From contig DAOUSN010000004.1 of the NCBI GenBank assembly GCA_030627205.1, positions 1,244 through 65,243 on the forward strand: a stretch of DNA of 64,000 bases. Direction: 5' to 3'. The notes under the pieces were generated by a model. That model was not told the origin of the DNA. It searched no databases and saw nothing but the letters and a program-made list of their open reading frames with translations. Positions 1 to 64,000 of this stretch are shown in pieces. Source of the DNA: Methylococcaceae bacterium. GTDB lineage: Bacteria > Pseudomonadota > Gammaproteobacteria > Methylococcales > Methylomonadaceae. How positions within the stretch are numbered: position 1 is the stretch's first letter; each line of letters begins with the position of its first letter. The position numbers and the translations under genes were made by a program.

Positions 1-1491
1 TCTGGTATTCCTTTTTTATCCCATACCACTGAAAAAGGTATTAAATGTTTGGTTGCAGTTAATGGTGGTCTTGTGCCTATTAAACATATTAAAGTTTCAG
101 GAGGAAGGCATTTAGCTGATTATCCTTTATGCAAACCTAAAAATATTATTGGCTATTTACCTAAAACTGAATCGCTACGGGTTACTAATAAAATTAATAT
201 TGATGGTATAAGCATCAGTAAAAAAGGTGCTGTTCCACTATTTTGTCTGGATATTAATATTTTGACTGGCTTAAGTTCAGTTGGTCAATCACAGCTTAAT
301 GAGTTATTAACACAATGTGTGGGAAAAAATACCTCATTATTATTACTGGCAAATAATGAATCATTAAAAAATAAATTATTAGAAGCCGCTAGAAATGATC
401 CACGTTTACAACGTACGGTCGAAATTGCAATCTCACGAATCAATAAAATGGTTCGTAAATTAGAAGCAATTAAGCAAACTATTTTTAAAGATAAAGTGGC
501 TGATGAAGAACCTAAATTATTTATTTCTATGGGAGGAGCCGGGGCAGGTAAAACTGCTGTTGAAGAAATAGCTTACGCCCAATGTGGTAATAATTTTGTG
601 ATTGCTTCATTAGATGAATTTCGTAAACAAAGTGACCTTTACCATGTTTTAACTGCGGCGAATCATCATAGTGATGATTATGTTTATGTTGAACCTTTTG
701 CTAATCTTTTACGTGATTTAGTTGCACAACATGCTAAAGAAAATCGAATTAATATTTTATATGATGGCACGGGAATTCCTTTTATCCCTCGTTATTCGAG
801 CATTGTTGAACAATTTAAGCAGGCGGGGTTTAAATCACAAGTTATTGCTGTGGATGCGTTTATTGTTAAACCTAAAGGTCGTGAACAAGAACTACAACGA
901 CCCGATGTTATTAGTAGTGTTAAATCTCGCTATCAACAAACAAGACGCGCTTTACCGTGGGTTATTACTGTTTATAAACATTTACGAGCTCCGCGTTCAT
1001 TTTTACATGCTATTGAAGAATCATGTTTAGATAAAATTTCGCTGTTTGCTAATGACGGTGAAAAAGATCAACATTATCTCGTTGCTGAAAGTTTTGATGT
1101 CAGCACTAAGGAGGTTGAAATTATACAACAGCAGCAAAAAGATAAAACCTTAGCAATTTATTTGAAACAACAAATAATGACCCGTAATGAATCTATATTA
1201 AAAAATTTAGCACAAAATTGTAAATATAAATTAGTTAAATTAATTGCTCGTAATCCACATTTTGAAGAATTCAATGTTGCCTATCAAGTTTATAGTAATC
1301 GAAATGGTTCGCGAGTTTTATTAATTTATAATACTCGTCGAATGGTTGATTTTGTTGAAAAAAGACAATTAAACTCAAATGCCTCAGGCGAAGAGGGTTT
1401 ACGACATAAAAATGAATCGTTGGCTTTTCATGTTAATCCTAAAAATGAAGAACCGTGGATGATAAGATTACAAGGCTCATCTTTAAAATAA
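1..1491 (+). CDS. C-terminal part of a larger protein with a zeta-toxin-like P-loop kinase domain (5' end outside window)
   Basis: The frame of ORF 49..1491 stays open back to nt 1 (SGIPFLSHTTEKGIKC...), so the listed TTG start is probably internal. Walker A GGAGAGKT followed by ILYDGTG resembles zeta-toxin/AAA_33 kinases. No epsilon-like partner ORF is visible. Confidence 0.55.
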   Translation, partial: SGIPFLSHTTEKGIKCLVAVNGGLVPIKHIKVSGGRHLADYPLCKPKNIIGYLPKTESLRVTNKINIDGISISKKGAVPLFCLDINILTGLSSVGQSQLNELLTQCVGKNTSLLLLANNESLKNKLLEAARNDPRLQRTVEIAISRINKMVRKLEAIKQTIFKDKVADEEPKLFISMGGAGAGKTAVEEIAYAQCGNNFVIASLDEFRKQSDLYHVLTAANHHSDDYVYVEPFANLLRDLVAQHAKENRINILYDGTGIPFIPRYSSIVEQFKQAGFKSQVIAVDAFIVKPKGREQELQRPDVISSVKSRYQQTRRALPWVITVYKHLRAPRSFLHAIEESCLDKISLFANDGEKDQHYLVAESFDVSTKEVEIIQQQQKDKTLAIYLKQQIMTRNESILKNLAQNCKYKLVKLIARNPHFEEFNVAYQVYSNRNGSRVLLIYNTRRMVDFVEKRQLNSNASGEEGLRHKNESLAFHVNPKNEEPWMIRLQGSSLK

Positions 1492-2046
1492 ATCTGATAA
1501 ATCTATTTTAAATTTCTGTAAAAGGGTGACTGTTGTTAATTTATTTTTTATTACTACACTTTGGTAAATTCCATTGATAAGTTTAGAATAACAAATTAAT
1601 CGTTGTTTTTTAACATCTATCACCCACATTTCAGGAATATCAAAATGTGCATACAAAACTGATTTAGTTTTCATATCATAGTTTAAGCTACTATCTGCTA
1701 CCTCAATAATTAGAAAAATATCATCGGCTTTAACATAGCGTTTACGATAAAAATCAGCACGATATTTAACAATTGCAAGGTCAGGTTCAGGTAAGGTATT
1801 TACGTCTAAAAAAATAGAATTTTGTACCCAAATAAGCGCGTTATCTTCTAGTTTTCGATTAAATAAATAAGTTAATTGAGCAATAATACTCGAATGAAAA
1901 AAACCTGTTGGTGACATTTTTAAAATTTTTCCATTAATTAATTCAACTGCCTCGTTTTCTTTTAAAATCCCTATTTTAGCCATTTTAAAATATTCATCAA
2001 TATTAAAAAGTCTGACACGGGGTTCAGATTTAGTTGCTACAATCAT
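1483..2046 (-). CDS. Uma2 (DUF820) family PD-(D/E)xK endonuclease-like protein
   Basis: 187 aa. PEPDLAIV ... IIEVADSS ... K ... IPEMWVID matches the Uma2/DUF820 core. Its ATG overlaps the lspA stop (TAATG, 2044..2048). Confidence 0.8.
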   Translation of the reverse strand: MIVATKSEPRVRLFNIDEYFKMAKIGILKENEAVELINGKILKMSPTGFFHSSIIAQLTYLFNRKLEDNALIWVQNSIFLDVNTLPEPDLAIVKYRADFYRKRYVKADDIFLIIEVADSSLNYDMKTKSVLYAHFDIPEMWVIDVKKQRLICYSKLINGIYQSVVIKNKLTTVTLLQKFKIDLSDLF

Positions 2047-2519
2047 TAATCTTCTTCTTTAAATCGTCCAATTCCAAAATTTTCTAATAGAATTAAAAAT
2101 ACTCCCACACAAATGGCAGAATCAGCTACATTAAACGCAGGCCAATGTTTATCTTGATAATAAACATCTAAAAAATCAATCACATAACCATAGGCAATCC
2201 GATCAATTAAATTACCAATCGCGCCACCTAACACTAACGACAATGCCACCGCTAATAACAGCTCCTGCTTTTTTAAACGCAAAATCCAAACCGTAATCAT
2301 AATGCTCATCACAGAGGCTAGACCTGCAAACAACCAGCGTTGCCACCCTCCAGCATCACTCAAAAAACTAAAAGCCGCACCTTCATTACGCACATAAGTT
2401 AAATTAAAATAGGGCATAATCTGGATAGATTCATAAAGTTGCATTGTCGCTGTTACCGACAATTTACTCCATTGATCTAAAATTATAATGATAAAAGACA
2501 ACCCCAGCCATTTAAGCAT
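2046..2519 (-). CDS. lspA: Lipoprotein signal peptidase (signal peptidase II)
   Basis: 157 aa, multi-TM. Contains the NEGAAFSF and FNVADSAI motifs. Overlaps the ileS stop by 8 nt, as in the conserved ileS-lspA operon. Confidence 0.93.
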
Positions 2520-5337
2520 ATAATCTCACTTCGCCTGCGCCTGCAATATTTTCAACACAACGACCGCATAATTCAGCATGCTCCGTATGATGACCTACAC
2601 TATCTTCATGATGCCAACAACGTACACATTTTTCATGCGAGGAAGCACTGGCTTTTAATTTCAAGCCCGTTAAATCCGTTTGAATCGTCTCTTCAGGCGC
2701 ATTGCTTAAAGGCTTAATAACCGCACGAGAGGTAATAAAAATAAAATGTAATTCTGGTTCAATCAGTTTCAAATTTGAAAACAAAGCATCATCACAATAC
2801 AATTCCACTTCAGCGTTTAAAGATGAACCAATTTTTCCATCTGAACGTAAAGTTTCTAGTTCTTTGCTAATAATAGTTCGAGTGGCAATGAGGTTATCCC
2901 AAAATTCTGTTGTTAAAGGCTGGTCAGCATCTAACCTAAATAAGCCGTCATACCATGTTTCTAAAAAGATAGACTCAGTACGTTCACCGGGGATATGTTG
3001 CCAAATTTCATCCGCCGTATAACTAATAATAGGCGCAAGCCAACGCGATAAGGCTTCAATGACATGGTAAATCGCGGTTTGTGCTGAACGTCGGGCTAAG
3101 CCATCGGCTTTAGCGGTATATTGGCGATCTTTAATAATATCTAAATAAAACCCGCCTAATTCCATTGCACAAAAATGATGCACTTTTTGATAAATATGCT
3201 GGAATTGATAAGCGTCATAATCGGCTTTAATTTCTGCTTGTAAATGATAGGCTTTATCAATGACCCAACGGTCAAGGGCTAATAAATCATGAGGGGCAAG
3301 TTTATCTTTAACAGGGTCAAAATCATTCAAATTGGATAATAAAAACCGCGAGGTATTGCGTAAACGTCGATAACCATCGGTAGTTTGTTTCAAAATATCC
3401 AAGGAGACATTCATTTCTCCTCGATAATCGGTCGCTGCCACCCATAAACGCAATACATCCGCACCTAGGTTTTTCATTACCGTTTGTGGCGCAATTACAT
3501 TGCCCGCGGATTTAGACATTTTTTTGCCTTTCGCATCCACCGTAAACCCATGAGTGAGTACTTGTTTGTACGGAGCAACGCCATTGATGGCAGTTGAGGT
3601 TAATAATGACGATTGAAACCATCCTCGATGTTGATCTGAACCTTCTAAATATAAATCGGCAGGAAAATTTAAGGCTTCACGACGATTAATCACCGCCTGA
3701 TGAGTGACCCCTGAATCAAACCAAACATCTAGGGTATCGGACATTTTATCGTAATCATCCGCGTCATCGCCTAAGAAATCTGCAACATCGGATGAAAACC
3801 ACGCTTCAATGCCCTTTTCTTCAATTTTCAACGCAACTTCTTCAATTAATTCATCAGTACGCGGATGTAATTCACCTGTTTCTTTATGCATAAAAAAAGG
3901 AATCGGTACGCCCCATGTTCGTTGACGAGAAATACACCAATCAGGGCGACCCTCCATCATTGATTCAATCCGCGCCATCCCCCAATCAGGAATCCATTCG
4001 ACTTTTTTAGCCGCTGCTAACGCCGTTTGCCGCAATTTATTTTTATCCATAGCAATAAACCATTGCGGGGTGGCTCTAAAAATAATTGGGGTTTTATGTC
4101 GCCAACAATGCGGATAACTATGCAATAACGCATGATGATGAATTAACGCGCCTTTTTCTTGCAAAACTTCTAATACATGGTCATTGGCACTAAAAACATG
4201 TTCTCCTGCGAAAAATTCGGTATTCGGTAAAAATACCCCATTATTGCCCACAGGATTATCCACTGGCAAACCATAACGTTGACCCACAATATAATCGTCT
4301 TGACCGTGACCTGGTGCAGTATGTACTACCCCTGTTCCTGCGTCCGTAGTCACATGATCGCCTAAAATAATCGGAACTTGGCGATCATAAAAAGGGTGTT
4401 GTAATAATTGATTTTCGAGTGTCTCCCCTTTGCAATACGCCAATACATGATAATCGTCAATGCTATAACGAAACATCACTTCTTTTAATAAGGCTTCAGC
4501 AATCACTAAACGCTCTTTAATGCCTTCGTTTTCAACTTGTACTACGGCGTATTCTAATTCAGGATTAACCGCAACCGCTTGATTTGCAGGCAATGTCCAC
4601 GGGGTGGTTGTCCAAATAACAACCGATAACGTCCCTTCTCCTTCATGATCTTTAACATGATGGCAACTTTCAATTAATGCGACTGAATTTAACACCTTAA
4701 AACGCACATCAATCGCAGGCGAATGTTTATCTTCATATTCAACTTCCGCTTCCGCTAAAGCCGATCCACAATCCGTACACCAATGCACAGGTTTCGCGCC
4801 TGTTTCAATATGCTTATTCGCATGAATTTTACCCAATGAACGCACAATATCGGCTTCAAATTTATAATCCATCGTTAAGTAAGGATTATCCCACTCGCCC
4901 AAAATACCTAAACGAATGAAAGCCTCTTTTTGTAGTTTGATTTGTTTGGTAGCATATTTTCGACATTCTTTCCGAAAAATTTCAGGGGATACTTTAACCC
5001 CTGCTTTGCCTATTTTTTTCTCAACTTGCAATTCAATCGGCAACCCATGACAATCCCAACCGGGTACATAAGGCGCATCAAATCCCGATAAGGTTTTCGA
5101 TTTAAGAATCATATCTTTAAGAATTTTATTCACCGCATGACCAATATGAATTTCACCATTGGCATAGGGAGGGCCATCATGCAAAATAAATTTTGGACGA
5201 TCGACGGTAAGCTCTCTAATTTGTTGGTATAAGCCCACTTGATTCCATTGCTTTAAACGCATGGGTTCACGTTGAGCTAAATTACCTTTCATTGGAAAAG
5301 CGGTTTTGGGAAGATTGAGCGTTTTTTTGTAATCCAT
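2512..5337 (-). CDS. ileS: Isoleucine--tRNA ligase
   Basis: 941 aa. HIGH motif ([11 protein letters not shown]), KMSKS, and C-terminal Zn-binding cysteines (CVRCWHH...CGRC). Confidence 0.98.
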
Positions 5338-5738
5338 GATCGGTATCTTAAAAATTAAATTGTAAAAAATTACAGCAATAAGTTAGTGTTATTTTAACAG
5401 GCAAACATAAATTATGTAGCATGATATTTAGAAATTATGATAACAATTTAAATTTGATTCCCTCATTCAGTTAGCATAAAGATACAGCTGCTAAATGAGT
5501 TACCAATAAGATAGTACCATTAAGTTAACAGAAAAGGTTAAGGCAAAAAATGTCAGGATAGAGCATTTATTATGCTAATATTGACCACATTGATATAATT
5601 AATCGCTTTTTAATCCATTTGTGTAGTTAATCTACAATTCATCGGAATATTAGCTTTATATCGAAAAAATAGATTAGAGATTATCGTAAATGTAGATCTG
5701 TTTTTATATTATTATCCGTCACTTAATGCTCATAACCT

Positions 5739-6560
5739 ATGAATTCACCAGACCTTTATGCTGTTTTTGGACAACCAATTAATCATAGTAAATCACCACA
5801 AATTCATCGACTATTTGCAGAACAAACCGCCCAAAATTTAAATTATCACACAAAAGAAGTCGGAAAAGATTTTTTTGAAAGTGCTGCTAATAATTTTTTT
5901 ACAAAGGGGGGGGAAGGACTTAACTGCACCGTGCCTCTAAAGGAATGTGCTTATCAATTTGCAACCAAACTTACTCAGCGAGCAACCTTCGCAAAAGCTG
6001 TTAACACCCTTAGTTTACAACAAGATGGATCTATTTTAGGTGATAATACTGACGGATGCGGGTTAGTGATGGATTTAATTAATCACCAAATTTCGCTTAC
6101 AGGAAAGCGTATTTTAATTTTAGGTGCTGGCGGGGCATCACGAGGAATTATTGCACCCATTATTAAACATAAGCCCAAGCAATTAGTCATTGTCAATCGT
6201 AGCATAGAAAAAGCACTGAAGTTAGCCACAGAATTTCAAAGTTTAGGAATGAGTATTCATGGCTGTGGTTATGACGATTTAGCACCACAACAGTTTGATT
6301 TAATTTTAAATGCAACCTCCGCCAGTCTTAGCAATCAACTTCCACCTTTACCTAAAAACCTCTTAGCTAAAAATGGCTGTTGTTATGATTTAGCCTATGG
6401 TAATCAACCTACTATCTTTGTAAATTGGGGGATTGAAAATAAAGCTATTAAAAGCCTAGATGGTTTAGGAATGTTAATTGAACAAGCTGCGGAATCTTTT
6501 TATATTTGGCGTGGAATACGGCCTAATACACAACGGGTAATGGCTATATTTAATCGCTAA
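5739..6560 (+). CDS. aroE: Shikimate dehydrogenase
   Basis: 273 aa. N-terminal GQPINHSKSP shikimate-binding motif and GAGGASRG Rossmann motif. Confidence 0.9.
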   Translation: MNSPDLYAVFGQPINHSKSPQIHRLFAEQTAQNLNYHTKEVGKDFFESAANNFFTKGGEGLNCTVPLKECAYQFATKLTQRATFAKAVNTLSLQQDGSILGDNTDGCGLVMDLINHQISLTGKRILILGAGGASRGIIAPIIKHKPKQLVIVNRSIEKALKLATEFQSLGMSIHGCGYDDLAPQQFDLILNATSASLSNQLPPLPKNLLAKNGCCYDLAYGNQPTIFVNWGIENKAIKSLDGLGMLIEQAAESFYIWRGIRPNTQRVMAIFNR

Positions 6561-6690
6561 AATAAAATAATTGGGTATTTAATAAAGATACTACTCTATA
6601 GATTGTTGCTTGTTAATTGTAATTTATCCATAACATTAATGATATAAAAGGTTACAATACCGCCTTTTTATTGATAAACAGGATTAAGTT

Positions 6691-7617
6691 TTGACGGTAA
6701 AAGTTATTCGTATTGCGACACGAAAAAGTCCTTTAGCTTTATGGCAGGCCAAACATGTTGCCGCTAAATTGAAAACCGCCTTTCCAGAGCTTAACACTGA
6801 GCTTGTAGTTATGGTGACTCAGGGCGATAAAATTTTAGATACGCCTTTAGCAAAAATTGGCGGTAAAGGATTGTTTGTTAAGGAATTGGAACAGGGTATA
6901 TTAGCAGGAACAGCCGATATTGCAGTACATTCAATGAAAGATGTCCCTGTTGAATTTCCACCCGGATTACATTTAGCGGTTATTTTAGAGCGAGAAGACC
7001 CACGTGATGCCTTTGTATCTCATCGTTATCGTTCTCTTAATGAGTTACCTGAAAATGCTAAAATAGGAACGTGTAGTCTTCGTCGTCAATGCCAATTAAA
7101 AGAACGTTTTCCTAATGCCAATATTTTACCGTTACGTGGCAATGTTAATACCAGATTAGCAAAATTAGATGCCGATGAATTTGATGCAATTATTTTAGCG
7201 GCAGCGGGTTTAAAACGCTTAGGGATGGCAGATAGAATCACCCAGTCACTCAATAGCACGATTAGTTTACCTGCTATTGGTCAAGGTGCAATTGGAATTG
7301 AATCTCGTGGTAATGATGATGAAATCAATCAAATTTTGCAAGTTTTAGCTGATAAAAATACTACGATTCGTTTAACCGCAGAAAGAGCAATGAACGCGCG
7401 TTTAAATGGCGGCTGTCAAGTACCCATTGCAGGTTTTGCTGAAATTAAACAGCAACAACTATTTATGCGTGGTTTAGTTGGCAACCCTGATGGTTCAATT
7501 ATTTATCGGTCAGAGAAAATAGGCTCTCTTGATGATGCTGCACAAATAGGCGTAGATATTGCTAATGACTTGTTGGCACAAGGTGCAGATAAAATCTTAG
7601 CGGCACTCTATTCTTAG
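6691..7617 (+). CDS. hemC: Porphobilinogen deaminase (hydroxymethylbilane synthase)
   Basis: 308 aa. [16 protein letters not shown]-terminus and cofactor Cys region [12 protein letters not shown] start per the ORF track. Confidence 0.95.
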
Positions 7618-7624
7618 ATAAGAA

Positions 7625-8425
7625 ATGCACCATGATATGAAAACCACGCTCAATGGATTAAAGGTATTAGTCACTCGCCCTGTTCATCAAGCAAAAAAGC
7701 TTGCACAATTGATTGAACAACAAGGTGGTGAAGCTATTATGTTTCCAACTATTGCAATTAAACCTGTTAAACATCTTGCAGTGATAAAAAAAAGTCTTGA
7801 AAACATAGCTTATTATCAATGGCTTATTTTTATTAGTGTTAATGCGGTAAAGTTTGTACAACAGGTAAATAATGGCAAATTAGACACCTTTAAGCAAGCT
7901 AATATTATAGCCATAGGAGCAGCAACTGCTAAAGCTCTAGAGACGATAGGATTAGAGGTGGATTTAATTCCAAAGACTGGGTTTACTAGTGAGGCATTAT
8001 TAATGATGCCGTCGTTACAGGCTATTAGTGGACAAAGGTTTTTAATTATACGCGGTCAAGGTGGTCGTGAAACTTTAGCAAATATACTCAAACAACGTGG
8101 AGCAAAGGTTGATTATTTAGAGGTTTACAAGCGTGTGAAACCGACACCTATAAATGAAATGATGGTTATCGCATTAATAAAACAAAAAAAACTGGATGCA
8201 ATTACCATCACCAGTGGTGAAGCATTAAATAATTTAATGACTTTATTAATGGGACGTATAATAGTCTCATTATTATTTGAGATACCGCTAATTGTAATCA
8301 GCACACGTATTAAAAATATAGCACTAGAAATAGGATTCAAACACGTGCTTGTTAGTGCAAGCCCTGCTGATACAGCAATTATTATGACAGTGACAACAGT
8401 ATGTAATGGGGAAAACTATGGCTGA
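7625..8425 (+). CDS. hemD: Uroporphyrinogen-III synthase
   Basis: 266 aa, starting 7 nt after hemC. HemD-like blocks (LKVLVTRP..., ITITSGEAL). The true start could be the second Met at ~7637. Confidence 0.8.
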   Translation: MHHDMKTTLNGLKVLVTRPVHQAKKLAQLIEQQGGEAIMFPTIAIKPVKHLAVIKKSLENIAYYQWLIFISVNAVKFVQQVNNGKLDTFKQANIIAIGAATAKALETIGLEVDLIPKTGFTSEALLMMPSLQAISGQRFLIIRGQGGRETLANILKQRGAKVDYLEVYKRVKPTPINEMMVIALIKQKKLDAITITSGEALNNLMTLLMGRIIVSLLFEIPLIVISTRIKNIALEIGFKHVLVSASPADTAIIMTVTTVCNGENYG

Positions 8426-9737
8426 AAAAGTAACTGAAGAACAACCAGAAAATAAAGTCGTAACTAAACAGGTTATTGTGGCAGAAAGAAAATTCAAAGC
8501 TTGGATTGGATTAATACTTATTGTTTTGCTAATTATTGTATTAGCAACCATAGGAACTTATTTATTACAGCAATTAAATAATAAGCAAGAAAACCAAAAA
8601 GCAAATATTGCTGGTGAAATTAAACGTGTTTCAGAATTAACCACGCAAATTAACAGCATCCAATCAGAACTTGCCTCAACACAAAAACAATTAACCTCTG
8701 TTAATGCTGATGTGACTGGTACAGATGATATTTTTAATAAACGCTTAAATGAATTCTCAAAACGGCAGGATGAAAAATTAACAGCAACTCATGCTGATTT
8801 AAAGCTAACTATTTTACAGTTACAACGACAACTAGGTAAAACTCGTGGTGATTGGTTAATGGCTGATGCTGAATATTTATTAAGCGTTGCTAATCAAAGA
8901 TTACATTTAATGGGGGATTTAAATACTACTCGTGAAGCATTAAAAGCAGCCGACCAACGGCTTCGTGAAAGTGGTGACGCAGCAGCATTTAAAGTTAGAG
9001 AGCAAATTACCAAAGAACTTTCCGCACTAAAAGAAGTGACTGTTAACGATATTGTTGGCAATTATTCAAGCTTACAAATGCTTATTGATAAAATAGATGG
9101 ATTGGCACTTATTTTACCTTATGCGGCTAAACCACTCACAAACTCTAAAGAAGTTTATAGCGACACAAAAAATGTTAAAAATTCTCATACATTAATGAAT
9201 TTAGTCTTAAAACAACTTGAAGGTACAGTTAGTATTCGCCATACTAATCAAGCTGTTAATAAAATTTTAACCACAGAAGAAGCAAAGCTAATCAAACAAC
9301 AACTCAGCATTAAATTAGAGATGGTTAAAATTGCTTTAGTACAAAAAAATAAAGCATTGTATGAAACTAGCGTTGATGATGCGTTAAAATGGATAGATAT
9401 TAATTTTATTACCAATGAAAAATCTAAAATTTTTATTAGTGAGCTTAAAAAATTAAATAAAGTACAAATTCATTCTGAATTGCCTGATATTAGTCTTTCA
9501 TTAAAAATGTTACGCGATATTACTAAATTACGAATAGAAACGGATAAAGCTTTGCCAGATGAAACCATTACTGCAACGGATAATACTACAACGGATATAA
9601 ATAGTAAAAATAAACCAGAAACACCAAGTATAACCAGGTCAAAAGAAATTGAAATAGATACGTCAATAAATACGTCTGTTGTTTCACCAAAAAACTCAGA
9701 AAAAGATGCACCTGCTACCTCTGAACCTAAGCAATAA
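8406..9737 (+). CDS. hemX: HemX-like membrane protein (uroporphyrinogen-III C-methyltransferase-like)
   Basis: 443 aa with one N-terminal TM and a coiled coil. DWLMADAEYLLSVANQRL block is typical of HemX. Sits in the hemCDXY position. Confidence 0.72.
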   Translation: MGKTMAEKVTEEQPENKVVTKQVIVAERKFKAWIGLILIVLLIIVLATIGTYLLQQLNNKQENQKANIAGEIKRVSELTTQINSIQSELASTQKQLTSVNADVTGTDDIFNKRLNEFSKRQDEKLTATHADLKLTILQLQRQLGKTRGDWLMADAEYLLSVANQRLHLMGDLNTTREALKAADQRLRESGDAAAFKVREQITKELSALKEVTVNDIVGNYSSLQMLIDKIDGLALILPYAAKPLTNSKEVYSDTKNVKNSHTLMNLVLKQLEGTVSIRHTNQAVNKILTTEEAKLIKQQLSIKLEMVKIALVQKNKALYETSVDDALKWIDINFITNEKSKIFISELKKLNKVQIHSELPDISLSLKMLRDITKLRIETDKALPDETITATDNTTTDINSKNKPETPSITRSKEIEIDTSINTSVVSPKNSEKDAPATSEPKQ

Positions 9738-9752
9738 ATAGAGATCCTAATA

Positions 9753-11000
9753 ATGAAAAAAAACAGTATTTATTTTCTAAGCTTAGTTATTAGTGCAGGA
9801 ACGCTTGCTTATTTTATTTATGCTTGGTTAACAGGATACGAAAGTCCTGGCTACTTATTGATGGGGTTTGGTCACTGGTCATTTGAAACAACAGCGGTTG
9901 TTTTTATCACCATTCAAATTTTTAGTTTTGTTATTTTTTATATTATTTTTAGGGTACTGGGATTATTACTACGCTGGCCTAGCAAAGCAATAACCCGCCG
10001 CCAGAATAGTAAAGTTGATCGTTCGCAAAATGCATTAATTCAAGGTTTAGTTGATTCAGCGGCGGGAAATTGGGAAAATGCTGAAAAAGTATTAATTCGT
10101 CATGCGGCTAATAGTGGAGCACCATTATTGCATTATCTAACCGCAGCTCGTGCCGCACAATCTCGTGGAGCAATAACTGCACGTGATGAATATCTTAAAC
10201 AAGCAGCCGCTCAAAGTAGTGATACTAATATTGCCGTAGGATTGACACAAGCTGAATTAAATTTATCTGAAAAACAGTTTGATGATGCAGTAAAAACGTT
10301 AACCAAATTAAATACAATTAATCCTAGCCATGCGAGTGTTTTAAAGTTATTACATCAGGCTTATCAAAGTTTAGGTGATTGGGAAGGGATGCGTAAACTA
10401 CTGCCTTCTTTACATAAAAATAAAGTCTTAATGGAAGTGGAAGTCGAAATATTAGAAAGAGAAACTTATACTCGGTTACTAAAAAAAGTTGCTAAAAAAG
10501 AGAAAGTCAGTGAAATCCAACAATTTTGGATAAGTATTCCCTCTTATATCCAAAAACTTAACGAAGTTCGTTCTATTTATTTTGCAGCCATGATTGTTGC
10601 TAATGGAGGAGCTGAAATTGAAACTGCGGTTGTGGATTCTATTTCTGAAAACTGGAATGAAACTTTATTAGTTATTTTTGGTAATATTAAATCAAACCAT
10701 TATGTTAATCAATTACTAACTGCCGAAAAGTGGGTTGCCTCGCATCCAGAAAATGCAGTTTTATTACGAATGCTGGGAAAAATTAGCATAAAATGTGACC
10801 AGCCCGATAAAGCCGAAGATTATTTATCACAAAGTATTGCTTTACAGCCAACTGTGGCAGCTTATCAACTATTAGGCGATCTATTTTATAATAAAAATGA
10901 TAAGAATAAAGCTAGTGAATGTTATAAATATGGTTTAGAACTTGCGTCAAACACAATTGAAGATAATGTTGAAAAAATTTATTCAGATACAACATTGTAA
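9753..11000 (+). CDS. hemY: HemY-like TPR membrane protein
   Basis: 415 aa with two N-terminal TM helices and a TPR-like C-terminal half. Last gene of the hemCDXY order. Confidence 0.75.
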   Translation: MKKNSIYFLSLVISAGTLAYFIYAWLTGYESPGYLLMGFGHWSFETTAVVFITIQIFSFVIFYIIFRVLGLLLRWPSKAITRRQNSKVDRSQNALIQGLVDSAAGNWENAEKVLIRHAANSGAPLLHYLTAARAAQSRGAITARDEYLKQAAAQSSDTNIAVGLTQAELNLSEKQFDDAVKTLTKLNTINPSHASVLKLLHQAYQSLGDWEGMRKLLPSLHKNKVLMEVEVEILERETYTRLLKKVAKKEKVSEIQQFWISIPSYIQKLNEVRSIYFAAMIVANGGAEIETAVVDSISENWNETLLVIFGNIKSNHYVNQLLTAEKWVASHPENAVLLRMLGKISIKCDQPDKAEDYLSQSIALQPTVAAYQLLGDLFYNKNDKNKASECYKYGLELASNTIEDNVEKIYSDTTL

Positions 11001-11048
11001 TGGTTAATAATAGAGCTAAAATAGCGTTAGCTGTACTTATCAACGACT

Positions 11049-11076
11049 GCAATAGTGAACGGCTATTGCTTTCTTC
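11049..11076 (+). terminator. Putative intrinsic terminator after hemY
   Basis: GCAATAG-tgaacgg-CTATTGC hairpin followed by TTTCTTC. Confidence 0.45.
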
Positions 11077-11115
11077 ATTATATTTTTACCTCAAAACAGT
11101 CAAAGAGAAAACACG

Positions 11116-12159
11116 GTGAGTAATAAGCATCCACAAAGCCTTAATTATAAAAATGCAGGCGTTGATATAGAAGCAGGAAATCAATTAGTCAATCGAATAA
11201 AACCCATTGCCGCAAAAACACGTATTCCAGGGGTTATGTCAGGAATTGGTGGTTTTGGTTCTTTATTTGAATTACCTTTAGAGCGTTATCAACAACCTAT
11301 TTTAGTATCAGCTACCGATGGAGTCGGGACTAAATTAAAATTAGCGGTTGAATTAAATTGTCACAATACTATTGGCATTGATTTAGTCGCTATGTGTGTT
11401 AACGATATTATTGTCCAAGGGGCGGAATCTTTATTTTTTCTGGATTATTTTGCGACAGGAAAATTAAATGTCGACATCGCCGCCGCAGTTATTGAGGGGA
11501 TAGGTAGAGGTTGTGAATTAGCAGGGGCAGCATTGGTCGGTGGAGAAACTGCTGAAATGCCTGGTATGTATGCAGATGGAGACTATGACCTAGCAGGTTT
11601 TAGCGTTGGAATTGTTGAAAAATCAAAAATTATTGATGGTAGTAAAGTTAAAGTGGGTGATAAATTAATTGGTATTGCTTCATCAGGCGCGCATTCTAAT
11701 GGTTATTCATTGATTCGTAAGGTTATTGAAACTAATAAAATTTCATTAGATGAAACCCTTGATGGCAGACGCTTAGGAGAGGTTTTATTAGAACCTACCC
11801 GTATTTATGTCAAGTCTTTACTTTCTTTATTAAAAGTGGTTGAAATTCACGCACTCGCACATATTACAGGAGGGGGAATTACTGAAAACTTACCGCGTGT
11901 TTTAGCATATAACCTAGATGCTAATATCATTCTTAATTCATGGTCGCAGCCAGAGGTGTTTGCATGGTTACAAAGTCAGGGTAATATTTCAGAGGCGAAC
12001 ATGTTAACTACTTTTAATTGTGGTATAGGAATGATTGTCTGTGTTGCTGTAGAAGATGAGTTACAAACCCTTAAGATCTTAGCAGAGCAAGGAGAAGCTG
12101 TTGTTTCTATTGGAGAAATTGTCAGTGGTAACGGCAAGGCTAAGGTCAATTATCTATAA
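11116..12159 (+). CDS. purM: Phosphoribosylformylglycinamidine cyclo-ligase (AIR synthetase)
   Basis: 347 aa. [12 protein letters not shown] and DGVGTKLK motifs. GTG start. Confidence 0.95.
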
Positions 12160-12187
12160 TAATTTTTTAATCAATATTTTTTAATCA

Positions 12188-12958
12188 ATGCTTTTTAAGA
12201 GAATAAAAGTCTTACTCTTCTTATATTTACTTTTTAATAACCAAACGCTGCTTTCACAAACAGTACCCATTGTTGCTGCCGCCTCTAGCGTTCAATTTGC
12301 ACTTAAGGAAATTAGTCGACAATTCACTCAAGATTACAACTTAAAGGTTAAATTAAGTTTTAGTTCCTCAGGTAATTTAGTACAACAAATTCGTCACCAT
12401 AGTCCTTTTGAATTATTTATTTCTGCCGATGAACCCTATGTTTTTCAGTTACAGAGGGCAGGGTTAACCCAAGGTAAAAGTATTTGTTATGCACAAGGGC
12501 GATTAGTATTATTTACCCATAAAAACTCTAGTTTAAAAAGAGATCCACAGCTTAATGATCTTGCTTTAGCATTGAAAGATGGTCGATTAAAACGTTTTGC
12601 AATAGCTAATCCAGAACACGCCCCTTATGGTCGTGCTGCGAAAGAATTATTACAAAATCTAGGTTTATGGAAAAATATTCAAAAAAAATTGATTTTAGGT
12701 GAAAATATTTCGCAGGCAGCACAATTTAGTAACAGCAATGCGGTTCAAGGTGGAATCTTTGCCTATTCTATTGCATTACAAATGGGTATCGAACAACAGA
12801 ATGATTATCTATTATTACCTCAAGCCTTACATCAACCTTTATTAGCACGAATGGTCTTATTAAAATCAGCAGGCTCAACAGCAAAAGCTTTTTATCACTA
12901 TCTACAGCAACCTAAAGCTCTAGCTATTTTTGAAAAATACGGCTTTTTACAGCCATAA
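12188..12958 (+). CDS. modA: Molybdate ABC transporter substrate-binding protein
   Basis: 256 aa with a signal peptide. AAASSVQFAL, SSSGNLVQQI and LFISAD blocks are typical of ModA. Confidence 0.85.
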   Translation: MLFKRIKVLLFLYLLFNNQTLLSQTVPIVAAASSVQFALKEISRQFTQDYNLKVKLSFSSSGNLVQQIRHHSPFELFISADEPYVFQLQRAGLTQGKSICYAQGRLVLFTHKNSSLKRDPQLNDLALALKDGRLKRFAIANPEHAPYGRAAKELLQNLGLWKNIQKKLILGENISQAAQFSNSNAVQGGIFAYSIALQMGIEQQNDYLLLPQALHQPLLARMVLLKSAGSTAKAFYHYLQQPKALAIFEKYGFLQP

Positions 12959-12965
12959 TTTATTT

Positions 12966-13631
12966 ATGGATTGGGAAGCCTTATTACTCTCTGTTAAATT
13001 AAGTGCTATTACGGTATTATGTTTGCTACCTATAGGTATTTTTATGGGTCGCTATTTAGCCTATCGACAGTTTTATGGGAAAAGTTTATTACAAGCATTA
13101 TTAGCTATCCCCCTAATTTTACCCCCTACCGTATTAGGATATTATTTATTAGTATTTTTAGATGGCTCTTCTTTTATAGGTCATTTATTAGAAAAGTTAT
13201 TTGGACAAACTTTAGTTTTTAGTTTTGAAGGGCTAGTTTTTGCTTCTATTATTTTTAATCTTCCTTTTGCAATACAACCGATGCAGCGTGCTTTTGAATC
13301 TATTCCTCGAGAAATAAGAGAAGCAGGGGCTTGTTGTGGAATGTCACCTACTAAAGTATTATTCAAAATAGAATTACCACTTGCTTGGACGGGAATTGTT
13401 TCTGCGATGGTAATGACTTTTGCCCATACACTAGGTGAATTCGGGGTGGTGTTAATGATTGGAGGCAATATTCCTGCGGAAACGAAAACAATTGCCATTG
13501 CTATTTATGATCGGGTTCAAGCTTTTGATAATCAAGCGGCAGCAACGATGTCGGCTTTTTTATTAATTTTTTCAGTTATTGCTATTAGTTTTACCTATTT
13601 AATTACTGGTAACAATAAGCATTATGGTTAA
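12966..13631 (+). CDS. modB: Molybdate ABC transporter permease
   Basis: The track ORF starts at a TTG at 12930, inside modA. The ATG at 12966 (MDWEALLLSV...) gives a typical ~221-aa ModB. EAA-type loop REIREAGACCGMSPTKVLFKIELPLA. Confidence 0.85.
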   Translation: MDWEALLLSVKLSAITVLCLLPIGIFMGRYLAYRQFYGKSLLQALLAIPLILPPTVLGYYLLVFLDGSSFIGHLLEKLFGQTLVFSFEGLVFASIIFNLPFAIQPMQRAFESIPREIREAGACCGMSPTKVLFKIELPLAWTGIVSAMVMTFAHTLGEFGVVLMIGGNIPAETKTIAIAIYDRVQAFDNQAAATMSAFLLIFSVIAISFTYLITGNNKHYG

Positions 13632-13713
13632 GTGATAAGTGATAAATATCACCTAACCATTTCAAAGCGCGACAAAACACGCTCATCTGTCCTGAGCTAT
13701 AAATTAAGAAGGA

Positions 13714-14724
13714 TTACTGCATTGCAGCAATAATTGCCTCACCCATTTCAATTGTTCCAGTTTTAGAGTTTGGATTTAAATCAGGGGTAACAAATTGACC
13801 TTCATCAATAATTTTTTCAACTGCCCGTTGAATTTTTGTAGCGGCTACTGTTTCTCCTAAATGATTCAGCATCATTACTCCAGCCATAATCACAGCAGTT
13901 GGGTTGGCAATATTTTTTCCAGTAATATCAGGGGCGCTACCATGTACAGCTTCAAAAAGTGCGGCAGAATCACCAATATTTGCGCCAGGAATCAATCCTA
14001 AACCCCCTACAAGTCCTGCGGTTAAGTCAGATAAAATATCACCAAACATATTGGTGGTAACAATTACATCAAATTGCTCAGGGTTCATAACTAAGTGCAT
14101 ACAACTGGCATCAATAATTTTTTCATCAAATTCAATCTCAGGATAACGTGCGGCTACTTCTCTAGCAACATCTAAAAATAATCCAGAGGTATATTTAAGT
14201 ATATTTGCCTTATGGCAAACAGTCACCTTTTTCCGTCGGTTTTCTTTAGCATAATTAAACGCATATTCAACAATACGTTCTGAACCTTTACGAGTCACGA
14301 CGGCTAAACTTTCAGCAATATCCTTTTCTTTGGTTAAGTAATGCTCTAAACCTACATATAAACCCTCGGTATTTTCTCTAACAATCACAATATCAACATT
14401 ATCGTAACGCGTTTGCGCCCCTTTCCAAGTTTTAGCAGGACGAACATTAGCATATAAGTCATATCGTTGTCGTAAAGCGACATTAATACTTCTAAACCCT
14501 TTTCCAACTGGGGTAGTTAAAGGGCCTTTAAAAGCAATACGATTTTTTTCAATAGAGGCTAAGGTCTCATCTGGAAGTGCGGTGCCATATTTATTATAGG
14601 CATCCATTCCTGCCTCTGCCTCTTCCCAATTTATTTTGGTACTGGCGGCATTAATAATTTTTACAGCCACTTCCATTATAGATGGACCGATTCCGTCACC
14701 TTTAATCAACGTTACGTTGTACAT
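13714..14724 (-). CDS. NAD-dependent isocitrate dehydrogenase (isocitrate/isopropylmalate dehydrogenase family)
   Basis: 336 aa. GDGIGPSI and VRENTEGLY, closer to the IRENTEGEY motif of IDH than to the IPMDH motif. Substrate assignment is an inference. Confidence 0.78.
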   Translation of the reverse strand: MYNVTLIKGDGIGPSIMEVAVKIINAASTKINWEEAEAGMDAYNKYGTALPDETLASIEKNRIAFKGPLTTPVGKGFRSINVALRQRYDLYANVRPAKTWKGAQTRYDNVDIVIVRENTEGLYVGLEHYLTKEKDIAESLAVVTRKGSERIVEYAFNYAKENRRKKVTVCHKANILKYTSGLFLDVAREVAARYPEIEFDEKIIDASCMHLVMNPEQFDVIVTTNMFGDILSDLTAGLVGGLGLIPGANIGDSAALFEAVHGSAPDITGKNIANPTAVIMAGVMMLNHLGETVAATKIQRAVEKIIDEGQFVTPDLNPNSKTGTIEMGEAIIAAMQ

Positions 14725-14860
14725 TAGTTAACTCTATATAAATTTATAAAATTAATAATAATACACAGATTTACGGAGTTTTAAAAATCAAACTTGCTAA
14801 GTTTTGTTATAATCTTATTTTTTATTTAACTATTGCCCAAAAACCTTATCAGGAGAGACC

Positions 14861-15769
14861 ATGGAAAAGCCTTTTATTCTACACATGCTGACCACTGCTA
14901 AAAATTTAAGTCCCTTTGATGTTAATATGGCACTAGATGCTGGCTGGGTTTCGGCTGTCCCTTATACTAATGTCGAACCGAGTGAAATAGAAGGGTTAAT
15001 ACAGGATGTAATTTTTTCACGTGGACCTAAAGGTTTACAAAAAACAGGCATTTTCATTGGTGGTCGTGATGCTAAACAGGCAATGGATATGCTAAAGGCA
15101 GCTAAACATGCTATGTTACCGCCTTTTCAAGTTGCTGTATTTGCAGACCCTAGCGGAGCATTTACAACAGCGGCTGGCATGGTTGCTGCTACTGAAAAAG
15201 AACTTAGAGATAAATTTAACCTAAGCTTAGAAGGACTCAATATTTTAATATTAGGAGGAACAGGGCCTGTTGGACAAGCGGCAGCAGTTCTTGCTGCTCA
15301 AATAGGTGCAAATGTTAAATTAGTCGGTAGACAGCTAGAAAAATCTCAACGGATTGCTAAACTTTGTAGCGATGAGTTTGGTGATGGAAAAATTACAATT
15401 ACAGCAGGTATTAATGCCGATAAAGCTGAGTATATAAAAACAACCGATGTTATTTTTGCAACAGGAGCTGCTGGTATTGAATTACTCAGTTCAGATTTAA
15501 TTGCTTCTGCTTCACAATTAAAAGTTGCCGCTGATGTTAATGCTGTACCTCCTCTTGGTATTGCTGGCGTTAATAGCTTTGCTAATGGAGATCCTATTGC
15601 AAGTTCAAAAAGTAATGCGGTTGGTCTTGGTGCTATGTCCATTGGTAATATTAAATATCAAGCTCAAAATCGGTTATTGAAAAAAATGATTGAAAAAGAT
15701 TTACCTATCTTTTTACATTTTGAACATGCTTTTGAAGTTGCTCGTGAATATATTGATTCTTTAAACTAA
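14861..15769 (+). CDS. Methylene-tetrahydromethanopterin dehydrogenase, MtdB-like paralogue 1
   Basis: 302 aa. ILHMLT..SPFDVNMALDAG, IFSRGP, GIFIGGRD, VFADPSGAFTTAA, GGTGPVG, VNAVPPLGI and GNIKYQ blocks match my recollection of the Methylobacterium MtdB sequence. Confidence 0.78.
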   Translation: MEKPFILHMLTTAKNLSPFDVNMALDAGWVSAVPYTNVEPSEIEGLIQDVIFSRGPKGLQKTGIFIGGRDAKQAMDMLKAAKHAMLPPFQVAVFADPSGAFTTAAGMVAATEKELRDKFNLSLEGLNILILGGTGPVGQAAAVLAAQIGANVKLVGRQLEKSQRIAKLCSDEFGDGKITITAGINADKAEYIKTTDVIFATGAAGIELLSSDLIASASQLKVAADVNAVPPLGIAGVNSFANGDPIASSKSNAVGLGAMSIGNIKYQAQNRLLKKMIEKDLPIFLHFEHAFEVAREYIDSLN

Positions 15770-15789
15770 TATTTTTTATTTATAATATA

Positions 15790-16695
15790 ATGGAAAAAAT
15801 CGTAAAACGAAGCATTCTTCACATGCTTGACCCTATGCCTAATAATAGTCCATTTGATGTCAATATGGCTGTTGATGCTGGCTTTGATTTTTTAATGCCT
15901 TACTCTAATGTTAAACTGGATAATATTCATGGGCTAACCCAAGATGCTATTTTTTCACGGGGTCCTAGTGGTGTAAAAAGAACGGGGATTTTTATTGGTG
16001 GCAGGGATATGGCGTTAGCCATGGAGATGCTTAAAACCGCTAAAGAGGCAATGGTTCCGCCTTTTGAAATTTCAGTTTTTGCAGATCCTAGTGGTGCATT
16101 TACAACAGCTGCCGCTTTAGTTGCCTGTGTTGAGCGAGAACTTAAAGCTAAACATGGAAAAGAGTTAAAAGAATGTAAAGCGTTAGTTTTCGGCGGAACA
16201 GGTCCTGTTGGTATTGCAACAGGGGTTATTAGCTCTATTGTTGGTGCTGAAACAGTACTTGTAGACCATTTATCAGCGAGTAATGCAAATGATACGGCAA
16301 AAGAATATAACCGTTGGTTTAGTAGCGATTTACAAGGAGCTAAAGCAAGTAATAATCAAGAAAAAATTGAATTGATTTCTGATGTGGATATTATTTTTTG
16401 TACCGCTAAAGCTGGCATTCAAGTTTTAGATACCGAGGTGTTAAAACACGCACTAAAATTAAAAGTTGCTGGTGACGTTAATGCTGTTCCTCCTGTAGGT
16501 ATTGAAGGTATTCAGCGAGAAGATTTTGGTACTCCATTGTTAGCTGTTGACGGTGCTGTTGGTGTCGGTTCTTTAGCGGTAGGTAATATTAAATATCGTT
16601 TACAGCAAGTGTTATTAAAATCAATGCTGGCTACAAAAAAACCTCTTTATCTTGATTTTAGAGATGCTTTTGCACATGCAAGGAAAATCGTTTAA
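15790..16695 (+). CDS. mtdB: Methylene-tetrahydromethanopterin dehydrogenase, MtdB-like paralogue 2
   Basis: 301 aa. Same blocks as paralogue 1, plus the C-terminal LYLDFRDAF typical of MtdB. Confidence 0.82.
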   Translation: MEKIVKRSILHMLDPMPNNSPFDVNMAVDAGFDFLMPYSNVKLDNIHGLTQDAIFSRGPSGVKRTGIFIGGRDMALAMEMLKTAKEAMVPPFEISVFADPSGAFTTAAALVACVERELKAKHGKELKECKALVFGGTGPVGIATGVISSIVGAETVLVDHLSASNANDTAKEYNRWFSSDLQGAKASNNQEKIELISDVDIIFCTAKAGIQVLDTEVLKHALKLKVAGDVNAVPPVGIEGIQREDFGTPLLAVDGAVGVGSLAVGNIKYRLQQVLLKSMLATKKPLYLDFRDAFAHARKIV

Positions 16696-16713
16696 AGTAA
16701 AAGTTATTAATTT

Positions 16714-16751
16714 GAGCTATGTGAAATAATTAATCACTATACATAGCTTTT
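16714..16751 (+). terminator. Weak hairpin after mtdB (possible terminator)
   Basis: AGCTATGT (16715..16722) pairs with ACATAGCT (16741..16748) across an 18-nt loop. Only a short TTT follows. Confidence 0.3.
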
Positions 16752-16958
16752 AGTTAAAAATAACAAAGTGTTAGTTATAAAATTTGATAGCCAAACTATG
16801 AGCCTGTTGATGGTTTAATGATTGGTACGGGAATTGAAAATGAGGCACAGAACGTATTCAAATGAAATGCCAGGTCGTAATATTTATGCAACTTTAAGTT
16901 ATCATTGGTAGCAATATAAACTATGCGGAGTGATCTTTGCCCGTTAGATAATTAAGAT

Positions 16959-16991
16959 CTCGGAATCTTTAAAATTCCGAGGTCTTTTTTT
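16959..16991 (+). terminator. Intrinsic terminator (plus strand) with no annotated gene directly upstream
   Basis: CTCGGAAT-ctttaaa-ATTCCGAG, then GTC and T7 (16985..16991). The T-run is present only in the plus orientation. Confidence 0.6.
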
Positions 16992-16998
16992 ATAAACT

Positions 16999-17604
16999 TT
17001 AGTTAGGAATACTCATCCCAAGCTGAACTGCATCACGTTCTCCGACTTGCTTATACCAACGTTTAATATTAGGGTAAGCATCAAAAAAAGTTTCATTTTC
17101 TGTAATCGTTGGAAAGATAGCAATATCAGCAATACTATAACTATTTCCACCAATAAATTCATTGTTAGCCAATTGATTGTCAAAATGTTGATATAACTCA
17201 AAAATACGTTGATCTAAAAAACCAGCTGCATCTGGCTGTGCTGGTTCACAACGCTTTTTTAAGAAAAAACTATCGAACATTGATGGTGAAATATCAGTTG
17301 CATGAAAAAATAACCATTCTATTACTTTAGTTTTAGCCACTCTTTCTGTTGGTAAAAATAAGCCACTTTTTTCCGCTAAATAAATTAAAATTGCCGCTGA
17401 TTGAGTTACAATTAAACCGTTACTTTCATCATTATCAACAATTGTTGGAATACGACCAGAAGGGTTTATTCCTAAAAAATCAGCTTTTTTATGTTCCCCT
17501 GTCGCTAAATCAACCTTATGAACTTGATACCTAAGGCCTGTTTCTTCCAGCATGATAGAAATACGTTTACCATGAAATGTACCAAAAGTATAAAAATCAA
17601 TCAT
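16999..17604 (-). CDS. Glutathione S-transferase family protein
   Basis: GST N-terminal thioredoxin-like fold (GRIPTIVD cis-Pro region) plus a helical C-terminal domain. I prefer the start at ATG 17604 (MIDFYTF...), preceded by GGAG at 17611..17614, over the track start at 17640. Confidence 0.85.
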   Translation of the reverse strand: MIDFYTFGTFHGKRISIMLEETGLRYQVHKVDLATGEHKKADFLGINPSGRIPTIVDNDESNGLIVTQSAAILIYLAEKSGLFLPTERVAKTKVIEWLFFHATDISPSMFDSFFLKKRCEPAQPDAAGFLDQRIFELYQHFDNQLANNEFIGGNSYSIADIAIFPTITENETFFDAYPNIKRWYKQVGERDAVQLGMSIPN

Positions 17605-17710
17605 TATTTTCTCCGAAGAATAGTTGTTATCACAAACCATTTAGTCTGCTAATGAAAACAATAGCATAAACTCATGGTATTGTCTTATATTGTCTTTTTT
17701 ATTAAATAAA

Positions 17711-20002
17711 TTAAAGAACATCAATAGTAATACTCGCTGTTTTTCCAGCATCGTCACTCACTGCAATTTGATAACGCCCTCGATTTTTAAACTGATATTT
17801 TAAACGTTTATGTGGATGAACTTTATAAATTAACTTCCCGTTAATAAACCAATAAACCAATCCTTGCGCGCCACTGCTTTCTAAATTTATGGTAGGTAAA
17901 TTCCTAGCCGCTCCTGCAGAACGTAATTTAGTTAAATGCTCCAATCCTTGTATTTTAATACTACCTTGTTGAAATTGAGGAGGATGCTTACAACTTTCAT
18001 CATAGATTCCAATTTGTTGGCGACGTTGCTGACTAGTTGGAATCCAAGGTTCAACTGCAAGTGGCCACAATGCGATTAATTTATGGGCTGTCTCTGACGC
18101 TGAGCAAGAAGTATCAACTAAACGCCCTGTTTGTGAATTGACTAATAAATTAATGGGGTTAGAATTCCAGATCGTGCTATTAGTTTCAGGTAAAGTTTTT
18201 GGAACAGTCTTATTTAATAACCATGCTTCTTTTTTTTCATGACACAAAACAGGTTGGGTCATGGATAATAAACCACCAAGTGGCCAGCAAATAAAGTCTT
18301 GAGTGACCGTTTTAGGTTGTTTAGGAAATGAGGAATAGCCTTGTTTAGATGATAAACGTTCTACAATTTCAAATAATAATGGTGATGCTGTTCTAGCACC
18401 ATAATGTCCGGGGGTAGAAGTGCCATCAGGTCGTCCTAACCACACTCCAATTGTATAATTACCAGTAACACCGATACTCCAAAAATCTCGATGACCATAA
18501 CTTGTACCTGTTTTCCAAGCTAAATTATTACTAGGTGAATATTTATCTTGTAGCATTTTCCGCACAATCCATGCTGCTCCTTTAGAAAATAAATAACGTG
18601 ATTGTTTGGCTTGCTGTTTAAAAAAACGCAATTTACCTGTCTGCCCTTCATTCGCTAAAGCGGTATAGGTTGCAACTAATGATTCTAACGTTGTTCCAAC
18701 CCCACCTAAAATAACCGATAAATTCGCTTTTGCATTAAAATCAAATTGTAAGGTTAATCCTGAATTTTTAAGTTGGCTAACAAATTTTTCCGCTCCTAGA
18801 TGATATAAAACTTGAATAGCTGGAACATTTAACGAACGTTTTAACGCATTACTCACGCTAATAGGTCCTATGAACCCTCGACTAAAATTACGCGGTCGAT
18901 AGCCGTCTAAAATAATGGGTGCATCCGTTAACAATGATTGCGAATGAATAAGCCCTTCATCTAAAGCGAGTCCATATAAAAAAGGTTTTAAGGTTGAGCC
19001 TGGAGAGCGAATAGCTTTAATCATATCAACATGACCAAAACGTTGATTATCTTTAAAATCTGCTGAACCAATATAAGTTTTTACTTCTAAACTATCATTT
19101 TCAACAACTAATATTGCTGCCGAAGTTTTAGCTGGTAAACGTCTAATATAGTCGCTAAGTAAATCTTCTAATCCCCGCTGCATGGAATAATTTAAAGTAG
19201 TAACTAGCGGCACATTAAACTTAGAAAATTTTCTGAAACGTCGGGAAAATAAAGGAGCAATAACAGGGGCTATATTACGTTGTGCATAAACTATTTCTAA
19301 GAATGCTGCTTCAATTTTTTCTGTAGACCAGACCTTATAAGATTGTAAGCGTTTAATAACTTTATCACGAGCAACACGGGCTTTTTCAGGGTGTCTATCG
19401 GGTCTATTACGGCTAGGAGCTTGGGGTAAAACCGCTAATAATGCTGCCTCTGCATAACTTAATTCTAACGCAGGTTTTCCTAAATAAACATAACTTGCAG
19501 CCTGCACTCCTTCTAATGTTCCTCCAAAAGGGGCGTTATTTAAATAATATTCCAAAATTTCAGTTTTACTATAATACCATTCCAACTGTAACGCTCTTAA
19601 AATTTGTATAAATTTCCCGACAACTGTTCTTTGTTGAGGAATAACTAATCGTGCTACTTGCATAGTAAGTGTTGACCCCCCTGAAATAATTTTTTTATGA
19701 TGAATATATTGAAATGTAGCACGTACTAATGCAAATGGATTAACCCCAAAATGTTGCCAAAACCAGCGGTCTTCATAGTTTAATAAAGCCTCAATATAAA
19801 GCGGTGAAACTTGTTTTATGGTAATTGGATACCTCCAAATCCCATTTTTATCAGCAAAAGCACGTAAAGGTGTTCCATCTTCGGCAACAATAATTTGCGC
19901 GTAATGTTGTGAAGATGATTTTAAACTAATAGGGAATAATTTATCGAATAACCAAATTGACAATAAAATAAACAGACTAGCAAGAGTTATTTTTTTAAGC
20001 AT
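17711..20002 (-). CDS. pbpC: Penicillin-binding protein 1C (bifunctional glycosyltransferase/transpeptidase)
   Basis: 763 aa. GT51 motif EDRWFWQHFGVNP, SxxK (SPGSTLKP), KTGTS, and a C-terminal PBP1C-type domain. Confidence 0.9.
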   Translation of the reverse strand: MLKKITLASLFILLSIWLFDKLFPISLKSSSQHYAQIIVAEDGTPLRAFADKNGIWRYPITIKQVSPLYIEALLNYEDRWFWQHFGVNPFALVRATFQYIHHKKIISGGSTLTMQVARLVIPQQRTVVGKFIQILRALQLEWYYSKTEILEYYLNNAPFGGTLEGVQAASYVYLGKPALELSYAEAALLAVLPQAPSRNRPDRHPEKARVARDKVIKRLQSYKVWSTEKIEAAFLEIVYAQRNIAPVIAPLFSRRFRKFSKFNVPLVTTLNYSMQRGLEDLLSDYIRRLPAKTSAAILVVENDSLEVKTYIGSADFKDNQRFGHVDMIKAIRSPGSTLKPFLYGLALDEGLIHSQSLLTDAPIILDGYRPRNFSRGFIGPISVSNALKRSLNVPAIQVLYHLGAEKFVSQLKNSGLTLQFDFNAKANLSVILGGVGTTLESLVATYTALANEGQTGKLRFFKQQAKQSRYLFSKGAAWIVRKMLQDKYSPSNNLAWKTGTSYGHRDFWSIGVTGNYTIGVWLGRPDGTSTPGHYGARTASPLLFEIVERLSSKQGYSSFPKQPKTVTQDFICWPLGGLLSMTQPVLCHEKKEAWLLNKTVPKTLPETNSTIWNSNPINLLVNSQTGRLVDTSCSASETAHKLIALWPLAVEPWIPTSQQRRQQIGIYDESCKHPPQFQQGSIKIQGLEHLTKLRSAGAARNLPTINLESSGAQGLVYWFINGKLIYKVHPHKRLKYQFKNRGRYQIAVSDDAGKTASITIDVL

Positions 20003-20202
20003 ATCTTCAAACCACGCATGGATTTCATATAAAAAATTTCTTGACAGATGATATAATAAAGAAAATTTTAATAAGAATAATAATCAAATCAAAACTCTTT
20101 TTAGAGGTATTAAAACAATAGTAAAGAACATCTGTTAATTTAACAGATTAATTTGTTATATTACACATTCTGACATTCTTAAACCATTAAAGAAAAATAA
20201 CT

Positions 20203-21036
20203 ATGAATTTACAAAAATATTTAATTCTTCTACTTTGCTCTTTAGTCTTAACTCAGGGTGTTAATGCCACTGAAGATCAAAGCGTATGGAATAACACACT
20301 TAAAAAAAGCTATTTTGCAAACAAAATTATTATAGAATCCAATTCAATTATTGAATTAGAAACTCCTTATCGTGCGGAAGACCCAGCTTTAGTACCAATA
20401 AAAATTATTAGTAAAATTAAACAAACTACTGATAACTATATTAAAAAAATGACCGTTTTTGTGGATAAAAACCCTTATCCTTTTGTTGGTGAATTTGAAT
20501 TCACCCCTGAGACAGGTAAAGCTGATTTAGCGATGCGTATTAGAGTCAATACTTATAGCTATATTCGTGTTATTGCTGAAACTAATAAAGGCATATTTTA
20601 TATGGCTAAGAAATTTGTTAAGGCAAGTGGAGGTTGTTCTGCTCCCATTGGTGCAGATTTAGATGCTGCAATGAAGCGGTTAGGAAAAATGAAATTTAAA
20701 GTTGATAAAAATCTAAAAACAGGTAAACCATCATTAGTTCAATTACTAATTAGCCACCCTAATATTACTGGAATGCAAATGGATCAAGTAACACGGTTTA
20801 TTAAAAAGTCTCATTTTATGAGAAAATTATTAATTACTTTTAATGATAAACCTGTATTGACAGCAACAACCGATATTGCAATCAGTGCTGATCCCAATTT
20901 TCGTTTTTACTTTATTCCTCAAAAATCAGGAATTTTAACAGCGGAATTTAGTGATACTTCTTGTGAAAGTGCAACAAGTCGTAAAGTTTGTAGCAAAGGA
21001 AAAAGTTATACTCATTCGTATACTGTTGAGCCTTAA
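20203..21036 (+). CDS. Secreted SoxY-SoxZ fusion (SoxYZ-like sulfur-carrier protein)
   Basis: 277 aa with a signal peptide. SoxY-like half ends in VKASGGCSAP (carrier Cys). SoxZ-like half has LISHPNITGMQMD. The architecture resembles the family described as quinoprotein-dehydrogenase-associated SoxYZ-like carrier. Confidence 0.72.
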   Translation: MNLQKYLILLLCSLVLTQGVNATEDQSVWNNTLKKSYFANKIIIESNSIIELETPYRAEDPALVPIKIISKIKQTTDNYIKKMTVFVDKNPYPFVGEFEFTPETGKADLAMRIRVNTYSYIRVIAETNKGIFYMAKKFVKASGGCSAPIGADLDAAMKRLGKMKFKVDKNLKTGKPSLVQLLISHPNITGMQMDQVTRFIKKSHFMRKLLITFNDKPVLTATTDIAISADPNFRFYFIPQKSGILTAEFSDTSCESATSRKVCSKGKSYTHSYTVEP

Positions 21037-21108
21037 AATTTAAAATAATCTCCTCTTATGAACTTTACGAGCGCAAGAGGAGTTTCATTACTATGGAAAA
21101 TAGATCAT

Positions 21109-21639
21109 CTAAGAGGAAACGATATTTTTTAAATATTTATATAACAAACGCACTGATTTGAGTGGTTTTTCTGTGGCTAACTCTTTTTTAGCATTACGTT
21201 GCAATTGTCTTAAATGCTGAGAATCAGCAGCTGGATATTTTTCTAAAAATTGGGTTAAAACTTTATTGTCATCATCACTCATTAATTTATCTCGCCAATT
21301 TTCAGCTTGATGATGTTCTCTGGTAGCATGAACACTTTTACTATTATATCGTGCTAATTTTTCTTGAATATCATTCAGTTCAATTTTTCTAAGTTGCCCA
21401 GTAATATATTTCATTTCCCGTTTGCGTGCAGCTTTATACGGCATTTTTGCAACCTGCATAAGAGCTTGAAAAATATTATCAGGTAAACCAAAATCATTAA
21501 GCTGCTCAAATGATAATGAGGTCATTTGCTCGGCTATATCCAAAATAGTCGCTATATTTCGTTTTATTTTCGTTTTATTAGGGCGAACCGCATAATTAGT
21601 GACCTCATCTTCTTGCTCGTTTACATAATTTTCTGTCAT
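21109..21639 (-). CDS. yjgA: Ribosome-associated protein YjgA/DarP (DUF615)
   Basis: 176 aa. RKREMKYITGQLRK and LRQLQRNAKKE...KPLKS...LYKYLK blocks parallel E. coli YjgA. Confidence 0.85.
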   Translation of the reverse strand: MTENYVNEQEDEVTNYAVRPNKTKIKRNIATILDIAEQMTSLSFEQLNDFGLPDNIFQALMQVAKMPYKAARKREMKYITGQLRKIELNDIQEKLARYNSKSVHATREHHQAENWRDKLMSDDDNKVLTQFLEKYPAADSQHLRQLQRNAKKELATEKPLKSVRLLYKYLKNIVSS

Positions 21640-21642
21640 CTT

Positions 21643-21843
21643 TTAAACCATCGCGATCAAAAAAATTATAAAAATAATCACAAAACCGATGGGGACTAAT
21701 AATCCTACCCAATCCGATTTTGCATTATGACTTTGTTCTAGGGTTGCTTTAATTCCAGGTTTCATCCAAAAAATGAGTATTAAGCCGAATAAACCTGCTA
21801 ATAAGGCTTCCCATGTTGAATATGATTCCATATATTTGCTCAA
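21643..21843 (-). CDS. Small two-TM membrane protein, unknown function
   Basis: 66 aa with two hydrophobic helices. Ends 3 nt before the yjgA start. No recognisable family. Confidence 0.4.
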   Translation of the reverse strand: MSKYMESYSTWEALLAGLFGLILIFWMKPGIKATLEQSHNAKSDWVGLLVPIGFVIIFIIFLIAMV

Positions 21844-21917
21844 TATAAATGTAAGATGGGCTATGTTAACATAAACAATCCTTTCCTAGTTTGCCTATCA
21901 ACAAGGTTTGTTGATGA

Positions 21918-22934
21918 TTAAAAAGCAGATGTTTTTAGATTAATTAATTCCCTGCACAGCGTTACTATTTCATCAACTTTAATTTCTTTAATTGAATCAT
22001 CCTGTTTATTAAGCTTGTATGGATTAACAATAGAAGAGGATTTAATCACTTTATTGATATGAGTTTGATAAACACGACTAATAGGTGTGCAACCAAATAA
22101 TATAATTGAAGCTTTATTTAAAGCCCATGCTAGATGCGTAGGTCCAGTATCATTACCTAAAATTAAATCCATTTTAGCAATTAATGCTTTTAAATCATTA
22201 AGATTTAATGCTGGTAAAATTTGTACATAATCAGAACGTGCAGCAATCCATTCAGCTTTTTCTTTTTCAGCATAATTACCCCAAATAATTAAAACATTTT
22301 GTTGTAATTGTGTGGCTACTTGCAAAAATTTTTCTTTAGGATAATTACGACTTTCCCAAGTTGAACCAATAACAAAAAGTATATTCTTACTATTTTTTTT
22401 AAGGTATTTTTTTAATAATGGATTATTATCATTAAAATATAAAAAAGATTTTTTTTGATGAATTTGTTCGGGTGTTATTGAAAAACCTAAAGATTTAGAT
22501 AATATTTTTGCATTACGATCAATAGTATTTGTATCATAAGGACTATGAATTTTATTGGTATAAAAGTAAGTCGCTAGTTTTTCTCGAACGGATTTTTTAT
22601 CAAAACCAACGACATTTTTACCTAAAAATTTAGCGGTAACGGCAGATTTTAATAGACCTTGTGCGTCAATTATTAAATCATAGTTATTAGAAGCGGCATA
22701 GCGACGAACTTTTTTAATTTCTTTCCACAGTGCATTTTTTTGATATTTTAAGGATTTTAAATTAACGGTTAAAACTTGATTAATATCAGGGTGATAGTCT
22801 AATATACTTGCAAAACGTTCTTCAACTATCCAGTCAATTTTAATGCTTGGATCATGGGCTTTAATAAATTGCAAAGCAACCATGGCATGAATAATATCAC
22901 CTAAAGCCGATAATTTAACTATCGCTATTTTCAT
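21918..22934 (-). CDS. waaC: Lipopolysaccharide heptosyltransferase I
   Basis: 338 aa. KLSALGDIIH, IDWIVEERFASI and IIDAQGLLKSAV parallel E. coli RfaC blocks. Confidence 0.82.
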   Translation of the reverse strand: MKIAIVKLSALGDIIHAMVALQFIKAHDPSIKIDWIVEERFASILDYHPDINQVLTVNLKSLKYQKNALWKEIKKVRRYAASNNYDLIIDAQGLLKSAVTAKFLGKNVVGFDKKSVREKLATYFYTNKIHSPYDTNTIDRNAKILSKSLGFSITPEQIHQKKSFLYFNDNNPLLKKYLKKNSKNILFVIGSTWESRNYPKEKFLQVATQLQQNVLIIWGNYAEKEKAEWIAARSDYVQILPALNLNDLKALIAKMDLILGNDTGPTHLAWALNKASIILFGCTPISRVYQTHINKVIKSSSIVNPYKLNKQDDSIKEIKVDEIVTLCRELINLKTSAF

Positions 22935-23016
22935 GATTAATAATAAGCTTAAAAATGATGGTTACCACACTATATACAGTAATACCAAGCGTGGAAATAG
23001 TTGTGTAAAGAATGCC

Positions 23017-23370
23017 TTATTTTTTATTATCATTTTTCCATTTTATATTAACTTTAAAACTAGCTTCACTTTCAACAGAAGAAAATACGATACCTGCTTT
23101 ACCAGTAAAACTAATCGCAAATTCTAAACTAATTTCATCTGGCGTATTAATATCTTTTAATGATGATAATAAAGCATTGCCAATAGGAGCAATACTTTTA
23201 ATGGCATCATTAAAACTGCGTGGAGCAGTTACAATGTTCTCTTCATCAGAACTATTTCGACTACCACCACGACTAACATGTTGCTTTATTTGGGTTTCAA
23301 CCTTTGTTTTCTCAAGCTGCATATAAGCAAATTCACCATTATCCAGTTTAAATTCAATCATATTTTTCAT
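23017..23370 (-). CDS. trypco2-like (CU044_2847 family) small protein
   Basis: 117 aa. N-terminal IEFKLDNGEFAYMQLE and C-terminal PDEISLEFAISFTGKAGIVFSSVESEASFKVNIKW match the trypsin-co-occurring domain 2 pattern (...vevEFgvkl.aeaG.vi....aea.fkV.l.W). Confidence 0.65.
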   Translation of the reverse strand: MKNMIEFKLDNGEFAYMQLEKTKVETQIKQHVSRGGSRNSSDEENIVTAPRSFNDAIKSIAPIGNALLSSLKDINTPDEISLEFAISFTGKAGIVFSSVESEASFKVNIKWKNDNKK

Positions 23371-23410
23371 AAAATATACCCTATTAAAAATAAAAAAATA
23401 GCATTAGTTG

Positions 23411-23788
23411 TTATCCTAAAATAATCCGTAATATAGACACTAATGCAGTGAGTGCTAAAAATAAAAAACCTAATTTTATCGTCCAAATAGCGGTAATTTT
23501 ATAAGATTCATTTTGTACATAATCTTCAATGACAACTTGCAAACCTAATGCGGCATGATAAAACGCGGCAATAACAAAACTAATGGCTAATAAACTATTC
23601 AAAGGTTCAGACAACCATGCACTAATTTGATTGTAATTAGCATTGTTAAGTTGTTTAATAAATGCAACCATCCAAAAAGTTAACGGAATTAATGCTATCG
23701 CGCTAATACGTTGCATCCACCAATGATTGCTCCCTGTTTTAGCAGAACCTAAACCTAAAACATTAGCAAGTGGGGTTCGGTAATTCAT
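23411..23788 (-). CDS. sdhD: Succinate dehydrogenase hydrophobic membrane anchor subunit
   Basis: 125 aa, 3 TM, HWWMQRISAIAL motif. Starts 8 nt after sdhC. Confidence 0.85.
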   Translation of the reverse strand: MNYRTPLANVLGLGSAKTGSNHWWMQRISAIALIPLTFWMVAFIKQLNNANYNQISAWLSEPLNSLLAISFVIAAFYHAALGLQVVIEDYVQNESYKITAIWTIKLGFLFLALTALVSILRIILG

Positions 23789-23796
23789 GGTTTTCC

Positions 23797-24171
23797 TTAA
23801 ATAAAAAGTAATGAAAAAATAGTTAATACCAGCGCAGCAACAAGCTCTATTATTGCATATTTATTCATTGTTTCTTTTTCAAATGAAGCCCCTGTATCCC
23901 AAATCAAATGACGAATACCATGGCAAAAATGAAAAAATAAAGCGTAAATAAAAAGAGCAAGAATCAATGAAATAAAGGTATTATTTACTAAACTTTGTAA
24001 TTCAAGGTAGCTTATTTCACCTGCTGCGATAGCATAAAAACTATACACAAAAAAGAGTAAACCTATTGCTAAAACAGTTCCTGTTATTCGATGAGTGATC
24101 GAAATAATTCCCGTAAGTGGAAGTTTATAAACTTGTAGGTGCGGTGATAGAGGTCTATTATGTGATTCCAT
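23797..24171 (-). CDS. sdhC: Succinate dehydrogenase cytochrome b556 subunit
   Basis: 124 aa. RPLSPHLQVYKLPL and SITHRITG motifs, 3 TM. Confidence 0.88.
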   Translation of the reverse strand: MESHNRPLSPHLQVYKLPLTGIISITHRITGTVLAIGLLFFVYSFYAIAAGEISYLELQSLVNNTFISLILALFIYALFFHFCHGIRHLIWDTGASFEKETMNKYAIIELVAALVLTIFSLLFI

Positions 24172-24305
24172 AGTATTTTATACTAGCTTAAAAATAAAGA
24201 GATAAGTTACACTATAACAGACAAATGCTATTGAATTTAACCCTATTAAGCTAAAATAAAAGAATGATTTTTTAAATGTTCTTATATCATGTCCTCTCCA
24301 AGTGA

Positions 24306-24962
24306 TTAGGTTGTAAATCCTGATTGTTGCAATAAGGTCATAGTGACTTGACTACAAGGTTCTGCTGCCGTTTCACCTTTTATGAGTCGCTCCATATATC
24401 GTGCTAATAAATCAACTTCGATGTTGATTTTTGAACCAACCTCACTATCGCCTAAAGTTGTTTCTTTTAAGGTATGGGGAACGATATTAACACTAAAAAA
24501 TGCACCCTCGACGCTATTGACAGTTAGACTAATACCATTAAGACAAATTGAACCTTTTTCTGCAATATATTTCGCTAAATTATCAGGTGCTTTAAACTTA
24601 AAACCAATAGAACGCGCATCCGTTTTTTTTTCAATAACTGTTGCAATTCCATCAACATGCCCACTTACAAGATGCCCCCCTAAGCGAGTCGATAATGTCA
24701 ACGCTAATTCCAAGTTGACTGATGTTCCAATTTGTGCAAAATTTAAGGTTGTTTTAGAAAGACTTTCATTAGATACATCAGCACAAAAATACTGCTTCCC
24801 TAGTTCTACAGCGGTTAAACAAACGCCATTTACTGCAATGCTATCCCCTAAAACGACATCATCTAATGGTAAGTTACCTGTATCAATAGTTAAACGATAA
24901 TCACCACTATGTTGTTGTATTACCGTAATCTTACCAATCGCTAAAATAATTCCTGTAAACAT
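24306..24962 (-). CDS. ribE: Riboflavin synthase
   Basis: 218 aa. MFTGII N-terminus and an internally duplicated lumazine-binding barrel. Confidence 0.93.
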   Translation of the reverse strand: MFTGIILAIGKITVIQQHSGDYRLTIDTGNLPLDDVVLGDSIAVNGVCLTAVELGKQYFCADVSNESLSKTTLNFAQIGTSVNLELALTLSTRLGGHLVSGHVDGIATVIEKKTDARSIGFKFKAPDNLAKYIAEKGSICLNGISLTVNSVEGAFFSVNIVPHTLKETTLGDSEVGSKINIEVDLLARYMERLIKGETAAEPCSQVTMTLLQQSGFTT

Positions 24963-24980
24963 AAAAGACCTTAATTCTTG

Positions 24981-26570
24981 TTAATAATCATGCTGATAGT
25001 CACCAATAATATCTAAAGTTTGGTCATAAAAAGCCGTTTTAGTTTCCATCAATCCTAAAAGTGTATGAAAAATATTATCATGTGAATAAGCATTGGACGC
25101 TGATTTTTTTAACCCATTAATATCAATTTTATAGCCTTCACCAAACCACATCAGAGCAGCTACATGTTTTTGTTCTTTAGGAGCCATAAAATAAGGAAGC
25201 CCATGTAAATATAAACCTTTTTCACCCAAAGATTCTCCATGATCGCTGATATAAAACATCGCTGTTTCAAATTTAACCGTATTTTGTTTTAATAAAGTAA
25301 TCACTTTTGATAAAAAATAATCTGTATATAAAATAGTATTATCATAGGCATTATTAATTTCTTCAGTACTACATTGCTCTAATTGATTGGTTTTACAGGC
25401 AGGGGTAAATTTTTCAAAACTTTTTGGGTAACGTTTATAATAAGCAGGTCCATGACTTCCCATTTGATGGAGAACAATTAATATATCTTTATTTGAGGTT
25501 TTATCAATATGCGTTTGTAAGCCCTTTAACATTCCTTCATCACGACATTCTGGTTCACAGATAGTATTGGTGTCAGCCGTTTTATAGTCCTCATAAGGCA
25601 CTCTTAGCGCCACTCCTTTTGAGTCAGAATTATTATCCCGCCACAAAATACTTGCTCCCGCATGTTGTAATATATCTAATACATTTTCAGTAGATTTAGC
25701 TATATTTGCATCATAGTCTTCTCGTCCAAGATGTGAAAAAAGGCAAGGAACAGAAGTTGCTGTTGAAGTACCACAAGAATACATATTAGGTAAATTAATA
25801 ATATTTTCTTTTTTTAACAAAGGATTGGTTTCACGGTGATAACCATTTAGTGAAAATCTATCTGCTCGTGCAGTTTCCCCAACTACTAAAATAATTAATT
25901 CTCTATCATTATCACCTAAAGCAGTATGGGCATTTTGACTTATTTTTTTAAAAGCTAGTTCTTTTCCTCTGGTTAATCTAGTAATATATTGCCCTGTTGC
26001 ATATAAATAATACAAAGGATTAGTATAATACCGAATAGGTTTATGCTCTCTAACAAATGATAAATAAGCTTTGCTAAAGGTAAAAAACATAATAACTAAA
26101 ATAATTAATACCGTTGATATTACTTTTAATTTATGAATTAAATTTATTTTTAAAGTGTAATAGTTAACCTCCACTTTAAAGATAAAAATAGTAGGAAGTA
26201 ATCCTAAGAAAAATAAATAACCAAGCAACTTTAAACTAAATAAATCTAAAGATTCATTTAAATTAGTTTCAATAATATTTTGAATCATATTATCATCAAT
26301 AACTAAATGATAACTATCCATAAAGTAACTACTTAATGAAGAGATTATAAATAAGCTGATAATAATTGCTTTCAAAGTTTTTTTTGAACTTAAAAGCGTT
26401 AACAATAAAACAATAAAACAAAATAGAGCAATAGTTAACGAACCGATAAAACCAATAGTTTTCCAAGAAAATGGATAACTATCTAAAATGGCTTTGAAAA
26501 AAGATTGGTTATAAAAAACTACTAAAAAAAATGAACTAATACAAATTAATTTAAATGGTGTAAACCGCAT
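24981..26570 (-). CDS. eptA: Phosphoethanolamine--lipid A transferase (EptA/MCR family)
   Basis: 529 aa with five N-terminal TM helices and a sulfatase-like domain. Motifs YSCGTSTATSVPCLFS, HQMGSHGPAYYKRYP and SDHGESLGE. Confidence 0.85.
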   Translation of the reverse strand: MRFTPFKLICISSFFLVVFYNQSFFKAILDSYPFSWKTIGFIGSLTIALFCFIVLLLTLLSSKKTLKAIIISLFIISSLSSYFMDSYHLVIDDNMIQNIIETNLNESLDLFSLKLLGYLFFLGLLPTIFIFKVEVNYYTLKINLIHKLKVISTVLIILVIMFFTFSKAYLSFVREHKPIRYYTNPLYYLYATGQYITRLTRGKELAFKKISQNAHTALGDNDRELIILVVGETARADRFSLNGYHRETNPLLKKENIINLPNMYSCGTSTATSVPCLFSHLGREDYDANIAKSTENVLDILQHAGASILWRDNNSDSKGVALRVPYEDYKTADTNTICEPECRDEGMLKGLQTHIDKTSNKDILIVLHQMGSHGPAYYKRYPKSFEKFTPACKTNQLEQCSTEEINNAYDNTILYTDYFLSKVITLLKQNTVKFETAMFYISDHGESLGEKGLYLHGLPYFMAPKEQKHVAALMWFGEGYKIDINGLKKSASNAYSHDNIFHTLLGLMETKTAFYDQTLDIIGDYQHDY

Positions 26571-26760
26571 TGAATATTAATAGATGGTTTTCTTGATACG
26601 AATGAGCAACTGAACTAGCAACAATATAAATCATATAGTTAGATGTTTCATATTTTTGAGCATTGTAATCAAGGCAATGACATCTAACGCTAATCAATCA
26701 GTAATTTTTATGCAATGTAACTATGACCCCCTTGAATCCCTTTGCGGAATATTGATTTAA

Positions 26761-26837
26761 TGGTGTCCCCGACAGGAATCGAACCTGTAACCTGCTCCTT
26801 AGGAGGGAGCCGCGCTATCCTGTTGTGCCACGGAGAC
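26761..26837 (-). tRNA. tRNA-Arg (anticodon CCU)
   Basis: Reverse complement reads GTCTCCG TG GCAC..., anticodon arm GCTCC-CTCCTAA-GGAGC, T-arm GGTTCGATTCC, acceptor CGGGGAC-A-CCA. 77 nt. The 3' half is close to E. coli argW. Confidence 0.92.
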
Positions 26838-26886
26838 ATTTTAATTTACTATTATATCTTATATTAAGCTAATTTTGATTTTCCAG

Positions 26887-27429
26887 TTATTCTTTTACTG
26901 GACGTTTATCTAACTTTCTTTGTAATGTGCGTCGATGCATATTTAAAGCCCGTGCCGCTGCGGAAATATTACCTTCATGCTGCATTAATACCGTTTGTAA
27001 ATGCTCCCATTCTAAACGTTTTACCGATAATGGTTTTTTCTTAATTACTACTGAAGAATCACCTTGATTCTTATGTAATGCATTCGTAATTTCATCCGCA
27101 TTCGCTGGTTTGGTTAAATAATGAATAGCGCCTAATTTAATCGCTTCTACAGCCGTTGCTATACTCGCAAAACCTGTTAACATCACAATACGAGTATTAC
27201 TATCTAAAGAAATTAGTTTCTTAACCATTTCTAATCCTGAATCATAACCAATTCGTAAGTCGATAATCGCATATTCTGGTTTAGTTTCTTCTGCTAAAGC
27301 AATACCAGTTCCTATATCATTAGCGACACAGACATTAAAATTTCTTTTTTCTAATGCTGGCTTGAGAACGCTACAGAAGGTTTCGTCGTCATCAACTAAA
27401 AGTAATCGTAAGTTACCAATCCCTGTCAT
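26887..27429 (-). CDS. regA: Redox response regulator RegA/PrrA/ActR/RoxR family
   Basis: 180 aa. Receiver domain (LLVDDD, IIDLRIG) and the hallmark HTH NISAAARALNMHRRTLQRKL. Confidence 0.88.
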   Translation of the reverse strand: MTGIGNLRLLLVDDDETFCSVLKPALEKRNFNVCVANDIGTGIALAEETKPEYAIIDLRIGYDSGLEMVKKLISLDSNTRIVMLTGFASIATAVEAIKLGAIHYLTKPANADEITNALHKNQGDSSVVIKKKPLSVKRLEWEHLQTVLMQHEGNISAAARALNMHRRTLQRKLDKRPVKE

Positions 27430-28777
27430 CTGTTTTCCCTTTATTAATTAAAGGTAGTTTTATTTCTACACAGCCCCCACCTGTTTTAGGCTGATTACGA
27501 AAGTCTATTGTCCCTCCTAATCGATTAATCGTCGTACAAACTAAAAATAATCCAACACCAAGACCTTCTTTCTTACTTCCCATCGGTTTTGCTCCCGTAT
27601 AGTTGAGTAATTCTGGTGGCAATCCTTTACCAAAATCACGAATTTCAATAACAACGTTCTCATTATCCCAGTAAGTATATAATTCTATTCCTTTATCTGG
27701 ATTTGTCGCTTCACTAGCATTATTTAATATATTAATAATTGAATGCGTTAGGGTTCGTTCTGCAATAATTTTCGAGGGTAGGTAAACACACGGTTTAGCA
27801 ATTAATGATAATTTAGCATTAGGTTTTTGTGTTCGCCATTGTGATAAAACTTCATCAATATATTCAACCAACCCCATTATTTCACCTGATTCTGCACGCA
27901 TTTCTCCACCTGATGCAGACATAACCGACAATGCAGATTTACAACGAAGAATTTGTTGTTCTAATATTTTCATCTTGTTTTGTAAATCAGGAAAACGATG
28001 TACTGAGAAATCTTGTAGTACTTCGTGGGTAATAATTGCCATTGTCCCTAATGGTGTTCCCATATCATGCGCTGCACTTGCCGCTAAAGTTGCTAATGAT
28101 ACTACTCGCTCATTACGAAGTGCAGTTTCTCGTGCCTCCGCCAAAGTACGCTCACTATCTCTAAGTGTTTTTGAGAGTTCAACCACAAAATAAGCTACTA
28201 ATCCCGCGCTAAAAACAAAGCCAAACCACATTCCAAAAATATGTAAATTAAAATATTTTTTATCACTTAACATATGAAGTTGATGCTGAATTTCAGGTGA
28301 GAGTAACTTGGGGTCAGATATATGAGGTTCTATTGCAGGCAATGGTACATTATAGGCAATTAATATCGTATAGGCTGATGATGTTAAAATAACCATGTAC
28401 CACGCATAAGATTGTGGCAACATAATACCTGTAATAATTAAAGGGAGTAAAAATACCCAAATAATGGGATTTGATGCTCCACCTGTTAAATATAACATTG
28501 TTGCAAGCCCACAAACATCAATAACAAGTTGTGAAAAAATTTCTAATTCAGTTACATCCTCTTTTGTCTTTAACCGCATCCAAGTATAACAATTGACGGC
28601 AATAATTGATAAAATTACCATCCAAAGTTCTTGTTGTGGAAGTTTTATTCCTAAGCCAAAGATCGCTAAAAAAACGATACCAGACTCGCTAATAATCATT
28701 AGGTTTCTAAGAATAAATAACCATTGTAAGTTTTCTCTAATAGAAATTTGTGTTTTAGGAAGAACTCGTGCCTGCAT
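27413..28777 (-). CDS. regB: Redox sensor histidine kinase RegB/PrrB/ActS/RoxS family
   Basis: 454 aa with a multi-TM N-terminus carrying the GGASNPI quinone-site-like motif. H-box AAHDMGTPLGT, redox-box-like LRCKSAL, and an HATPase C-terminus. Overlaps regA by 17 nt. Confidence 0.85.
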   Translation of the reverse strand: MQARVLPKTQISIRENLQWLFILRNLMIISESGIVFLAIFGLGIKLPQQELWMVILSIIAVNCYTWMRLKTKEDVTELEIFSQLVIDVCGLATMLYLTGGASNPIIWVFLLPLIITGIMLPQSYAWYMVILTSSAYTILIAYNVPLPAIEPHISDPKLLSPEIQHQLHMLSDKKYFNLHIFGMWFGFVFSAGLVAYFVVELSKTLRDSERTLAEARETALRNERVVSLATLAASAAHDMGTPLGTMAIITHEVLQDFSVHRFPDLQNKMKILEQQILRCKSALSVMSASGGEMRAESGEIMGLVEYIDEVLSQWRTQKPNAKLSLIAKPCVYLPSKIIAERTLTHSIINILNNASEATNPDKGIELYTYWDNENVVIEIRDFGKGLPPELLNYTGAKPMGSKKEGLGVGLFLVCTTINRLGGTIDFRNQPKTGGGCVEIKLPLINKGKTDDRDW

Positions 28778-28786
28778 GGATGTGAA

Positions 28787-29941
28787 TTAGAGAGATTTTT
28801 GATTATATTTAAAATCTTTTATCCAGCGCATAATTCTTAATAACATTTTTTGAAATTCATCTGAATCAATCGGTTTGGTCAAATAGGTTGTACAACCTGC
28901 AACAATCCCTTTAACTTCATCGAGTGGTGATGTTTTTGCCGTTAACATAATAATAGGTAATTTAGCCATTTTTTCTATTTTACGAATTTGTCCACAGGTT
29001 TCAAAACCATCAATACCTGGCATCATTACATCAAGAAAAATAAAATCATAATATTTATTAGTCAGTTTTTCTAACGCTTCTTCGCCACTAAATACATAAT
29101 CCACTTGTAACGAAATACCTGATTTATTTAATTCAATTTTTAATGCTTTATGCATCATTTCACTATCATCAACAATAAGAACATCGTAACCTGTTAGCAA
29201 TTTATCATTATCATTACTATCAGATCTGGAAATAATCATATTATCAGCATCAGCAAAAGATTTTAATATCCTAAGAACCACATGCGAGTATTCTACTGCT
29301 TCACTTTTAGTCGTTGGCATGACGATAGAAGAGCGATTATTTGCTTTTAGACTGTTATCAATCGCTTCAAAATTAGCGGTCTCTGCATCAACAAATAAAA
29401 AATCATAATATTTATCATTAATTTTTTGAATAGCAAATTCATCATTCAAAGCAAAATCAATATTTAATGGTATGTCAGATTTAAGTAATTCATCACGTAA
29501 TAATTGACGATTATCTTCATCTTCATTAACAACTAAAATATCATATTGCCCCCCAACATTAACACTATCACTATCAACGGATTGTTGTTTTTCTAATTGT
29601 GGTTTAGAATCATCTTTAACGGCTAAATTAACTAAATCTAAAATTTTTAAAACCCGACTAAGCAGAAGAACCCCTTGTATATGATGTTCATAACCTTCTA
29701 CTGCCTCACGCCCTGCTGTTACCACTGGTAAGGGACCATATTGCTGTTGATAACTTTCCAGCTTTTTTAAGGCCGATTCAGCGGCGGTTTTTACAATTAA
29801 AAGATCAATATTTTCATCTACCGCAAGGTCTTTTAAGTGATAAGAGCGGTCACGTTCTAATCCCGCGCCAAATATCCACTTAATTTTTTCTTGTTCATGG
29901 AGAGAAAAGCCAATAATTCCAACACTAATATTTATAGACAT
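28787..29941 (-). CDS. Stand-alone protein with three tandem receiver-like domains (only the C-terminal one canonical)
   Basis: 384 aa. The C-terminal REC has VDDS, FLDVMMPGIDG, MLTA and LTKP. The middle copy (VVNEDED, FLFVDAETA) and the N-terminal copy (LLIVKTA) are degenerate. No output domain. Ends 9 nt before regB. Confidence 0.75.
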   Translation of the reverse strand: MSINISVGIIGFSLHEQEKIKWIFGAGLERDRSYHLKDLAVDENIDLLIVKTAAESALKKLESYQQQYGPLPVVTAGREAVEGYEHHIQGVLLLSRVLKILDLVNLAVKDDSKPQLEKQQSVDSDSVNVGGQYDILVVNEDEDNRQLLRDELLKSDIPLNIDFALNDEFAIQKINDKYYDFLFVDAETANFEAIDNSLKANNRSSIVMPTTKSEAVEYSHVVLRILKSFADADNMIISRSDSNDNDKLLTGYDVLIVDDSEMMHKALKIELNKSGISLQVDYVFSGEEALEKLTNKYYDFIFLDVMMPGIDGFETCGQIRKIEKMAKLPIIMLTAKTSPLDEVKGIVAGCTTYLTKPIDSDEFQKMLLRIMRWIKDFKYNQKSL

Positions 29942-30250
29942 AATTTATATTTTTGGTAGGTAACCGCTGCTTGCAATAATATTAATAATACCACAGCATG
30001 AGGATAAAATGGAAAGCAACAAGACTTTGTATTATCTTTAAGTTTGCTAAATTAACAGTGTAAGTAAATATTGCATCCTTCATTGTTCAGTTTGTAGTTT
30101 ATTAATGATGCCATTCCTTATTTAAAGTATAAACTAATGGATTAAAAATATTAAAATTTTCTCTACTTTTAAGTGTATGCAATAAAATTAACGTGCTTTT
30201 TCCTCATCTTGAGTTAAAATGAAATACTTGGTTTTTGATTTAGTAACAAC

Positions 30251-31228
30251 ATGAAAATTGGTTCACATACACTTAAAAATAAACTAATTCTCGCACCTAT
30301 GGCTGGTATTACTGATCTTCCTTTTAGGAATTTATGCCGTGATTATGGGGCAGGACTTGCGGTATCGGAAATGGTCTCCTCAAATCCAGACTTACGTCAG
30401 CATAAAAGAACGCTTTTGAAAGCAAGTCATAGTGGTGAAAATGGTTTATGCTCAGTGCAAATTTTTGGAACTGAGCCATTATTAATGGCAGAAGCTGCTC
30501 GTTTTAATCAACAACAGGGAGCTGATATTATTGATATAAATATGGGTTGTCCTGCAAAAAAAGTGTGTGCGGTTGCCGCAGGGTCGGCATTATTAAAAAA
30601 TGAATCTTTGGTTGCCGCTATATTAGAGTCAGTGGTTAAAGCCGTTGAAATTCCTGTAACCCTTAAAATTCGCACAGGCTGGGATGTAGAAAATCGCAAT
30701 GCCTTAAATATTGCCATACTTGCCGAAAATAGTGGTATTGCCGCTTTAACTATTCACGGACGCACTCGTGCCTGTAAATTTAATGGCACAGCTGAATATG
30801 ACACCATAAAAAAAGTAAAGCAAGCAGTTAATATTCCCATTATTGCTAATGGTGACATTGACAGCCCTGAAAAAGCAGTCTTTGTTTTAAATTATACAAA
30901 AGCTGATGCGATTATGATAGGACGTGGAGCGCAAGGACAACCTTGGATTTTCAAACAATTACAACATACTTTAGTGAAAAATGATTACTTACCGCTTAGT
31001 TTTTCTTTAAGGAGTCAAGCTATATTAATTCATATTGAGCAGTTATATCATTTTTATGGTGAAATTTCAGGTGTTAGAATAGCCCGTAAACATATTGGTT
31101 GGTATTTTAAACAATTAGGTTTTAGCCAAAAACAAACACAACTACTCTACCAGGCAACAACAGCTAAACAGCAAATAACACTGCTTAAAGACTTATTTGA
31201 TTCTTTTTTAAACGATAACCACTCATAA
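30251..31228 (+). CDS. dusB: tRNA-dihydrouridine synthase B
   Basis: 325 aa. LAPMAGITDLPFR and the Dus TIM-barrel blocks. Followed directly by fis. Confidence 0.95.
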   Translation: MKIGSHTLKNKLILAPMAGITDLPFRNLCRDYGAGLAVSEMVSSNPDLRQHKRTLLKASHSGENGLCSVQIFGTEPLLMAEAARFNQQQGADIIDINMGCPAKKVCAVAAGSALLKNESLVAAILESVVKAVEIPVTLKIRTGWDVENRNALNIAILAENSGIAALTIHGRTRACKFNGTAEYDTIKKVKQAVNIPIIANGDIDSPEKAVFVLNYTKADAIMIGRGAQGQPWIFKQLQHTLVKNDYLPLSFSLRSQAILIHIEQLYHFYGEISGVRIARKHIGWYFKQLGFSQKQTQLLYQATTAKQQITLLKDLFDSFLNDNHS

Positions 31229-31500
31229 TGAACGATTCTGAAAACAACGCTCAGACAATTCTTCATCCTCCCTTGATTCCATTGTCAGAACATGTAGAAC
31301 AGGCGGTGGAATTTTATTTTACTCAATTAAAGGGACATGATACTGCAAATCTTTATAATCTTGTTATTAGCGAGGTTGAAAAAACCTTACTAGCTACTGT
31401 ACTTAAACATGCTAATTACAATCAAACGAAAGCCACTAAAATTTTAGGTTTAAGTCGTAGTACCTTACGAAAAAAAATAGAAAAATATCAACTTTCCTAA
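31228..31500 (+). CDS. fis: DNA-binding protein Fis
   Basis: 90 aa. C-terminal HTH NQTKATKILGLSRSTLRKKI. Conserved dusB-fis arrangement. Confidence 0.93.
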   Translation: MNDSENNAQTILHPPLIPLSEHVEQAVEFYFTQLKGHDTANLYNLVISEVEKTLLATVLKHANYNQTKATKILGLSRSTLRKKIEKYQLS

Positions 31501-31524
31501 CCCCCTTTGCATCAAGAGATTAAT

Positions 31525-33084
31525 ATGAATAAAAAAATTTCCCGCGCTCTACTAAGTGTTTCTGATAAAACAGGTATTATTGAATTAGCATTAGGCTTAC
31601 AACAATTAGGTGTCGAAATTTTATCTACTGGAGGGACAGCTAAATTATTGGCAAAAAATAATATTCCTGTAATTGAGGTATCTGACTATACTGGTTTTCC
31701 TGAAATAATGGATGGTCGGGTTAAAACTTTACACCCTAAAATACATGGCGGTATTTTAGCGCGTCGAGGGATTGATGAAGGGGTCATGATTGAAAATGAT
31801 ATTCAAACTATTGATATGGTTGTAGTGAATTTATATCCATTTCAAGAAACTGTCGCTAATCCTGATTGTAATTTAGCCACCGCGATTGAAAATATTGATA
31901 TAGGTGGACCAACAATGATACGAGCGGCAGCAAAAAATAATCATGATGTTGCGGTTATAGTTAATGTTGAAGATTATTCTAAAATATTGGATGAATTAAA
32001 GACTAATGATGGGGCATTAACTCAAAGCACCCGTTTTAATTTAGCCCTTAAAAGTTTTGAACATACTGCAAATTATGATACGGCTATCGCAACCTATTTA
32101 GGTAATATTAATGAAGAACAATTCCCTGCCATTTTAAATCTACAATTTCAGCATTTACAAACCATGCGTTATGGTGAAAATCCACATCAAAATGCGGCTT
32201 TTTATAAAGAACATAACCCTGATTCTGGGACAATTAGTGCTGCTAAACAACTACAAGGGAAAGCTCTCTCTTATAATAATATTGCTGATGCCGATGCCGC
32301 CTTAGAATGTGTTAAATCATTTTCTGATAAAGCAACCTGTGTGATCGTTAAACATGCTAATCCTTGTGGTGTTGCTCAAGCTGAGACTATTTTTGATGCT
32401 TATGATTTAGCTTATACTACTGATCCAACCTCAGCATTTGGTGGGATTATTGCATTTAATCAAGAACTAGATGAAACCACTGCAACTGAAATTATTCAAC
32501 GCCAGTTCGTTGAAGTAATTATTGCACCGAGTATAAGCTGCGCGGCGCAAGTTATTTTAGAGGCGAAGAAAAATATTCGGGTTTTAGTGGTAGGAACTTT
32601 AAATAATGAACCCACACTTACCTTTGATTTTAAACGTGTTGCCGGTGGGTTATTAATTCAAGATAAAGATTTAGGTGAAATCAATGCCGATGATTTAAAG
32701 GTTGTCAGCAAACGACCTCCTTCGGTAGACGAGTTATCTGATTTATTATTTGCTTGGAAAGTAGCTAAATTTGTAAAATCCAATGCGATTGTTTATTGTA
32801 AAAATAGTCAAACTATTGGTGTCGGTGCAGGTCAAATGAGTCGGATTTATTCAGCTAAAATTGCAGGTATAAAAGCTGCAGACGAAAATTTAAAAGTTGA
32901 AGGTTCAGTGATGGCTTCCGATGCTTTTTTTCCATTCAGAGATGGGATAGATTCTGCGGCAAGTGCAGGAATTACGGCGATTATTCAACCGGGAGGTTCA
33001 ATACGTGATGATGAAGTTATTGCCGCAGCGGATGAAAGCAACATGGCGATGGTATTTACAGGAATGCGTCATTTTAGACATTAA
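31525..33084 (+). CDS. purH: Bifunctional AICAR transformylase / IMP cyclohydrolase
   Basis: [11 protein letters not shown] near the N-terminus and a GMRHFRH C-terminus. I prefer the ATG at 31525 over the track TTG at 31507. Confidence 0.96.
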
Positions 33085-33221
33085 GTTAAAAAAAATAATT
33101 ATAAGTTAAAAAAAGATTTGTAGGGTGAGTTAGCAGATCTAGATAAGATAACCTACCCTACAGTCTATTATCGTTCTAAATATTTATATAGGAATGATAA
33201 TTCTTTTGATTTTTTAAATCA

Positions 33222-33560
33222 TTAAGCTAAGGGAGCAATTATTTTTTTCCCACCCAATAAATGTAGATGCAAGTGGTAAACCTCTTGTCCTCCATCTGAA
33301 TTACAATTAATTATAGTTCTATAACCTGATTCAGAAATATTTTCTTGTATTGCTAATTGTACTACAGTTTTTAATAATAATCCCGCAAGATTAGTATTAT
33401 CCAGCTCATTTAGTGTGGTAATATGCAGTTTAGGAATAACTAAAATATGCACAGGTGCTTTAGGATTAATATCCCTAAAAGCTAAAATCTTGTCATCTTC
33501 ATAAACAACATCTGGGTTAATTTCTCCGTTTGCCATTTTACAAAATAAACAATCACTCAT
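33222..33560 (-). CDS. HIT family (HinT-like) nucleotide hydrolase
   Basis: 112 aa with the histidine triad HLHLHLLGG. Confidence 0.9.
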   Translation of the reverse strand: MSDCLFCKMANGEINPDVVYEDDKILAFRDINPKAPVHILVIPKLHITTLNELDNTNLAGLLLKTVVQLAIQENISESGYRTIINCNSDGGQEVYHLHLHLLGGKKIIAPLA

Positions 33561-33572
33561 TATTTTTCTCCT

Positions 33573-33896
33573 TTAAAAAGGCATTTTAAAACCTGGAGGA
33601 ATAGGAATACCTCCAGTAACATCTGCCATTTTTTCTTTTTTCAAACGATTGACTTTGCGTACCGCATCATTCATTGCTGAGGCGACTAAATCTTCTAACA
33701 TATCTTGATCATCTTCAACTAATGACTTATCAATGGTTACTTTTCTAACTTCACGTTTACCTGTCATTATAACCTTCACTAGACCAGCGCCAGATTCACC
33801 TGTAATTTCTATGGTTTCAATTTCTTCTTGAATTTTTCTTACACCTTCCTGCATTTTTTGGGCTTGCTGCATAATATCACTTAGCGAATTTTTCAT
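33573..33896 (-). CDS. ybaB: Nucleoid-associated protein YbaB/EbfC
   Basis: 107 aa. Typical YbaB length and sequence, immediately downstream of dnaX. Confidence 0.92.
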
Positions 33897-35572
33897 TACG
33901 GTTCTCCATTATTAAAAGTATTCTGGGATTCTATAGGTAGGGTTGTTCCTGACATTACCCTTGCGTCAAAATGTTCTTTTAGCGCGTAAACATTAGCATC
34001 ACTATTAATCGAATTAACGGCTGCCTGCTGTTGGTCTTTACGTTCTTGTTGTTGTTGTATAGCTGGAGTACTAAGATTACTTGATTGCTTGGTGCTAATA
34101 TGTAATTGTAATGGTTTTTGATAATAATTTTGCAAAGCAGCTTCTAATTTTTCTTTGGATTTAGTTCCTATTAAAGCGTAATTAGGGGCTTTTTCTAAAT
34201 AACAAAATTTCTCATCACTTTTTATTAAAAGACAATTATCAGCAAGCTCTCTTGTCCTTCCTTTTAGACCCATTGCTTGAATCATTGCCGCCCAATCATT
34301 GTTAACAGAATAATTTGCTTGAGTAGGCTCTGAATTAAGCGGTATTTTAGGGGTAACTACAATAGCATCTATTGGCGTAGAAATTACAGATGGTGTTTTT
34401 TCTGTTAGCTGCTGTTGAACCACGGGGACTGAACTCTGTGGTGTTATAGGTTTAGTCTCTATTAACTTAACTACTCTTTGGTTAGTAACACTAACAGGTC
34501 TAAAAGTAAGCATTCTTAACATTAACATTTCAAATCCCATCCGTGCATCAGGTGCTAACTCTAAATCTTTTTGTCCTGTTAAGGAAATTTGATAATAAAG
34601 TTGAACATCTTCTGGACTAATGAGTGTAGCTAATTCTGTCAGCATTTTCTTATCAAATGCTTGGTCATTAAATTTAGGAATCGCCTGTAATAAAGCAATT
34701 CGGTGTAACATTTTTAATAATTGTTGTAATACATCACTAAAATCTACACTTAATGCCGAAATTTCAGTTATTTTTTCCAAAATAGCTTGGCCATTTGCTG
34801 CCACTAAAGCCCGTAATAATTCATCAACAGGTTGTTGAGAAACAGTTCCTAACATTGTACTAACATCAAGTGTATTAACGCGTCCTTGTCCAAAAACTAT
34901 CGCTTGATCTAATATACTTAAACCATCGCGCATACTACCATCTGCCGCCCTAGCGATTAAACTTAAGGCAGAGACATCAAATTCAATCTGTTCTTGCTTG
35001 AGAATAAAACCCATTTGCTGTTCTATTTGTTCTGGCAATAATTGTTTAAGATTAAATTGTAAACAACGAGACAGTACAGTAACAGGAATTTTTTGAGGAT
35101 CAGTGGTTGCTAATAAAAATTTAACATGTGGTGGAGGTTCTTCTAAAGTTTTTAATAATGCGTTAAAACTATGATTAGAAAGCATGTGAACTTCATCAAT
35201 CAAATAAACTTTATAACGACCTTGATTCGGTGCATATTGTGCATTATCCAATAAATCACGAGTATCTTCGACTTTAGTGCGGGAAGCAGCATCTACTTCA
35301 ATCAAATCCATGAAACGACCTTTATCAAAATCATTACAAACGGTACATTGACCACAAGGATTAGAATTCTGGAGATTTTCACAGTTCATCGCTTTTGCTA
35401 AGATTCGCGCAATAGTGGTTTTTCCAACCCCTCGTGTGCCTGTAAACAAATAAGCATGATGTAAACGCTGATGTTGTAGCGCATTAATGAGCGATTGACT
35501 CACATGTTCTTGACCAACAATTTCATTAAAATTTTGTGGTCGCCATTTTCTAGCAAGAACTTGATAAGCCAT
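33896..35572 (-). CDS. dnaX: DNA polymerase III subunit tau/gamma
   Basis: 558 aa. Walker [10 protein letters not shown] and Zn module [16 protein letters not shown]. Conserved ffs-dnaX-ybaB context. Confidence 0.95.
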
Positions 35573-35602
35573 AAGAGACTCTGCGGAAATGATAAGCTAT
35601 TA

Positions 35603-35715
35603 GGCGGAAACCATGCCAGCTACATCTCGGCACACGAATCTGCTGCTACCGTTGCTTCCTTCCAGATCTGGCGGAGTTTACAGCGTATCGTTGCGAGAGA
35701 ACCGACACAGTTACC
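35603..35715 (-). ncRNA. ffs: Signal recognition particle RNA (4.5S RNA)
   Basis: The reverse complement aligns by eye with E. coli 4.5S RNA: GGTTCTCTCGCAACG...CCAGATCTGGAAGGAAGCA...GTGTGCCGAGATGTAGCTGGCA. A terminal helix AACTGTGTC/GGCATGGTT is possible. Ends are approximate (a few nt). Confidence 0.85.
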
Positions 35716-35913
35716 ATAATGTTTTCAACAGTGTTTCGTTGAAAGAGTTGATTATGATATATGATTTAAATATTTTATTCAAGTTAAAATAATCAAATCT
35801 ACTTTAATTTATGAAACTTGATTGTTTTACTTAATTTTCGTCAACACTAAACTTTATAAACGTTTATCATAATAAAACTTTTAAAATTTTCAACTAAACC
35901 CTTTTAGAAATTA

Positions 35914-36843
35914 ATGCCTGTGAATATCTTCCACTTAGAACATAACAAAGATTACCATAACAGCGATGCAAGTCGAAATAATGACTCGTCAACGAATAAT
36001 TTATTAAAAGATACCATCGAATATTATGAAGCCTGCCATAATGATTATTTATTCGCTTGGTGTAATAGTGATAATTTAGCCTTACATTATGGCTATTGGG
36101 ATAGCCAGAAAAAATATAACCATCATCAAGCTTTATTAAATACTAATCGGAAATTATATAAAGCCGCTGAGATTAAATCTACCGAGCATGTATTAGATGC
36201 GGGTTGCGGTTTAGGAGGCAGTTCGTTATGGATGGCTGGAGAACATAATAACAAAGTCACTGGCATTACCTTAAGTAATAAACAAGCCGCTTATGCCAAT
36301 AAAAAATCTAAAAATCGTCAATTAGATGATTTAGCTCATTTTGAAGTCGCTGATTTTTGCAATACTCCTTTTGATGATGAATCCTTTGATGTGGTTTGGG
36401 CTTTAGAGAGTGCTTGTTATGCTTTAAATAAAGGAGATTTTATTAATGAAGCCTATCGGGTCTTAAAAAAAGGCGGTCGCTTGGCTTTGTGCGATGCTTT
36501 TATGTTACGCCGTGAATTTAATGCCAAAGAATGGCAAACCGTTATGCAGTTTTTAAACGGTTGGATGGTGCCTAATTTATCCGATCGTGAAGATTTTACC
36601 CAATTATTAGATAACGCTGGATTTGAAAAATCACAAATTATTGATATTAGCCAGCAAGTATTACCTTCATCAGTTCACATGTTTAAAACCGCAACTCGTT
36701 TAGCTCCTCTGCAAAAAATTAGCAAATGGCTAGGCTTGCGGACACAAACTCAATCTGATAATTATCAAGTGGGTTTTGCACAATATGACTTTTTTCATCA
36801 CCAAATGGCTGAGTATTGTATTTTTACCGCAATTAAAAACTAA
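35914..36843 (+). CDS. Class I SAM-dependent methyltransferase
   Basis: 309 aa. Motif I VLDAGCGLGGSS and post-I/II blocks (FDVVWALES, LKKGGRLAL). Substrate unknown. Confidence 0.75.
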   Translation: MPVNIFHLEHNKDYHNSDASRNNDSSTNNLLKDTIEYYEACHNDYLFAWCNSDNLALHYGYWDSQKKYNHHQALLNTNRKLYKAAEIKSTEHVLDAGCGLGGSSLWMAGEHNNKVTGITLSNKQAAYANKKSKNRQLDDLAHFEVADFCNTPFDDESFDVVWALESACYALNKGDFINEAYRVLKKGGRLALCDAFMLRREFNAKEWQTVMQFLNGWMVPNLSDREDFTQLLDNAGFEKSQIIDISQQVLPSSVHMFKTATRLAPLQKISKWLGLRTQTQSDNYQVGFAQYDFFHHQMAEYCIFTAIKN

Positions 36844-37646
36844 TAAAACCGCTTCGCATCATTAGGTAATTTTTCAAAAATAGGATGTGGTTCTATTCCA
36901 TACTGTTTAGGGTAATAAACCCCCGCTAAATATAATCCATAAGGAGGGGCGGTAACGCCCCCTAATTTACGGTCTTTAATCGCTAATAATTGCTGAGTCC
37001 ATTCAATGGGTTTTTTACCCATTCCAATTTCCATTAATACCCCTGCAATATTTCTAACCATGTGATGTAAAAATGCATTGGCTGATAAATCTATAATAAT
37101 TTGGTCATGCTCGCGGTAAACATCAATAAAATACATCATTCGTTGAGGGCTTTTAGATTGGCAACCTTGGGCGCGAAAAGATGAAAAATCATGATTACCT
37201 ATCAGGAAATTGGCTGCGAGCTGCATTTTTTCAACCTTCAAAGGGTTATAACACCATGTCACTTGTTGGCGTAATAGTGCAGATTTCATCGGGCGATTTA
37301 AAATAATATAACGATAAAATCGCGCAATAGCACTATAGCGAACATGAAAGTCATCAATCGCATTTTTAACCCAAATAATTCGGACATCGTTAGGTAAAAA
37401 ACAATTTCCCCCTAACATCCATGAATCTAAATCACGAGGGGTATCGGTATCAAAATGTATGACTTGCTCTAAAGCATGAACGCCTGAATCAGTACGCCCC
37501 GTACAAAAAACACGAAGGGTTTGATTTGCAACCTTCGATAAAGCTTGCTCCACTACTTTTTGTACGGTACGTTTATCGGTTTGCCATTGCCAACCTTTAA
37601 AATTACTGCCATCATATTCAATGCCTAAAACAATTCTTTTCATCAT
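36840..37646 (-). CDS. truA: tRNA pseudouridine(38-40) synthase
   Basis: 268 aa. YDGSNFKGWQ and the catalytic GRTDSGVHA motif. Confidence 0.95.
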   Translation of the reverse strand: MMKRIVLGIEYDGSNFKGWQWQTDKRTVQKVVEQALSKVANQTLRVFCTGRTDSGVHALEQVIHFDTDTPRDLDSWMLGGNCFLPNDVRIIWVKNAIDDFHVRYSAIARFYRYIILNRPMKSALLRQQVTWCYNPLKVEKMQLAANFLIGNHDFSSFRAQGCQSKSPQRMMYFIDVYREHDQIIIDLSANAFLHHMVRNIAGVLMEIGMGKKPIEWTQQLLAIKDRKLGGVTAPPYGLYLAGVYYPKQYGIEPHPIFEKLPNDAKRFY

Positions 37647-37659
37647 TAAATTCTAGTTA

Positions 37660-38349
37660 TTAAGAACATTTACTGTCCCCACAATTAAGACAGGTCATAC
37701 AGCCATCCATCATCACTAAGGCTTTAGTAGAGCATTTACTACATAACGCTGCTCGTGCAGGAAAACTTCCCTCAGTGTCATTAATGGTAGCGGTATCATT
37801 ATTATATCGCGCTTCAAATTCCTTACGTTTATCGACTAAAAATTGTTGATGATGCTCATCAAGTTCTTCTTCTTTTAACATGCCAATTTGTTTCATGTGT
37901 GATTCAATGGCAGCGCCAATTTCTGCAACGAGTGAAGGCATATAAACTCCCCCTTTTTTAAAATACCCCCCTTTAGGGTCAAAAACAGCTTTAAGTTCTT
38001 CAACTAGAAAACAAATATCGCCTCCTTTACGAAAACAGGCAGAAATCACACGCGTTAAAGCTAAAACCCATTGAAAATGCTCCATATTTTTAGAATTAAT
38101 AAAAACTTCATAAGGTCGGCGTTCTTCATGATCGGTCGCTTGATTAAGAATAATATCATTAATGGTTATATAAAGTGCATGTTCTGATTGCGGCGTTTTT
38201 ATTTTATAGGTCGACCCCACTAACATTTCAGGTCGCTCTGTGGCTTCATGTAAAATATCAGGTTCTACTTTTTTAGGTATATCTTCCTCTTCAGGGATTT
38301 CATTGATGACTTTGTAGTCAATAATTTTCTTATCTATTTTTGTGGCCAT
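37660..38349 (-). CDS. nrdJb: NrdJb-like protein (C-terminal fragment-type subunit of split class II, B12-dependent ribonucleotide reductase)
   Basis: 229 aa. GSTYKIKTP, YEVFINSKNMEHFQW, FDPKGGYFKKGG and the C-terminal Cys cluster CSKCS...DGCMTCLNCGDSKC resemble the C-terminal part of class II RNR and Pseudomonas NrdJb, from memory. Confidence 0.7.
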   Translation of the reverse strand: MATKIDKKIIDYKVINEIPEEEDIPKKVEPDILHEATERPEMLVGSTYKIKTPQSEHALYITINDIILNQATDHEERRPYEVFINSKNMEHFQWVLALTRVISACFRKGGDICFLVEELKAVFDPKGGYFKKGGVYMPSLVAEIGAAIESHMKQIGMLKEEELDEHHQQFLVDKRKEFEARYNNDTATINDTEGSFPARAALCSKCSTKALVMMDGCMTCLNCGDSKCS

Positions 38350-38378
38350 TGTTTATCCTATTATTATTTTTGAATCAT

Positions 38379-38410
38379 AAAAAAAGCGGATTGATTAAAT
38401 CCGCTTTTTT
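38379..38410 (-). terminator. Bidirectional intrinsic terminator after petC
   Basis: A-run, GCGGAT-tgattaa-ATCCGC, then T6. Gives a U-tract in both orientations. Confidence 0.8.
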
Positions 38411-38479
38411 CAAGACCAATTTTTAAATCCTACCTTTTGTAGGGTATAAAGCATAGAGTACCACTACAAAGGATTGAAA

Positions 38480-39199
38480 CTAGTGTATATCTTTCCAATA
38501 TTCACGTTTTAATAAGTAACCAATAACAATGAACATTAATAGAAAAAACAATACATATTTTCCTATACTTTGACGTTCTAATTGAGTCGGTTCACCTACA
38601 TAAACAAGAAAATTAGTTAGATCATTAGCAAAACGGTCAAACTCCTTAGATGATAAAGTACCTTGAGTTTCCATGACTAAGTTACTAATCACTTCACGTC
38701 CATTAATAGTTTTATAAATAGGTTTTTGTATTCCTTGCAATTTCCATAAAACATTAGGCATTCCTACATCTTCAAAGATCAAGTTGTTAGTTCCGATGGC
38801 TCGACTATCATCTTTATAAAAACTTTTTAAATAACTATAAATCCAATCAGCACCACGAGAACGGGCAATCAATGATAAATCAGGAGGCTGTGTGCCAAAC
38901 CATTTTGCGGCATCATGTCCATTCATAGCCGTCAACATAGGATCGTAAATTCCAGCTTCAAAGGGAGCAATATTATCTAGAATTTTATTTTCTTCTACCC
39001 CTAAATCCATTGCAATACGTTTATAACGAATATATTTAGCTGAGTGACAGCCTAAACAATAATCCACATAATTTTTAGCGCCACGCAATAAAGAATCACT
39101 ATCGGAAACATCAACATCTGCCTCATGTAATTCAGCCCCTGTACTGGCAAAAATATTAAAAGACAGTAGTAGTAAAATAAGAGAGAGAATTTTTTTCAT
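38480..39199 (-). CDS. petC: Cytochrome c1 of the bc1 complex
   Basis: 239 aa with a signal peptide, CLGCHS haem-binding motif and a C-terminal TM anchor. Confidence 0.88.
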   Translation of the reverse strand: MKKILSLILLLLSFNIFASTGAELHEADVDVSDSDSLLRGAKNYVDYCLGCHSAKYIRYKRIAMDLGVEENKILDNIAPFEAGIYDPMLTAMNGHDAAKWFGTQPPDLSLIARSRGADWIYSYLKSFYKDDSRAIGTNNLIFEDVGMPNVLWKLQGIQKPIYKTINGREVISNLVMETQGTLSSKEFDRFANDLTNFLVYVGEPTQLERQSIGKYVLFFLLMFIVIGYLLKREYWKDIH

Positions 39200-39203
39200 A
39201 ATT

Positions 39204-40601
39204 TTAATCCAAACTAGCTTTTAATTTTTTCAAAAATCGAATCAATACTGTGACTATCCCTGATGGGTTTGGTCTTAATTTAATAACAGTATCACCTTCT
39301 GCGGTTGTTATAGATTTTTTTACAGTAACCTCATTAAAGGTATCAACGATTGCAGGAATTCGTTCTTCCAATGATGGTTGTTCGGTTAATCGCGTTGGGA
39401 CAGGTTTTACTTTCTCCCAGCGTGTATAAATCGGCATTAATAAAAAGAAGGCAAAATAAATGACGGTAAAAATGCGGGTCATTAAAATAGCGGTATCTGT
39501 TGCTGGTTGAGTGCCTAAATAACCTAGGGATAAAAAGCTTACTACAAATAAAAATAAGGCTTTTTTATAAATTCCACCGCGATAACGAATCGACTTAACA
39601 GGACTACGATCCAACCAGGGTAATAAACATAAAACAAAAACTGACGCACCCATCGCAATAACTCCTGCGAATTTATCTGGGACAGCCCGTAATATTGCAT
39701 AATAAGGAGTGAAATACCAAACAGGAGCAATATGTTCTGGCGTTTTTAAAGGGTCTGCGGGAACAAAATTATCATGTTCTAAAAAATATCCTCCCATATC
39801 AGGTGCGTAAAAAATAATTGCTGCAAAAAAGAATAAGAAAACGCCTACTCCCACTATATCCTTGACCGAATAGTAAGGATGAAATGGAATACCATCTAAA
39901 GGAATGCCTTGTTTATCTTTATTTGCTTTAATTTCAATGCCATCAGGATTATTAGACCCGACTTCATGTAACGCTACAATATGTAAAAAAACTAACAGTA
40001 AAATGACTAATGGAACTGCAATCACATGAAAAGCAAAAAAGCGATTTAAGGTTGCGTCTGCAATAACAAAATCTCCACGAATCCATAATGATAAATCATC
40101 GCCAATAATAGGAATTGCACTAAATAATGAAATAATAACCTGCGCCCCCCAATAAGACATTTGCCCCCAAGGTAATAAATACCCTGTAAAAGCTTCTGCC
40201 ATCAATGCGAAGAAGATTAACATTCCAAAAATCCAGATTAATTCGCGTGGCTGTTTAAATGAGCCATACATTATGCCTCTGAACATGTGTAAATAAACCA
40301 CAATAAAAAATGCAGATGCCCCTGTTGAGTGCATGTAACGAATTAACCAGCCCCAAGGAACATCACGCATGATGTATTCAACTGAATCAAACGCTAATTT
40401 AGCATCAGGTTTGTAATTCATGGTGAGGAAAATACCCGTTACAATCTGATTAACTAAAACCAATAAGGCGAGTGATCCAAAAAAATACCAAAAATTAAAG
40501 TTTTTGGGCGCGTAGTATTGCGCCATGTGCTGATTCCAGACCTTATCCATCGCTAAACGATCTAAAATCCAGTCACCACAAGCAGTTATTTGTTTTTTCA
40601 T
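39204..40601 (-). CDS. petB: Cytochrome b of the bc1 complex (with an unusual ~60-aa C-terminal tail)
   Basis: 465 aa. Conserved cytochrome b helices and haem His positions, and a PEWYF-like block (APVWYFTPYY). Confidence 0.94.
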   Translation of the reverse strand: MKKQITACGDWILDRLAMDKVWNQHMAQYYAPKNFNFWYFFGSLALLVLVNQIVTGIFLTMNYKPDAKLAFDSVEYIMRDVPWGWLIRYMHSTGASAFFIVVYLHMFRGIMYGSFKQPRELIWIFGMLIFFALMAEAFTGYLLPWGQMSYWGAQVIISLFSAIPIIGDDLSLWIRGDFVIADATLNRFFAFHVIAVPLVILLLVFLHIVALHEVGSNNPDGIEIKANKDKQGIPLDGIPFHPYYSVKDIVGVGVFLFFFAAIIFYAPDMGGYFLEHDNFVPADPLKTPEHIAPVWYFTPYYAILRAVPDKFAGVIAMGASVFVLCLLPWLDRSPVKSIRYRGGIYKKALFLFVVSFLSLGYLGTQPATDTAILMTRIFTVIYFAFFLLMPIYTRWEKVKPVPTRLTEQPSLEERIPAIVDTFNEVTVKKSITTAEGDTVIKLRPNPSGIVTVLIRFLKKLKASLD

Positions 40602-41209
40602 GCGCTTTCCTCCACAGCAGTATCCTCGCCTATGATAATTTGGGTATCAGTGATATAACGATAAGGGGGAATTTCAAGGTTAGTTGGTGCGGGAACACTA
40701 CGGTAAACACGACCAGCAAGATCAAATTTAGAACCATGACAAGGACAAAAAAATCCACCTTCCCAGTCATCACCTAAATCAGGGGGAGCAACTTCGGGTC
40801 TAAAAGTAGGCGAACACCCTAAATGGGTGCATAATCCAACCGCAATAAAAATTTCAGGTTTGATTGAACGAACTGCATTTTTACTTGATTCTGGTTGAAT
40901 AGACTCATTTGAAGACGGATCTTCTAAAAAAGCATCCATGTTATCTAAGATTTTAAGCATTCGTTGCGGGCGATTAAGAATCCATACTGGTTTTCCTCGC
41001 CATGCAACTCTTAAAAGTTGACCAGATTCTAGTTTACTAATATCAACTTCAACGGGCGCACCTGCTGCCATTGCCTTACTGCTAGGCTGCATTTGTGATA
41101 AAAATGGAACTGCCAAATAACCTGTTCCTACCGCGCCCACTACGGTTAAAGCCGAGGTTAAAAACTGGCGTTTTGACGTATCTACGCCTTCATTATTCAT
41201 ATGCAACAC
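40598..41209 (-). CDS. petA: Ubiquinol-cytochrome c reductase Rieske iron-sulfur subunit
   Basis: 203 aa. Tat-like N-terminus (SKRQFL) and Rieske boxes CTHLGCSP and CPCHGSKF. Confidence 0.93.
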   Translation of the reverse strand: MLHMNNEGVDTSKRQFLTSALTVVGAVGTGYLAVPFLSQMQPSSKAMAAGAPVEVDISKLESGQLLRVAWRGKPVWILNRPQRMLKILDNMDAFLEDPSSNESIQPESSKNAVRSIKPEIFIAVGLCTHLGCSPTFRPEVAPPDLGDDWEGGFFCPCHGSKFDLAGRVYRSVPAPTNLEIPPYRYITDTQIIIGEDTAVEESA

Positions 41210-41497
41210 TCCTAAAGGTTAAGGAAATCTTTTAAATGTTATAGCTACAAAGCCTCAATATACCTTACCAACTCTTGCATTTGAAGTGGTTATTAGTAAT
41301 TTATTAAGTAAAAATAGTTTTTATGTGAAAAATAATTCCATAAATTAAAGATATTTAAAAATTTTAAATATTAATTTCAAGTATTTATAGCTAAGAAATG
41401 ACTATTTAATTAATACCCCTGCAAAATTTATATTCTAATTATTCTTAGATTTTACTTGAGAATACTGCCAGTAATGCTAGAATTCATTAGATTCTTA

Positions 41498-42001
41498 CTA
41501 ATATTTAGGCATCATAAAATAGATTAATGAGGCTAAAGAAATAATTATTATGGCTAATATTATTTTAGTAGATAAGTCAAAACCATCTAATAAAGCCCGT
41601 CCTTTAGCATCTTTACTAATATGACCTGAAAATAATAACCCACTTTCAATGATTCCCCATACTATACCAAATCCTGCAGTTAACACAGTGATAGTAATTT
41701 GTGCAATCCCTATTACATAAAATCCTAGGTATATTCTATGTACGCCGAAAGCTCCTAAAAATAACCCAAGTATCGCGGCTAACAAGCGTTTTTTAACAGG
41801 CCGGTCATTTTTAATGTATTCACCAATAAGACCGACATCACTAACCCCATCTTCTTCTTCTTCTATAAAATCAACATCATCACCAACATTAGGGGGGGTA
41901 TCAGCAGTCCAGTTATCAATATAAAATTCAAAGAATTTATCATTTGCTTTAATAACACCTGTTTGTCTATCATTATCGTAACTTTCTATATGACCAAGCA
42001 T
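41498..42001 (-). CDS. TM2 domain membrane protein with an N-terminal cold-shock/OB-like module
   Basis: 167 aa. N-terminus GHIESYDNDRQTGVIKANDKFFEFYI...GDDVDF is CSD-like. TM2 core LGLFLGAFGVHRIYLG...GIVWGIIE. Confidence 0.7.
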   Translation of the reverse strand: MLGHIESYDNDRQTGVIKANDKFFEFYIDNWTADTPPNVGDDVDFIEEEEDGVSDVGLIGEYIKNDRPVKKRLLAAILGLFLGAFGVHRIYLGFYVIGIAQITITVLTAGFGIVWGIIESGLLFSGHISKDAKGRALLDGFDLSTKIILAIIIISLASLIYFMMPKY

Positions 42002-42032
42002 TGTATTCTCCTTAGTTATTCACAGGTTTATT

Positions 42033-43073
42033 TTATTTTAATTTAATTTGTGCCTGTTCAAATGTTGCCATTTCATTATGTAATTTACAGGCCATTTGTA
42101 ATAATGGAACGGCAACCACTGCTCCACTAGCCTCACCTAAACGCATTGATAAATCTAATAATGGTTTCGCGTTTAATTCCTCTAAAATAAATTGATGCCC
42201 TTGTTCACCTGACTGATGCGCGTAAAAAAACCACCTCCTAACTTTAGGATTAACTTTGATAGCCACTAAAGCCGCTATGGTTGCAATAAACCCGTCAATA
42301 AGAACTGGAAGTTGTTTTTGAGATGCAAAAATATACGCACCAACTAAAGCTGCAATTTCAGCGCCACCTAAGAATTGTAATATTTCAAGAGGAGTTGTTA
42401 AATTTTTTCGATGCTTAAGTAAAGCTTGTTTTATTAAATTAGTTTTATGCTTTATTGCCTCTTCGGTTAATCCAGTTCCAGAACCTGTTAAAACTTTTGG
42501 ATTTTGATTTAATAATGCACAGGCGATAGCGGTTGCACTAGTCGTGTTGCCAATCCCCATTTCACCACCAACAAATAATTGAGATTTTTTTGATACTGCC
42601 CGAGTTACCGCATTTTTACCAGCATTTAACGCGTGTTCTAATTGATCTATATTCATAGCAGGGCGATTTAAAAAGTTTGCAGTACCTTGAGATAATTTAT
42701 CAACAATCAATTTAGGTAAATCAAGCGTTTGTGATAGACCAACATCAATAACTTCAAAATGTGCGTGAATAAATTTAGATAAAACATTAACCGCAGCTCC
42801 ACCCTCAGTAAAGTTTCTAACCATGTCAACAGTAACCGTTTGTGGAAATGCTGAAACATTTTCAGTAGTAATACCATGATCTGCTGCAAACACTGATACC
42901 CAGATGCGGTTCAAAACAGGATGTATTGTTTTTTGCATTCCTGCAAGAGCTATGACAATATCTTCTAATTGTCCTAATGAACCTTGAGGCTTCGATAGTT
43001 TTTTTTGATGCTGTCTTGCTAAAGATGCAAAATGTACATCAGGATTTTCAATAGGATCATATAACCATTCCAT
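42033..43073 (-). CDS. cobT: Nicotinate-nucleotide--dimethylbenzimidazole phosphoribosyltransferase
   Basis: 346 aa. KPQGSLGQLE and GEMGIGNTTSATA motifs. Confidence 0.92.
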   Translation of the reverse strand: MEWLYDPIENPDVHFASLARQHQKKLSKPQGSLGQLEDIVIALAGMQKTIHPVLNRIWVSVFAADHGITTENVSAFPQTVTVDMVRNFTEGGAAVNVLSKFIHAHFEVIDVGLSQTLDLPKLIVDKLSQGTANFLNRPAMNIDQLEHALNAGKNAVTRAVSKKSQLFVGGEMGIGNTTSATAIACALLNQNPKVLTGSGTGLTEEAIKHKTNLIKQALLKHRKNLTTPLEILQFLGGAEIAALVGAYIFASQKQLPVLIDGFIATIAALVAIKVNPKVRRWFFYAHQSGEQGHQFILEELNAKPLLDLSMRLGEASGAVVAVPLLQMACKLHNEMATFEQAQIKLK

Positions 43074-43074
43074 T

Positions 43075-43596
43075 TTATTTTAATACCTGTGCTAAACCTG
43101 CAGTGACTAAAATAACTTGATTACAACGTTGTGCCAATTGTTGATGCAATTGTCCTGCCTCGTCAACAAAACGCCGTGACATTTTATCTATAGAGATAAT
43201 GCCATAGCCTACTTGATTGGAAACTAAAATTACGTCAGCTTTTATATTAGTAATACAGGCTAATAATTCATCTTTTTGTTGTTTAAAAATCATTTCTTGT
43301 AATCCACCTGTTTGATTAAATAAACAATTACTCAACCATAAAGTTAAGCAATCAACTAATAAGCAATTCCTTTCTTGACCATGTGTTATTAATAGGGATG
43401 CCAATTTAATTGGTTCTTCTAAAGTCTGCCATGTAGATGGACGTTGCTGTTGGTGTAGCTTAATACGCTGCTGCATTTCATTATCTAAAGCTTGTGCGGT
43501 GGCAATATAAAAAATATTTTTTTTTGAATTTTTAGCCAATTGTTCCGCATAATGACTTTTACCTGAACGTACTCCCCCTAGAACTAATCTAGTCAT
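43075..43596 (-). CDS. cobU: Adenosylcobinamide kinase / adenosylcobinamide-phosphate guanylyltransferase
   Basis: 173 aa with P-loop GGVRSGKS. Adjacent to cobT. Confidence 0.9.
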   Translation of the reverse strand: MTRLVLGGVRSGKSHYAEQLAKNSKKNIFYIATAQALDNEMQQRIKLHQQQRPSTWQTLEEPIKLASLLITHGQERNCLLVDCLTLWLSNCLFNQTGGLQEMIFKQQKDELLACITNIKADVILVSNQVGYGIISIDKMSRRFVDEAGQLHQQLAQRCNQVILVTAGLAQVLK

Positions 43597-44029
43597 GATT
43601 AATTCTAACCGCTAATACATCACAACGGGCATGGTGCAACACCGCATTAGCAGTTGAACCTAATAATAATCGTAATCCATGACGACCATGAGAGCCCATC
43701 ACAATTAAATCAATTGAATTTTCTTTAGCAACTCGAACAATTTCATCACTAGAGCGACCTATTTCTACCCATCGTTGCTGACAGGAAAGCTGTAAATCCT
43801 GATTTAATTTTTTTAATTTCTTTTTACCAGTGTCGATTAAAAGCTCATTTAGACTAGTATAAGGTAATTCGACATCATAATTTAAACTAATCAGTGACGC
43901 GCTATCAACAATATGTAATAAGCTTAATGTTGCTTGATTGTCATTTGCCAGTTTTTGGGCTTTTAAAGCAATTGTTTCAGTATGTTCAGAAAAATCAACG
44001 GCTAATAGGATATGTTGATAATGGTGCAT
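43589..44029 (-). CDS. Universal stress protein (UspA family)
   Basis: 146 aa. ILLAVDFS N-terminus and GSHGRHGL...GSTAN ATP-binding-type motif. Overlaps cobU by 8 nt. Confidence 0.85.
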   Translation of the reverse strand: MHHYQHILLAVDFSEHTETIALKAQKLANDNQATLSLLHIVDSASLISLNYDVELPYTSLNELLIDTGKKKLKKLNQDLQLSCQQRWVEIGRSSDEIVRVAKENSIDLIVMGSHGRHGLRLLLGSTANAVLHHARCDVLAVRINHD

Positions 44030-44233
44030 TATGCTTTCCTAAAATTATTTAGAGACTATAATAAAGTTAAACTATTAATAAAATTATTATAACAAAAAAA
44101 GGCATCCTTCATATTCCTAAAAAGTAGTTGACCGTTTATAATAAAATTTTTGACAATAGAACACTGCAACCAGCAAGAAAAATGATTTTTTAAGAAAAGC
44201 ATCTTAATTTAAATCACTTTTATACAAGTATCA

Positions 44234-44391
44234 TTTATCAATACTTCGGACAGTTTTAAAAAGATAGCCGTCTTGATTCTATAAAGGATTGATTTTAAAG
44301 AGTTTTATAGTTACGAAACGTGTTGGTAAACTATTTTCAAATCAATGGGTTACAAAAACTGTCCGAACTATTGATTTATCAATGACGGCTA
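44234..44391. repeat. Composite inverted/direct repeat in the usp-cobU-cobT upstream region
   Basis: ATCAATACTTCGGACAGTTTT (44237..44257) and AAAACTGTCCGAACTATTGAT (44355..44375) form a 20/21 inverted repeat with a 97-nt spacer. A second pair is TAGCCGTC (44265..44272) / GACGGCTA (44384..44391). There is also a 9-nt direct repeat TTTATCAAT at 44234 and 44375. Confidence 0.7.
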
Positions 44392-44484
44392 GATATTGAG
44401 TTATAGATAATCAAATATACACGGCTATAATTTTTCTTCGATGAAAACCTGCGTATCTAGGACGAGCGTTAAATGTATTATTAT

Positions 44485-45066
44485 TTAAATAGAGACAAGT
44501 ACTGACGAGATTATATCAAAATAACTATTGAGTAAGTTTGTTAGAGATTGATAATAAAAATCTTTCATTGCCTCTATAGGCTGCTCAATTAATAAGTTAA
44601 TGATTTCATCGGCTTTATTCGTCAGGTTATTTAAAATAATTGACGATACATCTAAGGCTTTATCAAGATAAGTGCTTAAGGATTGATTAAACTCAGTAAA
44701 GGCTTCTACTGTTATTTTTTCAGGGTTATCTAAAAACATTTGAAATGATTGATACGATTGTAGACCATAATCTGTAATGCTAATCATTATCTTATCATAA
44801 TCGTCTTTGATAGCAGGTAATATATTATCATTAACAATAACATACAGTTGGTTGCTTTTTTCCACCGCTTCGGTTTGCCATCGCGTTGCGGTTTCTACTG
44901 GTTGTTCATAAATTTCTAAGCCCATCTCAGATACTTTCGCATGAAAATCTATGGCTGATTCTTTTACTTGTGTAAATAACACACTAGCTTGTTCACTAAG
45001 TTGTATATAAAGTTGTTGAGTAGGGGCGATAACTTTTGCTTGGTAATCTAAATCTTTGATACTCAT
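44485..45066 (-). CDS. Hypothetical acidic, predicted all-helical protein
   Basis: 193-aa ORF with no recognisable motif, signal peptide or TM segment. Coding status rests only on ORF length and the absence of a competing frame. Confidence 0.45.
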   Translation of the reverse strand: MSIKDLDYQAKVIAPTQQLYIQLSEQASVLFTQVKESAIDFHAKVSEMGLEIYEQPVETATRWQTEAVEKSNQLYVIVNDNILPAIKDDYDKIMISITDYGLQSYQSFQMFLDNPEKITVEAFTEFNQSLSTYLDKALDVSSIILNNLTNKADEIINLLIEQPIEAMKDFYYQSLTNLLNSYFDIISSVLVSI

Positions 45067-45253
45067 ATGAGTGCACCTTAATATTATACGGTTATGATGA
45101 TAATTATATAAATAGTTTAGTGATAATCTTTATAAAGTGGAATGTGACATTTTGTCGCACAGAATTTTATCGTTTAAAATTCAATAAATAAGCAACCTAT
45201 CGTTAGCCTTTAAATCCGCGTACAATGAGTAATTTTATTAGTGACCTTCATTA

Positions 45254-46192
45254 ATGCGTGTAATTAGAGGATTAACCGACCTAAAGCCATTAAAAAAAGG
45301 CTGTGTTCTTACTATTGGTAATTTTGATGGCTTACATTTAGGGCATCAAGTGGTTATTGATAAACTAGTTAAGCAAGGACAACGCTTAACCCTTCCTGTC
45401 GTCGTTCTTATTTTTGAACCCCAGCCGTTAGAATATTTTTTAGGGGATAACGCCCCTTCACGTTTGATGCGGTTGCGTGAAAAAGTACTGCAATTTACAC
45501 AATTACCGATTGATGATTTATTAATCCTCCCCTTTAATCGTCGTCTCGCTGACTATGATGCCCATACTTTTATTCAAACGTTACTGGTTGAAACGCTTAA
45601 TGTTAAGTATTTAGTGATTGGGGATGACTTTCATTTTGGTAAAGCTCGACAAGGTAATTTTGCGTTACTTAAAGAAAAAGGCCGTGAATTAGGATTTGAA
45701 GTTGAAAATACACAGCCTTATCAACAAGTCGGAATGCGTATTAGTAGCACTCTAATCAGAGATACGTTAGGGAAAGGCGATCTAAAACTTGCTAAACAAT
45801 TATTAGGGCGTGATTATTCTATTTGTGGTCGAATTGTGCATGGTCATAAACGAGGGCGAACAATAGGTTTTCCTACGGCAAATATTGCGTTATTTAGAAA
45901 AAATACGCCTATTAGTGGTGTATTTGCTATCACCTTATCAGGTATCGGTGAAAATGAAATTCAAGGGATTGCTAATGTAGGAACGCGTCCGACGATTAAT
46001 GGTGGGTCGAAAATTATTTTAGAAACCCATTTATTTGATTTTAATCAAGAAATATATGGTGCTTATGTGAACGTACATTTTAAGAAAAAGATTAGAAATG
46101 AACAACGTTTTGAATCGCTAAATCACCTTAAACAACAAATTAAACACGATGTGATACGCGTTAAACAATTTTTTGAGAATAGTGATGATTAG
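45254..46192 (+). CDS. ribF: Bifunctional riboflavin kinase / FMN adenylyltransferase
   Basis: 312 aa. GNFDGLHLGHQ, and a riboflavin kinase C-terminal half (GFPTANI). Confidence 0.95.
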   Translation: MRVIRGLTDLKPLKKGCVLTIGNFDGLHLGHQVVIDKLVKQGQRLTLPVVVLIFEPQPLEYFLGDNAPSRLMRLREKVLQFTQLPIDDLLILPFNRRLADYDAHTFIQTLLVETLNVKYLVIGDDFHFGKARQGNFALLKEKGRELGFEVENTQPYQQVGMRISSTLIRDTLGKGDLKLAKQLLGRDYSICGRIVHGHKRGRTIGFPTANIALFRKNTPISGVFAITLSGIGENEIQGIANVGTRPTINGGSKIILETHLFDFNQEIYGAYVNVHFKKKIRNEQRFESLNHLKQQIKHDVIRVKQFFENSDD

Positions 46193-46568
46193 AGTCGTTG
46201 ATTTTATTGGGCTGGTTCTTTATTGTAGCTTGATTTTTTGGCTATCAAGTCAGCCCGTACTTCCTGTGCCGATGTTATTTTCCCATCAAGATAAACTGCA
46301 TCATGCAACCGCCTATTTTATTATGGCAATTTTAGCATGGCGTAACATTCAGCATTTTACCCGTCACTCATCTTTGATTATTATCATCAGTATCATTTTT
46401 TGTAGCCTTTATGGCCTAACCGATGAATGGCATCAATCATTTATTCAAGGTCGTCAAGCCGATGTAAACGATTGGATTGCTGATACTTTAGGGGCTTCAT
46501 TAGCAATGCTCATACTGTATAAACTCTTTATGGGTAAAAAGTCACGATTGAATAATATCTACCAGTAA
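46173..46568 (+). CDS. VanZ family membrane protein
   Basis: 131 aa. DKLHHATAYF and TDEWHQSFIQGRQADVNDWIADTLG blocks. The start may be the downstream Met at 46185. Confidence 0.75.
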   Translation: MRIVMIRVVDFIGLVLYCSLIFWLSSQPVLPVPMLFSHQDKLHHATAYFIMAILAWRNIQHFTRHSSLIIIISIIFCSLYGLTDEWHQSFIQGRQADVNDWIADTLGASLAMLILYKLFMGKKSRLNNIYQ

Positions 46569-47507
46569 ATCAACATGACTATGGGTATTATTAAGGGCGG
46601 CAATATAATGATAGTTTATTCCTCCTGCCTCCATAAAAATAGCTTTATTTGTCATCGCAATTTCTTCTAAAGTTTCGAGACAATCGACCGAAAAACCGGG
46701 ACACACTATGTCAATCGTTTTAACTCCTTGCAAAGGTAACGAAGCTAATACTTCAACGCAATAAGGTTTTAACCATTCGGCTTTACCAAAACGTGATTGA
46801 AAAACTAATTGCCATTCTGATGACTTTAAACCTAATTCATCGGCAATTAATTGCGCGCTAATTTCACACTGATGAAAATAAGGATCACCCCAGTCGGTTA
46901 ATTTTTTGGGCAATCCATGGAAAGACATTAGTAATATATCGCTTCGCTGTTGTGTCCATGCTTGTTGTATTGAAGCCGCAATCGCTTTAATATAAAGCGG
47001 GTGTTGATGATAATCACTGATAAAACGTAACGAAGGTAAATACCACCACCCATTTAAAATACGAGTGATCTCATCATAAACTGAGGCCGTTGTGGTTGAT
47101 GAATATTGGGGATATAAAGGAATAACGACGATTTCATCATATCCCTGTTGCTTAAAAATCGTTAATTTTTTTTCAATTGAGGGTTCGCCATAACGCATCG
47201 CATAATCAACTGTCATGTTTTTATTTCTTAAAACCGTCGCCGTTTTTTTAGCTAAGAAATGCGTACCTAAAACCAGCGGAGAGCCTTTAGGTCGCCAAAT
47301 TTTTTGATACGCTTTCGCCGATTTTTGAGGTCTAAAAGGCAACACCACTAACCGTAAAATAAACCACCATAAAAGTCGGGGTAAATTCACCACCCGACGA
47401 TCACTTAAAAACTGCTTTAAATAGCGTCGGACATCCGAAGTTTTTGTTGATGCGGGTGACCCTAGATTAACCAGCAACACCCCTATTTTAGACGAGTTTC
47501 GCTTCAT
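46542..47507 (-). CDS. hemH: Ferrochelatase
   Basis: 321 aa. GVLLVNLGSP, PLYPQYSSTTT and SFHGLP motifs. Confidence 0.93.
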   Translation of the reverse strand: MKRNSSKIGVLLVNLGSPASTKTSDVRRYLKQFLSDRRVVNLPRLLWWFILRLVVLPFRPQKSAKAYQKIWRPKGSPLVLGTHFLAKKTATVLRNKNMTVDYAMRYGEPSIEKKLTIFKQQGYDEIVVIPLYPQYSSTTTASVYDEITRILNGWWYLPSLRFISDYHQHPLYIKAIAASIQQAWTQQRSDILLMSFHGLPKKLTDWGDPYFHQCEISAQLIADELGLKSSEWQLVFQSRFGKAEWLKPYCVEVLASLPLQGVKTIDIVCPGFSVDCLETLEEIAMTNKAIFMEAGGINYHYIAALNNTHSHVDLLVDIIQS

Positions 47508-47509
47508 TA

Positions 47510-48052
47510 TTAACGATGGATTAACGTTAAAAATTCAGAACGGGTGCTAATTTCTTCCCTAAAAACGCCTGTCATTACTGAGGTTGTCATCACGGAGTTT
47601 TGTTTTTCAACACCCCGCATCATCATACATAAATGTTTAGCCTCAATCACTACCGCAACACCCCGTGCATTAGTTACTTGCTCAATTGCATTAGCTATTT
47701 CTTTGGTTAATTTCTCTTGAATTTGTAAACGACGTGCGTACATATCGACAACACGTGCCATTTTTGACAAGCCGATAACTTTACCATTGGGTAAATAACC
47801 AATATGACATTTACCAATAAAAGGCAGTAAATGATGCTCACACAATGAATAAAGTTCTATGTCCTTTACAATCACCATATCCTCTGTATCTGCTTGAAAA
47901 ATAGCATTATTTATAACTTGATCTAATGTTTTTTCATAGCCATTGTTTAAAAATTTAAAAGCTTTTGCTGCACGTTTTGGTGTATCAATTAAACCCTCAC
48001 GATTAACATCTTCACCAACCGCTTCAATAATTTTGGAAAAATACGTTTCCAT
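47510..48052 (-). CDS. folE: GTP cyclohydrolase I
   Basis: 180 aa. CEHHLLPF and LQIQEKLT motifs. Confidence 0.95.
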
Positions 48053-48095
48053 AACATCCTCAAGAAATAAAAATAATCCGCTTAGTATAACATTA

Positions 48096-49064
48096 TCAAC
48101 GGGTAAATTTTAATGCCTCTCGCAGGACTTGTTCATTAGCCTCGCTTTGCGTTCCTTTTTCACTTAAATAACGCCGCCAGTTTTTAGCGCCCTTTTCGCC
48201 ATGAAATAAACCTAAAATATGCCGTGAAATACTATGAAGACGAACCCCTTGTTTTAATTGTTGTTGTATATAAGGGATTAACGCTTCAACAATTTCTTCG
48301 CGGGTTTTAGGGTTTTTAGCTTGCCTAAAAATAACCGTATCAACCTCGGTTAATAAAAACGGTTGTTGATAAATTTCTCGTCCCAACATCACCCCATCAA
48401 TATGCTCAAGATGATGGTTCGCCCTGTCTAATTGAGTGATTCCCCCATTCAAAATAATTTCTAAATGGGGAAAATCCTGTTTAAGTTGGTAAACAATATC
48501 ATAACGTAAAGGGGGAATATTTCGGTTTTGTTTCGGTGATAACCCTTGTAACCAAGCTTTACGGGCGTGAATAATAAAGGTTTTACAACCTACATTACTC
48601 ACTGTTTCAATAAAGTATTGTAGGGCTTCATACGAATCTTGGTTATCAATTCCAATTCTCGATTTTACGGTAATAGGAATAGCAACGGCTTGCTGCATGG
48701 CGGCAACACATTCAGCGACTAAGTGGGGTTTCGCCATTAAACATGCACCAAATAAACCATTCTGAACCCGATCACTAGGGCAACCCACATTAAGATTAAT
48801 TTCATCATAGCCGTAGTCTTCTCCCATTTTGGCACAACGGGCTAAGTCAATAGGATTAGACCCACCCAATTGCAAAGCTAACGGAGATTCCTCAAAATTA
48901 AACTGTAAATGGCGATGATAATTACCCTGAATTAATGCTCCTGTCGTAACCATTTCAGTATATAACAGGGTTTGTTTAGACATCAATCGATAAAAAAAAC
49001 GACAATGGCGATCCGTCCAATCAAGCATTGGAGCTACTGAAAATAATCTATTTATTTTATTCAT
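48096..49064 (-). CDS. dusA: tRNA-dihydrouridine(20/20a) synthase
   Basis: 322 aa. [14 protein letters not shown] motif specific to DusA. Confidence 0.93.
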
Positions 49065-49171
49065 ACATACTCTATAAATTTATGTTGTCATTGGCTTAAT
49101 AATGTTAAAGTTAACAAGGTCAATTATATAAAAAAATTGACTAATTATAATAATTATTGGGAGAGAAATAG

Positions 49172-49519
49172 ATGAAACTTAAATTATTAATCTTATCAGC
49201 CGCATTATCTTTTTTTACCGTAAACAGTTTTGCCGCAAGTGTTGATGAATGGGTTTTTAAAGAAGTAACTGGGAATTTAAAATCTAATCCGGGTTGTTTA
49301 ACCAAAGAAAAAGCCCATAAAAAAGCTATAAAACCTTATCGTTTTAAAAAATATACCAATTTACTTTGTAATGATATTGGTTATGGCTGGAGCTTGGATA
49401 AAGTATTAGACAAAGGTAAAGTTGATTGTGATGAGTGCGGTGGTGATTTTGAAGGTTTTTATCGCTGTCGCGCTGAAAATGTTAAAGTTCAATGCAAACA
49501 AGTTAAACGAAGCTGGTAG
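49172..49519 (+). CDS. Small secreted cysteine-rich protein, unknown function
   Basis: 115 aa. Signal peptide (cleavage near SFA-AS) and 7 Cys in the mature part, including CDECGG. GGAG-like RBS (gggagag) upstream. Confidence 0.55.
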   Translation: MKLKLLILSAALSFFTVNSFAASVDEWVFKEVTGNLKSNPGCLTKEKAHKKAIKPYRFKKYTNLLCNDIGYGWSLDKVLDKGKVDCDECGGDFEGFYRCRAENVKVQCKQVKRSW

Positions 49520-49560
49520 TTTGTAAGTGATTTAAATAAATCTAAAAATACACTTTAAAG

Positions 49561-49604
49561 GCTCTATTTTGAAGCGACCAAGGTCTTCAAGGTAGAGCTA
49601 TTTA
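49561..49604 (+). terminator. Putative terminator hairpin after the Cys-rich protein gene
   Basis: GCTCTATTTTGAAG (49561..49574) pairs with CTTCAAGGTAGAGC (49585..49598), 12/14. Only a short T-rich tail follows. Confidence 0.4.
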
Positions 49605-49667
49605 ACTGTTAATGACAAAAGAGTACAATTGTTCGATGCGTAATTGTATTTTATTAAGGATTAAAAG

Positions 49668-51101
49668 ATGAAAAATACACGCTTTTATTGGCATGATTAT
49701 GAGACTTTTGGCATTGACCCGTCTCGTGATTGGCCAACACAATTCGCAGGGGTTTGTACAGATGCTAATTTTAATATTATTGGTAAACCTTTAACCATTT
49801 ATTGTAAGCCACCCGCTGACTGCTTACCACAACCTGATGCTTGTATTATTACGGGGATTACGCCGCAACTAGCTGCTAAAAAAGGAGTTTGTGAGGCAGA
49901 ATTTATCAAAATTATTCATCAACAGTTTATGCGGCCTAATACCTGTGTTTTAGGTTATAACAGTTTACGTTTTGATGATGAAGTGACGCGTAATAGTCTT
50001 TACCGTAATTTTTATGACCCTTATGAGCGAGAGTGGAGAAATAAGAACTCGCGTTGGGATTTAATTGATGCCGTTCGAGCAGCAAGAGCTTTACGCCCAG
50101 AAGGGATCACTTGGGTTGATGATGAAAATGGAAAGCCGAGTTTTAAGCTTGAGAGTTTAACTAAAGCTAATAGTATTGCTCACGAATCAGCACATGATGC
50201 TCTCTCTGATGTTTATGCGACTATTGCAATAGCAAAACTTGTCAAGCAAGCGCAACCTAAATTATATGATTTTTTATTTTCTAACCGAGGAAAACATCAA
50301 GTCACTGATTTATTACAACTAGGTTCATTCAAACCTGTTGTACACATTTCAGGCATGTATCCAGCTATTAAAGGCTGTTTAGCCATTGTATTACCACTTT
50401 GTCAACACCCAACTAACAACAATGGGGTGATTGTTTATGATTTATCGCAAGACCCAACCGATCTTTTAGAATTAAGTGCAGAAGAAATAAGCCAACGTAT
50501 TTTTACCACAGCGGCTGATTTACCTAAGGGCATTGAGAGGATAGGATTAAAAACTGTGCATATTAATAAATGTCCTATACTTGCTCCCCTTAATGTTTTA
50601 AGAAAAGAAGATCAAGCACGTTTAGAAATAAATTTAAATCTATGCTTGGAGAATGCCAAAAAAATAAAAAATTCACCTTCAATTACGCATAAATTAATTG
50701 ACATTTTTACACGAATATATGAACCCGAAACTAATCCTGATTTAATGATTTACAGTGGCGGTTTTTTTAATAAAACTGATAAAGAAATAATGGATAAAAT
50801 CAGAAGTACCCCTATTGATGACTTATCAGCATTAAAACCTAAGTTTCAAGATCAACGGTTAACGGAAATGTTTTTTCGCTATAAAGCCCGTAATTATCCC
50901 CAAATACTCTCTTTAAAAGAAAAACAAGACTGGCAAAAATTTTGTCATAATAAATTAACCGATGAAAAATTAGGTGCAAGTTTAACCGTTGAAGAATATC
51001 GTCAGCAAATAGCTGAGTTAACAAAAAAAGCAACCCCTAAAGAACAAGAAATTCTTAATTCTTTAGAGGATTATTTAGCAAACCGACAAAATTTAAAATA
51101 A
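49668..51101 (+). CDS. sbcB: Exodeoxyribonuclease I
   Basis: 477 aa. FYWHDYETFG and DEDDh exonuclease motifs (HDALSDV). Confidence 0.93.
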   Translation: MKNTRFYWHDYETFGIDPSRDWPTQFAGVCTDANFNIIGKPLTIYCKPPADCLPQPDACIITGITPQLAAKKGVCEAEFIKIIHQQFMRPNTCVLGYNSLRFDDEVTRNSLYRNFYDPYEREWRNKNSRWDLIDAVRAARALRPEGITWVDDENGKPSFKLESLTKANSIAHESAHDALSDVYATIAIAKLVKQAQPKLYDFLFSNRGKHQVTDLLQLGSFKPVVHISGMYPAIKGCLAIVLPLCQHPTNNNGVIVYDLSQDPTDLLELSAEEISQRIFTTAADLPKGIERIGLKTVHINKCPILAPLNVLRKEDQARLEINLNLCLENAKKIKNSPSITHKLIDIFTRIYEPETNPDLMIYSGGFFNKTDKEIMDKIRSTPIDDLSALKPKFQDQRLTEMFFRYKARNYPQILSLKEKQDWQKFCHNKLTDEKLGASLTVEEYRQQIAELTKKATPKEQEILNSLEDYLANRQNLK

Positions 51102-52100
51102 TTAGTTTAAATGATAATTTACAATACGCTTAACTTCATTTTTTGACCCTAAAATTAAAGGAATCCGCTGATGTATTCCTTCTGGTTTTATATCTAGAAT
51201 CCGTTGTCGTCCTGTGGAACTCAAACCTCCTGCTTGTTCGATAATAAAACTCATAGGATTAGCCTCATACATTAATCGTAATCGCCCTGATGTAGATTTG
51301 TGGTTATCCAATGGATACATAAAAACCCCACCACGGGTTAAAACCCGATAAACTTCGGCAACTAATGAGGCAATCCAACGCATATTAAAGTTTTTTTTCC
51401 GTACCCCCTGTTTGCCTTGTAAACATTCTTTAACATAACGCTGGATAGGAGGCTGCCAAAAGCGTTGATTGGACATATTAATCGCAAATTCACTGCTATC
51501 TTCGGGTATTTTTATATCAGGATTGGTTAATATAAATTCACCAATATCAGGGTCTAAGGTAAACGCATTAACACCTCTACCTGTAGTTAAAACCATCATT
51601 GTTGAGGGTCCGTATAAAACAAATCCAGCGCAAACTTGTTTGGAACCTTGTTGTAAAAAATCTTCTACTTTAGGTTCTAATTCTGCTTCATAACGTAAAA
51701 TTGAAAAAATTGTTCCTACGGTTAAATTCAAGTCGATATTAGATGAACCATCAAGAGGGTCAAAAAGTGCTAAATATTTACCTTTAGGATAATGAGTAGG
51801 GATTTTAATAATTGCTTCAATTTCCTCTGATACCATCCCCGATAAATGACCAGACCAATTTAAGGCGTCAACCATAATATTATGGCTGATAATATCTAAC
51901 TTTTTTTGCACTTCTCCTTGTACATTTTCGGTATTAGCACTCCCTAAAACCCCCATTAAATCACCTCTATTAACAAGGCTAGATATTTTTTTACAGGCGG
52001 TAACAATGTCATTTAATAATAAGGTAAAATCACCTGATGATTCTGAAACTTCTCGTTGCTGTTCAATAATAAATTGGGTTAAACTTATATTATTTATCAT
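51102..52100 (-). CDS. fbp: Fructose-1,6-bisphosphatase class 1
   Basis: 332 aa. DPLDGSSNID and GGVFMYP blocks. Confidence 0.95.
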   Translation of the reverse strand: MINNISLTQFIIEQQREVSESSGDFTLLLNDIVTACKKISSLVNRGDLMGVLGSANTENVQGEVQKKLDIISHNIMVDALNWSGHLSGMVSEEIEAIIKIPTHYPKGKYLALFDPLDGSSNIDLNLTVGTIFSILRYEAELEPKVEDFLQQGSKQVCAGFVLYGPSTMMVLTTGRGVNAFTLDPDIGEFILTNPDIKIPEDSSEFAINMSNQRFWQPPIQRYVKECLQGKQGVRKKNFNMRWIASLVAEVYRVLTRGGVFMYPLDNHKSTSGRLRLMYEANPMSFIIEQAGGLSSTGRQRILDIKPEGIHQRIPLILGSKNEVKRIVNYHLN

Positions 52101-52135
52101 ATTTTAAGTTTTTATTAAGGTTAAGGAAGAGTAAA

Positions 52136-52909
52136 TTAGAAACAATAATCATAATCCATTATTAAAGGCGCGTGATCTGAAAACCGTTGTTCTTTATAGA
52201 TATTACTTGCTTGAACTTTATCTTTCAAGCCCGCACTAATAATTTGATAATCAATCCGCCAACCAACATTTTTTACCCATGATTGCCCACGATTTGACCA
52301 CCAAGTATATTCATCTGGTTGTTGTTCTAATAATCTAAACGCATCAAACCATTGGCTGTCGGCAAATAAATCATCAAGCCATGCCCTCTCTTCGGGTAAA
52401 AATCCTGAATTTTTTTTATTAGCTTTCCAGTTTTTTAAATCTACTTCTTTATGAGCAATATTCCAATCTCCTGCAATGATATAATCACGACCATTACCTA
52501 CAAGTGCTTGTAAATAAGGTAAAAATCTTGCTAAGAACTTAAACTTCCTTGCTTGACGTTCTTCAGATGATGAGCCAGAAGGTAAATATAATGAAATAAC
52601 ACTGAGTTTTCCAAAACGGGCTTCAATAAATCGTCCTTCACTATCTACATCTTCCCAGCCTATGCCTTTGATTATTTCATCTGGCTGTTTTTTACAATAA
52701 AGTCCAACCCCACTGTAGCCTTTTTTTACGGCGGCATGATAAAAACAGTGATAGCCTTGTGGATAAAAATCATCCGCTTTAAGTTGAGATTCTTGAGCGC
52801 GTGTCTCTTGAAGACAGATAACATCAGCATTTTGAGAGATTAGCCATGGAAAAACACCTTTACGTTCAGCGGCACGAATACCATTTGCATTTAAAGTAAT
52901 AATACGCAT
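52136..52909 (-). CDS. xthA: Exodeoxyribonuclease III
   Basis: 257 aa. LNANGIRA, CLQETR and SDHAP motifs. Confidence 0.93.
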   Translation of the reverse strand: MRIITLNANGIRAAERKGVFPWLISQNADVICLQETRAQESQLKADDFYPQGYHCFYHAAVKKGYSGVGLYCKKQPDEIIKGIGWEDVDSEGRFIEARFGKLSVISLYLPSGSSSEERQARKFKFLARFLPYLQALVGNGRDYIIAGDWNIAHKEVDLKNWKANKKNSGFLPEERAWLDDLFADSQWFDAFRLLEQQPDEYTWWSNRGQSWVKNVGWRIDYQIISAGLKDKVQASNIYKEQRFSDHAPLIMDYDYCF

Positions 52910-53006
52910 TATGAATTCTTAAGTTGCAGTTTTGTTGAGGAACTCGTATTATAACCAGTTCCCTATTAAGTTTGTAAGCCTATTTTAGGCAATATAATTA
53001 ACGACT

Positions 53007-53207
53007 ATGAAACCAGAAATACATCCAGACTATAAACAAATCACCGTAACCTGTGGCTGTGGAAATACCTTTGAAACAGGTTCAGTACTCACTAAAGATT
53101 TAAATATTGAAGTTTGCTCTTCATGTCACCCTTTTTATACAGGTAAGCAACGAGTCGTCGATACCGCAGGTCGTGTTGATAAATTTCGTAAACGATTTGG
53201 TAAATAA
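53007..53207 (+). CDS. rpmE: 50S ribosomal protein L31
   Basis: 66 aa. MKPEIHPDY, with CGCG...[10 protein letters not shown] Zn-ribbon form. Confidence 0.97.
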
Positions 53208-53271
53208 TTTTTTTAACTATATATAGTGTAGCCTAGTGTAGAATAACTCAACAAAAAAATTTAGAGAAATT

Positions 53272-54582
53272 ATGTCACAAGATACCGTATCTATTAAAAA
53301 TAACAACACAGGTGAGCAAGCCGAATTTTCACTATTAAAAGGAACACTCGGAACACCAACTATTGATATTGGCACACTTAATAAGAACCTAGGGTTATTT
53401 ACTTATGATCCAGGTTTTGTTTCAACAGCAAGTTGTAAAAGTAACATTACTTATATTGATGGTGAAAAAGGAATATTACTTTATCGAGGTTACCCAATTG
53501 AGCAACTCGCTAAACAGAGTTCATTTTTAGAGGTTGCTTATTTATTAATGAATGGTGAGCTACCGACTGAAAATAAATTATTTAATTTTTCTAATGAAAT
53601 TAACCACCACACCATTCTACATGAATCCTTGAGTGGTTTTTTTAGTGGTTTTCATTATGACGCACATCCTATGGCAATGATGGTCGGCGTTGTCGGTTCT
53701 TTATCGGCTTTTTATCATGGTCAACTAAACATGGAAGATCCTGAACATCGTCGAATATCTGCTCTGCGAATGTTAGCAAAGATGCCCACTATTGCTGCTG
53801 CCTGTTATCAACATTCTATTGGATACCCTATTGTTTATCCACGCAGAGATTTGGAATATTGCGAAAATTTTCTAAATATGATGTTTTCATTGCCATCACA
53901 AACGAATGCTCAACGTGATAAACAGATTGACCCCATTACGGTCAAAGCCCTCAATTTACTATTTATACTTCATGCAGATCATGAACAAAATGCAAGTACA
54001 TCTACTGTACGGTTAGCAAGTAGTACTGGAGCAAACCCTTACGCATGTATTGCCGCAGGCATTTCAGCACTTTGGGGGCCATCTCATGGTGGCGCAAATG
54101 AAGCTGTTTTAAAAATGTTAATGGAAATAGGTACTATTGAAAATATCCCTAAATACCTGAAAAAAGCGAAAGATAAAAATGATCCATTTCGGTTAATGGG
54201 ATTTGGACATCGTGTTTATAAAAACTTTGATCCTAGAGCCACTATTATCCGTGAAACCTGCCATGAAGTTTTAGCACATTTCCCAACAGATGACCCTTTA
54301 TTTGAATTGGCATTAGCTTTAGAAGAGTATGCATTGAAGGATGAGTATTTTATTGAGAAAAAACTTTATCCCAACGTTGATTTTTATTCAGGTATCATTT
54401 ATCGTGCCTTAAAAATCCCTGAGAATATGTTTACAGTGATGTTTGTTATTGCTCGTACCGCAGGTTGGGTCTCACATTGGCTAGAAATGATGGCAGAACC
54501 TACGCATCGTATTAGCCGCCCTAGACAGCTTTACACAGGCTATGATAAGCGTGACTATACTCCTACTAATTTGCGAAAATAA
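53272..54582 (+). CDS. gltA: Citrate synthase (type II)
   Basis: 436 aa. [14 protein letters not shown] and [10 protein letters not shown] motifs. Confidence 0.96.
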
Positions 54583-54681
54583 ATAAATTAAAGTAAAAAG
54601 CAATAAACAACTTGCTAACTGTTCAAAGATTTAGTAAAATTCTCGCTCTTTGATAGCCTTAACAGAAAACCAACTAATTAA

Positions 54682-55110
54682 ATGAAAACATTTAGTGCAA
54701 AACCAGCAGAAGTTAAGCGCGATTGGTATGTAATTGATGCAGAAGGGAAGACGCTTGGTCGACTTGCCACAGAAGTTGCTCGCCGTCTTCGCGGAAAACA
54801 TAAACCTGAATATACCCCCCACGTGGATACAGGTGATTATATTATTGTCGTCAATGCAGAAAAAATTGGTGTTACGGGCAATAAAGAACAAAATAAAATC
54901 TATTATCGCCATACAGGTTATATCGGTAATATGAAATCTGTCACATTAGGAAAACTAAGAAAAACCTTTCCAGACCGTATCATTAATACAGCAGTTAAAG
55001 GTATGTTACCTAAAAACCCACTAGGACGTGCTATGTTTAAAAAGCTAAAGGTCTACGCAGGACCAACGCATGAACATCAATCACAGCAACCTAAAGTGTT
55101 AGAACTCTAA
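54682..55110 (+). CDS. rplM: 50S ribosomal protein L13
   Basis: 142 aa. [21 protein letters not shown]-terminus. Confidence 0.98.
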
Positions 55111-55123
55111 AACAGGACAAATT

Positions 55124-55513
55124 ATGACAACTCAGTATTATGGAACAGGTCGTCGTAAAAGTGCAGTAGCACGTGTTTACGCGATAGCTGGTTCTGGTAA
55201 AATTACCGTTAACAAACAACCTATCGAAATTTATTTTGGTCGTAAAACTGACCAAATATTAGCAGAACAACCTTTAGTATGCGTTGAAAAAACGGCTGAT
55301 TTTGATCTTAATATTATTGTTAAAGGTGGCGGGCCTTCAGGTCAAGCTGGTGCAATTCGTCATGGGTTAGCTCGAGCATTAATTGATTTCGATGAAAGCT
55401 TACGTTTACCTTTAAGACAAGCGGGTTATGTAACTCGTGACGCACGTAAAGTTGAACGTAAAAAAGTCGGCTTACACAAAGCCAGAAAACGTCCACAGTA
55501 TTCAAAACGTTAA
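55124..55513 (+). CDS. rpsI: 30S ribosomal protein S9
   Basis: 129 aa. YYGTGRRKS and C-terminal [11 protein letters not shown]. Confidence 0.98.
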
Positions 55514-55536
55514 TTCGTTTTTTCAAAAGAACTAGA

Positions 55537-55571
55537 AAAGGGCAGTATCATAAAGATACCGCCCTTTTTTT
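55537..55571 (+). terminator. Intrinsic terminator after rplM-rpsI (partly bidirectional)
   Basis: GGGCaGTATC-ataaa-GATACcGCCC followed by T7 (55565..55571). An AAAA tract on the other side could also serve the convergent cysJ. Confidence 0.8.
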
Positions 55572-55601
55572 ATCACTAAAATAAGCATCCTTAATGATTA
55601 A

Positions 55602-57347
55602 TTAATACACATCTCTTACATAACGTTTTTCTTTCTTCAAAAGATTAACATAATCAATCGCTTCTTGTTCGGTTTTTTGACCCTGTTCCGTAACAATATC
55701 ATGTAGTGCTTTATCAACATCTTTTGCCATTCGATAAGCATCCCCACAGACAAAGAAAGAACCACCTTGTTCTAACCATAAAAATATTTCTTTTCCCTGT
55801 TCACGCATTCTATCTTGAACATAAATTTTTTCGTCTTGGTCACGAGAAAAAGCTAACTCTAAACGGTTTAATACCCCGTTTTTTTGCATAGCCTCCAATT
55901 CATCTTGATAAATAAAGTCGGTCTCTGCATTTCTATCCCCAAAAAACAACCAATTTTGACCCGAGGATTTTCTAAATTCACGTTCTTGTAAAAAAGCACG
56001 GAAAGGCGCAATCCCAGTTCCAGGCCCAACCATAATCATCGGCAAACTATCATCTTCAGGAACTCTAAAATTTTTATTGGGGGCAAAAAAGACCTTAACC
56101 GCAGTACTTTCACCGACAATATCCGCTAAATAAGTGGAGCAAACCCCTTTATGTTCCCGTCTTTGAGCTTGATAACGCACACTAGCAACGGTTAAATGAA
56201 CCTTGTCAGGGTACATTTTTCCACTGGAAGCAATGGAATAAGCACGATATTTTAGCGGTTTTAAGCGAGCAATAAATTCAGCCGCAGAAAATTTTAAGGT
56301 TGGATGCGCTAATAATAAATCTAAACTATCCCGTCCCCATAAATAATCAGTCAACTGGTTTTTATCATCAGAGTTTAAAAGTTCATTTAATACTTGATCC
56401 CCTGAACGTTTGGCAATTTCTTCAATCAATTCTTTGCTAGGCAATTTAATTTCAAAATGAGTACGTAAGGCTTCACGCAAGCTCATTAATTCACCCTTAA
56501 CGGGTTCTTCTTCGTCCCCCTTACAACTGATGGCTTTAATAATATTATCTACTAATTCAGGACAATTAGTAGGAATAACACATAATGCATCCCCTGCTTC
56601 ATAGCTTAAACCTGAACCAACAATAGAAATTTCATAATGACGGGTTTCTTTGGATGAATTCTCAGCCGTAATAATTTTATTCAGCGTCATCGTCGCTGGA
56701 AAGGGGTTTTTTCGATTATATTGCGGCTTATTATTTACTGAAGATTCCTTATCTTTATCCATTAAATTAACGGTTGACCCCTCAGACATCAGTGGAATAA
56801 CACTACTAATCCAATTTTCCGCTGAAACTTCAAAATCGACATCACAATCAATGCGCTGATACAGTCGTTTTGCCCCTAATGCTTCAAGACGCAAATCCCA
56901 ATCTATCCCTGCTTGACAAAATAAATCATAACTCGTATCCCCTAAGGCTAAAATGGAATAATGAGTATTTTCAAAATGAGGGGTATTTTCGCTATTAACC
57001 GCTTCCCAGAGCATTTGAGCATTATCAGGCATTTCGCCTTCACCATAAGTACTGGTGATAATAAGTAGATAATCCATGACTGCCATTTCAGCTATTTCCA
57101 CTTCATCCATACTTTTAACAATAGGATTTAAGCCGTGTGTTTTAGCAAGATCAGCTGCATCATTCGCAACCGATTCAGACGTGCCTGTTTGCGTTCCATA
57201 GAGAATGTTAATAACACGTGCATGGGCTGTTTGATTTACCCCCGTACTTTGTAATAAGTGGCTATGCATTCCTGCAAAAAATCCTGTGAGCCATGCGCGT
57301 TGCGTATCAGAATAAGGGGCGTTATTTGGAATTTTCAGTATTTTCAT
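55602..57347 (-). CDS. cysJ: Sulfite reductase [NADPH] flavoprotein alpha-component-like diflavin reductase
   Basis: 581 aa. N-terminal TQRAWLTGFFAG (as in E. coli CysJ TQLAWVSGYFWG), flavodoxin ILYGTQTGTSE, FAD motif YRAYSIASS, and NADPH motif MVGPGTGIAPFRAF. No cysI nearby. Confidence 0.85.
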   Translation of the reverse strand: MKILKIPNNAPYSDTQRAWLTGFFAGMHSHLLQSTGVNQTAHARVINILYGTQTGTSESVANDAADLAKTHGLNPIVKSMDEVEIAEMAVMDYLLIITSTYGEGEMPDNAQMLWEAVNSENTPHFENTHYSILALGDTSYDLFCQAGIDWDLRLEALGAKRLYQRIDCDVDFEVSAENWISSVIPLMSEGSTVNLMDKDKESSVNNKPQYNRKNPFPATMTLNKIITAENSSKETRHYEISIVGSGLSYEAGDALCVIPTNCPELVDNIIKAISCKGDEEEPVKGELMSLREALRTHFEIKLPSKELIEEIAKRSGDQVLNELLNSDDKNQLTDYLWGRDSLDLLLAHPTLKFSAAEFIARLKPLKYRAYSIASSGKMYPDKVHLTVASVRYQAQRREHKGVCSTYLADIVGESTAVKVFFAPNKNFRVPEDDSLPMIMVGPGTGIAPFRAFLQEREFRKSSGQNWLFFGDRNAETDFIYQDELEAMQKNGVLNRLELAFSRDQDEKIYVQDRMREQGKEIFLWLEQGGSFFVCGDAYRMAKDVDKALHDIVTEQGQKTEQEAIDYVNLLKKEKRYVRDVY

Positions 57348-57411
57348 TGAAGGCTAATAATTTAAAATGAGATAGTTTTCTATTTGTTTTAGGTAGGTCA
57401 TAATTTTTTTA

Positions 57412-58077
57412 TTATGTAGACTCAAGGTAAGTCTGATTAATAAAACCCTCCTTGATTCTTTCAAAAACTAAGTCCATTAACAATGTTACTAATTTTGCAG
57501 CTCTAGTTATATCATTTGTCGTTACTAAAATAGAATTTTGTCCATGAGCAATATTATTTCTGATTTTTAAAAGGAATTTATCAAGTTCATCTTTTAAAGA
57601 GTATTTAGGTTCAGGGTATTCTTGAATCTTTTCAAGGTTAAATTCTGCTAATATTTTATTAAGAATAGCAAAGCCAACATTACTTTCAGTATTTACAATA
57701 GGGTTAATATTAATTTTTTCAGCATGATAAAATTGATTAAGTTGTTTAAAAAAAAGTAGCTTTTTATCTAATTTTTTAGGATATTCTGCAAATTGTTTAA
57801 ATTTATTTTCTAAATGAAAAATAATCATGGGTTTGCAAAGAGTATCAAAGCTAAGTTCTAGTTTATTTAATGTCCTAATGTAAATTTGAAAAGTTTGCTG
57901 AATAAATCCTTCCCAGATTGAATAAATCATAGGGATTGAATGTTGTAACAGTAAATCTTTATCGTAGTCTAAAAGATTATAACGTGAGGTGAGTGTTTTA
58001 ATACTCGATATTGAGCTTAGTCTTGTGTCTATATCAGAAGTAATTTCTTGCTCTAAAAGAACTAACGCTGTATTCAT
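57412..58077 (-). CDS. HEPN-domain protein, MAE_28990/MAE_18760-like (predicted RNase)
   Basis: 221 aa, all-helical. IWEGF near the N-terminus and a C-terminal R-x4-H motif RNNIAH (R173..H178, nt 57544..57561). Its ATG overlaps the upstream stop (ATGA). Confidence 0.72.
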   Translation of the reverse strand: MNTALVLLEQEITSDIDTRLSSISSIKTLTSRYNLLDYDKDLLLQHSIPMIYSIWEGFIQQTFQIYIRTLNKLELSFDTLCKPMIIFHLENKFKQFAEYPKKLDKKLLFFKQLNQFYHAEKININPIVNTESNVGFAILNKILAEFNLEKIQEYPEPKYSLKDELDKFLLKIRNNIAHGQNSILVTTNDITRAAKLVTLLMDLVFERIKEGFINQTYLEST

Positions 58078-59156
58078 TGGTTTCCAAATATTTTACGAGC
58101 GATTTTTATACGATCAATTATTCTCCCTTTTTGCCCATTACTACTTGATGTTTTGATAACATTAATAATTTCTTTTTGATGACGATCAATTTTTTCCTGA
58201 ATTAACGTTATTGGTTTGTCTTTATAAAAATCATAATATTCACTGACACCAATAGTCACAATATCATAAATAGTGGTTATTATTCGTCCTTTTCTATCTT
58301 TACTCCGAAAAATACTCTTACTTAAAGGCTGTAATAACTTAAATGTCTTTATAAAAATAGATTCATATTTTTCATAATCAAACTCTTTATTTTCCAACGC
58401 ATGTTTCATGAAATCAGTCATATGTTGAGCAAGCCCAGTTTTTATATTATCTTTATTGTTATAAAGAGAAATAAACCTAAGTGCTAATTCTTCATGATAA
58501 AGTTGTTCTAAATTATTATCATTTAAATCAATTAGTTCGAGAAAATCTTTATTCTCAGAAATATGTTTTAAAAAATCATTAAAATCACTGGAAATATCTC
58601 TATAAATACAATTTCTAATTTCTTGTGCAGTTAAAGGTGAACCGCCTGTATTGAGTCGATTAAATAATTCAAATCGCATATCATAGTTACTATTCCACCT
58701 AAGAATCTCAACTCGGCAAGTTGATCTTTTGATATTTAATTTAAAGACATTAGGTAGTGTTTCATAAGAAAATCCTTCTAGGGTTTTAATTTTATTTCCT
58801 GCGCCTAAAACCCAATTATTTTTTTCTTTAATCCCTTTATCTTCACTTTTTAAAATACCAAAAAAAGAAAGCACAGTTGAGGTTCGTTGTAAACCATCCA
58901 CTAATTCCCATACACCATCACCATCTGAGGCAACAAAAATAGGAGGAATGGGAATACCTAAAAGAATTGATTCAATAAAACGTGTTTGCTGCTCTTCATC
59001 CCAGCGAAAATAACGTTGAAAATCTGGTTTAATTTTAATCTCTTCACGCTCATACATACTCATCAATTCGCCAAAAGAAATATCTAATCTATCCGTGCTT
59101 AATAAATTTCTTTGCGCTTCTATTTCCGTCTGTAATTCTTCTTTTGTTGCTAACAT
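58074..59156 (-). CDS. DUF262 (ParB/sulfiredoxin-like, GmrSD N-terminal type) protein without a DUF1524 nuclease domain
   Basis: 360 aa. FQRYFRW followed by ELVDGLQRT (DGLQR = nt 58884..58898). The C-terminal half is helical with no His-Me/HNH motif. GGAGAA RBS at 59161..59166. Confidence 0.82.
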   Translation of the reverse strand: MLATKEELQTEIEAQRNLLSTDRLDISFGELMSMYEREEIKIKPDFQRYFRWDEEQQTRFIESILLGIPIPPIFVASDGDGVWELVDGLQRTSTVLSFFGILKSEDKGIKEKNNWVLGAGNKIKTLEGFSYETLPNVFKLNIKRSTCRVEILRWNSNYDMRFELFNRLNTGGSPLTAQEIRNCIYRDISSDFNDFLKHISENKDFLELIDLNDNNLEQLYHEELALRFISLYNNKDNIKTGLAQHMTDFMKHALENKEFDYEKYESIFIKTFKLLQPLSKSIFRSKDRKGRIITTIYDIVTIGVSEYYDFYKDKPITLIQEKIDRHQKEIINVIKTSSSNGQKGRIIDRIKIARKIFGNQ

Positions 59157-59177
59157 TTATTTCTCCAATAAACAAAA

Positions 59178-62100
59178 TTACGCAGTCATCATCGCTTGGA
59201 CAATTTCCAAACTTACATGACTAGCCAAATATTCATCAATAGACGTTAAGCCCGCTAATGCCTTACGATTAATGTTATCTTGTTCGATAATCCAAGCAGT
59301 TGAACCAATGGAATTAATACTTTGTACATCACGGTTTATTAATGTCATTTTATAATCCGTTAGCCGTTTTGCTGCAAGTAAGGATGCCAGTTGTTCATCA
59401 TTATAATTACTGTAGGCTTCACGGATACTTTTAACTAACACGTCTTGCAATTTGCGCGGTCTTTCAATGATTAATTTAAACACATCATCTGTTAATTTTT
59501 CAGCAAGATCTATTACGGCAAAACTATTAATCAATTTAAAACTTAATTCGGTATCAATATCACCATAAATGGGAACTGCCCCATTAAATAAGGGTTTATT
59601 CCTTTGATGCGCTTGCTTAACGTCTGCAATTTGTTGTTGAGCGAAAGCAATTGATAATTCTTCTATCATCGCTTTACGTTCCATGGTTTGTTGTAAAAAA
59701 CTGGCTGTTTGCGTTTTATATAACCATAACGGCACTGCAAATTTAAAATAACCACGTTCTATTAACCAATTTTCCAATAAAGCCTTTGCTTTTTCAGAAT
59801 TTGTATACTCAAAATGCTGCGTTAGCATCGCTAAAATAAATTGTTCATGGGCTTTAGAGGTTTCTGTTTCTTCCGTTAAACAACGAATTTCTACCGAAGT
59901 TTTATCATACACCTCTTTTAACCGATTATCAGGGTCGTATTGATACGCATTCCCGCCCGACATCCCCGTGCAAAAACCCTTACCAAATCCGCCTAAATTA
60001 AGCACCGACCCATTAATCATGTATTCGCAACCAAAATCACCGACCCCTTCAATAACTGCCATTGCGCCTGAATTTCGTACTGCAAACCGATCGCCACCTT
60101 CCCCATTAATAAAGGCTTGACCCCCCGATGCCCCAAATAAAGCAAAATTACCAATTAAAACATTTTCACCTGATTTTATCGTACCACCGCCGGGTGATTT
60201 GACAATAACCGTCCCGCCACACATGGTTTTACCGACCCCATCGTTACACGTTCCCGTATGCTCCAAACGCATGCCATCATTTAAAAAAGCCGCATAACTT
60301 TGTCCTGCTGACCCTGTGGTGCGAATAATAACGCTATCAGGGGCAAAATAATGTCGCCCATGTTGATTAGTATAAATAATCGGGGAAGTTGCTCGTTGTT
60401 CATCCGTCAATTCATATTGCAATAAACGTTCAATATCAATAGCCGTTTGTCCTCCCACGGTTTTATTCAAATTATTTAATTTAAACTTCTTACCTTCAAT
60501 AATAAGCTGCGATTGATTTTTCTTAATCAAACTGTTTTTAACTTGCTCAATAATTAAGTCATCAATTGAAAAATTAGCTTCTAAATAAATCGGTTTGTCA
60601 ACTTTTAAGACCTCAACTTGCGCTAATAAATCGGTAAAATCTAATTGTCCCACCATCGTAGGATGATTAATAAGGTGTAATAAATCCGTTTGACCTCGAA
60701 TAGCGGTTAAACTTTGATAGCCTAAATCCGCTAAAATTTCACGGACTTCATGGGCTAAATTCATGAAATATTGCGCTAAAACACGGGCATCGCCTTTAAA
60801 TTCTTCATGAGCCGTGGTTAATCCAGCGGGGCATTTTACATTACAATTTTTTGCCATCACACAACGAAGCATCATTAATGCGGTCGTACCAAATTCAAAT
60901 GAATCCGCTCCCATAATAGCTGATTTCACCACATCTAAACCGCTTTGATGCGCTGCACTGCAACGTAAAATAACTTTATCACGCAATCCATTCACCACTA
61001 AGGCTTGATGAACTTCTGCAATTCCAATTTCAGGCGAGCGGCCTGTATGTTTTAAACTAGTAACCGCAGCCGCTCCTGTTCCGCCTGAATTTCCTGCCAC
61101 ATTAATAACATCTGCGCCTGCTTTTGCAACCCCCACCGCAATTGTTCCAATGCCTTCGGAAGACACTAATTTAACCACTACTTTAACCCGTGCGGCTTTG
61201 GCATCATGAATTAATTGCCCTAAATCTTCAATAGAATAAGTATCATGGTGCGGCGGCGGACTGACTAATTCAACTTTCGGCGTTCCACCCCGTAATGAGG
61301 CAATTTCAACCGAAACTTTCATCGCAGGTAATTGACCACCCTCCCCCGGTTTTGCCCCTTGAGCAATTTTTATTTCAATTTCTTCACAATTAGAATCGGC
61401 CAAATAACCTGCCCAAACCCCAAAACGACCTGAAGCAAATTGTTTGATTTTACTAGATTTTAACGTTCCAAAACGACTAGAATGTTCGCCGCCTTCGCCT
61501 GAATTACTTAATGCACCCGCAATATTTGTTCCCATTGCAACCGCTTCATGCGCTTCTGATAATAACGCCCCATGACTCATTGCACCCGTCGCTAAAGTTG
61601 CGATAATTTCATGAGCAGGTTGAACTCTATTTAATTCAATCGCATCGGGGGCGGTTTTAAGGGTACTTAAATAATTAGTTAATAATTCATTATGCAATAA
61701 TTCATTATGGGATAAATGATTATCAATGCAGGTTAAATTAATGGATTCTCTATCAAGGGTGGCTTTAAAACTTGCTGCCTCAAACCGATTTTCAAAATGA
61801 TTTAATAATTCATACAACCGTGATTCTGTATTATTCGTCGTAAAGGTAATTTGGAAACCCGTTCTTATCACGCGAACACTTAAACCCCGAATTAAATAAT
61901 TATTATTACCGCGTAAATTTTGCTTATTTAAAATAACATCAAAATCGTCCCTTGTATTCGCTGTAGAAATATCGGCAGGGAAATCAATAACATCACGCAA
62001 TGCCGCTGGGCGAGAATCACGTTCTAAATATAAATTTTTAATAAAACTACGATAAGCAGGCGTAACACCAAATGCATCAATTTGTGCTGGCGTGCGTTTT

Positions 62101-64000
62101 TGATAACCAAAATCGGTATAAGCCGTATCACTCGCAACGCTTGATTGTTGCTGAGGAATATATAAAATAGCTTCATCGGTCATTTTAATATATTCTCGCA
62201 CAGAAACATTACCAAAGCTATGTCCTGCCCCTTCTTGACGTTCTTTAAACAAACCTAAAAAAGGAATGTCTTTTTCATCAGTTATGCCTAAAGATTTGTG
62301 ATGCCATTCCGTCGCACTCGCCGCGAGATCAGCATATTGAACGCCTCCTACAGAAGCATGAATATTAGGAAAATAACCGTTTAATTTCGGTTCATTGGTA
62401 TCTAAATAATTCGATTCAAAAAATTCACCTCCAATATAACTTTCAGCGGTACATAAACCAAATTTCCCCATGATTTTCATCAAAGATTTAGTCACCCCTG
62501 CTTGAAAATTATCCAAAGCCTGCTGTTGGGTTTGCTCATCTTGATACTGCGTCATTACTCGATTATGAACACTTAAAGGACAAATGGCTGAAGCTCCAAA
62601 ACCTAAAATAGTCGCCACATCATGTGGACTCGCTGCTTGCCCTGTTTCGATAATTAACGACGAATTAAAACGCAACCCCTGTGTTACTAAGCGTTGATTC
62701 GCGGCCGAAATCATTAATAAAGCAGGAATGGCCGCTTTTTCAAGACTAATATTTTTATCACTTAAAATGATAATCCCAATATTATCCCGTGCCGCTTGTG
62801 CAATTTGATTACAAACCTCTAATAACGCTTGTTCTAATTGCTGCTCATTCGCCTTTTTATGGTCATAATTAGGGCTATATAGCATGGCTAAAGTAACCAC
62901 ACCGACGGCTTGTTGTTGATAAATTTGGGCTAATTGAGTGCGTTGCAAAACAGGAGAATCAATGACTAATTGTTGAGAATTACCCCCCGAAAAATTCGGT
63001 TTAGCCCCTAAAGCAACCCGTAAAGTCATGCCGTCACTTTCACGCAAAGAATCTAAGGGTGGATTAGTTACTTGAGCAAATCGCTGACTAAAATAACGTG
63101 ACATCCCGCCTTCTGCTTTTGATAATGCGTTAGGCGTAATCCCATAACCCATTGCTGAAACTTTCTCTAAACCCACTTGTAACATAGGGTCAAGTAAGAA
63201 CTTAAAACTTTCTTGATTTAAGGAATAAGCCGTGTGTTGCTGTTCAATGCTAAAATCGTGCTGATTATCAATAGTTGATAATTGAACTTTATCTAATTCG
63301 GATAAATGAATACAACTTTCAGCCAATAATTTTTTATAATCTTGTTTAGAGGCTAACTGTGTCATCACTTCATGGCTGTTATAAGACCGCTGCGTTTCAT
63401 GGTCAAAATATAACATCCCACCCGCTTCAATACGCCCTCGTTTTAAGACTTGTTCAGGCGGAAAATCAATTTGCCCTGCTTCCGACATTACAACCAGATA
63501 ATCATCCGTTTCAATCGAACGCAAAGGACGTAAACCTAAGCGATCTAAACGCGCACCCACACGAATACCATCATTAAAAATTAATGCCGCTGGCCCATCA
63601 TTTTTTTCTTCGTAAAGACTAAAATATTCCAACATGGCACGAACATCTTCAGATAAAGAAGTATCGTTTTCCCACGCAGGCGGCATCATCGCTAAAACAG
63701 CCGTCACAATATCTAACCCATCTTCATTAATACGACGGGTTAACGTTTGATCTAAACGCCCTGAATCGGATTGCCCTTTAGGAAAAACAAGGGATTTATT
63801 ATGATGGCTAGCAATGGCCTTTTCACTCAACCTATTTTTTTTATCCGTATTTAATTCACCATTATGTGACATATAACGAAATGGCTGTGCCATCATCGTT
63901 GCAGGTTTAGTATTTGTTGAAAAACGGGTATGGAAAAATAAGGTACTAATTTCGTGATCTGTATCGTATAGATCTATAAAATAAGGGACTACTTCATTCG
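59178..64000 (-). CDS. gltB: Glutamate synthase large subunit, atypically long (5' end outside window)
   Basis: The frame is open to nt 64000 (…HTRFSTNTKPATMMAQPFRYMSHNGELNT). FMN-domain blocks GAMSHGAL, SNSGEGGE, IKQFASGRFGV and KIAQGAKPGEGGQLP are present, as is SPPPHHDTYSIEDL. Cluster motif CVMAKNCNVKC and a C-terminal GXGXG beta-helix region. Confidence 0.93.
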   Translation of the reverse strand, partial: NEVVPYFIDLYDTDHEISTLFFHTRFSTNTKPATMMAQPFRYMSHNGELNTDKKNRLSEKAIASHHNKSLVFPKGQSDSGRLDQTLTRRINEDGLDIVTAVLAMMPPAWENDTSLSEDVRAMLEYFSLYEEKNDGPAALIFNDGIRVGARLDRLGLRPLRSIETDDYLVVMSEAGQIDFPPEQVLKRGRIEAGGMLYFDHETQRSYNSHEVMTQLASKQDYKKLLAESCIHLSELDKVQLSTIDNQHDFSIEQQHTAYSLNQESFKFLLDPMLQVGLEKVSAMGYGITPNALSKAEGGMSRYFSQRFAQVTNPPLDSLRESDGMTLRVALGAKPNFSGGNSQQLVIDSPVLQRTQLAQIYQQQAVGVVTLAMLYSPNYDHKKANEQQLEQALLEVCNQIAQAARDNIGIIILSDKNISLEKAAIPALLMISAANQRLVTQGLRFNSSLIIETGQAASPHDVATILGFGASAICPLSVHNRVMTQYQDEQTQQQALDNFQAGVTKSLMKIMGKFGLCTAESYIGGEFFESNYLDTNEPKLNGYFPNIHASVGGVQYADLAASATEWHHKSLGITDEKDIPFLGLFKERQEGAGHSFGNVSVREYIKMTDEAILYIPQQQSSVASDTAYTDFGYQKRTPAQIDAFGVTPAYRSFIKNLYLERDSRPAALRDVIDFPADISTANTRDDFDVILNKQNLRGNNNYLIRGLSVRVIRTGFQITFTTNNTESRLYELLNHFENRFEAASFKATLDRESINLTCIDNHLSHNELLHNELLTNYLSTLKTAPDAIELNRVQPAHEIIATLATGAMSHGALLSEAHEAVAMGTNIAGALSNSGEGGEHSSRFGTLKSSKIKQFASGRFGVWAGYLADSNCEEIEIKIAQGAKPGEGGQLPAMKVSVEIASLRGGTPKVELVSPPPHHDTYSIEDLGQLIHDAKAARVKVVVKLVSSEGIGTIAVGVAKAGADVINVAGNSGGTGAAAVTSLKHTGRSPEIGIAEVHQALVVNGLRDKVILRCSAAHQSGLDVVKSAIMGADSFEFGTTALMMLRCVMAKNCNVKCPAGLTTAHEEFKGDARVLAQYFMNLAHEVREILADLGYQSLTAIRGQTDLLHLINHPTMVGQLDFTDLLAQVEVLKVDKPIYLEANFSIDDLIIEQVKNSLIKKNQSQLIIEGKKFKLNNLNKTVGGQTAIDIERLLQYELTDEQRATSPIIYTNQHGRHYFAPDSVIIRTTGSAGQSYAAFLNDGMRLEHTGTCNDGVGKTMCGGTVIVKSPGGGTIKSGENVLIGNFALFGASGGQAFINGEGGDRFAVRNSGAMAVIEGVGDFGCEYMINGSVLNLGGFGKGFCTGMSGGNAYQYDPDNRLKEVYDKTSVEIRCLTEETETSKAHEQFILAMLTQHFEYTNSEKAKALLENWLIERGYFKFAVPLWLYKTQTASFLQQTMERKAMIEELSIAFAQQQIADVKQAHQRNKPLFNGAVPIYGDIDTELSFKLINSFAVIDLAEKLTDDVFKLIIERPRKLQDVLVKSIREAYSNYNDEQLASLLAAKRLTDYKMTLINRDVQSINSIGSTAWIIEQDNINRKALAGLTSIDEYLASHVSLEIVQAMMTA
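61681..61710. repeat. 15-nt tandem duplication inside gltB
   Basis: AATAATTCATTATGC / AATAATTCATTATGG (14/15 identical). On the coding strand it encodes HNELL-HNELL. Confidence 0.85.

Follow-up and report, generated by a model that had tools for sequence, protein, structure and literature searches.

Within a 64,000-nucleotide window (the whole stretch of DNA analysed here: positions 1,244-65,243 of contig DAOUSN010000004.1, assembly GCA_030627205.1, from an uncultured methanotroph of the Methylococcales, a Methylococcaceae bacterium), two adjacent minus-strand genes and their spacers occupy positions 57348-59177. The first, ORF1 (58074..59156), encodes a 360-aa DUF262/GmrSD_N protein (PF03235) that is a predicted sensor. 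The second, ORF2 (57412..58077), encodes a 221-aa standalone HEPN protein of the MAE_28990/RiboL-PSP clade that is a predicted RNase effector or toxin. An ATGA stop/start overlap joins them (58074..58077, minus strand; read directly from the sequence), a layout indicating translational coupling. ORF1 starts 21 nt past the stop codon of the upstream gene (left junction, 59157..59177, minus strand), with GGAG 8 nt before its ATG, and ORF2 ends 64 nt before the ATG of the downstream gene, across an AT-rich spacer (right junction, 57348..57411, minus strand). The coordinates, lengths, overlap and spacers given in a preliminary description of this DNA were all exact on re-checking.

The names that description gave to the flanking genes need some qualification. 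Upstream lies a gltB-like gene for a glutamate synthase large subunit (59178..64000, minus strand), which extends beyond the window and has a full length of 1803 aa. Downstream lies a gene for a CysJ-like diflavin reductase (55602..57347, minus strand), which is not necessarily a sulfite reductase subunit; it is kept adjacent to the gltB-like gene across relatives. A same-strand scan detected no terminator-like hairpin in the spacers on either side of the pair, in agreement with the earlier claim, and the only strong one in the unit lies 3' of the cysJ-like gene (55568-55536, 14-bp stem). The left junction contains neither a promoter nor a terminator signal, and consensus promoter matches for the pair are not in excess of those in shuffled sequence (23 versus 18.7 +/- 4). 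The best explanation is that the pair is expressed by read-through from gltB. In the right spacer, comparison with other spacers showed that similarity to the closest relative's spacer is confined to the final ~25 nt, and that the GC-rich hairpin of the relatives' native spacers is missing.

The two genes have a G+C content of 26.8% and 29.1%, versus 38-39% for gltB and cysJ and 35.2 +/- 3.0% for 50 genes of the window (z = -2.8 and -2.0). Thus, the contrast first suggested by single lines of sequence (17/25/32% versus 47/45%) is real, albeit milder than claimed. The GC3 values of the pair are not outliers (z = -1.1 and -1.3).

Domains and motifs of the two proteins

ORF1 matches the Pfam model PF03235 (GmrSD_N/DUF262) at 1.6e-26, whereas neither protein matches DUF1524 and no other nuclease domain was detected in ORF1; the original reading of a DUF262 signature without DUF1524 is therefore upheld. 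The protein combines an N-terminal ParB/Srx-like DUF262 NTPase domain with an alpha-helical C-terminal domain of the NsnA-C/'ParBDB' type. Its motifs, FQRYFRW (46-52; QRYFRW, 47-52), DGLQR (87-91) and FNRLN (165-169), represent DUF262 motifs I-III and are invariant across 40 homologues. Among the PADLOC models, ORF1 matches NsnA at 1.3e-58 (model positions 40-379 of 385) and PD-T4-2_A at 1.4e-50 (41-361 of 363). The AlphaFold2 (AF2) model of ORF1 is of moderate confidence only (pLDDT 76.6), and its best PDB folds, SspE, CTP-ParB, pNOB8 ParB-N, BrxU and DndI, all have weak scores. Sequence searches of the PDB gave no significant match for either protein.

ORF2 passes two Pfam models, PF18737 (HEPN_MAE_28990; 4.7e-26, 92.7 bits against a cut-off of 26.8) and PF18735 (RiboL-PSP; 3.2e-23, 83.1 bits against a cut-off of 28.4). 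It carries IWEGF at 54-58 (WEG, 55-57) and RNNIAH at 173-178; the numbering of these motifs, like that of FQRYFRW and DGLQR, had been quoted correctly. None of the residues W55, E56, G57, R173, N174 and H178 varies among 42 homologues, the most distant at 28% identity. The AF2 model is all-alpha, with seven helices (pLDDT 91.7) and the Rx4-6H motif on the C-terminal helix. Its best match in BFVD is a phage MAE_28990-like HEPN protein (TM 0.64-0.67, probability 1.0); a fold search of the PDB found nothing at E < 0.6, the top non-significant matches being HepT structures. The HEPN identity first proposed for ORF2 is thus borne out, and the protein is predicted to be a HEPN RNase with an intact catalytic motif. 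A T8 homopolymer lies inside the gene (57748..57755, minus strand). In the sister metagenome-assembled genome (MAG) GCA_030949405.1 this tract is T7, which frameshifts the HEPN gene and leaves 127 aa; the gene is intact in four other assemblies, and the T7 version may be an assembly error.

The HEPN family to which ORF2 belongs is large, comprising ~1,900 representative clusters at 50% identity. On plasmids, NCBI names the partner a 'MAE_28990/MAE_18760 family HEPN-like nuclease', beside a 'DUF262 domain-containing protein'. A PADLOC search with ORF2 gave no match even at E <= 10, and the pair in the window is not called by PADLOC. Viral carriage of the subfamily amounts to a single IMG/VR contig, and tblastn with ORF2 returned 2 plasmid records and 0 phage records; this low yield shows fast divergence of the second protein rather than its absence.

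A cassette at the gltB|cysJ junction

A check of the site in relatives, proposed in the preliminary description, found the gltB-like gene directly followed by the cysJ-like gene, an empty junction, in ~65 of 80 related species, and the DUF262-HEPN pair at this junction in none of the 80. The pair is fixed in all seven contigs that encode an identical CysJ-like protein. Proteins from Cyanobacteria and Bacteroidota share 63-68% identity with ORF1, whereas the flanking CysJ-like protein is just ~50% identical across orders. By these comparisons, the pair is shown here to be a horizontally acquired cassette in the gltB|cysJ junction, and the early proposal of horizontal acquisition into a co-directional housekeeping unit holds. 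The junction also receives other cargo. Defence or toxin-antitoxin (TA) genes occupy it or the DNA immediately upstream (PD-T4-4/PDC-M47, Mrr with PemK, and DarT1-NADAR), and because the junction of other methanotrophs holds PD-T4-4-like or Mrr-PemK cargo, gltB|cysJ is a defence/TA insertion hotspot. The window copy sits inside the housekeeping unit without mobility genes. A search for flanking repeats or target-site duplications yielded AT-rich chance matches only, and the termini of independent insertions share no common motif.

The pairing itself recurs widely. In all 69 testable metagenome loci, the DUF262 gene is directly upstream of the HEPN gene on the same strand, mostly overlapping it (median gap of -2 nt from the end of the first gene to the start of the second); the coupling of the two genes is strict. 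The pair also occurs on plasmids of E. coli, Enterobacter, Psychrobacter and Bacillus, some copies (one of them on a 5.7-kb Col plasmid) lying near genes for replication or partition and two plasmid copies adjoining BsuBI/PstI restriction-modification (R-M) genes. It is found within a P2-like phage variable region and at other chromosomal sites: between gyrA and serC, after mnmG, and beside glpX, hemA or purK. Its typical setting is alone amid housekeeping genes, with mobility genes absent. No enrichment of defence genes around the pair was found: at 34 non-redundant loci, housekeeping genes make up most of the nearest neighbours and R-M genes occur at only two or three loci, so support from 'defence islands' is weak. 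N6_Mtase appears in 2 of the 105 neighbouring ORFs of these loci.

Proposed mechanism and alternative readings

The pair in the window is probably a horizontally acquired defence module of two genes, of the same kind as PD-T4-2 and directed against phages (or mobile elements), in which ORF1 senses and licenses the RNase ORF2. PD-T4-2 ('DUF262, HEPN'), from E. coli ECOR65, protects E. coli against T4, and its deletion in the native ECOR65 strain abolishes protection (Vassallo et al. 2022; PMC9519451). In the mechanism we propose, ORF1 would be the sensor, built of a ParB/sulfiredoxin-fold DUF262 NTPase and a C-terminal helical domain of a DNA-binding type. Translational coupling would supply ORF1 and ORF2 in fixed proportion, and ORF1 would probably keep ORF2 in an inactive complex. 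The trigger would come when ORF1 binds invading DNA, possibly modified as for other DUF262 proteins, and binds or hydrolyses NTP; the resulting change of state would license ORF2, whose R173/N174/H178 site is probably completed through dimerization. ORF2 would then cut cellular or phage RNA and so halt infection, probably at a cost to growth. The preliminary description had read the pair as a GmrSD-like sensor with a HEPN effector in trans. The catalytic motifs of the module are intact. A defence or abortive-infection role on that sensor-effector logic is still the best reading; what we infer in it is the direction from sensor to effector, the sensed cue, the RNA target and the abortive outcome.

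A different reading, which we consider unlikely, is that the pair is mainly a selfish TA or addiction module, in which a constitutively active RNase toxin (the HEPN protein) is paired with its cognate antitoxin (the DUF262 protein) and which stabilizes itself or its replicon. The order of the genes, antitoxin first with an ATGA overlap, would fit, as would a HEPN gene that always has DUF262 upstream (69/69), the usual solitary position among housekeeping genes lacking mobility genes, and the plasmid copies near replication and partition genes. Classical TA pairs (PemK, DarT1-NADAR) occur at this junction or immediately upstream, a frameshift may have removed the toxin, but not DUF262, from the sister MAG GCA_030949405.1, and a TA role was suggested for related HEPN dyads (Anantharaman et al. 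2013; PMC3710099). Against this, typical antitoxins do not resemble ORF1, an NTPase of 360 aa and two domains whose catalytic motifs are invariant. Its homologue PD-T4-2A is part of a system that blocks T4, in the native strain included; moreover, the frameshift may be an assembly error, given the four intact assemblies. The TA reading is modelled on the MNT-HEPN or ParA/Soj-HEPN dyads and is compatible with a defence role.

We give less credence still to a type IV restriction-like function, in which the DUF262/ParB-like protein would itself cleave or nick modified phage DNA and the HEPN protein would be accessory or regulatory. The partner of these HEPN proteins was called a 'ParB nuclease' in a wholly computational description (Anantharaman et al. 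2013; PMC3710099), DUF262 forms the half of GmrSD, BrxU and SspE that senses modified DNA, PD-T4-2 was selected using T4, a phage with modified DNA, and BsuBI/PstI R-M genes lie beside the pair on two plasmids. However, no DUF1524/His-Me or other nuclease domain was detected in ORF1, and the HEPN Rx4H motif is invariant. Moreover, an H127A construct of the HEPN protein PD-T4-2B (pCV23) was made, and four motif mutants, individually unnamed, lost protection (Vassallo et al. 2022; PMC9519451), which argues that the HEPN protein is catalytically required.

Slightly less probable again is a cassette that promotes its own spread or retention, through a ParB-type protein with homing-like activity at intergenic hairpins or through addiction. 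If this were true, gltB|cysJ-like junctions would be operon-internal hotspots at which cassettes replace one another.

It is very improbable that these genes represent Menshen (NsnABC) in remnant or minimal form, although ORF1 scores best against NsnA among the PADLOC models. All HEPN-partnered DUF262 proteins, those of plasmids and the P2-like phage too, score NsnA above PD-T4-2_A, so the top score reflects the breadth of the model. The NsnB ATPase and the NsnC effector are absent, the flanking genes are gltB and cysJ, and the HEPN partner is strictly conserved.

Finally, we dismiss the view that the pair natively serves a gltB-cysJ nitrogen/sulfur assimilation unit in an accessory or regulatory role: the two genes are co-directional with it, free of a terminator, apparently read through from gltB and fixed in the 7/7 contigs above, but the empty sites (~65/80, with 0/80 occupied by the pair) effectively rule this out, and the same pair in unrelated contexts (gyrA|serC, after mnmG, plasmids, phage) and its atypical composition argue against it.

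Comparison with known systems

Several described systems are close to the pair. One description is purely computational: Table 1 of Anantharaman, Makarova, Burroughs, Koonin & Aravind (2013; PMC3710099) lists MAE_28990 and RiboL-PSP HEPN proteins "in operon with ParB". The window holds the same pairing of families, with a ParB-superfamily partner and a HEPN protein that has the Rx4-6H motif and passes both Pfam models derived from these clades; the DNA methylase genes mentioned for those operons are missing here and at most loci examined. Menshen shares with ORF1 the architecture of NsnA (ParB-DUF262 followed by a helical 'ParBDB'-type domain) and the sensor role proposed for the DUF262 protein. 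It differs in having an ABC-type ATPase transducer (NsnB) and an inPIN-nuclease effector (NsnC), whereas HEPN is the sole partner in the window and is followed by the cysJ-like gene where NsnB and NsnC would stand directly downstream; Menshen membership is ruled out accordingly. The type IV restriction enzymes GmrSD, BrxU and SspE have in common with ORF1 the N-terminal NTP-binding DUF262 module with DGxQR, but their DUF1524 His-Me nuclease is neither fused nor adjacent to the pair, which excludes a GmrSD-type enzyme; the effector here, a HEPN protein, is encoded separately, and its target is presumably RNA. MNT-HEPN (HepT/MntA), like the window pair, consists of two genes with a small HEPN Rx4-6H RNase second; its partner is a minimal nucleotidyltransferase rather than a DUF262 NTPase, and the HEPN subfamilies differ. 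Two further candidates, the 'Ishtar' HEPN anti-plasmid system and DARNA, have different HEPN families and architectures.

PD-T4-2 is the closest of the characterized systems. We located it in E. coli 2009C-3133 (locus L174) via a lambda-red primer arm from Table S8 of Vassallo et al.; DNA-similarity searches for it, started with the plasmid-borne pair of E. coli and with the gene on the Enterobacter plasmid, returned only plasmid copies or nothing. As in the window, a DUF262 protein of ~360 aa is followed immediately by a small standalone HEPN protein. ORF1 is homologous to PD-T4-2A along its full length (in BLASTP, E 9e-41 and 28% identity across 345 aa), and the DGLQR, QRxxxW and FxxxN motifs of the two are identical. 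The two HEPN proteins share an early helix bearing a W/E motif and, towards the C-terminus, RNxxAH; H178 of ORF2 aligns with H127 of PD-T4-2B, the residue mutated in pCV23. Both are also assigned to PF18735/PF18737, in the case of PD-T4-2B by HHpred (Vassallo et al. 2022; PMC9519451), and both pairs are horizontally mobile cargo at hotspots.

The second proteins are otherwise dissimilar. BLASTP of ORF2 against PD-T4-2B gave E 0.40, hhalign of a family profile against a sequence gave E 0.037, and a profile-profile comparison gave a probability of 3.6% and E 0.012 over 41 columns around RNxxAH alone. Homology was thus not detectable by these comparisons past ~20-40 columns at the catalytic helix. 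Because the match is limited to the surroundings of RNxxAH, ORF2 belongs to a different, far larger HEPN subfamily: PD-T4-2B has 167 aa, against 221 for ORF2, and its family has 33 clusters at 90% identity, against the ~1,900 clusters at 50% identity given above. For the same reason, the PD-T4-2 phenotype would carry over to the window pair by architecture only. The carriers differ too, PD-T4-2 being borne by a P4-like satellite at ssrA (the psu-int hotspot) and the window copy having no mobility genes. A conserved sensor with an effector diverged past recognition is the pattern reported for Menshen, where effectors turn over (Millman 2022; Li et al. 2025).

The pairing is therefore not new, contrary to the preliminary description: ParB-MAE_28990/RiboL-PSP operons were published in 2013 (PMC3710099) and PD-T4-2 was validated in 2022 (PMC9519451). 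The statement that it had no experimental characterization fails in view of PD-T4-2 and T4, and stands for the subfamily of ORF2, as our literature search found no experimental paper on MAE_28990 HEPN proteins. With the architecture already predicted and validated, the locus is a further case with little new in kind. Its value may lie elsewhere. The gltB-like|cysJ-like junction of the Methylococcaceae is a small, integrase-free defence/TA hotspot inside a housekeeping unit and a handy natural system for the study of cassette exchange, and the compact pair, if its predicted activities hold, would be a tractable model for the control of a HEPN RNase by a DUF262 NTPase. Because the widespread MAE_28990-type partner is missed by PADLOC models, annotation pipelines under-call the system, and PD-T4-2 may have in the DUF262/MAE_28990-HEPN pair a large sister that current tools leave unannotated.

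Layout and domain content of the gene pair

Two overlapping minus-strand genes lie between a gltB-like gene encoding a glutamate synthase large subunit-like protein (59178-64000, minus strand) and a cysJ-like diflavin reductase gene (55602-57347, minus strand), with coordinates that agree exactly with the preliminary description. ORF1 (58074-59156, minus strand, 360 aa) starts 21 nt after the gltB-like stop codon, with GGAG 8 nt 5' of its start, and shares an ATGA stop-start overlap with ORF2 (57412-58077, minus strand, 221 aa), which ends 64 nt before the cysJ-like ATG. A consensus scan detected no terminator-like hairpin in either spacer of the pair, and the sole strong terminator on the minus strand lies 3' of cysJ (55568-55536, a 14-bp stem with a T-run); promoter-like matches at the pair did not exceed the number expected from shuffled sequence. 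Thus, the pair is embedded in a co-directional gltB-to-cysJ unit, as had been proposed. The G+C contents of ORF2 (26.8%, z = -2.8) and ORF1 (29.1%, z = -2.0) fall below those of 50 long ORFs in the window (mean 35.2 +/- 3.0%) and of gltB and cysJ (38-39%). The reported dip is therefore real, but it is milder than hand counts had indicated, and the GC3 of the pair is no outlier. A JGI metagenome contig, Ga0326323_10000004, matches the window and carries in full the gltB-like gene (1803 aa) that the window cuts.

ORF1 matches PF03235 (GmrSD_N/DUF262, 1.6e-26), with no match to DUF1524, consistent with its original assignment as a DUF262 protein with a DGQQR-type signature and no DUF1524. The motifs QRxxxW (residues 47-52), DGxQR (DGLQR, 87-91) and FxxxN (165-169) are invariant in 40 homologues. 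PADLOC matches to NsnA, the DUF262 protein of the Menshen (NsnABC) defence system (1.3e-58), and to PD-T4-2_A (1.4e-50) extend almost end to end; ORF1 therefore has the two-domain NsnA-type build, with a ParB-DUF262 domain and a helical C-terminal 'ParBDB'-type domain (architecture described in PMC12065111). The top PDB folds for the AF2 model (pLDDT 76.6) are SspE, CTP-bound ParB, pNOB8 ParB-N, BrxU and DndI, with weak scores.

ORF2 passed the thresholds of both PF18737 (HEPN_MAE_28990, 4.7e-26) and PF18735 (HEPN_RiboL-PSP, 3.2e-23). The catalytic Rx4H residues R173, N174 and H178, along with W55-E56-G57, are invariant in 42 homologues with identities down to 28%, in line with the earlier recognition of a HEPN protein from its IWEGF and RNNIAH motifs. 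The confident, all-alpha AF2 model (pLDDT 91.7) best matches a phage 'MAE-28990/MAE-18760-like HEPN' among predicted viral structures (TM 0.64-0.67); among solved structures nothing was significant, with HepT-type HEPN toxins heading the list at E about 0.6. In the window's own population the cassette is fixed: four independent assemblies carry it intact, all with the T8 homopolymer found at 57748-57755 in ORF2. A sister MAG (GCA_030949405.1; L010:9080-9463) has T7 instead, which cuts the HEPN protein to 127 aa and leaves the DUF262 gene intact (ORF1 99% identical). This is either a genuine frameshift, reflecting inactivation or phase variation of a toxin gene, or a homopolymer assembly error.

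Acquisition at the gltB-cysJ junction

Species-representative genomes scanned with the CysJ-like protein yielded 80 loci, mostly from Methylococcaceae. In about 65 of these, cysJ-like comes immediately after the gltB-like gene (gap 9-130 nt), and none of the 80 has an ORF1 or ORF2 homologue. ORF1 shares 63-68% identity with proteins from cyanobacteria and Bacteroidota, whereas the flanking CysJ-like protein is ~50% identical outside its family, a difference in sequence identity indicating that the pair moved by inter-phylum transfer. Together with the empty junctions, this supports the proposed horizontal acquisition into a housekeeping transcription unit.

Other cargo lies at or close to the same junction in other methanotrophs. 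The closest species (83% CysJ-like identity) carries a PD-T4-4/PDC-M47 ATPase and nuclease pair exactly between gltB and cysJ (L014:2344-4225; PADLOC 1.6e-207 and 4.4e-52); a second locus has an Mrr-type endonuclease (Mrr_cat) with a PemK/MazF module (L061:3542-4979), and a third has DarT1 with a NADAR antitoxin just 5' of cysJ-like (L062:3723-4933), where the upstream gene is gltD-type rather than long gltB. These differing contents suggest that the junction is a small, integrase-free hotspot for defence and toxin-antitoxin cargo. The cassette showed neither an integrase nor a transposase, had no flanking repeats and shared no termini with other cassettes; the simplest explanation, we infer, is that cassettes are exchanged when the conserved flanks recombine. 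Native gltB-cysJ spacers of relatives (67-96 nt, at ~4900-5000 in L015-L026) mostly contain a GC-rich hairpin, followed by a T-run in L018 and L020. This hairpin, which might be a terminator, an attenuator or an insertion target, is absent from the window and wherever cargo sits.

The direct succession of a long gltB-like gene and a CysJ-like gene in those ~65 of 80 species (loci L015-L093) reaches from Methylococcaceae to Porticoccaceae, Rhodococcus, Rhizobiales and Flavicella; the gltB-like product has 1803 aa and extends ~230 aa beyond its GXGXG domain. The two genes look functionally linked and conserved as a pair, and the diflavin reductase may stand in for GltD as partner of the glutamate-synthase-like enzyme; in some of these genomes (L051, L054, L062) a gltD-type small-subunit gene of the ordinary kind also lies nearby. 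Elsewhere in the window, a Uma2-family putative restriction endonuclease gene (1483-2046, minus strand; PF05685, 4.8e-28) has a G+C content as low as that of the pair (27.3%, z = -2.6) and may be another acquired gene. Five further spans (20203-21036 on the plus strand; 21918-22934, 24981-26570, 26761-26837 and 35611-35707 on the minus strand) include a fused SoxY-SoxZ gene, tRNA-Arg(CCU), a small SRP RNA and low-GC LPS genes (heptosyltransferase, EptA-type phosphoethanolamine transferase), all ordinary-looking.

Recurrence and genomic contexts of the pair

The ORF2 family comprises 110 close clusters, mainly cyanobacterial, and 1,936 representative clusters by profile (E <= 1e-3), nearly all of them standalone proteins of 205-230 aa. 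Eighty metagenome loci were fetched with the HEPN profile, and a DUF262 gene lies directly upstream on the same strand in all 69 whose upstream sequence spans 900 nt or more (median gap -2 nt), so the suspected recurrent adjacency is, in this sample, obligate coupling of the DUF262 (A) and HEPN (B) genes. The pair is usually solitary and outside defence islands: among 105 nearest-neighbour ORFs at 34 non-redundant loci, most are housekeeping (glpX, hemA, purK, bioB, GNATs, gyrA), with restriction-modification (R-M) genes at 2-3 loci only, which does not support enrichment near known defence genes. In Methylovulum psychrotolerans (L011:8001-9744) and a second methanotroph contig (L101:2917-4663) it lies between gyrA and serC with spacers as short as 10-30 nt on the upstream side and 27-55 nt on the downstream side, a further case of insertion into a housekeeping array that is conserved. 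In Microcoleus it follows mnmG; there (L005:8694-11268) it precedes genes for a GDSL lipase and an AAA_15/AAA_21 ATPase and then a 146-aa ORF; the ATPase gene and this ORF may together make up another defence module, of the PD-T4-4/Gabija-like ATPase type. Cyanobacterial copies share an upstream block with 'gatataat', missing from the window copy, that may be their own promoter.

Mobile elements also carry the pair, including an E. coli IncF plasmid (9 of 5,426 genomes), an Enterobacter Col plasmid, Psychrobacter and Bacillus cereus plasmids, where it adjoins BsuBI/PstI R-M genes, and the variable region of a P2-like coliphage. Searches by tblastn hit 146 plasmids and 23 phages with ORF1, and two plasmids and no phages with ORF2. 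B diverges much faster than A, which explains why no PADLOC model matches the B protein of the window, plasmid or P2-like phage copies.

Mode of action and relation to PD-T4-2

In the best-supported model, for which we infer the trigger, direction of control, RNA target and outcome of the response, the DUF262 protein would serve as a sensor that binds DNA and NTP, like its counterparts in GmrSD, BrxU and SspE and in keeping with the role suggested for NsnA, and would control the HEPN RNase at a ratio fixed by translational coupling; infection would license the HEPN protein to cut RNA. The main rival, a toxin-antitoxin or addiction module, accords with the order of the genes, their usual isolation among housekeeping genes, their presence on plasmids and the finding that B never occurs without A, and it is compatible with defence. 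Type IV restriction with the DUF262 protein as nuclease finds little support. Assignments to Menshen, to GmrSD (ORF1 has no DUF1524) and to a native accessory gene of the gltB-cysJ unit were each rejected on their defining features. The initial guess of defence or abortive infection was reasonable.

The pairing itself is not new, contrary to its initial description as uncharacterised: a 'Ribo L-PSP-HEPN ... operon with ParB' was listed in Table 1 of Anantharaman et al. 2013 (PMC3710099), the only work in the literature searched that names MAE_28990, and PD-T4-2, isolated from E. coli ECOR65 and recorded as 'DUF262, HEPN', was validated against T4 by Vassallo et al. 2022 (PMC9519451). There, HHpred assigned A to PF03235 and B to PF18735 (97.8%) and PF18737 (96.9%); the system shields E. 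coli K-12 from T4 and its deletion sensitises ECOR65, and four motif mutants, individually unnamed in the text, lost protection (the plasmid list includes 'PD-T4-2B H127A'). This anti-T4 phenotype is documented for PD-T4-2 only. Reviews place PD-T4-2 among DUF262 systems without DUF1524 whose mechanism is uncharacterised.

We located PD-T4-2 through a 50-nt lambda-red homology arm in Vassallo Table S8. It is rare (17 of 5,426 complete E. coli genomes, all chromosomal), and in E. coli 2009C-3133 it sits in a P4-like satellite (psu, delta/ogr, integrase) integrated at ssrA, in the variable slot between psu and the integrase gene (L174:3623-8845; A 364 aa, B 167 aa). The NCBI annotation makes A 33 nt longer than the Vassallo start and calls B a 'HEPN domain-containing protein'. 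By sequence, ORF1 is homologous to the validated defence protein PD-T4-2A (28% identity over 345 residues, E 9e-41, with DGLQR identical in both). In contrast, PD-T4-2B and ORF2 gave an insignificant BLASTP match (E 0.40) aligning only '...LK..L..RNxxAH', with H178 opposite H127; PD-T4-2B scored E 0.037 against the ORF2 family profile, and a profile of 31 PD-T4-2B relatives matched that family with 3.6% probability over 41 columns. A W/E motif in an early helix and RNxxAH near the C-terminus are common to both families, and they are different HEPN subfamilies as far as sequence methods resolve. Thus, the window pair has the architecture of PD-T4-2 and a homologous sensor, with another HEPN partner, of the MAE_28990 type in the 2013 survey. 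The locus is a ParB/DUF262 and MAE_28990-type HEPN operon, a kind that forms the large, experimentally untouched sister of PD-T4-2. It is mildly interesting that this subfamily escapes PADLOC and that the pair sits in an integrase-free hotspot within a housekeeping gene pair.
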